DNA of 64,000 bases from Heptranchias perlo (lineage: Eukaryota), in contig NC_090357.1 in assembly GCF_035084215.1 (NCBI RefSeq), positions 1,798,001 to 1,862,000 on the forward strand. Reading direction: 5' to 3'. The notes under the pieces are model-generated. The model was not told the origin of the DNA. It was given only the letters and a program-made list of their open reading frames with translations, and made no database searches. Of this stretch, positions 1 through 64,000 are shown one piece after another. A program made the position numbers and the translations under genes. The first letter of the stretch is position 1. Every line of letters starts with the position of its first letter.

Positions 1-689
1 AGACAATGACGATGGGATATTCAACCATGGGTAGCATCACAGCCCAGCCTGATCCTGTTCCCATCCAGTATCTATAAACACGCATTTCCAGAAAAAGACA
101 CTGGATGGTGATCAGAAGTCGGAAGCCTAGCTGATATCCCACCCCCCACAAACCACGGACACCAAAGCCAACTGTAGCACCCTCATCCTCGACCCAACCC
201 TGGGTGGAGCCTTCACTCATTGAGTGATGTCCCTCTCTTTTATTTTTCTCACCTCCTTTCTGTCTCCCTTGTGTCACATGCTGTATCCTGGCGGGAAGAT
301 CAGGCAGACTGGAGGCTTGGTACAGGTTCTGCTAATGGCTTTCAACATACTAGAAGAACACTCTGCACCATTAAATGGACCAGAACTCACTGCCATCCAG
401 CTTTCAGACAGTGAAACTGCTCAGTTCACACATTTCCTGTGCCATTTCCTGTGTGATGTAATCAGGTTCACACTGTCTGCAACCAGTCCTGTCTGAGGTC
501 CTACATTACATTAAAACCATCACATATTTTACAAAATCAGGTGTTACACAGTATGAAGCATAAAAACAAAAGATTATCCAGGAACACAAAAGGGCCATTT
601 GGCCCAACAAGCCTATCCCCTTTTGATAGGTCACTTCCACCTACCCACCATATCCCTTGTGTTTCTGAGAGATAAAGTGCAGTATAAAT

Positions 690-2128
690 ATAAGAACATA
701 AGAACATAAGGAATAGGAGCAGGAGTAGGCCAATCGGCCCCTCGAGCCTGCTCCGCCATTCAATAAGATCATGGCTGATCTGATCCTAACCTCAAATCTA
801 AAGAACACAAGAAGTAGGAGCAGGACCCGGCCACTCAGCCCCTGGGCCCGCTCCGCCACCCACAGGGCCTTGACCCATCCGAACTCAGCTTCATGTCCAA
901 TTTTCTGCCCGCTCCCCGTAACCCCTAATTCCCTTTACTTCTAGGAAACTGTCTATTTCTGTTTTAAATTTATTTAATGATGTAGCTTCCACAGCTTCCT
1001 GGGGCAGCAAATTCCACAGACCTACTACCCTCTGAGTGAAGAAGTTTCTCCTCATCTCAGTTTTGAAAGAGCCGCCCCTTATTCTAAGATTATGCCCCCT
1101 AGTTCTAGTTTCACCCATCCTTGGGAACATCCTTACCGCATCCACCCGATCAAGCCCCTTCACAATCTTATATGTTTCAATAAGATCGCCTCTCATTCTT
1201 CTGAACTCCAATGAGTAGAGTCCCAATCTACTCAACCTCTCCTCATATGTCCACCCCCTCATCCCCGGGATTAGCCAAGTGAACCTTCTTTGTACTGCCT
1301 CGAGAGCAAGTATGTCTTTTCTTAAGTATGGACACCAAAACTGTATGCAGTATTCCAGGTGCGGTCTCACCAATACCTTATATAACTGCAGCAATACCTC
1401 CCTGTTTTTATATTTTATCCCCCGAGCAATAAAAGCCAACATTCCGTTGGCCTTCTTGATCACCTGCTGCACCTGCATACTATCTTTTTGATTTTCTTGC
1501 ACTGGGACCCCCAGATCCCTTTGTACTGCAGTACTTTCCAGTTTCTCGCCATTAAGATAATAACTTGCTCTCTGATTTTTTCCTGCCAAAGTGCATAACC
1601 TCACATTTTCCAATATTGTATTGCATCTACCAAATCTCCGCCCACTCACCCAGCCTGTCTATATCCCCTTGTAGGTTTTTTATGTCCTCCTCACTCTCTA
1701 CTTTCCCTCCCATCTTTGTATCATCTGCAAACTTTGATATGTTACACTCGGTCCCCTCCTCCAAATCGTTAATATAGATTATAAAGAGTTGGGGACCCAG
1801 CACCGACCCCTGCGGAACACTACTGGCTACTGGTTGCCAGTCCGAGAATGAACCATTTATCCAAACTCTCTGCTTCCTGTTAGATAACCAATCCTTCACC
1901 CATGCCAGAATATTATCCCCAATCCAGTGATTCTTTATCTTGAGCAATAATCTTTTGTGTGGCACCTTGTCGAATGCCTTCTGGAAGTCTAAATGCACTA
2001 CGTCCACTGGTTTCCCTTTATCCACCCTGTACGTTATGTCCTCAAAGAACTCAAGCAAATTTGTCAGACATGACTTCCCCTTCATAAAGCCATGCTGACT
2101 TTGTCCTATTAAATTATGTTTATCTAAA
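690..2128 (-). mobile_element. CR1 LINE, 5'-truncated (RT C-terminal part, 3' UTR and (ATAAGAAC)n tail)
   Basis: ORFs 891-1649 and 1627-2085 contain [24 protein letters not shown]; one premature stop. Confidence 0.93.
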
Positions 2129-2832
2129 TAATTATACTTTTTAATTATGTCTACTAATACTTTCTATGTAAATGTCAGTTTCCAAGCAACTTTCCTGCTT
2201 GAGTTTATGAGCTGAACAGAGATTGCATTGTGTTGCATTTCTGGTGCATGGCTGGGATCACATTCGTTGTGGTTTCTTATCTCTCATCAGTAGAAGAGGT
2301 GAATGCAAATCCTTTCCATTAGAGCCTGGGTTTAATGTTCTCATCTTCAACTGCTAGCTTTGGGCATTAGCTGATTGACCCTTGGGGGTTTCCATAAGAC
2401 TTTTTCCATCCTCATCTGTTTTGCAAGATCTTCAGCCAAGTGGATATGAAAATGTTTTATACCAATTCTGTGGATTATCTAAGACAATGCTGTCTAATAT
2501 GTTCGGCACTCGCCACATGTGGCTAATTGAATTTCTGAATTAGTAAATAAAAATGAGTAAGAGACACTGTTGGGCGTGTGATCTCTATACTCATATTCAC
2601 ACAATGTAGGGCAGGCTCGATGCACTAACAGGTCTTTTCCTGTCTTTTTTTGTATGTTTGTATGACATTTTTAAAACTAACACGCCTTGGTACAGGTGAA
2701 GAGTGAGTCAACCAAAGTCTTTCGATGCACCTGACAGTTTGCCTAATTTCCCAAAGGCCCTTGTAACTAACTTGTCCAGTTGTGGTGGTTGATACGATGT
2801 ACTAATGAGGTAAAAACTTGTTCAGAATAATA

Positions 2833-2838
2833 TTTATT
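2833..2838 (-). terminator. Candidate IFT46 polyadenylation signal AATAAA
   Basis: tttatt on + strand about 115 nt past the stop codon. Confidence 0.55.
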
Positions 2839-2951
2839 AGAAAAAGTTATACAATAAATAGAAAAATAAAACAACTTCAATGTGTTTTTAGAATGAAAGG
2901 AAGGTTATGAAGCTTCCATCAGAGAGAGAGTTATTTGCCAAATGCTGCTGC

Positions 2952-3044
2952 TCAGTCGAATGTTACCGTGTCCACTTCTGCACTCTGGGACGGAGGCTCA
3001 TCACGGCTGCTCACCTGGTTCCCTTCTGCCAGAGCTTTGAAATG
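2952..3044 (-). CDS. IFT46: IFT46 last coding exon (HFKALAEGNQ...DTVTFD*)
   Basis: ttgcag acceptor, TGA stop, C-terminus resembles vertebrate IFT46. Confidence 0.9.
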   Translation of the reverse strand, partial: HFKALAEGNQVSSRDEPPSQSAEVDTVTFD

Positions 3045-3834
3045 CTGCAAACAGAAGATGAGAACAGTTGGATGGAGACTGCAAGCGCTTGTAACAGGCA
3101 AACACCTGTCCCTGACCACTGCGGCCTTCAGGGGTAAAGTGCATGTCAGAAAAAGTTGAATTTTTAATCCAAAGTGAGTATATGTCACTCCCAATGAGAG
3201 CCATTTGTCATGTTGGAACAAAGGGCTGCTGAGCAGTGAGTGTTAAGGGAGTGTCAGGAGTGAGATTCGGGGTCAGAACGAGTGAGACAGATGACTGTAA
3301 CCTTGTTGAACCACAGAGCTGTGCTTATTTTTCAGAAAGAGAGGGGTGGCTAATTAGATTACAGTTCAAAGGGATGAGTCTCACTGGGCACTAGTAACTT
3401 TACATGTAGTCATTTAAGCACTGAGGACTTACAGACCAATTCAGGAAAAAAGACTTGCATTTATATAGTGTCTTTCATGACCTCAGGATGTCCCAAAGCG
3501 CTTTACAGCCAATGAAGTACTTTTGAATTGTAGTCACTGTTGTAATGTAGGAAATGCGGCAGCCAATTTGCACACAGCAAGATCCCATTAACAGCAATGT
3601 GAAAATAACCAGATCATCTGTTTTAGATGTTGGTTGAGAGATAAATATTGGCCAGGACACTGGGGAGAACCCACTCTTCTTCGAATAGTGTTATGGGATC
3701 TTTTACATCCACCTGAGAGGGCAGACGGGGCCTCGGTTAATGTCCCATCCGAAAGACGGCACCTCTGACAGTGCAGCACTCCCTCAGCACTGCACTGGAA
3801 TGTCAGCCTGGATTTGGTGCTCAAGTGAATCCAC

Positions 3835-3877
<43 letters not shown>

Positions 3878-6800
3878 GCTGATACCTTCATTCAGTGCAA
3901 TATAGTCTTCTTCAGAGGAGATGAGAACGACAGATGGATAAAGAGAGAAACAGGAAGAATGGTGGGAGTAAGAGGGCCATTTACAAAACTGCCTCTTTCG
4001 TAGGGTGGGGGCGGGGGAGGAGGGAAACGAAGGGAGGGTGGCATTCTTGGCATCACTCTGCCAGGCCTGTACTAGAGCCCGTGGGGTAAAGCAAGAGGAA
4101 ATCGAATAAAGACAAACAGTAAGGCTCATTATTTTCAGTCCTTACCCTGGCATCTCTTACCTGTGAGTTTTTGAACTCAGAGTAGAGGGTGAAAAGCACG
4201 TGCAGGGAATGGATGCGGTCCTTGTACACAGGGATATCTAGGATTGCTGCAGAGGGAGGAGAGAAAATAATAATTTTAAAACAAATACTTACAGAGCCTT
4301 AGTGTCAACAGCCTGGGCTGCAGCCAATCTAATGGGACATTTCCAGAGAGCCTGAGCTAACGATGACATGAAGAATCTCTATAAATTAACTGTGACGGCT
4401 ACGCCTGCTATTTAGCTGTGACCTTGCTGAGGTACAGTTCAATAGGGACTGTCAGCCCTCTAGTAACTCCCCTAACTGGCTGTTCTTCATGTGAGTTGCA
4501 GCAGGCTATTCATCCATGGGGGGAAGCATCATCACCACGCCTGATCCTGAGCAATATCTACACATGCACACGTGCTTTCTACTTGGGGCAATTGGACAGT
4601 GATCAGAAGCAGGTTCCCTGCCGGGCTGTTCCCCACCCTTGCCTGGAGCCTGTGAGGCTAATTGTAACACCCCTACTGTTCCGGCTGAGGAGATGGGCGG
4701 ACTGAAAGAAGCAGAGTTGAATACAGATCAATGACAGTTCCGGCACAGAACCCAGCACTTCATCTCCTCAGTCTGGATTTTCTCCCAGTGCAAGAGGTTG
4801 ATGGGACAGAGTTCCAACGCACAGTGTGGCGCCCATTCTGTATCTGTACAGGTTGTGTGAAGTTACCCAATATACTTTCAACTTCCCTCCTGCCAATCAC
4901 TTAACGCTAACAGCTTGTGCTTACCACAGATCATGTCAATGTACTGGGGCAGGTCGCAGTTGACTTCTGCTGTGGGCAGGCTCACCTAGGTTGAAAGGAG
5001 TTACCTCATTTAGCCACTGAGAGAAATATTTCACACTTGCAATACCAACAAGATGTAAAAGTTTACAGCCCTGATCAGACTCACTCACCTTTCCCAAAAG
5101 CTCCTCGAACTCTGGTGGCCACTCTTGCATGAGAGTGTCGATATCAGGCATTGGCCTATTGGGGGGAGAAGGGAGAACAGAATACATCAACTCACAGCTA
5201 CAAGACGAGGGTTTATTCCCCCTCTTCTCCTGAAGGCACTGAGTCTTGCTGGGATACAGTTCCAGAGGCACTGTCCACCACCTGAAGCAGTCACCATGCT
5301 TCATATGCAAGCCTAGCTTGTGAAAGTTAACGGGTTATTTGATTAAGCCCAATCCTGTCCTTACTCAATGTCCACACATGCTCAGTCACTGGGCAGGGAT
5401 TAAGAGGGGGATCCCTGGCTCATTTTCCCCTCCCTAATTCAGAGTGTTGAAGCCAACTGGAGCAGCCTACTGCTTAGGCTGAAATCAACAGACCTCAGCA
5501 CTGCGTGTGGGGAGGGTCAAAACAATTGGGGAACCTTCTGGTCAGTGCACACACTGAGCTATCAGAGGAACTCCTTCTGTAAACTTTCAAAACAGCAGGC
5601 AGCACAGAGTGATGGGTTAAGACACCACAGCCGTGCTGCAATGCTGCACAGCATGACAGAATGTCCCTGTCCCTCCCCGCCACCTCAACTGAGGGGTAAC
5701 TACACAGGATCAGGTAGTATCCGCTACCAGAGGGGTAAATACACAGGATCAGGTAGTATCCGCTACCAGAGGGATAAATACACAGGATCAGGTAGTATCC
5801 GCTACCAGAGGGGTAAATACACAGGATCAGGTATGTCCGTTACCAGAGTGGTAAATACACAGGATCAGGTAGTGTCCACTACCTGAGGGGTAACTACACA
5901 GGATCAGGTAGTATCCGCTACCAGAGGGGTAAATACACAGGATCAGGTAGTGTCCGCTACCAGAGGGGTAAATACACAGGATCAGGCTGTTGTTTGGATC
6001 CTGAATACTTGATGCATTGAACCCAACAGAAGGGACAGAAAGTGATGTGTTTGGGTGAGGAGAGGAAGAGATGTGACTCACTTGGTGTAGTGGACATTGG
6101 CAGGTGGTTTGGACCGGTGCAGCTCGCTGATGCTGTCCATCCAGTTATCAAGAGCTTTTGGATTCTTCTCTGCGTTCTCCAGGCTTTTCACCTTCAATTG
6201 CTGCTGGGAAAGAAAGGAATGGTAACTGGACCTTAAAGGCACCTTAAAGCCACATGCAGGTGCGACACTGGAACTTTGATCCAAACACTGCTATACCCAT
6301 AGCACCGTGGACCAGTAACAGGACTTTTATTGATTTCCTCCCTACCTCTCAGAGTCCCTGACTTATATCTCTAATTTAAAATTCTCATCCTTGCTTTCAA
6401 ATCCCTCCATGGCTCCTCCCTCCCTATCTCTGTAACCTCCTCCATCCCTACAACCCTCCGAGAACTCTGCGTTCCTACAATTCTTGCCTCTTGTGCATCC
6501 CTGATTTCCTCCGTTCCACTATTGGCGGCCGTGCCTTCGCTGTCTAGGCCCTAAGCTCTGGAATTCCCTCCCTAAACCTCTCCACCTCTCTCTCCTCCTT
6601 TAAGACCTCCTTAAAACCTCTTTGACCAAGCTTTGGTCATCTGTCCTAATATCTCCTGATGTGGCTTGGTGGCAAATTTTGACTGATAATCGCTCCCGAG
6701 ATGCGCCTTGGGACGTTTTACTTCATTAAAGGTGCTGTATAAATGCAAGTAGTTGTTATTGTACTGGGATATCGTTTGACCTCTCATACATCACCCAAAT

Positions 6801-9800
6801 GACCACATGCAAGTCTGAACAGTGATGTTGGCAGTCAATTCAATCACAGGCTGTATCTCAATTCAGTCTTTTCCTGTCCTCACCTGACGCGTACACATAC
6901 TTCCCAATGGAGGCACTGGAGAAGGAATCCTGGCTGATTTTTCCCGGCTTTGCCCAACCTGCCAGGTTGTTCCCGTGAATCCCATGACAAGGGAATGTGT
7001 TAATAAGAATAATTAAATTTAGCTGCATTTAAATTGCACATATGGTATCAAACACTGTCGCTGGTTCATGATATTTATTGAACCGGATGCACGACCAAAC
7101 AACAAGAGCAGCACAAGCTGCAGTGCCATCACTGGGCAGATTCAGTGCACTGGCACCAATGCATTAAAGGAAATATCACTTAAAACATACACTTTTTGCG
7201 TGATGCTCTGAATTAATCCTCTCAAATTGCTCCCACCCCTAGTGAGATACCTGTAATCACCAGCACTTAATCCTACAGCTCAAAGCACTCTCTCTAGACA
7301 CAAGTCTGGAAGGACAAAATCTAGAAATATGCTGCTGGCTATTTTTCATAGTTCAAGCAGACACACTGTAGAAATTTCATCCAATCTCCATTACACTTTA
7401 CTGAATACCCAGCGAGAACACTCAGCTGGTTTTGGCGGTTGGGTTAATCAATGGTGTTACAGCAGAGGCTGTGTCGCCTCTATTAATGTACTGCCTGTCT
7501 CCTTACCGTGATGCTGTGCTGCTTCGAATTCTCAGTCAGCCACAGTGACAGTACAGTTGGGTCAGACTGTTTCGCACAAGGTTCATCCAACGGGATCAGG
7601 CCCAGGTTGTCAGGCTTCCCATCGGGGCGAGGTACCTGCAGGTCACATGGGAAATAACACAACCATTCAGGGGAAATCATAGCGAAAATCTTCACATAAC
7701 TATCTGAATCAATCGCCCAATGGTGGGCTGGTAGGACTGGAGTCAGTAAACAGTTTAATCCTTAACGCGCCACACGAGTTGACCTGCTCAGCTGCGACCA
7801 GGCTCAGTGGGCTGTTGATCAGCTGACTCACTTGTCAGCAGCCATTCCTGGTTTGATGCATTTCTATGATGTGTGGAACAGGCGAAAATCAATAGAGAGC
7901 GTTTTAAGAGGAAAAAAATGGTTAGAATAGAATAAATGACCAAAAAATTCAAGTTAAAACTAAACTAGGAAAACAAGAATGGAGAAGGGGGGAAACTATG
8001 TATGGTAATAAAATAATTTCCTTCTGTACCTTCAAAAAAGCGTCGATATCACCCACTGAAGGAATGAAGTCAGGAATGAATGGCTTCAGTTTGTGATCCA
8101 GCTCGATGGATTGTGGAGTGTACCTGTCACACACAAGCACAAGCATGCTCAAACTTACAACCACGTCTCAACTCTTGTTTAATAACATAGATGGTGAGAC
8201 TCCCTTTCCCTACCTTGGGTCTCCATGAGCTATTGCTAACTGCAGGGTGCTGGGAGGGGAGAAAGGAGCCCAGAGTGACTCCCCCTCTTTGTGGGGAACT
8301 GCCTGTCCTCCACTTTACACTGGCAGTATATGGGTAAAATCACACCTTTCAACGGGCTGCTGAGAGGTGCACAAGAGTGTCCCAAGATGACTCGCCCACT
8401 GATCACCATCCCCTCTCCATGGAAAAAACCTGCCCTCTGCTCAGTGCTGCCCATAGTAATGTGGCTCAGAGCAGCAACTCGCTGTGTGGGGAAATCATCT
8501 GAGCAAACTCGGGTGCTACTATTTAAATATGTAACTAAGTATTTATAGTAATTTGGTGTGTACAATACTGCATGGATTGATACAATCAATTCTAATAATC
8601 AGTTTTTCACATACGAACAGGCTGCACAGGTACACAGCAAGTTAGGAGCATGCTGCACAGGTACACAGCAAGTTGGGAGCATGCTGCACAGGTACACTGC
8701 AAGTTGGGAGCATGCTGCACAGGTACACAGCAAGTTGGGAGCATGCTGCACAGGTACACAGCAAGTTGGGAGCATGCTGCACAGGTACACTGCAAGTTGG
8801 GAGCATGCTGCACAGGTACACTGCAAGTTAGGAACAAGTTGCACAGGTACACTGCAAGTTAGGAACAAGTTGCACAGGTACACTGCAAGTCAGCCTGCAG
8901 TTATTAATATAAGATTGCCAACTTGTTCTGGCAGTGGAAATCCATTTTTCCATGAATCTCAGGAACTGTCACTGGATTCACCAGTTCCACTTCTGCCTGG
9001 CACCTGTTGGAGAACAGTGGCTGGTGGAAGTGTAAATTGGGGGAGATTGTCACTGAGAGACTGGTATAGAACCACTCTCTCAAAACCGTCGCTGGAATAT
9101 AAAAGCACACAGAGACACAGGTATCCAAATGAAATAAATGATTGGCTGGCTGTTACCGTGTGATATACTGGAAAAGCTCCTTTATCTCAGTGGAAGTGGG
9201 AAGATGCTCATAATCTGCAGGGTCATATGCACTGAAAGGGAGAGAACATTCCAGATTATAGACAGTGACTCAGTTTTCTGATCCTATCAGTAATACTAGC
9301 CAGTAAATAGTATCACAGTAAATGGCATCACAATGAAACCATTAAACAGTGGGGAGAGAGTCTGCCAAAAAGAACATTACTCAGGGACCAGAGGAAATAA
9401 GTCTTTCCCTAAGCACCTTATCAAAACCCTTTAAATGTTAAAAACCTCAATTAAATCCCCTCTTAGTCTTCTCTGCTTTAGTGAAAATAGTCCCTGTTTC
9501 TCAAGTCTCATCCTGTGATTACAGTTTCTCATCCCTGGCATAAATAAACTGCCTGTTGGTTTGTAGCCGAGCCTCAGCCTGATCGTGTGTATTCGATCCA
9601 TCCACTGCAGCATGTTATACAGCGGACGCACAGTGGCAAAGCTTCTCTGTTCAGCCCCTGGGTCTTGCTCCAGTTGCCCTAGACATTGTGCAGGTTAAGG
9701 CACGCAGTGGATAAGAGGTCTGCTAACAGCAAGGTCAGTGACAATGAACCCAAGGAGATTATTTAGCGTAAAAAACAAAAGGCGTAGAAGCCAGTTATTT

Positions 9801-12800
9801 TAAACAGGTTAACACCGGTGCTAAAATAACACTGATCAGAAAACCTAGCAAATGTGTCGGCAACATGGTGAATAGCAGATAGTCTTCTCTGCATTTCGAG
9901 TGAAATTGTAAATGGGCTCAAAAAGAACAGGCTCACTGGAAATACCGACTGCAGAAAATCACTGGCTGTTTATAGTCTCACTGACCCGGAAAATCAGCTC
10001 CAAAAACGTGTCACCTGGAGCTTTGCAGCGAAGCCATACTCATCTCCAGAGTCACTAATCGAGTACAGTCCCCACTGCACATAGCGGGCGCTTTCGTGCT
10101 AATGTGATTTGCCCACTATACGTGGTGCACGGTAAAACATTAATAGGTTACAGCAAAGAGATAACTCCCGTAATTGTTAACAGTGCGAACAGCTGATTGA
10201 AGCTGACACCGTCTGAAATCAACGGCGCTTTTAAAAAGTCGGTAAGTACTGAACTGCACGAAATAGTCGGCACGCTTAATACGTTATAAACAGCACCTTT
10301 GTAACTGACGCCTTTGGTAATAGAAAACGGTTAGCACCATTTGCCCAATATAGGCGGCTGCCCGTGATAAGTGTGGATGGGGTAAGTGGTGGGGACTGCA
10401 CTACAATACTGCAATTCAGTCACTCCTCAGACTCTTAACTGATGCTTCCTGCAGCTTCAGACATTCAGTCCAAAAAGGCTGACAGCTCTGGCTACTTTTA
10501 TCTGTGCCCATTATAAAATGGAGATGTTAATGCCCTTTTAAGTTACAATGTCCATAAACTCCAACTGGTCTAAAACGCAGCCGACCACAAACCATCCCGC
10601 ACTAAGCCCTCCTCACCCTGTCCCCACTGACCCACACTGGCTCCCTCTCCCCCAACGCATCCAATTTAAAATCCTCGTCCTTATCTTCAAATCCCTCAAA
10701 GGCTGCACACCTCCATAACTCTGTAATCTCTTCCACCTTTAGGCCCCTCCCACACCCTTCAGTCCTCCGACTCTGGCCTCCTGTGTATCCTTCCCCCTTT
10801 GCCCCAGCATTCGGGACAGAGCTTTCAGTCAACCTCTGGAACTGCCTCCCTAAACCGTTCCACCTCGCTCTCCTCCTCTGAACACCTTATCACAACCCAT
10901 CTTTTTCACCTAGCCTTCAGTCGCCTCGCCTAACCCTCTCCCATATCTCGACATCCATTGCTATTAATATTTCTCTGTAAAGTGCCTTGAGACATGTTGT
11001 ATGTTAAATGCAAAAAGTTGTTGTTGAGTGTCCAGACCTCAATATCTTGGGGCGGGAGAATGAGACCATCCAGACTGTACTAGTTCAGAGATTAGAGGCA
11101 GGCCAGTCCTCCCAGGATATAATGCACCACCTCCAGCTTTCACTGCACACTTGTAGTTTTCAGTTCTCACCCCTCCTCTGGAGGCACCAGCTCTTACTGG
11201 GGTATGTTTCCACGGACACCAGCTGCTATCAGTACCTCTCACAAGTACCCCTTTGGCACGTGTAAACCTCGACAGTGAATGTCGGCAGGGTATTTGGCCA
11301 TAGGAGGCATCCCATCCTTACCCGATGTCCATGCCCATGCATTTTCCAGCAAGAGCCACTGGACCGTGATCAAGACTGTGAACCCTGGCTAATGTTTTCC
11401 CCTTCCCCAGCCCAGGGGCGCCGCAGCCAACTGTAGCGACCCAACTGTTGCCCCAGTTGAGATCAGCACGGACCAGGGGTTTTACCTGGAGTACTCTGGT
11501 CCGTACGGCTCAATAACACATCACGTGGTGCACTTATCCATTGAGCCACCAGGGAGAGCTCTTGGGCTTTCATTTCCATTCATTGTCTGACTCACCCTTC
11601 TGGTGGCGCTCCATGCTCCTCATCATCTTCATCAGATTCTGTCTCATCCGAATCTTCATCTTCCTCCTCATCCTCGTTCTCCACAAACCCTTGCTGCATG
11701 GGCTTTGATCCTTTCTTTTTCTCCTGTTGAATAAATACAAAGACTGCCCAGCTCTAAGGAGAAATAACTTCAGCCGATCATGTTTCTTGCTCGTTGTTCC
11801 TAAGGACTCTCGTCCCTAAGTCTCTCACTTTTATACTTCCTCTGTGAGCAGAACCTTGGTTCATTTTCCCTCCCCTAGAGGTGATCCTGGGAGTTCTGTA
11901 GGAGTGGCTGCCTCTGCTACCTTGCCCATTGACCATGATTGACAGTGAGAGCCTAGGCAGTGAGTGTCTCGGCTGAGCCTGATCCTGTTCACACACATGC
12001 ACAAGAGTCCATGGACAGTGATCAGGAGCAGGAACCTTGGCTGATTGCCCTCTTCTCTAATCTTAGCCCAATTGGAGCACCTCAACTGAGATCAGCTAAC
12101 TCAGCGCAGACCTAGCCTGGGGCCAGCCCTTCTGGCTCAGTTCTGGACTGGGCAATCCATTTTCCCACTGAGTTATCTAGGGACCTGCATGAACACTGCA
12201 GGCAGTCCTCTGTGATCAGCTAACAGGAGTACATATTCACAGGAGAATGAGGTACAATGTCAACATCTACTTCCCTGAAAAGAACACAAGAAACTCGAAT
12301 TGAGACAGGGCATTCAGCCTGTAGAGCTCACCCTTTGTATTCTGTACAGGTACAGGTCTTGCCTGGTGCTGAGGCCCAGCACAGAGTCTCTTCCTCTGCA
12401 GTGGAACACTATTTTCTTAACTATTTTCTAGTGCCTTCTTCAGTCAGCCTTTGGTACTGTACCTAAGTGATCATTTTAAGGTGTGAGCTGAGATTGTGAA
12501 TGTCAGCGGGAGGCATTACAGCCAAGTTCAATCATTTCCTCACTCGATGTCTACACACATGCAGCATTTTCCAGCAAAAGTGACTGAATCGTGACCAGGA
12601 GCGAGAATCCTGGCTGACTGCCCCTTCTCTCTAACTCAGAGCCAAGGACAATTTTACCATCCCTACCATAACCACAGCTTAGACCAGTTAACTCAGTACG
12701 AGGACTGAACCCAGGAGCTTGATGGACTGCATGGCTCAGCTCAAGGTCTTAAATCAGCTGAGCTGCTCGGTGAAGTCCACAATCAGCCATTTTTAATGAT

Positions 12801-14164
12801 AGAGGAGAGAGAGAGAGAGAGACTGCTAGGCTCCTCAGCTGGCCAAACACTCCGTTCTGGTGGTCGTGGGTCTGCTACAGTCCTTTAAAGAAGCTGTCAA
12901 GTTCCCGAGGGAGACCACCACTGGAATGTATGGGGAGGGATGCATCACAGGAAACCATGATCACCTGGAATTTGCTCAACTGCCTTATGGAGCTGGAGAG
13001 GAATCTCCCCAGAGCTTTTCCTGAAATTGGCTATAGATTCTTTCCCCCACTCTCTCAGGATTTGGCATCACTAGCAGCTGACGAGGGTGGTACACATGGT
13101 TGAGCAGTCTTGTGTACAGAAGGCATTGATGAGCCCGACAGCCTCTTCTTGCCCTTTTCATATGCTCAATATAAATGAGAGCTACACCAAGTATGGAGAA
13201 GGACTGTAAGAGAATCCATTCATCAGCCAACGTACCTGCCCAGCTTTTCCAAGATGGCTGCCAGCATCGAGACACAATGAGGCTTTGAGCACTAACCCAG
13301 GGAGTGAAGAATCACCGCAGTCATTCATTACTGCAATCCATCTAATTGCGTTTTGAAATCTTATGCTGTATTTGTTACTATTGTAGCGATGATTGGGATG
13401 AAATCCGTTGCCTTTGTGGAATATGTGTATTTTCACGATCTGCTATCTACACCCACACTGTTACATGACTTCCCACGGACTTTGAGCACTCAGGGTGTAG
13501 CAACTCGCTGTTCCCTGGAAAGCAAGACTCTCACAAGTCGGAAAAAAGCAAGTTCTCCATCCTAGTTGGCTCTTAGAATCATAGAAAGATTACAGCATGG
13601 AAGGAGGCCATTCGGCCCATCGAGTCCGTGCCGACTCTATGCAAGAGCAATCCAGCTAGTCCCACTCCCCCGTCCTATCCTCATAGCCCTGCAATTTTTT
13701 CCCTTTCAAGTACTTATCCAGTTCCCTTTTGAAAGTTATGATTGAATTTGCCTCCACTCACCCTCTCTGGCAGTGCATTCCAGATCCTAACCAGTCGCTG
13801 TGTGAAAACGTTTTTTCTCATGTCACATACACATTTTCTTCAACTGGGTTTCTCCATTTTAAAAACATGCATGCACCCAAATCCAACCTGCTGGTGTTAA
13901 ATGTATGAAAGGGAATGTGTGTACACTCACAAGCAGCTTGTGTTGGGTTACTGTGTAAGAGCAATGTGTGCACGGATCTGAGGGTGATGTTACCTTGGAG
14001 CCACATATTCCTCACGTGTAGTGTTGGTGTGTAAAGGCAGACAGGTGTGCATGCAGAGCCTGGTCTGAGTAGTAGTAATGTGCAAGTATGAATGTGTGTG
14101 TTACCTCTGTGGGTGTTATCTTACTGTTATCCTCCTCGTACTCATCGCTGCTGTTATCTGCCAT
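2952..14164 (-). CDS. IFT46: Intraflagellar transport protein 46 (IFT-B complex), spliced CDS of 304 aa from MADNSSDEYEE
   Basis: Exons 14105-14164, 11596-11723, 9157-9231, 8030-8123, 7507-7635, 6082-6203, 5089-5155, 4925-4985, 4161-4246, 2952-3044. All GT-AG, phases consistent, 915 nt in total. Recognisable motifs AYDPADYEHLP, LKPFIPDFIPSVGDIDAFLKVPRPD, LDEPCAKQSDPTVL, MPDIDTLMQEWPPEFEELL. Confidence 0.96.
3447..3882 (-). mobile_element. tRNA-derived Deu-domain SINE (SacSINE1/AmnSINE-like)
   Basis: tRNA-like head gtggctcagtgggtagcac..., central gccgtctttcggatg...gtggatgtaaaagatccc, L2-like tail. Confidence 0.85.
4161..4246 (-). CDS. IFT46: IFT46 exon (AILDIPVYKDRIHSLHVLFTLYSEFKNSQ)
   Basis: AG/GT boundaries, conserved peptide. 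Confidence 0.93.
4925..4985 (-). CDS. IFT46: IFT46 exon (VSLPTAEVNCDLPQYIDMIC)
   Basis: cctag acceptor, gtaagc donor, in phase. Confidence 0.92.
5089..5155 (-). CDS. IFT46: IFT46 exon (PMPDIDTLMQEWPPEFEELLGK)
   Basis: aatag acceptor, gtgagt donor. Confidence 0.94.
5691..5986. repeat. 39-bp minisatellite, about 7.5 copies
   Basis: Unit ggtaaatacacaggatcaggtagtatccgctaccagagg. Confidence 0.95.
6082..6203 (-). CDS. IFT46: IFT46 exon (QQLKVKSLENAEKNPKALDNWMDSISELHRSKPPANVHYT)
   Basis: CAGCAG tandem acceptor, gtgagt donor. Confidence 0.93.
6370..6760 (+). mobile_element. L2 LINE 3' fragment
   Basis: Homologous to 28915-29265. Confidence 0.8.
7507..7635 (-). CDS. IFT46: IFT46 exon (VPRPDGKPDNLGL...SKQHSIT)
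   Basis: ctgcag acceptor, gtaagg donor. Confidence 0.94.
8030..8123 (-). CDS. IFT46: IFT46 exon (YTPQSIELDHKLKPFIPDFIPSVGDIDAFLK)
   Basis: AG/GT boundaries, conserved peptide. Confidence 0.95.
8621..8890. repeat. 31-bp minisatellite, about 8.7 copies
   Basis: Unit gctgcacaggtacacagcaagttgggagcat. Confidence 0.95.
9157..9231 (-). CDS. IFT46: IFT46 exon (AYDPADYEHLPTSTEIKELFQYIT)
   Basis: tttcag acceptor, gtaaca donor; not in the ORF track, read directly. Confidence 0.94.
10570..11022 (+). mobile_element. Old L2 3' fragment
   Basis: Diverged homologue of 28715-29265. Confidence 0.65.
11190..11555 (-). mobile_element. Old unclassified tRNA-derived SINE (many degenerate copies in the window)
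   Basis: A-box TGGCTCAATGG at the head; recurrent gatcagga..aaccctggctga and gagatcagc(taactcagc) blocks. Confidence 0.55.
11596..11723 (-). CDS. IFT46: IFT46 acidic exon (EKKKGSKPMQQGFVENEDEEEDEDSDETESDEDDEEHGAPPE)
   Basis: AG/GT boundaries, acidic N-terminal tract typical of IFT46. Confidence 0.93.
13575..13815 (-). mobile_element. CR1 3'-end fragment
   Basis: tagaatcatagaa tail and ggaggccattcggccc terminal motif. Confidence 0.8.
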
Positions 14165-14199
14165 GATTCTGGTCTGGGACCGATTTGACCTGGGACCAG
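14105..14199 (-). CDS. IFT46: IFT46 exon containing the MADNSSDE ATG (14164); open in frame from its acceptor
   Basis: tttcag acceptor at 14200-14201, gtaaca donor. Confidence 0.88.
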
Positions 14200-14750
14200 C
14201 TGAAAGCAAACAGAAGAAAATATCAGTAAATCTTTTGAGTCTTGGTTCCAGGCCTACTGCAAACAGGCAATGGCTGTGAACGTGCAGCCAGGTCGTGATA
14301 TACATTACATGTATAAATGGTGTTGTCATTTTCACCCTAGTTCAGATAAAGAGGTCTTAATATTGGTGACTAAGAAAGAAGGGGATAGATTAATGGTTGC
14401 ACACTGCAGTGAAGCGGCCAGGGTCTGAGTGCACACCCATCTGATGCCACACACCAGTAATTTAATGCACAGCGTAAAAACCAAATGCCAGTGATACAAG
14501 GTCAGTTCAGGCTACTTTCCAGATATCAACAGTACATACTACCAGTGAAGCAGAGCACGTCTCTCTCCACCGATTAGGTTAACAGAATGTGGCAACAGGT
14601 TCAGTTAAAACTGTTATAAAACACTACAGATCTGTTGTGAAGGGGGCGAGGGTTAGTGTAGAGGAAGAGGACCTGTTTTTTAGGCTCAAGACCTTTCAAT
14701 GCAACTACTGCAGGACCAGTGAAATAAATTGAAATGCTGCAGGCCAGTTT

Positions 14751-17482
14751 TAGAATCATAGAATGGTTACAGCACTGAAGGAGGCCATTTGGCCCATCGA
14801 GCAAGAGCAAGAGCAATCCAGCTAGTCCCACTCCCCCCCCTCTTTCTCCGTAACCCTGCAAATTTTTCTTCTTCAGGTACCTATCTAATTCCTTTTTGAA
14901 AGCCACAATTGACCCTGCTTCCACCACCCTTTCAAGCAGCGCATTCTAGATCCTAACCACTCGCTGCGTAAAAAAGTTTTTCCTCATGTTGCCTTTGGTT
15001 CTTTTGCCAATCACCTTAAACCTGTGTCCTCTGGTTTGCCAGTGGGAACAGTTTCTATTTATTTACTTTGTCTAGACCCTTCATGATTTTGAACTCCTCT
15101 ATCAAATCTCCTCTCAACATTCTCTGCTCTAAGGAGAACAATCCCAGCTTTTCCAGTCTATCCATGTAACTGAGGTCCCTCATCCCTGGAACCATTCTAG
15201 TAAATCTTCTCTGCATTCTCTCTAAGGCCTTCACATCCTTCCTAAAGTGCAGTGCCCAGAATTGGACACAATATTTCGAACCAGTGTTTTATAAAGGTTC
15301 AATATAACACCCTCACTTTTGCACTCTATGCCTCTATTTATAAAGCCCAGGATCCCGTATGCTTTCTTAACTGCTTTCTCAATTTGTCATGCCACCTTCA
15401 ACAACCTGTGTACATATACCCCCAGTTTTCTCTGTTCCTGCACCCCCTTTAGTTTATACTGCCTCTTCTCATTCTTCCTACCAAAATATATCACCTCACA
15501 CTTCTCAGCATTAAATTTCATCTGCCACGTGTCCATCCATTCTATCAGCCTATGTCCTCTTGAAGTCTATCACTATCCTCCTCACTGTTTACTACACTTT
15601 CAAGTTTTGTGTCATCTGCAAATTTTGAAATTGTGCCCTGTATACCCAAGTCCAAGTCATTAATATATAACAAGAAAAGCAGTGGTCCCAGTACCGACCC
15701 CTGGGGAACCCCACTGTATACCTCCCTCCAGTCTGAATAACAACCGTTCACGACTACCCTCTGTTTCCTGTCACTTAGCCAATTTCGTACCATGCTGCCA
15801 CTGCCCCTTTTATTCCATGGGCTTCAATCTTGATGACAAGCCTATTATGTGGCTCTTTATCAAATGCCTTTTGGAAGTCCATATACACCACATCAACCGC
15901 ATTGCCCTCATCTACCCTCTCTGTTACCTCATCAAAAAACTCAATCAAGTTAGTAAAACACGATTTGCCTTTAACAAATCCGTGCTGGTTTTCCCTTATT
16001 AATCTACACTTGTTCAAGTGACTATTAATTTTGTCCCAGATTATTGTTTCTAAAAGTTTCCTCACCACCGAGGTTAAAATGACTGGCCTGTAGTTGGGGT
16101 TTATCTTTACATCCTTTTTTGAACAAGGATATAACATTTGCAATTCTCCAGTTCTCCGGCACCACCCCGTGTCTAAGGAGGTTTGGAAGATTGTGGCGAG
16201 TACTTCTGCAATTTCCACCCTTACTTCCCTCAGCAACCTAGGATGCATCCCATCCAGACCTGGTGACTTGTCTATTGTAAGTACAATCAGCCTTTCTAGT
16301 ACCTCCTCTTTATCAATTTTTATCCTGTACAGTATCTCTCAACTACCTCCTCTTTTACTGTGGCTTTGGCCGTATCTTCTTCCTTGGTAAAGACAGATGC
16401 AAAGTACTCATTTAGTACCTCAGCCATGCCCTCTGCCTCCATGCGTAGATCTCCTTTTTGGTTCCAATCGTCCCCACCCCTCCTCTTACTACCCGTTTAC
16501 TGTTTATATGCCCATAGAAGACTTTTGGATTCCCTTTTATGTTAGCCGTCAGTCTATTTACATACTCTCTCTTTGCCCCTCTTATTTCCTTTTTATCTTC
16601 CCCTCTGAACTTTCTATACTCAGCCTGGTTCTCACTTGTATTAACAACCTGACATCTGTCATACGCCCCCTTTTTCTGCTTCATCTTGCTCACTATCTCT
16701 TTCGTCATCAGGGAGGTCTGGCTTTGGTCGTCCGATCTTTTCCCCTGGTGGGAATGTATCTAGACTGTAGCCGAACCATCTATTCTTTAAAGGCCACCCA
16801 TTGTTCAATTACAGTTTTGCCTGCCAATCTTTAAATCCAATTTAATCGGGCCAGATCCATTCTCGTCCCATTGAAATCGGCCCTCCTCCAATTAAATATT
16901 TTTACTCTAGATTGCTCTGTGTCTTTTTCCATAGTTAATCTAAACCTTATGATACTATGATCACTGTTCCCTAAATGTTCCCCCATTGACACTTGCTCCA
17001 CTTGATCCATCTCATTTCCCCAGAACCCGATCCAGCAATGCCTCCTTCCTCGTTGGGCCAGAAACTTACTGATCAAGAAAGTTCGCCTGAACACACTTCA
17101 GAAATTCTTCCCCTTCTTTGCCCTTTACACTATTACTGTCCCAGTCTATATTAGGGTGGTTGAAGTCCCCCTTTATCACTACTCTATAGTTCTTGCACCT
17201 TCTGTAATTTCCCTGCAAATTTGCTCCACTACATCCTTCCCACTAGTTGGTGGCCTATAGAATACATCCAGTAGTGTAGCGGCACCTCTATTGTTTCTTA
17301 ACTCTAGCCAAACAGATTCTGTCCTTGACCCCTCAAGGACATCCCCTTCTCCAGCACTGCAATATTCTCCCTAATCAATACTGCCACCACCCTCCCCTCC
17401 TTTTTTTCCTTCCCTATCTTTCCTGAACACCTTGTATCCAGGGATATTTAGTACCCAATCCTGCCCTTTTTTGAGCCAGGTC
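14751..17482 (-). mobile_element. Degraded CR1 LINE in an IFT46 intron
   Basis: Frameshifted RT fragments (15545-16248); EHLGNSDH endonuclease-end motif (16831-17094); ATAGAATC tail. Confidence 0.92.
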
Positions 17483-18387
17483 TACCACTAGAGGAGAGGT
17501 AGAGTTCGATAGTCACTGGGTGCTTGCAGTGGCGGGAGCCCAGCACTCCAGCAATAACTGCAGGGTCTGGGTATAAAACACTTGGGGATCTGAGCATCTT
17601 GGCACCCCTGGGTCCTGACTAATGTGCACTCACAAACCCCAACACAGCGCACACCGTTATATTCTGGAGTGGACTCCTTGACGCCTCAGTGAGCAGCTGA
17701 GCAATGTCAGGTTTGATCTCCAGTACATGCTGAGTTAGCAGGTCTCAGCTGCGGAAGAGTAAGGGGAGCTGTAGTTGGACTCAGTGTCTCTGGGGTAGGG
17801 AGAAGAAAAAATACCCGGAATGGTTCCCAATCCTGATCATTAACCAGTGATTCCTGTTCAAAGTAAGTACATGTGCGTGGAGATCGAGTGGGAACGGAAT
17901 CAGGCTCATATAGTGAATAGCTAGTCAATACTCACTCTCAAGGCTCATGTATAAATAACAGCTATTTGGGTAAGATACAAGAGGGCACTCTGTGTCCCTG
18001 GAATTGTACCTCTTTCAGAGTCACTGTCTTCACAAGAGGAGGGAAAGATGTTACAGATTTTATTAAAAGACAGCCACAAGTGGTTTCAGCCAACATATCT
18101 TTTGTTTATTCAGTTTAAAACACACTACAAGCATCTCAAACAGAATAAGTTACAGTCAGCAGTGAATATCATTGATATCTGCACCCGTGACTTTGTCTCT
18201 GACGATTTCTCTCATCAACCTCACCCACTGAGGTATTTGCCATGTCATGTCATGCTAGTCCATGTGTTACTCAGCATGTACTACACTCCAGTCTGTGCAT
18301 TGCCCAGTGTGTAACATGTTCTGGTCTGTGAGCCCTCCTCTATATATCTCACCCTTGCACCACACACTACTATTCACTTGTACTTAC

Positions 18388-18484
18388 CAGGCTGCCTTGG
18401 GGATGGAGTGTAGATGCTCGCTACTTCTTCAGAATCATTGACATCCAGACTTTCATCATAAGGCTGGTTAGTAACGAGCTTTGT
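18388..18484 (-). CDS. IFT46: Upstream IFT46 exon, probably coding (TKLVTNQPYDESLDVNDSEEVASIYTPSPRQP)
   Basis: Strong ttttcag acceptor and gtaagt donor; 97 nt, splices in frame to 14199; no stop codon. Confidence 0.75.
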
Positions 18485-19442
18485 CTGAAAACAAATTAAA
18501 AGGTTCTTTCAATTTAATGAAATAACTGGTTTCAAAAGTTGAAGCAAATCAGTCGTTTGTGCTGTACTTTACAAAATAAACACCCTGGGCTAAAGAATTG
18601 GGGGGGGGGGGGAGAGGCAGGGGGAAGGAATCAGCAAGGGTCTCCATTCCTGATCATTATCCAGTAACTCGTGTGCCAGGCAAGTACCTGTAGTCCCGTA
18701 CCAAGTCAGAGTCCAAGCCTTCCGAGGAGGAAATAAAGAGTTGTCAGCATGCATCTATCAGGAGGTTCACCGCATTCAGGTTAACCTCACCCATGTAAAC
18801 ACACTGGATATCAGCACACCTACCAGTCCTGGTACATCACTGGATATTATTTACATTCAGTCTGTTATAAAAAGAAAATGATTCATACAGCGTTTTATCA
18901 CATGTCTCAGAAATGTACCAAAGCACCTCACGTAAAATGGATTACTCTGAAGTGCAGTCACTTTTGTTATGTAGGCAAACACAGGAGTCACCTTGTGTAC
19001 AGCGAGATCCCATAGATACCATGCGTTAATTGACTAGTTAATGTGTTTTTGGTGGTGTTGGCTGAGGGAAGATGTTGGGCAGGACATCAGGAGAACCCCC
19101 TGCTCTCTTAGTAGTGCCATAGGATCTTTAACATCCACCTGAACTAATGGAGCAGCAGGCAGCAAGGCTTTGGTTTAACATCTTTGAATTTTACAACACA
19201 GGAGGGCATTCGCCCCTCTGTACTTGTGCCAGCTCTCCGTAAGAGCTATCCACTTAGTCCCGTTCCTCTGCCCTATCTCTACACCCTTTTATGTCTTTCT
19301 TTTTAAAATATTTATCCACTTCCCTTTTAAAAGCCATTATGGATTCTGCTTCTAGTGCAGTTTCTGATACAGCAATTCCATGTCCTAACAATTGTCTGGA
19401 TAAAAACAATTCTCCTAACCTCTCCCTTCATTCTTTTTAAGT

Positions 19443-19464
19443 GTCAGCTTGGTTCAGTCAGTCT

Positions 19465-19497
<33 letters not shown>

Positions 19498-19925
19498 TGA
19501 GTCCTACTCCAGAGACTTGAGCACATAATCCAGGCTGACCTTTCATTGCAGTAATGAGGGAGCGCTGCACTGTCCGAGGTGCCGACCTTTGGACAAGATG
19601 CTAAACCCATCTGTCTCCTCAGGTGGATGTTAAAGATCCCACAGCACTATTTATAAAAGGGACACGTCTTGTGACAAAGGCATTGTTTCTGTTACTAACG
19701 CCGCGCAGGCAATAGCAGTTTCTAACCTCTAACCTTAACCCCAACCCCAAATTGGTGTCACCAGCGTAATGCAGGGCAGACTGCGGTGCCGTTGGTCACT
19801 CCCTTATAGAAGAGCAGGGGAGTTCTCCCGGTGGGATGACCAGCATTCCTCCCTCAATCAACACCACCACAAACACATTAACTGGTCATTCATCTCATTG
19901 CTGTTTGTGGGATCTTGCTGTGCGC
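19443..19925 (+). mobile_element. Deu-domain SINE with an internal insertion (about 19655-19805)
   Basis: Head and Deu domain, then the 3' half resumes after about 150 nt of unrelated sequence. Confidence 0.7.
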
Positions 19926-19929
19926 ACAC

Positions 19930-20460
19930 TGGCCGCCCCCATCGGCTGTCCCGCGCTCCGGGGACGGAGACCGCTGTATTAACAGGTCCTTCTCCTGATG
20001 TTAAGTTTAGGCCCGGCAGGGAGAGCAGATCCCCCCCGCCCCCGTTTAGCTGATCGCACCCAGTCATTACTTTCAGCTGCTCTCCCGGCTGTTTAACCCT
20101 CATCCACAGGCCGCCCCTCGGCCGATGCAACGCCGCGCTGGGGGTGACCGGCCCGAGGCTCGAGGCCCGGCCCGTCCGCGGGCACCCGTGTCACTGAGGT
20201 TCGATAAACGGGACGAGAGTCAGGCGGCTCCAACACTGAGCACGGGCCCCCGATATTCGGCCTATTCACCGCGTCCTAGGCCCCGTTGCTATGGTTACCT
20301 TCGCTCCCTCAGAGTCTGACTCCGCCATTAACTCTGCCGCCAAACACATTCGCCAAAGAGCGTAAGAAACGTCAAGAGAATACACCGGTATCGGACCTCC
20401 CACAGCAGCGCGACCGGCAGGCGATGAGAGGGCGGTACCGTTGCAATTTGCAGTGGCTGC
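19930..20460. promoter_or_regulatory. CpG island / IFT46 promoter and first exon(s)
   Basis: CpG-dense GC-rich stretch; minus-strand donor GCG|gtgaat at 20270/20269. Confidence 0.75.
20285..20298. promoter_or_regulatory. RFX X-box (GTTGCTATGGTTAC)
   Basis: Close match to the X-box palindrome GTTGCCATGGCAAC, in the promoter of a ciliary gene. Confidence 0.8.
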
Positions 20461-20945
20461 AGCCTATTTTTCAAAGTTACTTTAATTTCACTGGTCACAT
20501 TTTACCTGGCCATTTATCACATTGCTGTTTGTGGGATCTTGCTGTGTGCAAATTGGCTGCTGCATTTCTTACAACAGTGATTACACTTCAAAAGTACTTC
20601 ATTTACTATAAAGCGCTTTGGGCTATCCTGAGGTTGTGTAAGACGCTATATAAATGCAAGTCTTTTAAACCTGCAAGGTTCCTAGGGAGATGAATGGCCT
20701 CCTCGTCTGTACCAACCTTTGATACATTTCTCTGGCAAAATATGATTGAGGCAGAAGTACAGAGTCCTCATCTTGATTCTTCAGAAAAGCATTCCTCACT
20801 CTGTTACCTTCATGGCTTCAGCTCAGTTAAGAACATTTTTATTCAAAGTCCTTTGATCACAGGATTGACGTGGAGGTGACCAGGTTCCCAAGCTATGGGC
20901 AAGCATGCTCAGGCCAGTCTCAGCTATTCCACCCGAGTTCCTGAC

Positions 20946-20986
20946 ATTTACCTGAGGAAGGAGGAAGCCTCCGAAAGCTTGTAAAT
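20946..20986 (+). ncRNA. Minimal hammerhead ribozyme motif, Penelope type
   Basis: ATTTAC-CTGAGGA-A-GGAG(GAAGC)CTCC-GAAA-GC-TT-GTAAAT: stem I ATTTAC/GTAAAT, CUGANGA and GAAA core boxes, stem II GGAG/CTCC, palindromic AGCT in place of stem III. Confidence 0.7.
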
Positions 20987-21040
20987 TTCAAATAAAATCG
21001 TTGGACTATAACTTGGTGTTGTAAAATTGTTTACAATTGT
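20946..21040 (+). mobile_element. Penelope-like retroelement terminal (pLTR) fragment
   Basis: Hammerhead motif followed by AATAAA and ttggactataacttggtgttg, as I recall for elasmobranch Penelope ends. Confidence 0.6.
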
Positions 21041-21329
21041 TCACCCAAGTGGCCATTTTTTACTTGCACAAGTCTGCATCGAATGGAGGACATCACATCC
21101 GAGCCTCCTCCTGCTCAAACCAGCCATCCAAATGCACACATTTCCCCAGTAAGGTCACTGGCTCGTGATCGGAAGTGGGAACAGCTGATTTTTTTTCCTC
21201 CACTGCAGATGAGATTAGCTAACTCAATAACTTGGAGATTAAACGGCCCTGGGTCCTTGCAGTTCAGTGCTGAACATCTAGCCATCAAACTGGAACAGAA
21301 TCTTCGATGGTCTTCCCTATGCGTGTAAC

Positions 21330-21630
21330 TGCTCTACAACCCTCCGAGATCTCTGGCCTCCAGCGCATTCCGATTTTCATCGCTCCACTATTGGCGGCCA
21401 TGCCTTCAGCCATCTAGGCCCTAGGCTTTGGAATTCCCTCCCTAAACCTCTCCGCCACTCTCCCCCTATAAGACGCTCCTTAAAACCTACCTCTTTGACC
21501 AGGCTTTTGGTCACCTGTCCTAAAATCTCCTTATGTGGCTCGGTGTCAAATTTTGTCCGATTACGGTCCCGTGAAGCGCCCTGGGACGTTTTACTACGTT
21601 AAAGGTGCTGTATAAATGCAACTTGTTGTT
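21330..21630 (+). mobile_element. L2 3' fragment
   Basis: Homologous 3' end and tail. Confidence 0.8.
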
Positions 21631-22907
21631 GGACTTATCTAGGCAGATAATAACTTTATCCGTGAACAGCAATCCAATTACTGCAGTAGATTTTATTTAC
21701 ATTTAGAAATCCTAAAAGTGTATTTTTGAACTGTGCACAGAAACAATCTATTAAGCACTGGGACATGCAAAGACCAGGCAGAATGGCAGAAAATGCAAGA
21801 ACAAATGGGAAGTAGACACATCATGAAGAACCGGGGGTGGGGTCCTGACAGGGTGGGCCGCGCAAGTGCCCAAGGTCTGAAACTGGCCTCTAAAAAGACG
21901 TGAAGCTGAATCATAAAAGTGATAAACTCCTTATACTGCGCATGCAAAGCAGCACAGGGTATAATCACTGGGGCTGCCCTCCCCCACCCTCCTGTCTCCC
22001 GACAAGACTGGTAGATTTAGACATTTATGGCAGGAGATGGGCTGAAGTGGAGCAAAACAATTCTCTAGCCCTCGCACTGCCACATGGGGGAATCAGACGG
22101 GATCTTCTCCTGAAGCAGGTGCTTTGGCTTCATTTCAGCTGGTGAGACTAGCGGTCGGAGGGGATTTGATATTGTCGTGCAATAACTTGGGAGTCATGAT
22201 TTGTAGGATTTTCTCGGGTGTTCCAGTCAACAGCCAGGGAGCCGAGAGGCAACTCGCACAAAAATGCAACATCGAACATTTAAGACTCCACACACTGAAC
22301 CCTCAGGATATAAAACCTCAAACTCAGATAATCCCAACATCTCGCGTGAACAGACAGTGCAGCTGGGATCGAGCAGACTCCTCCCTGGATCTCTCACACC
22401 AGGTTAAGTGGGAGACCCACTGCTCGGGTTCAGGAGGGATGTCTGACGCCGTGTACCCTCCCCGCGGGACGCCGTGCACTCGAGTGTTTTCAGACAGCCA
22501 GGCTGCTTGTTTGTCCTGGGTAAGGAGGGGCAGGTTTGCCTCAGAAACCAAATCCAGACTGCAGGCGGGCGGCAGCTTTTACCCATTAACATGATGAGGA
22601 TTTCACCACCTGGTTAAACCGCCGTTAACGTTACATTCCTTTGGTGCTCATAACCAGTCAGGTCGTGAAGATCAACAGGCATTCTCGGTCTCCTGGTTAG
22701 TGGGCAAATATACAAGAAGGTAACAGTTTGTGGGAGGAGGGAAAGAGAACGGACCGAGGATCTTACTCACCACGAGGCCAAACTCAGGAGAAATGAGGGA
22801 AAGAAAATAAAAATAAAATGCTTCAACATTACAGTAAAAGCACGACTGTACATCCTTAAACTTTTAGCTTTTCCTCCCATTTTTTTAAACCTACATGTAA
22901 TTTATCA

Positions 22908-22913
22908 TTTATT
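22908..22913 (-). terminator. Candidate proximal VPS11 poly(A) signal
   Basis: AATAAA on minus strand about 1 kb after the stop; a second one lies at 21692-21697. Confidence 0.4.
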
Positions 22914-23963
22914 TACTGAGAGAAATTGAGACCTGGATCCAGCCTTATTCCAACTTACAGAACTGCAGGGATCAGTGTGTCTCTAGTCAACATTTACTTG
23001 GTACTTGGGGTCTCAGAGAAGCTACATCCAACCCTGGCCATAATGCTTATTCACGGCCATGCTCGGTTAGATGTGGCACTGCTACACACAGAACTAACAC
23101 TGTATGCTCTTGGCCGTTTGTACTTGGATTACAGCGGAACACAGCTGTGGAGGTGGGTGTAGTAAATCCTTCACTGTGTAAACCAAATAACTAACGTGAC
23201 TGGGCTGCAGACCAGACACTGGTACCTGGGCTGGGCACATCTTGAAACTGAAGTCCCCACTTAGACAAATCAAGGCTCTGTGACTGCATACAATGCAAGA
23301 CTATCAGGCTTAAATAGATGAGCAGTGTGTAGTGTAACTGTACACCTGGCTATGAAACACTGCACCAGGTGCGACCAAACACTCAACAAAAGGACAGGAG
23401 TTAAAAAGGAAACTGTGAGGATGTGGGGAAGATTAATGGCCAAGAGGGAGAACTGAATCACTATTCCCCCAGGTCAAATATGGGCCATTTCCACTTGTTC
23501 CATCTTCACTGCCGAGTGAGTGATGAATTATGCAGGTCTGTGGATTCATGTCCACCAGAACCTAAGTTAATGACCCCCTGCTACTCTGAGGCGGGACCCT
23601 CAGGGCCTGTGGAAAGTCCCTCCGACCCACTGTAAGGTTGGAAGAGTAAAGCAGTGACACCACAGGCAATTTCACTGCATTCACCGGTAGGTTTTCTGGT
23701 CGACCAGCTAGGATTCCCAGGACATCCACAAGACCGGGCCTCAGGATGTTGCCATGGCGATCGCAACTAACCAATTACACACACACAATTTGCATGAGCG
23801 CTCTGCGTTGCCCTGCACTAACTCACACTCCTCGTCACTTCTGCAGTCTCTAGCACCAAAGCAATTCAGCTTACTGCAACTTTTATATTACAGCAAGAGT
23901 TAGACATGAAGAGTTATTAAAAAAAACAAGAGTTTGATGAAGGTGCAGGCGTTGGGTTCTGTC

Positions 23964-24131
23964 CTAGGCTGTTCTCTTGGTGTGTATCAACAGGTCCCTC
24001 TGAAGTCCAGCATCGATGGTGGTAGTGGCTGCTCTCCCTGGGAGGGGGTCCGTGATTAGCGTCAGCTTGTTGAAGACCCCACGGCCAAAGTAATCCGCAA
24101 TGACAGAGAATCCGTCCTTCGAACACTTCAA
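23964..24131 (-). CDS. VPS11: VPS11 exon 16 (last coding exon)
   Basis: [22 protein letters not shown]...HTKRTA*. Confidence 0.95.
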   Translation of the reverse strand: MKCSKDGFSVIADYFGRGVFNKLTLITDPLPGRAATTTIDAGLQRDLLIHTKRTA

Positions 24132-27100
24132 CTGGGAAGCAAGCAGAGTGTTACATTTCATTTAAAGGAACAGACGCAAAGCATGAGATCAGTAACGCAA
24201 CAGGATCAGTTAAACCAGGAGTGAGGGAACTCCAGGCCTCCTCTGATGGCTTCGAGTTAAGGCATGGAACAGATCAGAAGATCCCAGGGTCAATCCCAGT
24301 CAGAGTCAGCTGATCTCCTCCAGGACCTCAGCGGGAACGCTGTGCTCGACCCTGGGCTAAGGGAGGGAGGGAGGGGGGAGAAAAGGCAGCCAGAGTCCCA
24401 GTCCTGATCACTAACCAGTGATTCCTGCACAGGTGGATATCGGGCGAGACCAGGATCGGGATCGACTGCAATGGCTCTCATGGTCAAATAGTCTGTCAGC
24501 CTCCCGCGATAGACACGGCCCCGACGCCCGGAGCCTCCCGCGATAGACACGGCCCCGACGCCCGGAGCCTCCCGCGATAGACACGGCCCCGACGCCCGGA
24601 GCCTCCCGCGATAGACACGGCCCCGACGCCCGGAGCCTCCCGCGATAGACACGGCCCCGACGCCCGGAGCCTCCCGCGATAGACACGGCCCCGACGCCCG
24701 GAGCCTCCCGCGATAGACACGGCCCCGACGCCCGGAGCCTCCCGCGATAGACACGGCCCCGACGCCCGGAGCCTCCCGCGATAGACACGGCCCCGACGCC
24801 CGGAGCCTCCCGCGATAGACACGGCCCCGACGCCCGGAGCCTCCCGCGATAGACACGGCCCCGACGCCCGGAGCCTCCCGCGATAGACACGGCCCCGACG
24901 CCCGGAGCCTCCCGCGATAGACACGGCCCCGACGCCCGGAGCCTCCCGCGATAGACACGGCCCCGACGCCCGGAGCCTCCCGCGATAGACACGGCCCCGA
25001 CGCCCGGAGCCTCCCGCGATAGACACGGCCCCGACGCCCAGAGCCTCCCGCGATAGACACGGCCCCGACGCCCGGAGCCTCCCGCGATAGACACGGCCCC
25101 GACGCCCAGAGCCTCCCGCGATATGGTCCCGACGCCCGGAGCCTCCCGCGATAGACACGGCCCTGACGCCCGGAGCCTCACGCGATATGGTCCCGACGCC
25201 CGGAGCCTCCAGCGATAGACACAGCCCCGACGCCCGGAGCCTCCCGCGATAGACACGGCCCTGACGCCCGGAGCCTCCCGCGATAGACACGGCCCTGACG
25301 CCCGGAGCCTCCAGCGATAGACACAGCCCTGACGCCCGGAGCCTCCAGCGATAGACACAGCCCCGACGCCCGGAGCCTCCAGCGATAGACACAGCCCTGA
25401 CGCCCGGAGCCTCCCGCGATAGACACAGCCCTGACGCCCGGAGCCTCCCGCGATAGAGTTCCGATACCTGGTGCTGGAATTTCTCGTGAAGATCCTGCTT
25501 CTGCTCCTGGGCACGGATCATGTCCATGACTTTCCGGTTTTCTGGCATGCAGGTTGGGCATTCAGAGTCGTGTTCTGCATAACTCTCGAAGCAGTGCTGG
25601 TGGAAGGAGTGGCCACACAGGAAATGGACAGAGGGCAGTTCCAGGGGACTATTACACATGCTGCACTTGGGCTTCTGGAAGATCTTTGCACTGTCAACAG
25701 ATGAACATCAAACCTGATAACAACTCCCTGCAGATTGAGCAGAGCGCAGCGAGTTTCGAGGCATACAGGCAGAAGCTTATACATGTTCTTAAGACTCTAA
25801 CTTGCCGGAGGGAGCGAGTGTACAGGGGAGAGATTCATAGCCCAGGGACGGAGCTCCCCACCTCTCTCCACACATAGGCGGTTCTGAGCAAAGGCCGAGC
25901 AGCTGCTTCCAGAAGATGATCACAGTGTTCAGCGACAAACACCACAGCTGCCCTGAGACAGAGTTACACAGCCCCAAAACATTCGGAAAAATTAATGCCC
26001 TGAAGTTGTGCACAAGACTTTAACACAGTTCAGTTGTCCCAAGAGCGCGGGGCCATTAGAGAATGAGTTACAGGCTCACTGCGTCTGAGACACAATCAGA
26101 GCCCCTTGACTCCACTTTTGGCTTGTTAACATGCTCCAGGATTTATCTAACAATGAGCCCAAAGGAAAGGCACCGGGCCCGAGAGAGGATCTGATGTTTC
26201 GCCCACTTTATGCTCATTTACCTGCTCTTCAGTTCCTCGATCTCCTCTCGGATTTTCTTGGTTTCCTCTCGGTATTGTTTGATCTTTCGCTCATCCTCTG
26301 CAATGTGGTCACTCTCCTGCTGCAGCTTGTTAATGAGGTAATCCTTAATGACCGAGAGCGTGGCTGTGGAGTTATGAGCAAGCGTCTGCACAACTGGGGA
26401 GAAAAAGAGGGAAAAGCTTCAGATTCATCAACACTTACAAGAGGGCCTCCGCTTGGAAAACCTTAAGAACATCGGGGGGAAGCAAAATCTAGAACGGCTT
26501 TTAAAAGGGAAGTGGATAAATATTTGAAAGAAAAATTAAAAAAGGGTACGGGGAACGGGACTAATTGGAGCGATGCTCTTTCAGAGAGTCGGGTGCAATG
26601 GCCTGAATGGCCTCCTTCAGTGTTGTAAAATTGTATGATTCTCTGAACAACCGATTAAATATAAATCGTCTCAAGCAGCAATGTGCAGCATCCAGGAACG
26701 ACTGGACAGGCAGAGGACCCTCCCCTCCGAATTTCTTCCTCTCCTCCGACTGTACAATCGTTTTTCCTCAGTTATCGTCTTGCGGTTATAAAGCCCAGAA
26801 ATCAATCGCTCTGTTGGGATCACGAGAGACACAGACCTGCTTTTCTAAGGTTCAATGGCGATTTTACATCGATAGTAAATCTACACAACATTCTGAACTG
26901 GAGATCTCCAAACTGGGAGCTGATGACCCTACAGGCCCTGTGAAGTTACCAGGTTTCTGTCTGTCTGTCACAGGCCCAGTCAGTAAGCAGTGTCTGCACA
27001 GCTCAATTCTATATTTTTCTGCATTCATTGATTTAAGAGCAAGGTTCTTTCTGTTGCTGTAACCCAGCGTTGTCCAATACATTAACCACTGGCTACATCT

Positions 27101-30100
27101 GGTCAATTGGGAATCCAGATGTGGCTAATTGCAGTTCTGATGAAATAAAATGATCAATGGACACGTCGCTGGTCACGTGTTCTCAATAATCATTCGCAGG
27201 TGTATGTGTGAACTTTAACGGTTTTGTGCGTTTGTTGGTAAAATGGTAAGGTGAAGAGCAGAGTGTTTTTAGATCGTTGAGTGTTTTACTTCCTTGGTTA
27301 CTGAGTGGTGGTTGATGTTTGATAAGTAAATATACACGTGAGAGTATATTTACCTGTATTGTGTGTGAGGCATTTTCTACTAAACTCAGTGCAAGTAGCT
27401 AAAACGGTGTCGCCGTAGCAACACCTGTGGTTGGTCAGTGATTTCTAATGGACAACACTGACGTAACCAATACACATTTCTGCGGTGACAATGCTGACTG
27501 TCACAAGTATGGATGGGGGTCTCTAGGAGTGCGTCAGTATTTGCCGGGGGTCCCCCGCACCGAAAAATTTGGAAACCACAACTGAAAATGGTCAGACCTA
27601 CAAAACATTCACTCGTGAAACAGAGTTTAATCCAGTCAGTGGGCGAGTCCAGCTCTGCCCATGGACCGTGACACTGGGTGGGGACCAAGCAGCTGTCCCT
27701 ACCTCAGGACACTATATGACTAGAAGGCTCAGCCTTACCCAGCAAAGGGGGCATGAGGTTGTTCCTGTCGATGTGCCTCAGCACACTGGTGATGTATTCC
27801 TTGCAATCCTCCTCCTTCCGTGCAAAGTATCCGAGGGCTTGTTCCCACAGACAGGCCTCCTGCTCACCGTATCGCTCACAGGTCTCGATCACCTTGGCGT
27901 ACTCGTCGTTCTGCATGTGATAGTGCATTATCTGCTGGTACCTGAAACGGCAAAACGACTTACAACGGGGGAAAGAGAGCAGCATCTCGCCCACACCCAC
28001 ACACTGTCCACCCACTCAACCCCACAGCACTCCGGACATTCAATCCACAGAAAGACTTGCATTTATACAGCACCTTTCACAACCTCAGGACATCCCAAAG
28101 CGCTTCAAAGCCAATGAAGTACTTTTGTAGTCACTGTTGTAATGTAGGAAACACAGCAGCCAATTTGTGCACAGCAAGATCCCACAAACAGCACTGAGAC
28201 AACGACCAGATGATCTGCTTTTTTACAAATTTTGGTTGAGGGATTGGCCAGGACATTGGAGAGAACTCCCTTACCCATCTTCGAACACTGCCGTGGGATC
28301 TTTTACCTCCACCTAAGGTGGCAGACAGGGCTTCAGTTTAACGTCTCATCCCAAAGACGGCACCTCCGACAGTGCAACACTCCCTCAGTACTGCACTGGG
28401 ATTGTCAGCCAGGATTACATGCTCAAGTCTCGAGTGGGACTTGAACTCATGACCTTCTGACTCAGATGCGAGAGTGCTACTCACTGAGCCATGGCCGACA
28501 CATTCTAACCAAATGCCAAGACCCTCTGGTTAGCACCATATTCCAGAGATTCCTGTGCTTTCATTTAAATCATAAATTTAACCACTGAATAATTTTTTTT
28601 TAAATTTCAAGCAAAAAATTTGAATTAACAGGAGATTAAATCTAAAACCCAAATTCTGTTCTGCTGGAATTTTAAAAAATGTGTTTTTTCACTTCCAATC
28701 TGGCTTTTTATGATCTCATTCAAGTTTTTGTTACCTCTAGACTCGACTATTCCAATGCTCTCCTGGCCGGCCTCCCATCTTCCACCCTCCATAAACTTGA
28801 GCTCATCCAAAACTCTGCTGCCCGTATCCTAACTCGCACCGAGTCCCGTTCACCCATCACCCCCTGCGCTCGCTGACCTACATTGGCTCCCGGTCCGGCA
28901 ACGCCTCCATTTTAAAATTCTCATCCTTGTTTTCAAATCCCTCCATGGCCCTCGCCCTCCTCCCTATCTCTGTAACCTCCTCCAGCCCTACAACCCTCCG
29001 AGATCTCTGCACTCCTCCAATTCTGGCCCCGTGTATCCCCCCACTCCCTTCACCCCACCATTGGCGGCCGTGCCTTCAGCTGCCTCGGCCCTAAGCTCTG
29101 GAATTCCCTCCCTAAACCTCTCACCTCTATAAAACCTACCTCTGACCAAAAAGTCACTCCTCCTAATACCTCCTTTTCTGGCTCAGTGTCAATTTTTGTC
29201 TGTTTACGCTCCTAAGGGACTTCTTACTACGTTAAAGGTGCTATATAAATGCAACTTGTTGTTTTAAAAACCTGTACATCTGATCTTAGTCACTCCGCTG
29301 AGAATTTCATCAGTTAGAGTATAATTTCCAATCCCTTTGTCCCATGTTAGAAAGCGAGGTTTTCTTGAGACAGTGACTGGCGACTTCCAGTCCCTCCCTT
29401 GTACACTTTAAACTTCTGTTCAAAGACTGCCTGGTCGCAGTGTCTTGCCCCAGTGACCTCTCAAATTCTCTTTTCCTTATTTACTATCTGCCAAAGAAAC
29501 CTACACAAATGTCTGCTCCCAGTCAGCCTCTGAGCAGCAGGTATAAAGTATTAAACACGGGACCAGGCGGTGCCTTTGTAACATGTAGGGTGCCACAGCA
29601 ATTCAGAAACAGGGTTCAGAGCGTTACCGAAGAGATCCCATTCTGTACTCACAGTCGGCCCTGCTCATAGAGGTACAACACTCCATCTTTGAAATTGTGC
29701 ATCTGACACAGCACCAAAGCCTTGTCAAAGACAGCCTTAAATAATCCACTCTTCAACAGGCTCATCGCATCTTCCTGCAGCCGTTTCTTTGCCTGATTGG
29801 GAAGTGAAATGAAATGACCGATTTAATAGAGAGCAAGAGACCGTGCCAGACAGAAGCTCAGGCATCATTACCAACTGACAAAGCACATTCACATCCAGTC
29901 GGCTGACCCTTCCTCCCCACCCATCATCCCTGCGGCTGTTGGAATCATCCACAATCTTCAGTCATCAACATTAGAAGATTATAGAATCATAAGAACATAA
30001 GAACATAAGAAATTGGAGCAGGAGTAGGCCAATCGGCCCCTCGAGCCTGCTCCGCCATTCAATAAGATCATGGCTGATCTGATCCCAACCACAAATCTAA

Positions 30101-33100
30101 AGAACACAAGAAGTCGGAGCAGGACCCGGCCACATAGCCCCTGGGCCCTCTCCGCCACCCACAGGGCATTGACCGATCCGAACTCAGCTTCATGTCCAAT
30201 TTCCTGCCCGCTCCCCATAACCCCTAATTCCCTTTACTTCTAGGAAACTGTCTATTTCTGTTTTAAATTTATCTAATGATGTAGCTTCCACAGCTTCCTG
30301 GGGCAGCAAATTCCACAGACCTACCACCCTCTGAGTGAAGAAGTTTCTCCTCATCTCAGTTTTGAAAGAGCAGCCCCTTATTCTAAGATTATGCCCCCTA
30401 GTTCTAGTTTCACCCATCTTTGGGAACATCCTTACCGCATCCACCCGATCAAGACCCTTCACAATCTTATATGTTTCAATAAGATCGCCTCTCATTCTTC
30501 TGAACTCCAATGAGTAGAGTCCCAATCTACTCAACCTCTCCTCATATGTCCGCCCCCTCATCCCCGGGATTAACCGAGTGAACCTTCTTTGTACTGCCTC
30601 GAGAGCAAGTATGTCTTTTCTTAAGTATGGAGACCAAAACTGTATGCAGTATTCCAGGTGCGGTCTCACCAATACCTTATATAACTGCAGCAATACCTCC
30701 TTGTTTTTATATTCTATCCCCCTAGCAATAAAAGCCAACATTCCGTTGGCTTTCTTGATCACCTGCTGCACCTGCATACCAACTTTTTGATTTTCTTGCA
30801 CTGGGACCCCCAGATCCCTTTGTACTGCAGTACTTTCCAGTCTCTCGCCATTAAGAAAATAACTTGCTCTCTGATTTTTCCTGCCAAAGTGCATAACCTC
30901 ACATTTTCCAATATTATATTGCATCTGCCAAATCTCCGCCCACTCACCCAGCCTGTCTATATCCCCTTGCAGGTTTTTTATGTCCTCCTCACTCTCTACT
31001 TTCCCTCCCATCTTTGTATCATCTGCAAATTTTGATATGTTGCACTCGGTCCCCTCCTCCAAATCGTTAATATAGATTGTAAAGAGTTGGGGACCCAGCA
31101 CCGACCCCTGTGGAACACCACTGGTTACTGGTTGCCAGTCCGGAAATGAACCATTTATCCCAACTCTCTGCTTCCTGTTTGATAACCAATCCTCCACCCA
31201 TGCCAGAATATTACCCCCAATCCCGTGATTTTTTATCTTAAGTAATAATCTTTTATGTGGCACCTTGTCGAATGCCTTCTGGAAGTCTAAATACACTACG
31301 TCCACTGGTTCCCCTTTATCCACCCTATACGTTATATCCTCGAAGAACTCAAGCAAATTTGTCAGACATGACTTCCCCTTCATAAAGCCATGCTGACTTT
31401 GTCCTATTAAATTATGCTTATCTAAATGTTCCGTTACTGTCTCCTTAATAATAGACTCCAAAATTTTACCCACCACAGATGTTAAGCTAACTGGCCTATA
31501 ATTTCCAGCCTTCTGCCTACTACCCTTTTTAAATAACGGTGTTACATTAGCAGTTTTCCAATCTGCCGGGACCTCTCCTGAGTCCAGGGAATTTTGGAAA
31601 ACTATCACCAAAGCATCCACAATCCCTACTGCCACTTCCCTCAAGACCCTAGGATGGAAGCCATCAGGTCCAGGGGATTTATCCGCCTTGAGTCCCATTA
31701 TTTTACTGAGTACCATCTCCTGAGTGATTTTAATCGTATTTAGCTCCTCCCCCCCGAGAGTCCCCTGTTTGTCCAGTGTTGGGATATTCTTAGTGTCCTC
31801 TACTGTAAAGACTGAAACAAAATATTTGTTCAGCATTTTTGCCATCTCCATGTTTCCCACCATTAATTTCCCGGTCTCATCCTCTAAGGGACCTATGTTT
31901 GCCTTAGCCACCCTTTTTCTTTTTATATAACTATAGAAACTCTTGCTATCTGTTTTTATATTTTTTGCTAATTTCTTTTCATAATCTAACTTCCCTTTCT
32001 TAATCAATCCTTTAGTTACTTTTTGCTGTCTTTTGAAGAATTCCCAATCTTCTATCCTCCCACTAAGTTTGGCTACCTTATATGTCCTTGTTTTTAGTCG
32101 GATACTATCCTTGATTTCTTTACTTAGCCACGGGTGGCTGTCATTTCTTTTACACCCTTTTTTCCTCAGTGGAATATAGAATGATACAGTGCAGAACGAG
32201 GCCATTCGACCCATCGTGCCTGTGCCGGCTCTTTGAAAGAGCTATCCCAGTTAGTCCCACTCCCCTGCTCTTTCCCCATAGCCCTGCAAATGTTTTCCCT
32301 TCAAGTATTTATGTAATTCTCTTTTGAAAGTTATTATTGAATCTACTTTCATCACCCTTTCAAGGCAGCGCGTTCCAGATCATCACAATTCACTGGGTAA
32401 AAAAAATTCTCGTCTCCCCTCTGGCTCTTTTGCCAATTATCTTAAATCCGTGTCCTCTGGTTACTGACCCTCCTGCCACTGGAAACAGTTTCTCCCTATT
32501 TACTCTATCAAAGCCCCATATAATTTTGAACACCTCTCCCCTTAACCTTCTCTGTTCTAAGGAAAACAATCTCAGCTTCTCCAGTCTCTTCACATAACTG
32601 AAGTAACTGATCAGGGTTCACATCCTGGGATGAAAGTCGTACGGTGCCAAGTGAGTTTAGACACTGGAATCAGCCCATTAAATTGGGAATCCTGCTCAGA
32701 GGCCACAGGGAAAAGGTGTTAGAAGAAAGGGAAATGCTGCAGAGGGGCAGCGAGGGTTGGTACTGAGGCTGGGATTGGCATATTGTTAGAGCAGAAATTG
32801 AGCATTTTAGCCCCTCTAACCCCACACTGTACCAGGGAGCCAAAAGCAGAAGAGTGTCCCATTGCCTAGCAGAAACAGTGGGGGGAAACTCATCAGTGTG
32901 TACGGGGGAAAGGCAAACAGTTCCAACCTGTGTCTCCTCCTCATGGGCCCAGTCCTGCAGCCGGAGTTCGAGCAGCGTGTCGTACACACCCTGCGGGGAG
33001 TTGGTCTGCACCTGGATCATATGCTCCAGGAACTCCTTCAGCTCCCGTGGGTTGTTGGCAAAGATCGGAATGAACTCCTCTGAATTCGCCTAAAAAACAA

Positions 33101-36100
33101 GAAAACACGAGGCAAAACTGTCAGTCACGCGAAACCTTTATAAATCACTGGTTCAGCCCCAGCTGGAGTATTGTGTCCAATTCTGGGCACCGCACTTTAG
33201 GAAGGATGTGAAGGTCTTGGAGAGAGTGCAGAGGAGATTTACTAGAATGGTTCCAGGGATGAGTGACTTCAGTTACGTGGAGAGACTGGAGAAGCTGGGG
33301 TTGTTTCTCCTTAGAGCAGAGGTTAGGGGGAGATTTAATAGAGGCGTTCAAAATTATGAAGGGTTTTGATAGAGTAAATAAGGAGAAACTGTTTCCAGTG
33401 GCAGAAGGGTCGATAACCAGAGGACACAGATTTAAGGTAATTGGTGAAAGAACCAGAGGGGAGATGAGAAGAATTTTTTTAAATATATATATATATACAT
33501 ACACACAGCGAGTTATGATCGGGAATCCGCTGCCTGAGAGGGCGGTGGAAGCAGATTCAATAGTAATTTTCAAAAGGGAATTGGATAAATACTTGAAAAG
33601 GAAAAATTTGCAGGGCTACAGGGAAAGAGCAGGGGGCGTGGGACTAATTGATAGCTCTTTCAAAGAGCTAGCAGAGGCACGATGGGCCAAATGGCCTCTT
33701 TCTGTGCTGTATCATTCTAGCATATTGAGGATGGGAGGTGACCATACTGTACTGTGCCAGTGCTGTACCTTGTCCTCGTATCGGCTGATGGGCTCTCTCT
33801 CTGCCTGGGGGTCTCCGCTGGGTCTGTAGTCCGTGCAGAGGATCTTCAGCAGCTCAGTGGTCTCGTCTGGAGCGTGATGCATCAGCGTTTTCCCGTATTT
33901 CTTCATATTCCTCTCTGCCTGGTCGAAGGGCAGCTTCCCAATATAGTGCAAGGCCTCCTGGTAGTTCTGTGAACACAGGAAACAATTCCAACTAGGAGGC
34001 AAATCCCTGGCACTCGAGCCCAGAGGGGAAAAAAAATAAAATCAGGACTTTAGAGCAAGGAGGGAACTTTTCAATCCTAAGGGTTAATAGATTGCAGACT
34101 TAGATCCAAGGAAAGATGTTGAATCGGACAGTATAAACAGGGTCAGGGTAGAATTAGATGCGTCTCTGGATAGAACACGGGTTGAAGGATAAAGTGGGGA
34201 TGGTTTATGAAAAGGGAATGGACTTGTCGCCCATTTCCTCCTCTTAAAAATTTCTGCGTGCAATGAAAAAGCTCGTGGGTTTTTTGGGTGTGGGTGGGAG
34301 AGTGGTGATGGAGTGAAGTGCACAAGTATACAGTCTAACCTGAAATAATTCAGGGCCACATTCACTAACCATTAATTACACACATCGATTCCCACCAGTT
34401 AATCTTCCAGGGGCACGGCCAGAGTTAATGCACCATCTGCCAACAGACCTGGGTAACTGGGGGCACAGAGCAGGAGTGAGCACTAAAAGCCTAGCGCTCT
34501 GCGGAAGACTGAGCGCCCGTTTCCTTTAATGCGTTTCTTTCAGAACTGCTGGGCTGTGGGATTTTGAACCGAGGGTAACTGGTGCCGGACAACGACCTGC
34601 AAGATCGGAGGCTCACAGTCACAATGGAGAAAGCGACACAGAAACGGTCTCAGTTTTGGAATCACCTGACATAATACGGAGAGACGCAGGCCAGAAAGGG
34701 CAGCAGTCTGCACTGAACCTGCTGATTTCAGCAGGGGCAGCGGTGGGGACAAAACTAAAGGGCCAACCAAGGTTCTGCTCCTGATCACAGCCCACTGACC
34801 CCTGCTGGAAAATGTGTGTAGAAGTCAGATGAGAACACAGTTAGGGACATAAATGATGCTCTCCACAGTCAAATAACCCAACACTTAATGCCCAGCCTCT
34901 CACGGAAGAATAGACACGAGTGAGGCAACGGAGAGCACCCAACACCTCTGAAACTGCACCCCAGCAAAACACAGCACCCTCAGGAGGGAAGAACATTACG
35001 AGAGACTCTCATATCAAGCACACGCATTGTGGACCATGGCAGAGAAAGAGTTAAAGTACCTGGTAGGAACAGGAGGAGGCCATTCAGCCCCTCGAGCCTG
35101 TTCCACCATTCAATCAGATCAGGGCTGATCTGCACCTCAACTCCATTTACCCGTCTTTGCTCCATATCTCCTGATATCCTTACCAAACAAAAAAAAAAAT
35201 CTATCAATCTCTGTCTTGAAAGCTCCAACTGATCCCCAGCATCCAGAGCCTTTTGGGGGAAGAGAGTTCCAGATTTCTACTACCCTCTGTGAAAAAGTGC
35301 TTCCTGAATTTCACCCCTGAACGGCCTGGCTCTAATTTTATTATATCCTCTTGTTATTGATTTCCCCCACCAGAGGAAATAGTTTCTCCGCATCTACCCT
35401 ATCGAATTCTTTTAATCATTTTAAATACATTGATGAGATCACCCCTCATTCTTTTGTACTCAAGGGAATACAAGCCAAGTTTATGCAACCTACCCTCATA
35501 ATTTAACCTTTTAGCCCCAGTATCACTCTGGTGAATCTGTGCTGCACCCCCTCCAAGGCCAATATATTCCTCCTGAGGTGCAGTGCCCAGAACTGAACGC
35601 AGTATCTCCAGATGTGGTCTAACCAGAGCTTTATACAACTGTAGCATCACTTCCTCCCCTTTGTATTCCAGCTCCCTTGAGAAAAACACACAGTGGTATG
35701 CAATCATTCTGAGGAAAGAGCAGCTGAAAGTTTGGAACGAGTTACCTTGATATCCTCGAGCTGTATCTTGAGGTACCACTCATGGTGGAAGTGCTTGTCA
35801 GCCAGGTAGACAGCGTGTTTGTAGTAACCAGCCTGGCGCAGGACCTTGATGGCAGTTTCAACATCAAAATGTACCTCACTCTCACTGGTCTGCAGTGAAA
35901 GTGGATAAAGAACAGGTTAACAGGCGAAGGTCTCCCCGATAACGAACTGCTTTCTAATGCTTCACTGCCATTTATTAAACAAAAGACTTGCGTTTAGCTC
36001 CTTTCACGACCTCAGGCGTTTTACAGCCAATGAAGTGCTTTTGAAGTGTAGTCATGTAGGAAACGTGATAGCCAATTTGCACACAGCAAGATCCCACAAA

Positions 36101-48100: not shown

Positions 48101-48227
48101 TGCCGCTGGTGCACACGCTGATGGCCGAGTCCCCGGGGCAGCGTGAATCCCTGCCCGGCTCCCCGGGCTCCTTCACCGGCTCCTTGTCGAAGAAAACGAA
48201 GCGTCTCCATTGCAGAAAGGCGGCCAT
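23964..48227 (-). CDS. VPS11: Vacuolar protein sorting 11 (HOPS/CORVET core subunit), 16 exons, 931 aa
   Basis: Exons 48080-48227, 46513-46661, 45109-45247, 44517-44680, 43104-43348, 41165-41366, 39224-39375, 38240-38426, 35746-35889, 33769-33966, 32928-33089, 29653-29792, 27739-27941, 26222-26393, 25468-25690, 23964-24131; 2796 nt, open frame. N-terminal [20 protein letters not shown]2 [25 protein letters not shown]...CPTC, C-terminal [13 protein letters not shown]. Confidence 0.97.
24498..25456. repeat. 34-bp CpG-rich minisatellite, about 28 copies
   Basis: Unit agcctcccgcgatagacacggccccgacgcccgg. Confidence 0.97.
25468..25690 (-). CDS. VPS11: VPS11 exon 15 (RING-H2)
   Basis: [12 protein letters not shown]...CGHSFHQHC...CPTC...KFQHQ. 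Confidence 0.96.
26222..26393 (-). CDS. VPS11: VPS11 exon 14
   Basis: [20 protein letters not shown]...EELKS, coiled-coil-like. Confidence 0.93.
27065..27584. mobile_element. hAT-Charlie-like non-autonomous DNA transposon remnant
   Basis: Begins cagcgttgtccaat...ccactggctacat...atgtggcta and ends ggggtccc...aaaaatttggaaaccac..ctg; no clear target-site duplication. Confidence 0.45.
27739..27941 (-). CDS. VPS11: VPS11 exon 13
   Basis: YQQIMHYHM...[10 protein letters not shown]...MPPLL. Confidence 0.95.
28050..28500 (-). mobile_element. Deu-domain SINE
   Basis: Full-length copy similar to 3447-3882. Confidence 0.85.
28715..29265 (+). mobile_element. L2 LINE 3' fragment
   Basis: [14 protein letters not shown]...[10 protein letters not shown]...LHWLP, typical of the L2 ORF2 C-terminus; tail aggtgctatataaatgcaa. 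Confidence 0.85.
29653..29792 (-). CDS. VPS11: VPS11 exon 12
   Basis: AKKRLQEDA...[25 protein letters not shown]. Confidence 0.94.
29991..32175 (-). mobile_element. Young CR1 LINE, 5'-truncated, with an uninterrupted RT frame
   Basis: ORF 30190-32214 with complete RT motifs and no endonuclease domain; near-identical to the copy at 690-2128. Confidence 0.95.
32176..32605 (-). mobile_element. CR1 3' fragment
   Basis: [16 protein letters not shown]...TRGH peptide and 3' UTR. Confidence 0.88.
32928..33089 (-). CDS. VPS11: VPS11 exon 11
   Basis: [13 protein letters not shown]...[19 protein letters not shown]. Confidence 0.94.
33134..33720 (+). mobile_element. CR1 3' fragment
   Basis: ORF2 C-terminal remnants ([11 protein letters not shown]...TRGHRFK) and 3' UTR. 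Confidence 0.9.
33769..33966 (-). CDS. VPS11: VPS11 exon 10
   Basis: [14 protein letters not shown]...LCTDYRP...EDK. Confidence 0.94.
35064..35678 (-). mobile_element. CR1 3' fragment
   Basis: [11 protein letters not shown]...LGLYSLE peptide. Confidence 0.85.
35746..35889 (-). CDS. VPS11: VPS11 exon 9
   Basis: [22 protein letters not shown]...[13 protein letters not shown]. Confidence 0.94.
35982..36200 (-). mobile_element. Deu-domain SINE, 3' half
   Basis: Matches the 3' half of the other copies. Confidence 0.75.
36590..37730 (-). mobile_element. Old CR1 remnant interrupted by an L2 3' fragment (37061-37315)
   Basis: Degenerate ORF2 peptides on both sides ([10 protein letters not shown]; GLTCEERL...GDIIEAFK). 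Confidence 0.75.
38240..38426 (-). CDS. VPS11: VPS11 exon 8
   Basis: [20 protein letters not shown]...[10 protein letters not shown]...EFIK. Confidence 0.95.
38583..38606. repeat. G24 homopolymer
   Basis: Seen directly in the sequence. Confidence 0.9.
39224..39375 (-). CDS. VPS11: VPS11 exon 7
   Basis: [16 protein letters not shown]...AIQQYI. Confidence 0.95.
39462..39912 (+). mobile_element. Deu-domain SINE
   Basis: Full-length copy in + orientation. Confidence 0.85.
40005..40285. repeat. Pyrimidine-rich GC low-complexity repeat (CCCGCT/CCT)n
   Basis: Seen directly in the sequence. Confidence 0.9.
40694..40995 (-). mobile_element. SINE sharing its 3' end with the LINE at 49620
   Basis: ttgccctgagaaggtggtggtg end plus a body also seen at 48395-48740 and 51480-51730. 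Confidence 0.65.
41165..41366 (-). CDS. VPS11: VPS11 exon 6
   Basis: [16 protein letters not shown]...LAEWGSLY...[11 protein letters not shown]. Confidence 0.94.
42160..42746 (+). mobile_element. CR1 3' fragment
   Basis: [17 protein letters not shown]...; ttctatgattctat tail. Confidence 0.92.
42791..42916. repeat. Two copies of a 63-bp satellite unit
   Basis: tactctgtatctaaccctgt...gggagtgtttgatgggacagtgtagagggagctt, twice. Confidence 0.85.
43104..43348 (-). CDS. VPS11: VPS11 exon 5
   Basis: [10 protein letters not shown]...[12 protein letters not shown]...WYRGYL. Confidence 0.94.
43375..43840 (-). mobile_element. Deu-domain SINE
   Basis: Full-length copy. Confidence 0.85.
44517..44680 (-). 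CDS. VPS11: VPS11 exon 4
   Basis: [18 protein letters not shown]...TTENVK. Confidence 0.95.
45109..45247 (-). CDS. VPS11: VPS11 exon 3
   Basis: [10 protein letters not shown]...NYMAI. Confidence 0.95.
45525..46130 (+). mobile_element. L2 3' fragment
   Basis: [22 protein letters not shown] peptide and tail. Confidence 0.8.
46513..46661 (-). CDS. VPS11: VPS11 exon 2
   Basis: AC acceptor; (D)IEGNIW...EDEPGINPL; gtgagt donor. Confidence 0.94.
46662..48079 (-). other. U12-type AT-AC intron (VPS11 intron 1)
   Basis: 5' ATATCCTT, branch site TTCCTTAAC (46672-46680), 3' CAC; joins G|AT to give Asp in frame. Confidence 0.93.
47050..47502 (+). mobile_element. CR1 3' fragment inside the U12 intron
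   Basis: Same 3' UTR motifs as the other CR1 copies. Confidence 0.82.
48080..48227 (-). CDS. VPS11: VPS11 exon 1
   Basis: [16 protein letters not shown]...GSVVLG, followed by the ATATCCTT U12 donor. Confidence 0.95.
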
Positions 48228-48235
48228 CTTGCACC

Positions 48236-48282
48236 GTCACATGACCAACACACGTGACCATGAGTTGCCTGTGTCATATGAC
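48236..48282. promoter_or_regulatory. Cluster of CLEAR-type E-boxes (GTCACATGAC, CACGTGAC, GTCATATGAC)
   Basis: Three motifs resembling GTCACGTGAC within 55 nt upstream of the VPS11 ATG. Confidence 0.72.
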
Positions 48283-48739
48283 CCTCCTTAAAGGGACCGC
48301 ACTCCCCTGGTTGTGGTCGCCTGAATGGCCAAAGTCTTTCTACAAGACAGCCCCCAATGAGCTTGTTTAAACTGCGCTGAGTGAGTTTTAAAATTAATTG
48401 CCCAAGATGTGGGTGTCGCTGCCAAGGCCTTTATGTGACTCCAGTCCCACACCAATGTGATTGATCCTTAATTGTATCGCTAGCTGCCCTGAGAAGGTGG
48501 CGGCGGTGGTGGCGGAGGCGGAGGTGGAGATGGCGGTGGAGGTGGAGGTTGAGGAGGTGGTGGTGGCGGTGATGGGCCTTCTCCTTTGAACTGCTGGTAA
48601 TGGTTTGCTACAACTGAGTGGTTTGCTCGGCCACTTCAGAGGGCAGTTAAGAGTCAACCACGTTGGTGTGGGACTGGAGTCACATATAGGGCAGATGGGT
48701 AAAGACGACAGGTTTCCTTCCCTGAAGGACATTAGTGAA

Positions 48740-48905
48740 ATCCTGGAACTCCCTTCCTAACAGCACTGTGGGAGAACCTTCACCACACGGACTGCAGTGG
48801 TTCAAGAAGGCGGCTCACCACCACCTTCTCGAGGGCAATTAGGGATGGGCAATAAATGCCAGCCTCGCCAGCGACGCCCACATCCCATGAATGAATAAAA
48901 AAAAG
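48740..48905 (+). mobile_element. 3' end of the same LINE family as 49620-51130, in opposite orientation
   Basis: Reverse complement of about 49620-49790; ends in gaataaaaaaaa. Confidence 0.85.
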
Positions 48906-49619
48906 TTGTGTTTTTTCCACAATATGACCGCTTCATGCTCACTTTTACAGACTTTATATTTCTAGAATTTAAAAAAAATTGAATTCAAACCTGCAAACTT
49001 CCATGGTGGCATTTGAACTCATGTTCTCTGGTTTACTAGTCCAGTAACATTACGACACTATCATACCCATTAAAGAAATAGTTCCTGAATGTAAGGGCAT
49101 TGCAATATTATGAAAAAACACATCAAGTTGAGTATATCCATGAAGAGGATTTCCACATTTTTGCCAATCTTATGTTGCTATTTTCCCTCTCCCAGTTTCT
49201 GAGGCTCCTCTTCCTGCATAGTCAGTTTTGAGAGATGGCCGTCCTTGCTGCCCCCGCCCCCCAGTTACATGTGTCATTTGATGATTATGAGCCAGCTTCT
49301 TCTTTGGAGGGAGGAAAGTGTAGCATAGGGACTTGTCCCATACGAGCACACATATGCTATGATGATGAGGAGCACGTGCTTGTCCCTTGAAGACAAGCAG
49401 AGGCCTCCGTGGCAGGCAGCATAAGTTGACAGTGGTTAGTTTAGATGGTGCTCAAATGTTTTGAGATATTTGCTTGTAAATTAGTAAGTTTCCCTGGGAT
49501 TGGGGTGCTGAGAAAGAGCATGAGGCAGAGTGAGTGCAGGCAGTACACAGGGTAGGTGATGTGTATTGGGTGTGGGGTCTTCATGCAGTAAGAAGACCAA
49601 GTCAAAATATTGATCGCAA

Positions 49620-51130
49620 CTTTTTTTTATTTGATCATGGGATGTGGGCGTCGCTGGCGAGGCCAGCATTTATTACCCATCCCTAATTGCCCTTGAGAAG
49701 GTGGTGGTGAGCCGCCTTCTTGAACCGCTGCAGTCTGTGTGGTGAAGGTTCTCCCACAGTGCTGTTAGGAAGGGAGTTCTAGGATTTTGACCCAGCGACG
49801 ACGAAGGAACGGTGAAATATTTCCAAGTCGGGATGGTGTGTGACGTAGAGGGGAACGTGCAGGTGTTGTTCCCATGTGCCTGCTGCTCTTGTCCTTCTAG
49901 GTGGTAGAGGTCGCGGGTTTGGGAGGTGCTGTCGAAGAAACCTCGGTGAGCTGCTGCAGTGCATCGTGTGGATGGTACACACTGCAACCACGGTGCACCA
50001 GTGGTGAAGGGAGTGAATGTTTAGGGGATGGGGTGCCAATCATGCATTGTCCTGGATGGTGTTGAATTTCTTGAGTGTTGTTGGAGCTGCTCTTGTAGCC
50101 ACAGTATTTATGTGGCTGGTCCAGTTAAGTTTCTGGTGACCCCCAGGATGTTGATGGTGGGGGATTCAGTGATGGTAATGCCGTTGAATATCAAGGGGAG
50201 GTGTTTGGACTCTCTCTTGTTGGAGACGGTCATTGCTTGGCATTTGACTGGTGTGAATCTTACTTGCCACTTATAAGCCCAAGCCCGGATGTTGTCCAGA
50301 TCTTGCTGCATGCAGGCACGTACTGCTTCATTACCTGAGGGTTTGCGAATGGAACTGAACACTGTGCAATCATCAACAAACATCCCCATTTCTGACCTTA
50401 TGATGGAGGGAAGGTTATTGATGAAGCAGCTGAAGATGGTTGGGCCTAGGACACTGCCCTGAGGAACTCCTGCAGCAATGTCCTGGGGCTGAGATGATTG
50501 GCCTCCAACACCCACTATCATCTTCCTTTGTGCTAGATATGACTCCAGCCACTGGAGAATTTTCCCCAATTCCCATTAACTTCAATTTTACCAGGGCTCC
50601 TTGGTGCCACACTTGGTCAAATGCTGCCTTGATGTTAAGGGCAGTCACTCTCACCTCAGCTCTGTAATTCAGCTTTTTTGTCTATGTTTAGACCATGGCT
50701 GTAACGAGATCTGGAGCTGAGTGGTCCTGGCGGAACCCAAACTGAGCATCGGTGAGCAGGTTATTGGTAAGTGCCGCTTGATAGCACTATCGACAACACC
50801 TTCCATTACTTTGCTGATGATTTGAGAGTAGACTGGTAATTGGCCGGATTGGATTTGTCCTGCTTTTTGTGGACAGGACATACCTGGGCAATTTTCTACA
50901 TTGTCGGGTAGATGTCAGTGTTGTAGCTGTACTGGAACAGTTTGGCTAGAGGCACAGCTAGTTCTGGAGCACAAGTCATCAGCACTACAGGCGGGATGTT
51001 GTCAGGGCCCATAGCTTTTGCTGTACCCAGTGCACTCAGCCGTTTCTTGATATCACGTGGAATGAATCGAATTGGCTGAAGACTGGCTTCTGTGATGGTG
51101 GAGATATCGGGAGGCCGAGATGGATCATCT
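49620..51130 (-). mobile_element. Degraded LINE of a second CR1/L2-group family
   Basis: RT fragments [42 protein letters not shown]; distinct 3' end with an A tail. Confidence 0.88.
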
Positions 51131-54100
51131 ACTGCCACTCAGATGCCAAGCTGATCTCTCAAATGTTCAGCTCCTTAGTAACACAAATGCCAGGTGAAGT
51201 GGCACACATAGGCCAGTCTCAGCCTTGGCTCATTGGTAGCACCCTTGCCCCATCTCAGAAGATTGTGGGTTCAAGCCCCACTCCAGACTTGAGCACATAA
51301 TCTAGGCTGACCGAGGGGAGTGCTGCAGCCCTATAGAGATGTTAAACCAAGGCTCCATCTGCCCTCTCGAGTGGACATATAAGATCCCATGTATTATCAG
51401 AGCTTTCACTGACAAAATATTTTGGTAAACAAGATATAATTTTAAAAATTGGTTCTCAGAAAGTGGCCGCATGAGGTGGTGGCTGTGGGCCTTCAGATGT
51501 GATTGTATTTACAACTAAGTGGCCACTTCAGAAACATTAAAGTCAGCCACCCGTACACAAGACTGTGCAGGGGTGGCAGGTTCCCTTGCCCCAAGTACAG
51601 TAATGAACCAGTTGGGTTTTTACAGTAGCTTTCGGGTAACAGCCCACAAATTTTATTGAATCAATTTCATAACTTACCCTGGTGGGATTTGAACTCTCAA
51701 CCTATGGGTTTCTAGTCCAGTAGCATAACCAATCACAACTCATTGCCTATAACCTCCAAACTATATGAGAACATTTAAGCAGCTCTGAGTAACTGCAACT
51801 ATTACCAGTTATTGTGGTTTAGCAGATAGGATGAGTGGCTGTGGTGAGTTTGTATGTATGGGTTTATACATCAACAGCAACTTGAGCTAATTCGCAAATA
51901 ACAATCAGACAGAAGCTTGCTGCTCAATAACTAAAGGACCCTGTGCTGTGTGTGAAATCCAACCTGTTAACCAGAGCTTCAGACCCAATAACCAGGTTCC
52001 AGCTTTGCACTATTGAAAGTCCCTTAAAACAAGTCAAGGTTCAGCTGAACGATGGAAACATTTTCAGTTTGTGACATGTCCTTGTAGTTGAAGCCAGGCA
52101 AACCAAAAAGGTGCAAGGTTAAACTAACCAAAACTTTTAAAGTCTGAATTTGGGCAGATGCATTGCACCTGCTAAAAAGGATATATACAGCAAATAGCCC
52201 AGGCAGTACAGTCTGCAGACCAAGCGTATCCCAGGCCTCCACTGTGTAACTCTCACTAGCTATGTACGTGACCCAGGCAGATCTGAAATCATTGCTCTGT
52301 TTTGGCCCCTGTAGTCCAGCTGCAGTTTTGAATGCAGTGATGCTGAGTGAGCCTTTTCCCACTGTCGTGGCAACATTAAAAAACTCAAAATAATTGCACA
52401 CTTGCTTCAGGTATTTAGAAAAGCTTTATATTTAAATTGCTCTGCAGGTCACTGGACAAAATACAATTCCAATCGGTGTATCAATCATCTTCGGTGTCCG
52501 ACTCTTAATAACGTGGCATTAATGAACGAATAAACGAGGTCATTTAAATCAGTTTTGCGTTCAAAATGTCCAAACCATTAGCAGCAGCTGTCGAATGCAT
52601 TCAAAGCGTTTCCAGCAAAAATCTAAAATGGATAAGATGTCTCGCTCTGGCCTACGGCCTCTGCCTCCGAACCACTCCCAGTCATTAAAACATTGTTTAT
52701 ACAACATAAAAGGTCTATGGAGACCATGAACCGAGAATTCTGGAGCAGTTTTAAGCAACTCTTGCAAAAGACCAGTTATATTAGTTTTTTTTTAAATCTT
52801 GAATTTTAGCAACACAGGCCCAGGTCAGGTTTCTCATTGGGCTGGAGAAGGGTTTCCTTTTGGTGGTGTATTCCTGCCTCGTTAACTCTGGCTGAGTTAC
52901 TTGGGTTATATAAGTAAACTAACCCCTTCTCCAGCTGGGGTTTCTGGCCCTGGGAGTCTCCAAAGTGACAACTCCTTCAGAGGGATCCACAGTGATGGGG
53001 AGGGGGCAGGTGACTGCCTTGCTCTGTTCATTTCCCCACCTCATAAGGCAGAGCTGGTGTTAAAAGCAATAAAAGTCTCAGCCCCCACCCTCTTTAATAC
53101 AAACTATTTTTACATCCACACACCATTTGAATGAAGCATCAAGCTACCCACCACCCGCCATCCTTTACTGCTGCTGGTGTAGCAGACGGGGTACACGGAT
53201 GATCAAAGCTTGGGATGGACTCGATGCAGGAGACTGGAGGCACAGACCCAGAATCAAGCGAGAGACAGTACGATGCTGTAATGGAGGACAGGGACTAAAA
53301 GACGACGGTCGGTTGTTTTGGACGGGAGAGGTAGATGGGCCGTGTTTGCCCATCTGTCAGAGGGAGGTTAACCAACGCAGACAAGTCTCTTGTTCTCACT
53401 CTGCTGGTCACACCTATCGCCCATTAGGATTGAGATGTGTTCACATATACAGGTGTAGAGAATGAAGAGCAAAAGGACACAGCGCAGCAAAAGCCCATTA
53501 CTCTCAAGTAGAGATGCTGTGAATGATAGTTTTAACACAGCACTACTCTCGCTGCCTGGATGTGGTTACCAGAGGCATTAATTGCCCCCCAGAAAAAAGA
53601 TACACACAATTCATCCTTCCTCATTTTGGTGAAAATTTAAAAATAAACCAACTTCACGAACTAGACAAGCGGTAAATCAAACCCAGAGCGGGAGTCAAAA
53701 CATGAGATTCTCAACCTCCAAGTGCTGGAGTTTATGACGGGACTAGTCACAGACTGGGAGAGCTATCACACAAAGGGAGATTTCAAGTTTACCCAAAGAA
53801 TGGAATCCATGAGAACGAGGATGCGAGTGATACTGAGGAGAAAGAACTGAAACACAAACATTAAATTCAATAGGGACAGTTCAAAATCACCCAGCCCATG
53901 AGTGACTCGGGATTTGCGGGGGGGGACCACACTATCCATGTGGCTGGCTGATCATCTTTCAATTTTGATGGTCAGGGGAAGGGGATGGGGAATAACATTT
54001 ATCCCCTTCACGCTTATTGCAGTTTCAAACAAAAAGGTGTCCCTTGCACTAAAACTGGTGCAATGCCCAACTCAGGCCCTCAGACTCAGACACACACCCA

Positions 54101-57100
54101 CCCAATGCAGGCACATTAATTCCCAGAAGTTGCACTGTCACATGCTACATGACAGAGCCCTCAGCCCAGACACTAACCACGCAATCCTCACCCAAGCAGA
54201 AAGTCTTTGGTCTAAAGTCATGGAACATGGGAAAATACATTATTGGAATAGATTGCAATCCATTGCACCAGTCTGAAAACTAACACTCACTCCCTCAAAT
54301 ATCAATCCAGTTCACCCTGAGTGCAGGGATCTATCTTCCAACCACTGGTGGCAGCGCCTCAATCTCTTCCATCATCCGTAATCGCAGGAGATGCAAGACG
54401 ACGACGACATTTATTAACAGACACGACGCAGAGGATAAATCACAGTGAAGGCACAAGTGCTGGCATTAGACTAATCTTATAAAGTTGACAGTAAAACTAG
54501 TCCACAGGGCACAGACAATTCCTACAGAGAACACCAGGGAACAACAGAGGTAGAACCAGTGTCTTGATTCATGGTAAGAGACTGTCGTATCAGCTCCATC
54601 TCTCAATGATGGAGTAAAGTAGCAGCTTGAGGATGAGATCAGCACAAGCTGCATGTCCAGGACTCCCGTACGGGAGCACGCTATTAGCCCTAAATATCTC
54701 TGTACTCTGTTGATGGGGACAGAGCGCAGGGGCTGGTTTTCTGAGTCGGTTGCTTCAAGGAGGCTCTCATGGTAAAGCTGAAGCCCATTTAATGGCAGGT
54801 ACTAGTTACTGAATTATCATTTTAGGTAATTGCCAACTGGATTGATGACTCCACAGGTGAGTCACAGAGCCTACGGCAGAAATAACTCAGCCCCAAAACA
54901 GTAGACACAAGAACTTGCACTGGTCTCAGTAGAGGGTACAGAACACAGGTTAATGAGCAGATGATTAAACATCTGACAATATCTTATGCGAGGGCCAGGA
55001 GGACAGGGATGCCACACTGGAAGAATGCAGGATCCACTAAAGACAAACAAAAGTTTCTGGCAGACAACACCAATGTCACACGTCTTCTGAGCTTAGCTAT
55101 GAACAGAAGGCACAGCATGTAATCAGCCACAGAAAAATCATCAACATTTTATTGGGGAGAGGGAACAATAGTGTAGATAAACATAACTGGTAGGGAGACG
55201 AGGGGTGTCATGATGAGTCTGGTTATTTTTGAGGGCTTGTATGTGCACAAATAGCCCCTGTTCTGACTGCAGACTGTACATTAGACATCAGTTACAGGCC
55301 AGTGACCAGAAGCACAAGTAGTAAACCAATCCTAATTCTACGTCGACTCCCTACATTCAGTTATACCTCACAGCAGGTCCACCAGCTGCTGGCCGGAGCT
55401 CGTTATTAGAAGGAATTTTAAATTTTATTTTTTGAAATTATACATTCAAAAAACACCTCCTAGAGCAGGGGGAAAAAAAACACAATAATCTAACCTACAA
55501 CACAGTACTAAAGCCACTGACCGTCAATAAGTGAAAGTACAGTCCAAACCACTGTAGTGGTCATCTGTGCGTCTGGTGAGATTAGCTCCCAGCCCATCAG
55601 CTTGGAAAAGGAGAGCGGGGTTTTGGGTGGGGGGGAAATAGGAGACACACCCATATTTTAAACATTCAGTCAGTCGGACAACATGTTTCACTATTGTTAA
55701 ACTGGAATACGGTCTCCAATCAATGTGTCCTTCAGCAATTTAGATGCAGGTAAAGTTTTCCTTCAGTCTTTAATGTCAGTTGCAGGTTCAACACTTAGCA
55801 CTGGGAAAAGCTGCCCCTTGCATGTGGACACTCAAAAAAACCAAATTAAATACAAAACACACACACAGCACACTGCAGGCCAGACTAGAAGCAGCAACCT
55901 TATGCCCCGCTGCCTGATTGGTAACTGCTCTCAGTTAGCACAGGGCAGAAATCTGGCATGGAGCGTAAAATAGGGAGAAATCGTACCACTCTGCAGTCAC
56001 ATTTAATATCTAACGGACGTCAAGTGGTTAACAGCTCACTATACCAGAGGCAGCCAGCTCTAAAAATCGCACATGTGGCAGTCACCTCAGAGCAGCAGCT
56101 TCTCAACACCATAGAGCGAGTGAGGGCTTTTAGAGTTCCATTCTTCTAACTCGTTTTAAGGAAAATAAAATTAAAGTTTACAACAAGCAGGGTCAATAAT
56201 TCGAGGACCGGTGTGTTATCTGCAGAGCAGCAAATAGACCAGAGTTCATCTCTAGGGGCTTCACCAGAAACTGCGAAATTGAAGCAATTTGTCAAAAATC
56301 ATCTTACCACCGAACATTCCTGAACCCACTCCAGCCTGTGATTTCCTACAAACCCCAAGGAGCCCAATATCCCCCCACCCCCAACGGAGCCCAATATCCC
56401 CCCAACCCCCAGGCACAGCACAGCCAGAGTTTGCAAGAGTGGTTTTATTCCAAGTTTTTAAGCAAGTTTTTTTTTAAAAAAGCTTTGAGGACGGAAGCCC
56501 CAGTGATCGATTCTAAAGCCCCCAATGCACCACACAACATCAACTGGAGTTAGAATCAGGGGAACAGCAGACCCTGTACATTAGACAGGATCTAACTTAT
56601 TCTAACAGCAAGGGTCAGAGAGCAAACACTTCAAACTCTGCCTCTGACCTGTACCCTTTCCATCAAGGTTGCAGAGCAGTTATCAAATTCACGGAGTTGT
56701 TCATCATTCAGGATTAATCTGGTGTCTTTTGCCCCTCAATGTTGCAAGAGTATTCACAGAAAGTAGTTCCACATGAAACCCGACTGGTCGGAACACAATA
56801 ACCACTCACCGGCTCCAATCTCAGCTGCATCAGGTGGATACCAGCTCTCCCTGCATCTCAATTGGGGGGAGGGAGGCGGGAAGGAGATGATAGGAGGGGA
56901 TGTCCTACACCTCAGACCCCCTCTGGTGGTTGGCTATGAGAGCACGCTTGCAGCAGCCTGGGTCACACTCAGCTGCAAACAGCAGGCCAGCTTTACAAGG
57001 AAGCTGCCCCACATTCACCTCCACACATCATGTGCATATAGCTGATGACTGGACCCACTAAGGCAGGAGGCTCCGCTGTGTTATAAGGTGATGCGCACCC

Positions 57101-57620
57101 CCCCACATTAATGGCTCACAGACTGTGCGAGTTTAGGGCCCATTAACTTATTTTAAAACTGCGTATGCAGCTCTGAAATAGGCTCCAGCGCTCTTCGTTT
57201 TAGATTCAACAAATGCAACACCCACCCCCAACCGACAATTTAAAGCAAAATTAACGTACTTCAATTCAGTGCAAAAAGTTCCCTCACAACCATTTAAAAA
57301 GAGGGGGCAGAAGAGACAAATGGAACGTGAACAAAAACACTTGGCTTCCAATAACTCAGGAAGTTTTTAAATCCCTTTGAACATTAACATCCTTCCTGCA
57401 AACACTGCCTCCTGCTGGTCACTAAATGCGGCTTGAACTGTACCTGGTGTTACGAGAAACTCTCCAACAAAGCCCATCACAGGGAAATCCAGTTTCTTTT
57501 GTTTTTTTAAAAAAAGGAAATGTACACCTCTGCTCATCGTTCTGTTAAATTATGGCAAAGTGGTCCATTACATAAAAAGTAATGTAATATAAATAGAGCT
57601 GGTGCAGGACCCAGGAGGGG

Positions 57621-57679
57621 TTACAGTTCGTCTGGAGGATGCTTGTCTGAGTTGCTTTCTAGTTTCTTCTCAGCTATAC
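57621..57679 (-). CDS. HYOU1: HYOU1 last exon (GIAEKKLESNSDKHPPDEL*)
   Basis: ttttccag acceptor, KDEL-like terminus, TAA stop. Confidence 0.9.
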
Positions 57680-60600
57680 CTGGAAAAAGAAAATTTTTAT
57701 TAATACACCAAGTGTCACGCGACGTATGCCGACCATTGCGGGGCGGGGGAAGAGACTAGCTCAGCCTTCATCAATCTCACTTTTATCAGCTGCTGAAGGG
57801 GTGCCACACGAGCCTGGCCTCGGCTCCTCCTCATTTCACCACCTGTAAATAGCTCTAATGCACCACATCAATGGCGTCATTTACAAACCTCTTTCCATCA
57901 CTGAGTTACTTTACAATCGGCACAGGGGAAGAGTGGGAGGAAAAAAAAAGATGGAATAATGAGGTCGGCTAACGTACAAGTCATCACTGCAGAAAACAGA
58001 ACAAAACTTCTTTTCCACACGTGACGGGAAAGTTTCCAGTACAGAGTTTGCATGGGTTTTATTTCCCAGGCCAACCATTTCAGGCAAAGTCCGGCCTTTT
58101 TGTTTGCACAGCAGGGCTGTCAATAATGTCCTGTTCCAATCCCTCCCAATGACAGATTCCGCCCAGTAGGGGTTCCTGAAAGCAGTCCCAGGCAGCACAG
58201 ATGATATGTAAAGCCGCAGGCACACACTCATTGATGCTCACCTTCACTGGACTCTAACTCTAGCGGATCTGGCATCTTAACCTCACCGTCCTCTGTGCTG
58301 CTTTTCATAGTTTCGCTTACTGTAGGAGGAGCCTCTCCCGGTTTCACCTCTTCCTTATTCTCTGTTGGGAAAGAAATATTCCCATTAGTAACACATCACT
58401 GCAGAACAGGACATGCAGCCTGTGCAAAAGAAAACTCCAAGTACATGTAACAAAGAGCTCAAACCGACATGGAACAAAGTCCATTGTTTTATTTTTTTTG
58501 TCCCTCCTCTCCTGAAGGGCCCCTGACCCCCCTGAATTAATGGGAACATGGATTTAAACTTTACACATGGCCCACCCCTCCACAGTACACACCAACACAA
58601 CCCATGGAGACCTCTAATCAAAAGCTTGGCCCGTCAGTCCTGCCAGACATCGCAACTCCTCAGTTACACCTGCAGCAATAGTGCCCCACCCCCCACTTTG
58701 CAATAAGCTCACCAGTTTCTCTCCCCTCAGAGGCCGGGTCTTTCTTGGGTGGTATAACCCTCTCACTATCGGCGGATGTTGAGTTCTTGTCCTCCTGCGT
58801 CGCGTTTTTCGCTTCCTGTGTTGTGTTCTTCTCCTTCCTGGGCTTGGGTTTAGCAAACTTTGCTTTGTTGAGTAAGTACTTGACTTCTCGATCCAGGAGA
58901 GCCAGCTTTGCCTCGATGTCCTTGGAGAGCAGGACGGGTTTCTGTGTTGACGGCAGCTTATTCTGCTCCATCACAGTCGTGTTTTTCCATGTCTGAAACA
59001 ACAAATAATACATTAAATATAACTTCACAACACCCCCCCACCCCCCCCACTTTGCATCCCACCCCCACACAACACCCCCACCAACCCCCAGGCATCCCAC
59101 CCCCCCATCCCGGGCATCCCACCCCCCCATCCCGGGCATCCCACCCCCCCATCCCGGGCATCCCACCCCCCCACCAGGGCGCAGAGCTTAAGGAGGTGTG
59201 TTAAGCGGTGCAGCTTCCCTCTTGGTTCAACATTCCCTCCCCAACTCCACCCTCACCCGACAATTTAACCCCTCTTCTCAGAACCCCACAGCTGAATGAT
59301 TCAGATTCCGACTCCTAGGCTGAGAGTCAACAATCCCAACACTCTGCAGGTGACACCCCTGCAAGTAAATCATCAGCAACTGAGTTAAACCCCCCCCCAA
59401 CCCCATGAAATTCTGTCTCTCAATCCCCGTCAGTTAGCGAAGGGTTGAATAAACTATTTAAGGGGATAGTTTTCAAAATTCTAAACTGAGATTTTCCCCC
59501 AGTTCAGTAGCTTTGTACTCACTGGCGATCTGATACAGTCGTACTTACAATGGTCTCGGTGATGACTTTTTCCATTGTGTTTAACTCCACCTCTGTGAAA
59601 ATCTGGTCAGCTTCTGGAATGAGTCTTGCTCCCCTGAAGTCACAAACATAAAGACAGTAAGAAACGGGATCTTACTATCTCCCCACTCCCAATCGTGCAA
59701 GGCGGTCTTGGTAACCATGGTTACCCCGTGAGTAGCTGAGCCCCACAGACCAGGACAGTCCTGGGTTCAATCCTTGGTCTGGGCCTAGCGAGCCCCTCAG
59801 CCAGGGCGACACTGGGGTTGGGGGGGGAAATCCTGCTCACGATCCAGTGGCCCCTGTTGAGCGTGTGGACTGAGGACACAATTGGACTAAAGTACAATTG
59901 TTCCAATAGCCCAGATATCAGAGGGACCACTTGGGAGTCAGGTTCAGAGAGTACCAGTGCCGTGGAACCATACCATACTACAGATCACTGCCTTCAGGAG
60001 CAGAGAAATTAATCATGAAAAGTCTGCCCAGGAGGAGTTCCTCACCTCCATCAGGATACTTACTTGAGGAAGATGGTGGAGTGGTTGAGCATGCTATCCA
60101 GTGCAGCCAGGCGATCTGGCCACTTTCTCCTCTCTTCCACTTTGAAGAAGAGCTCCTTGCACAGCTTCCGTAGCTCAGAGAGCTTCGTTTTAAGTTCCTA
60201 AACACAGGGAGGTACAATTCACTGGCTTTGCTTGGTACAGTCCCAACATACAGGATATACTCAATACAGAATGTATCGGTGTTTGGTTCCTGTAGCATGG
60301 CTCCGTCACTCAGTGGAGGTATTAAACTACAAACTCTGCAGCACCCTGCCAGAATAAGCAAGACACCAAACAACTCACTCCCAGTTTTATATAAAGCTCT
60401 GGATTAGATTCCAGCCTCAAACTCACCCGACCCATTGCTTCATCTGTTCTATGCATGCAGTAAATGTATAATTGATCAATATTGTCTGCTGCTGGACCAG
60501 TTAACACCCACCCCAGGTACCAGAATACAACAGCAGCCAAATAAAACAAGTTCAAACCTTGGTGGTGGCAGCATATCCATCCTCGTCCAGCCAGTTGGAA

Positions 60601-63600
60601 ACCTCGCTGAGTTTTGCAGAGATCTCGTCCCGGTCACCTTGTGTCGAGACTGCCTGATACTCGTCCTGGTACAGCTTGTCCTAAGGAAGAGTAGCGAAGG
60701 TTAGCAACTGCAAGTTGAGAAAATAAATCCAGGCACAGGATAACCTAAACCAGGTGGCCTCCTGATATTTCCCTTCCGCAGAAAGTGCCTGGCCTCTGCT
60801 CATATAGTTCCCCCCCGCATCAACTTGGAACACCCTAGTACAGGGATGGAGGCCACAGCCCACAGCATGGAGCAGCACACTGACCTGCTGCTAAACCCGC
60901 TGTCTCACAGCACCACCACTGCCCCTCCCCCCAACACACAAACATCATTCCCATCAAACCTCAATAAGACCATAAGGGATAGGAACAGGAGTAGGCCATT
61001 CGGCCCCTCGAGCCTGCTCCGCCATTTAATGAGATCATGGCTGATCTGATTTTTACCTCAACTCCACTTTCCCGCCCTTTCCCCATATCCTTTGACTCCC
61101 TTGCTGATCAAAAATCTGTCTAACTCAGCCTGGAATGTATTCAATGACTCAGCCTCCACAGCTTTTTGAGGTAAAGAATTCCAAAGATTCACGACCCTCT
61201 GGGAGAAGAAATTCCTCCTCATTTCCGTCTTAAACAGGCGACCCCTTATTTTGAGACTATGCCCCCCCTAGTTTTAGATTCCCCCATGAGGGGTAACATC
61301 CTCTCAGCATCTACCCTATCGAGTCCCCTCAGAATCTTGTATATTTCAATAGGATCTCCTCTCATTCTTCTAAACTCCAATGAGTATAGACCCAACCTGT
61401 TCAATCTTTCCTCATAAGGCAACCCTTTCATACCCGGAATCAACCTAATGAACCTTCTCTGATCTGCCTCCAATGCAAGTATGTCCTTCCTTAAATAAGG
61501 GCACCAGAACTGTACGCAGTACTCCAGATGTGGTCTCACCAGCACCCTGTACAGTTGTAGCATGACTTCCCTGCTTTTATACTCCATCCCCCTAGAAATA
61601 AAGGCCAATATTCCGTTTGCCTTCCAGATTACCTGCTGCACCTGTATGTTGACTTTTTGTGTTTCATGTACGAGGACACCCAGATCCCTCTGTACCGCAG
61701 CATTTTGTAGTATTTCTCCATTCAAATAATATTTTGCTGTTTTATTTTTCCTCCCAAAGTGGATGACTTCACATTTTCCCACATTATATTCCATCTGCCA
61801 AATTTTTGCCCATTCGCTTAACCTGTCAATATCCCTTTGCAGACACTTTGTGTCCTCATCACAACTTGCTTTTCCACCTATCTTTGTATCATCAGCAAAT
61901 TTGGCCACAAGACACTCTGTTCCTTCATCCAAGTCATTGATATATATTGATCCCTGCGACACCCCACTAGTTACAGATTGCCATTTTGAAAATGACCCTT
62001 TTATCCTGATTCCTTGTTTTCCGTTAGTTAGCCAATCCTCTATCCATGCCAGTATATTACCCCGTCAGACACCTCCCTTCAGCGAGCAGATTAAGACAAA
62101 TGTCACCTTAACTCCAACAGTTTGAAAGGATCTCAACCTCAGATAATCAAACTTTACAGCAACAAATTGTCTTTAATGATTTTTATTAATAGCACTAAAC
62201 AGCTGTCCTTGCACAATTGTGACCACAGGATGTCAGTTAACACGACCGTTTGAATTGTCAGGTCAAATACTCTTCCAGCAAGCCCTTAAGTTACATATCC
62301 TCTTTCCAAACAATGTCTAACGGTTACACGTCATCATAATTACACACTCAAAAATATTATTTAAAGATACACATCGAGAGATGGTATTAAGACATTTGTT
62401 CATACCTGACATTAACTTTTAGCCAGACTGCCCCTCAAGATTGCTGACAGCTACACTCCTGAGCCCAGCATCAAACCTCCTTTAAATCCCCCATAGAAAG
62501 CAAAACACATATCAAGTGTCTCAGCAGCCCAGGACAATCTGGTAGACCTACATCAAGATTTTAAAAAACGAGTCCCATCCCAGCTGCAGCCCAAAAGGGA
62601 AATTACTTACTCTTGCAGGAGAAATGGAGGATCCCTGTGAAGCACTCCAGAAAGCAAAGACTTCGGCAGCACTCACTGCACAAGACCAGGTTTAAATGTG
62701 GCCTCAGACACTGAACCAAACCTCTCTGTGCGCAGGCACTGGGGTCTATACCAGGAGAGAACAGCACATCCTGCCAAGCACAGCTCAAACATCCCAAAGT
62801 GCTTCACACAAATCACACTGACGGTGCAGTCACTGTTGTGCAGCTCTTGTACTTGGGAGCAGAGCAGCTGTATTCCTAGGCTGCAGAACACACGTTCGAA
62901 CAAAAAACAGTCCCTCCCTGAAACTGCCAAATTTATCATGAATTGGGACTCGATACCCTGCACAGCTGGTCGTCAGATCAGTCCTTTCTCGAGACCTGGT
63001 GGGTACATTTGACACTTTACGTGACCATCTGTAATTGGTCAGGATTACAAGTGAAGGGATAACTTACCCGTGTTTCAAAGATGAAAGCCTCCAACGAATT
63101 GGCCATTTTTTCATGCTCGTGTTTTTGTAGGTCCCGATCTGTAAGGTCCTGAAGCCTAGATGTAAACACAGGAGCAGTGAGGGGCTGCAAAAGTAAAAGG
63201 TATCAGAAAGTGTCTAACTGGCTGAAAGTCCAGCTTGCACTGGGCTAGGGGTCTAGTGCAGTATACCTGTAACTGAGGCTAGAGCCGGGCTCCCCTCAAA
63301 TGATTCCACAGGTTACAGTACCTCACCCATCAAAGCCCCCGCCTCTGGTACAGTACCTCTCCCATCATGGAATCTAATTGTATTGTGAAGAATTCCAATG
63401 TTTGTCTCTCTAAAGACCCCGCTGAGAAAATTATTGAAAACATTTGTCACAGAGGTAGTTCTCCCTGAAACTGGCTGTAAGTTACGTTTCCACTAATTTT
63501 CATACTTTCTCTGCCTCAGTCTGAGGAGAGGGGATTTTAAGAGTTGCTTAAGCAATAAGCGGCCCTTACTTTTTTTGTGATTGACTCATTTCCTCTTGTG

Positions 63601-63751
63601 ACAGATCTGGCAGGTCCTTGATTTCCAATTCGACAATCACCTCCTCACTAATCTTCACCCTCTTGGGCCCCTTTGGCCTCTTAACCTCCTCCGTTTTATT
63701 AGATTCTGGATCTTTCACCTCCTCCTTCCCAACATCCTCTGATTTTTTATC
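57621..63751 (-). CDS. HYOU1: Hypoxia up-regulated 1 / GRP170 (ER Hsp70-family nucleotide exchange factor), 3' part; the gene continues beyond the window
   Basis: Exons 63570-63751, 63068-63155, 60558-60680, 60064-60197, 59549-59633, 58713-58992, 58242-58361, 57621-57679. Phases consistent. Motifs ANSLEAFIFETRDKLY, WPDRLAALDSMLNHS, LLDREVKYLLNKAKFAKPKPR and terminal PDEL. Confidence 0.95.
58242..58361 (-). CDS. HYOU1: HYOU1 penultimate exon (ENKEEVKPGE...LELESSE)
   Basis: caacag acceptor, gtgagc donor, phase 1-1. Confidence 0.82.
58713..58992 (-). CDS. HYOU1: HYOU1 exon (TWKNTT...LDREVKYLLNKAKF...RET)
   Basis: tttcag acceptor, gtgagc donor. Confidence 0.93.
59030..59172. repeat. C-rich repeat of about 22 bp (G-rich on the HYOU1 transcript)
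   Basis: ggcatcccaccccccatcccg units. Confidence 0.85.
59549..59633 (-). CDS. HYOU1: HYOU1 exon (GARLIPEADQIFTEVELNTMEKVITETI)
   Basis: AG acceptor, gtaagt donor. Confidence 0.93.
60064..60197 (-). CDS. HYOU1: HYOU1 exon (ELKTKLSELRKLC...NHSTIFL)
   Basis: AG acceptor, gtaagt donor. Confidence 0.93.
60558..60680 (-). CDS. HYOU1: HYOU1 exon (DKLYQDEYQ...WLDEDGYAATTK)
   Basis: AG/GT boundaries, conserved peptide. Confidence 0.93.
60964..62062 (-). mobile_element. CR1 LINE fragment in a HYOU1 intron
   Basis: ORF 61246-61962 ([17 protein letters not shown]); small internal deletion near 61950. Confidence 0.92.
63068..63155 (-). CDS. HYOU1: HYOU1 exon (LQDLTDRDLQKHEHEKMANSLEAFIFETR)
   Basis: AG acceptor, gtaagt donor. 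Confidence 0.93.
63570..63751 (-). CDS. HYOU1: HYOU1 exon (DKKSEDVG...ELEIKDLPDL...QK)
   Basis: gtgcag acceptor, gtaagg donor. Confidence 0.9.
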
Positions 63752-64000
63752 CTGCACAAAAAAGAATAAAACCTATTACAGCCACACCCAGATCAGTGAC
63801 ACGTGTACAGTAAACACTGACTCCAGAGCAAATACTTCAAGTAAATTTCAAAACGGTCAACAGCAATTTAGCCCCATCAGTCATTAAATAAAGAGCATTT
63901 GAACCTAGGCAACAAAGGGACGCCACGGTTGGTCTCAACATTTCTGGGCTGTGGGGTGGGGATAAAAGACAGTCTGCTCCCATCCAGCTGTTCTGCTGGA

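What the first reader, a model, noticed from the sequence alone, without database searches (positions are those of the whole stretch)
20946..21040. Solo Penelope-type minimal hammerhead ribozyme between the VPS11 3' end and the IFT46 promoter
Seen: all hammerhead core elements on the + strand, namely a perfect 6-bp stem I (ATTTAC 20946-51 / GTAAAT 20981-86), CUGAGGA, one extra A, stem II GGAG/CTCC, GAAA and then GC-UU. The A-GC-U loop is too short to close as a monomer, but AGCU is palindromic. Established: Penelope-like elements carry minimal hammerheads of this type that cleave as dimers. Inference: this is an isolated Penelope end with stem I intact and an AATAAA just downstream, about 650 nt upstream of the IFT46 X-box and oriented like promoter-upstream antisense transcripts from the IFT46 CpG island. 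It could cleave or terminate such RNA, or it could be an inert remnant.
Basis: partly seen in the sequence, partly recalled or inferred. Interest (0 to 1): 0.7.

Follow-up and report, generated by a model that had tools for sequence, protein, structure and literature searches.

The report
Ordinary Penelope stub with minimal hammerhead
The motif is real: it lies in a 105-base stub of a young Penelope-like jumping gene whose ribozyme core occurs about 40,000 times in this genome; this lone copy likely cannot cut RNA and likely landed between VPS11 and IFT46 by chance.

Summary
Observation confirmed. Window 20935-21039 is the end repeat (pLTR) of a Penelope-like retroelement. Its 30-nt core has 40,246 exact matches genome-wide, 0.8 expected per window. 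A full-length relative has the motif on both sides of an intact 902-aa ORF with RT, CX2-5CxxC and GIY-YIG-like motifs. Short solo stubs like this one were 8 of 60 sampled loci. The gene context holds: VPS11 contigs end near 21680, and a spliced exon taken as IFT46 exon 1 starts at 20328-20351. A local ribozyme role is unlikely. There is no partner copy and no TATA box. Host bases 20899-20918 are predicted to pair with the catalytic core in any read-through RNA. The intact stem reflects youth (0-1 differences to 5 other copies). The AATAAA is element-borne (93 of 97 copies). One contig ends in an A-run 13-15 nt after it, so any local effect would more likely be ordinary polyadenylation. The scan already noted this family elsewhere in this genome, and the poly(A) site in other genomes. 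The kind has been known since 2014.

The parts
20935..21039 (+). Short solo pLTR stub of a Penelope-like element (about 105 bp; the 3' junction is uncertain by several bases). It lacks the element's TATA box, ORF and 30-40-bp tail.
   Evidence: Alignments to L002, L003, L004, L006 and L031 start at 20935 and end at 21036-21046; classed solo_short; no TATA upstream
20946..20986 (+). Minimal type-I hammerhead motif; predicted cut 3' of 20980
   Evidence: Sequence; isolated fold; pair counts on 18 copies
20977..20980 (+). Two-base linker plus cleavage triplet end; with 20976 it forms the 4-nt palindrome that would give helix III only between two copies
   Evidence: Sequence; definition in PMC4209133
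20991..20996 (+). Element-borne AATAAA; first AATAAA or ATTAAA on the + strand beyond the upstream end of the exon at 20351
   Evidence: 93 of 97 sampled copies carry it; hexamer scan
21009..21022 (+). Candidate poly(A) addition site of the family (about 21009-21011) and GU-rich downstream element (about 21013-21022)
   Evidence: One X3 contig matches 20975-21011 and continues as 18 A (tables 7-8); GU-rich word in 94 of 97 copies
20927..20934 (+). Left copy of an imperfect target-site duplication candidate
   Evidence: Sequence; the exact shared word is only 5 nt, 20930-34 with 21042-46
21040..21046 (+). Right copy of the imperfect duplication candidate (may partly be element tail)
20899..20918 (+). 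Single-copy host flank predicted to pair with the catalytic core (20908-13 with 20951-56) and the cleavage strand (20899-904 with 20977-82)
   Evidence: Pair probabilities 0.91-0.96; flank 20670-20934 is unique in the genome
20071..20351 (-). Spliced first exon in a CpG island, inferred to be IFT46 exon 1; contains the X-box-like palindrome 20285-20298
   Evidence: Contigs X1 record 1 and X3 record 17; GT donor at 20070; CpG o/e 0.96
21681..24135 (-). VPS11 last exon: stop at 23964, 3' UTR to about 21680, AATAAA at 21697-21692
   Evidence: Pfam VPS11_C; contigs end at 21681 and 21686

Best explanation
This is a 105-bp stub of the end repeat of a young, very abundant Penelope-like retroelement, carrying that family's minimal hammerhead motif and AATAAA; it is likely a dead-end insertion with no ribozyme activity or selected role at this locus. 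Shown: identity with the pLTR of an intact full-length element, high copy number, and absence of the TATA box, ORF, tail and partner copy. Inferred: the element's RT-endonuclease primed at a nick, began copying at the AC-rich site near the RNA leader's 3' end (as shown for the anole element PAc), and stopped after about 105 nt, close to the predicted RNA start. The motif matters to the parent element, where two pLTR copies 3,080 nt apart could pair into a double hammerhead, probably with protein help. In the stub, helix III cannot close, and host bases are predicted to sequester the core in any + strand read-through RNA.
For: 40,246 exact core matches, 0 for the reversed control. L031 holds core-ORF-core plus an inverted copy, with a 902-aa ORF: RVT_1 E=2.5e-10, and CX2-5CxxC and GIY-YIG-like motifs. 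8 of 60 loci taken in listing order are short solo stubs. Over 20946-21039 there are 0 differences to one other copy and 1 to four others. Stem I shows C-G/U-G/U-A exchange among 18 hand-picked copies, 94% of cells paired against 20-51% when slid, so the constraint lies in the parent lineages. Stem I probability is 0.00-0.07 in 28 of 28 folds starting at or before 20905. The explicit double hammerhead scores -14.1 kcal/mol against -15.0 for two monomers and -27.1 for an inactive duplex. A single min-HHR was inactive and dimers weak (PMC4209133). PAc HHR cleavage needed protein and was not needed for insertion in vitro (PMC11167929).
Against: The copy has an all-Watson-Crick 6-bp stem I, as only 7 of 97 sampled copies do. 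In isolation stems I and II form well. It sits on the strand of upstream antisense transcription and supplies the first canonical poly(A) hexamer there. Fold predictions are equilibrium models, and only 15 of 65 other copies passed the same stem-I test, including failures for full-length copies, so the test is blunt. No exact 10-14-bp duplication was found, unlike most inverted-pair loci (12 of 16 had a 10-17-nt shared word). No stranded or nascent RNA data were available.
Confidence: 0.85

Rival explanations
1. The stub acts, incidentally or by co-option, as an ordinary poly(A) site that ends upstream antisense transcripts from the IFT46 promoter near 21010, before they reach the VPS11 3' end; the ribozyme is a passenger.
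For: It gives the first AATAAA or ATTAAA on the + strand after 20351; the next is at 21238. A GU-rich element follows. No match to four donor-like hexamers was found on + 20351-21300. One contig carries this copy's exact 37-mer followed by 18 A, and that 37-mer was in 0 of 97 unselected copies. The PAS model of antisense termination is summarised in PMC11230626 (passages).
Against: The 37-mer also occurs in L004 and L005, so the contig is not locus-specific. It is one contig in one of four runs from one sample, RNA status is a guess, and a genomic A-run is not excluded (0 of 112 sampled copies had one). PMC11230626 reports that most human antisense termination is PAS-independent. A host ATTAAA lies about 250 nt further on, so the effect would be small.
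Confidence: 0.1
2. The hammerhead cleaves + strand antisense RNA at 20980 by pairing in trans with abundant family RNA or with help from the element's protein, and so terminates or degrades it.
For: Core and stems are intact. Family sequence is abundant in the RNA-like contigs. Protein-assisted cleavage is reported for PAc (PMC11167929).
Against: Core predicted sequestered by 20899-20918; no cis partner; active dimer not favoured; low activity even as dimers (PMC4209133; review PMC6765202 passages); no RNA-seq ends at the PAc cut site (PMC11167929).
Confidence: 0.03
3. The stub is what remains after deletion or recombination of a longer insertion, not a primary short cDNA.
For: No clean duplication at the junctions.
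Against: Near-identity to other copies implies little time. Short 5' extents are the norm: 32 of 65 copies extend 26 nt or less upstream of the core. No element pieces lie nearby.
Confidence: 0.07

Closest known systems
Minimal hammerheads (min-HHR) in pLTRs of metazoan Penelope-like elements (Cervera and De la Pena 2014, PMC4209133)
   Same: Type-I topology, core boxes, extra base between positions 9 and 10.1, G10.1-C11.1, palindromic 15.2-16.2, no monomeric helix III, mostly single copies from truncated elements, thousands per genome in fish, coelacanth and frog.
   Different: A different family; copy number is higher (40,246 exact cores against about 4,000 and 9,000 in that paper). An AATAAA 10 nt past the predicted cut was not mentioned in the parts read.
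EN+ Penelope-like elements of Neptune/Nematis type (Craig et al. 2021, PMC8557442, passages)
   Same: The parent has RT, then CX2-5CxxC, then a GIY-YIG-like motif, partial tandem pLTRs, an inverted 5'-truncated copy and a one-sided tail (L031).
   Different: The window copy is only the short pLTR end. Clade placement rests on the motif, not on a tree.
PAc, Poseidon element of Anolis (Frangieh et al. 2024, PMC11167929)
   Same: Two RT start sites bounding a tail; HHR near the ORF start; the stub ends at the short end.
   Different: Here the HHR lies wholly upstream of the ORF (predicted cut 93 nt before the ATG), and the ORF has the Zn-finger-like linker.
Non-LTR retrozymes (bioRxiv 10.64898/2026.07.22.740005, abstract and Results part 1)
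   Same: Non-coding, HHR-bearing derivatives of PLE pLTRs, with dispersed intergenic monomers.
   Different: No tandem units here, and the helix III region is minimal.

Membership tests
min-HHR of metazoan PLEs | CUGANGA and GAAA boxes and a cleavage triplet closed by helix I | tested here: met
min-HHR of metazoan PLEs | Extra nucleotide between 9 and 10.1; G10.1-C11.1 pair | tested here: met
   A20959; G20960-C20972
min-HHR of metazoan PLEs | Palindromic 15.2-16.2 region, no stable monomeric helix III | tested here: met
min-HHR of metazoan PLEs | Located in the pLTR of an RT-coding PLE | tested here: met
   L031 cores at 1139 and 4219 flank the 902-aa ORF
min-HHR of metazoan PLEs | Self-cleavage as a dimer | not testable with these tools
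   Energy model only
Rfam hammerhead families | Match to a curated covariance model | tested here: not met
   No hammerhead hit at E<=10 in 20500-21500
EN+ PLE, Neptune/Nematis type (parent element) | Single ORF with RT | tested here: met
   RVT_1 E=2.5e-10, over the cut-off
EN+ PLE, Neptune/Nematis type (parent element) | C-terminal GIY-YIG endonuclease | tested here: inconclusive
   Motif-like match at aa 790-809, but no Pfam hit at E<=1; phage search empty; Atlas unavailable
EN+ PLE, Neptune/Nematis type (parent element) | CX2-5CxxC linker motif before the endonuclease | tested here: met
   aa 753-761; definition in PMC8557442
EN+ PLE, Neptune/Nematis type (parent element) | Partial tandem pLTRs, inverted copy, 30-40-bp tail | tested here: met
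   L031 and other loci
EN+ PLE, Neptune/Nematis type (parent element) | RT phylogeny | not tested
   No reference RT set was fetched
Non-LTR retrozyme | Tandem HHR-bearing units | tested here: not met
   Single copy in the window

The most novel reading that the evidence does not exclude
A recent Penelope stub has given the IFT46 promoter a working antisense poly(A) terminator that keeps upstream antisense polymerase off the VPS11 3' end 640 nt further on. More broadly, the family's pLTR carries a used poly(A) site between the ribozyme and the reverse-transcription start sites. Polyadenylated element mRNA would then offer a priming site only in its leader, which would explain the mass of short stubs and make them portable terminators.
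Probability: 0.08. Interest if true: 0.45.

Novelty: new member of a known kind. Interest (0 to 1): 0.12.

Why it matters
As a single copy it matters little: one of roughly 3,000 short solo stubs. That figure is a rough extrapolation from 8 of 60 loci, 97 cores in those 60 loci, and 40,246 cores genome-wide. Its value is as a caution: intact ribozyme motifs near genes are expected by chance in this genome. The family-level point, a likely poly(A) site just behind the ribozyme, bears on how Penelope-like RNAs end and why short stubs dominate. It rests here on one contig, and the scan has noted it in other genomes.

Tried and rejected
Rfam scan: no hammerhead model matched. Expression at the locus: no RNA holder listed on record; four runs guessed to be RNA, from one sample and one study, were laid. 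No contig covered the unique flanks 20696-20911 or 21056-21350 at 98% likeness in any of the four. This is no evidence either way: contigs give no strand, antisense RNA is unstable, and the sampled animal may lack the insertion. The depth of 30-50 in bin 20778-20931 was spill-over from the repeat and vanished with finer bins. The idea that the stub lies inside the VPS11 3' UTR (a minus-strand AATAAA exists at 20843) is not supported: the contigs listed end at 21681-21833. An exact count of this copy's subfamily failed: a 60-base reference search returned nothing because common words are skipped. Searches misclassified solo loci through faulty references and were redone. No exact duplication of 10 or more bases was found around the stub. 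Lunse et al. 2017 was not held and is known only through the review PMC6765202. Literature searches: promoter upstream transcripts + self-cleaving ribozyme + transposable element gave 0 papers; Penelope-like elements + polyadenylated + pseudo-LTR gave 0; Penelope-like + pLTR + polyadenylation signal gave 1 review; Penelope-like + hammerhead + shark gave 1 review, listing only. No supplements were read; those of PMC4209133 may list related fish families.

Full report
Observation. Random resamples of the window gave a hit in 1 of 200, so it is not a compositional accident. Rfam has no matching model: 1 unrelated match at E=2.5 in 20500-21500. The features match the minimal hammerhead defined in PMC4209133 (main text parts 1-2 of 4 read): an extra base after the core box, G10.1-C11.1, and a palindrome in place of helix III.

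What it is. A genome search with 20940-21045 returned 40 full-length matches at 93-100% identity, this copy included, from 40 scored candidates. A pattern for the 30-nt core has 20,150 forward and 20,096 reverse exact matches, with 0 for the control; 0.8 are expected per window. Longer copies continue upstream into an RT ORF. Locus L031 holds a complete unit: core, 902-aa ORF, second core 3,080 nt later, and an inverted copy with tail. The ORF has RVT_1 over the cut-off, a CX2-5CxxC motif and a GIY-YIG-like motif. PMC8557442 (passages) gives the cysteine motif as typical of Neptune/Nematis; Pfam did not confirm the endonuclease and no tree was built. The window copy matches the family from 20935 to about 21039. 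It begins about 11 nt before stem I and lacks the TATA box, which lies 30-41 nt upstream of stem I in 37 longer copies. It ends at the short end without the tail. I fetched 60 loci covering the first listed places, about 85 of the 100 listed and all from the first 6 Mb of C1: 32 had two or more cores, 10 a core plus an inverted piece, 10 a long single copy (a partner beyond the fetched flank is possible), and 8 a short solo stub like this one. The copy differs by 0-1 bases from five other copies and by a median of 7 from 65 unselected ones, so its intact stem needs no local selection. The junction duplication is imperfect (5 nt exact), whereas 12 of 16 inverted-pair loci share a 10-17-nt word.

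Family constraint. In 18 hand-picked copies, 94% of stem cells pair, against 20-51% for slid controls, and one stem I pair shows C-G, U-G and U-A. Related sequences inflate such counts, but the pattern fits selection on the motif in parent lineages. A 6-bp stem I is present in 62 of 97 copies, all Watson-Crick in 7.

Context. IFT46 domain exons lie at 4161-8143 and the VPS11 last coding exon ends at 23964, both on the - strand. Contigs from four runs guessed to be RNA (one sample) stop at the VPS11 exon boundary 24135 and run to 21681-21833, two of them ending beside a minus-strand AATAAA at 21697. Two contigs cover an exon from 20328 or 20351 downwards, one ending at the GT donor at 20070; its link to the IFT46 coding exons is inferred, not shown. 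The stub thus lies about 590-610 nt upstream of that exon and about 640 nt past the VPS11 end, on the antisense strand of both. With 20,123 copies per strand, about 120 of an assumed 20,000 promoters would have one within 1 kb by chance.

Mechanism. PMC11167929 (parts 1-2 of 4) shows that the anole element's RT starts internally at two sites bounding the tail, that its hammerhead cleaves only with the element's protein, and that cleavage is not needed for insertion in vitro. By analogy (inferred), this stub is a short cDNA of the RNA leader begun at the inner start site. For local cleavage it would need a partner and a free core. There is no second copy in the window. The explicit double hammerhead is no more stable than two monomers and far less stable than an inactive duplex. 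In all 28 folds that start at or upstream of 20905, stem I probability is 0.07 or less, because host bases 20899-20918 pair with both the core and the cleavage strand. That test is blunt: only 15 of 65 other copies passed it. Single min-HHRs were inactive and dimers weak in PMC4209133; the review PMC6765202 (passages) says the same.

The poly(A) signal. The AATAAA belongs to the element (93 of 97 copies), with a GU-rich word behind it (94 of 97). One 55-nt contig in run X3 matches 20975-21011 exactly and continues as 18 A. The same 37 bases occur in L004 and L005, so it cannot be assigned to this locus, and a genomic A-run is not excluded (0 of 112 copies sampled had one). On the + strand this is the first canonical hexamer beyond the promoter; a host ATTAAA follows at 21238. 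PMC11230626 (passages) describes the PAS model of antisense termination but finds most human antisense termination PAS-independent. I give this local role about 10%.

Earlier scan notes. 241 of 747 notes on this genome fit 'Penelope hammerhead'; none lay near this place. Notes from other genomes report the same poly(A) site. I saw the A-tailed contig before reading those; they are unchecked AI notes and not independent support. The notes call these genomes shark-like, which I did not test.

Verdict. A real minimal hammerhead motif in an ordinary, recent Penelope-like stub. Known kind, low interest (0.12).

Noticed in passing
L031:1139-4303 (G000:C1:2377438-2380600): Intact full-length element: 902-aa ORF without stops between two hammerhead-bearing pLTRs, plus an inverted copy; the family looks recently active.
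   Followed up: partly
window 20975-21011; run X3 record 23: A contig ends in 18 A, 13-15 nt after the element's AATAAA; likely a family poly(A) site, not locus-specific.
   Followed up: partly
window 20285-20298: The X-box-like palindrome lies inside the transcribed first exon, 30-65 nt downstream of the contig 5' ends; that exon holds three ATGs.
   Followed up: no
window 19441-19652, 19808-19937, 20502-20666, 21390-21629: Other dispersed repeats, 70-84% alike to copies in other loci, with very high summed contig depth where laid; likely SINE or LINE tails.
   Followed up: no
window 30190-32241 (-) and 15545-17242 (-): LINE-type RT: a 683-aa open frame in a VPS11 intron, and broken RT and endonuclease pieces between the first exon and the IFT46 domain exons.
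   Followed up: no
window 24290-25707: GC-rich (0.61-0.65) stretch in the last VPS11 intron region with three long overlapping open frames on the - strand; only the first 83 aa of one match VPS11 domains; possibly a tandem repeat.
   Followed up: no
window 23513, 23640, 23665: Single-base differences between the laid contigs and the window in the VPS11 3' UTR; probably alleles.
   Followed up: no
L039, L040, L042, L043, L047, L048, L050-L052, L055, L057, L062, L067: Head-to-head palindromic insertions with tail on one arm and 10-17-nt shared flank words.
   Followed up: partly
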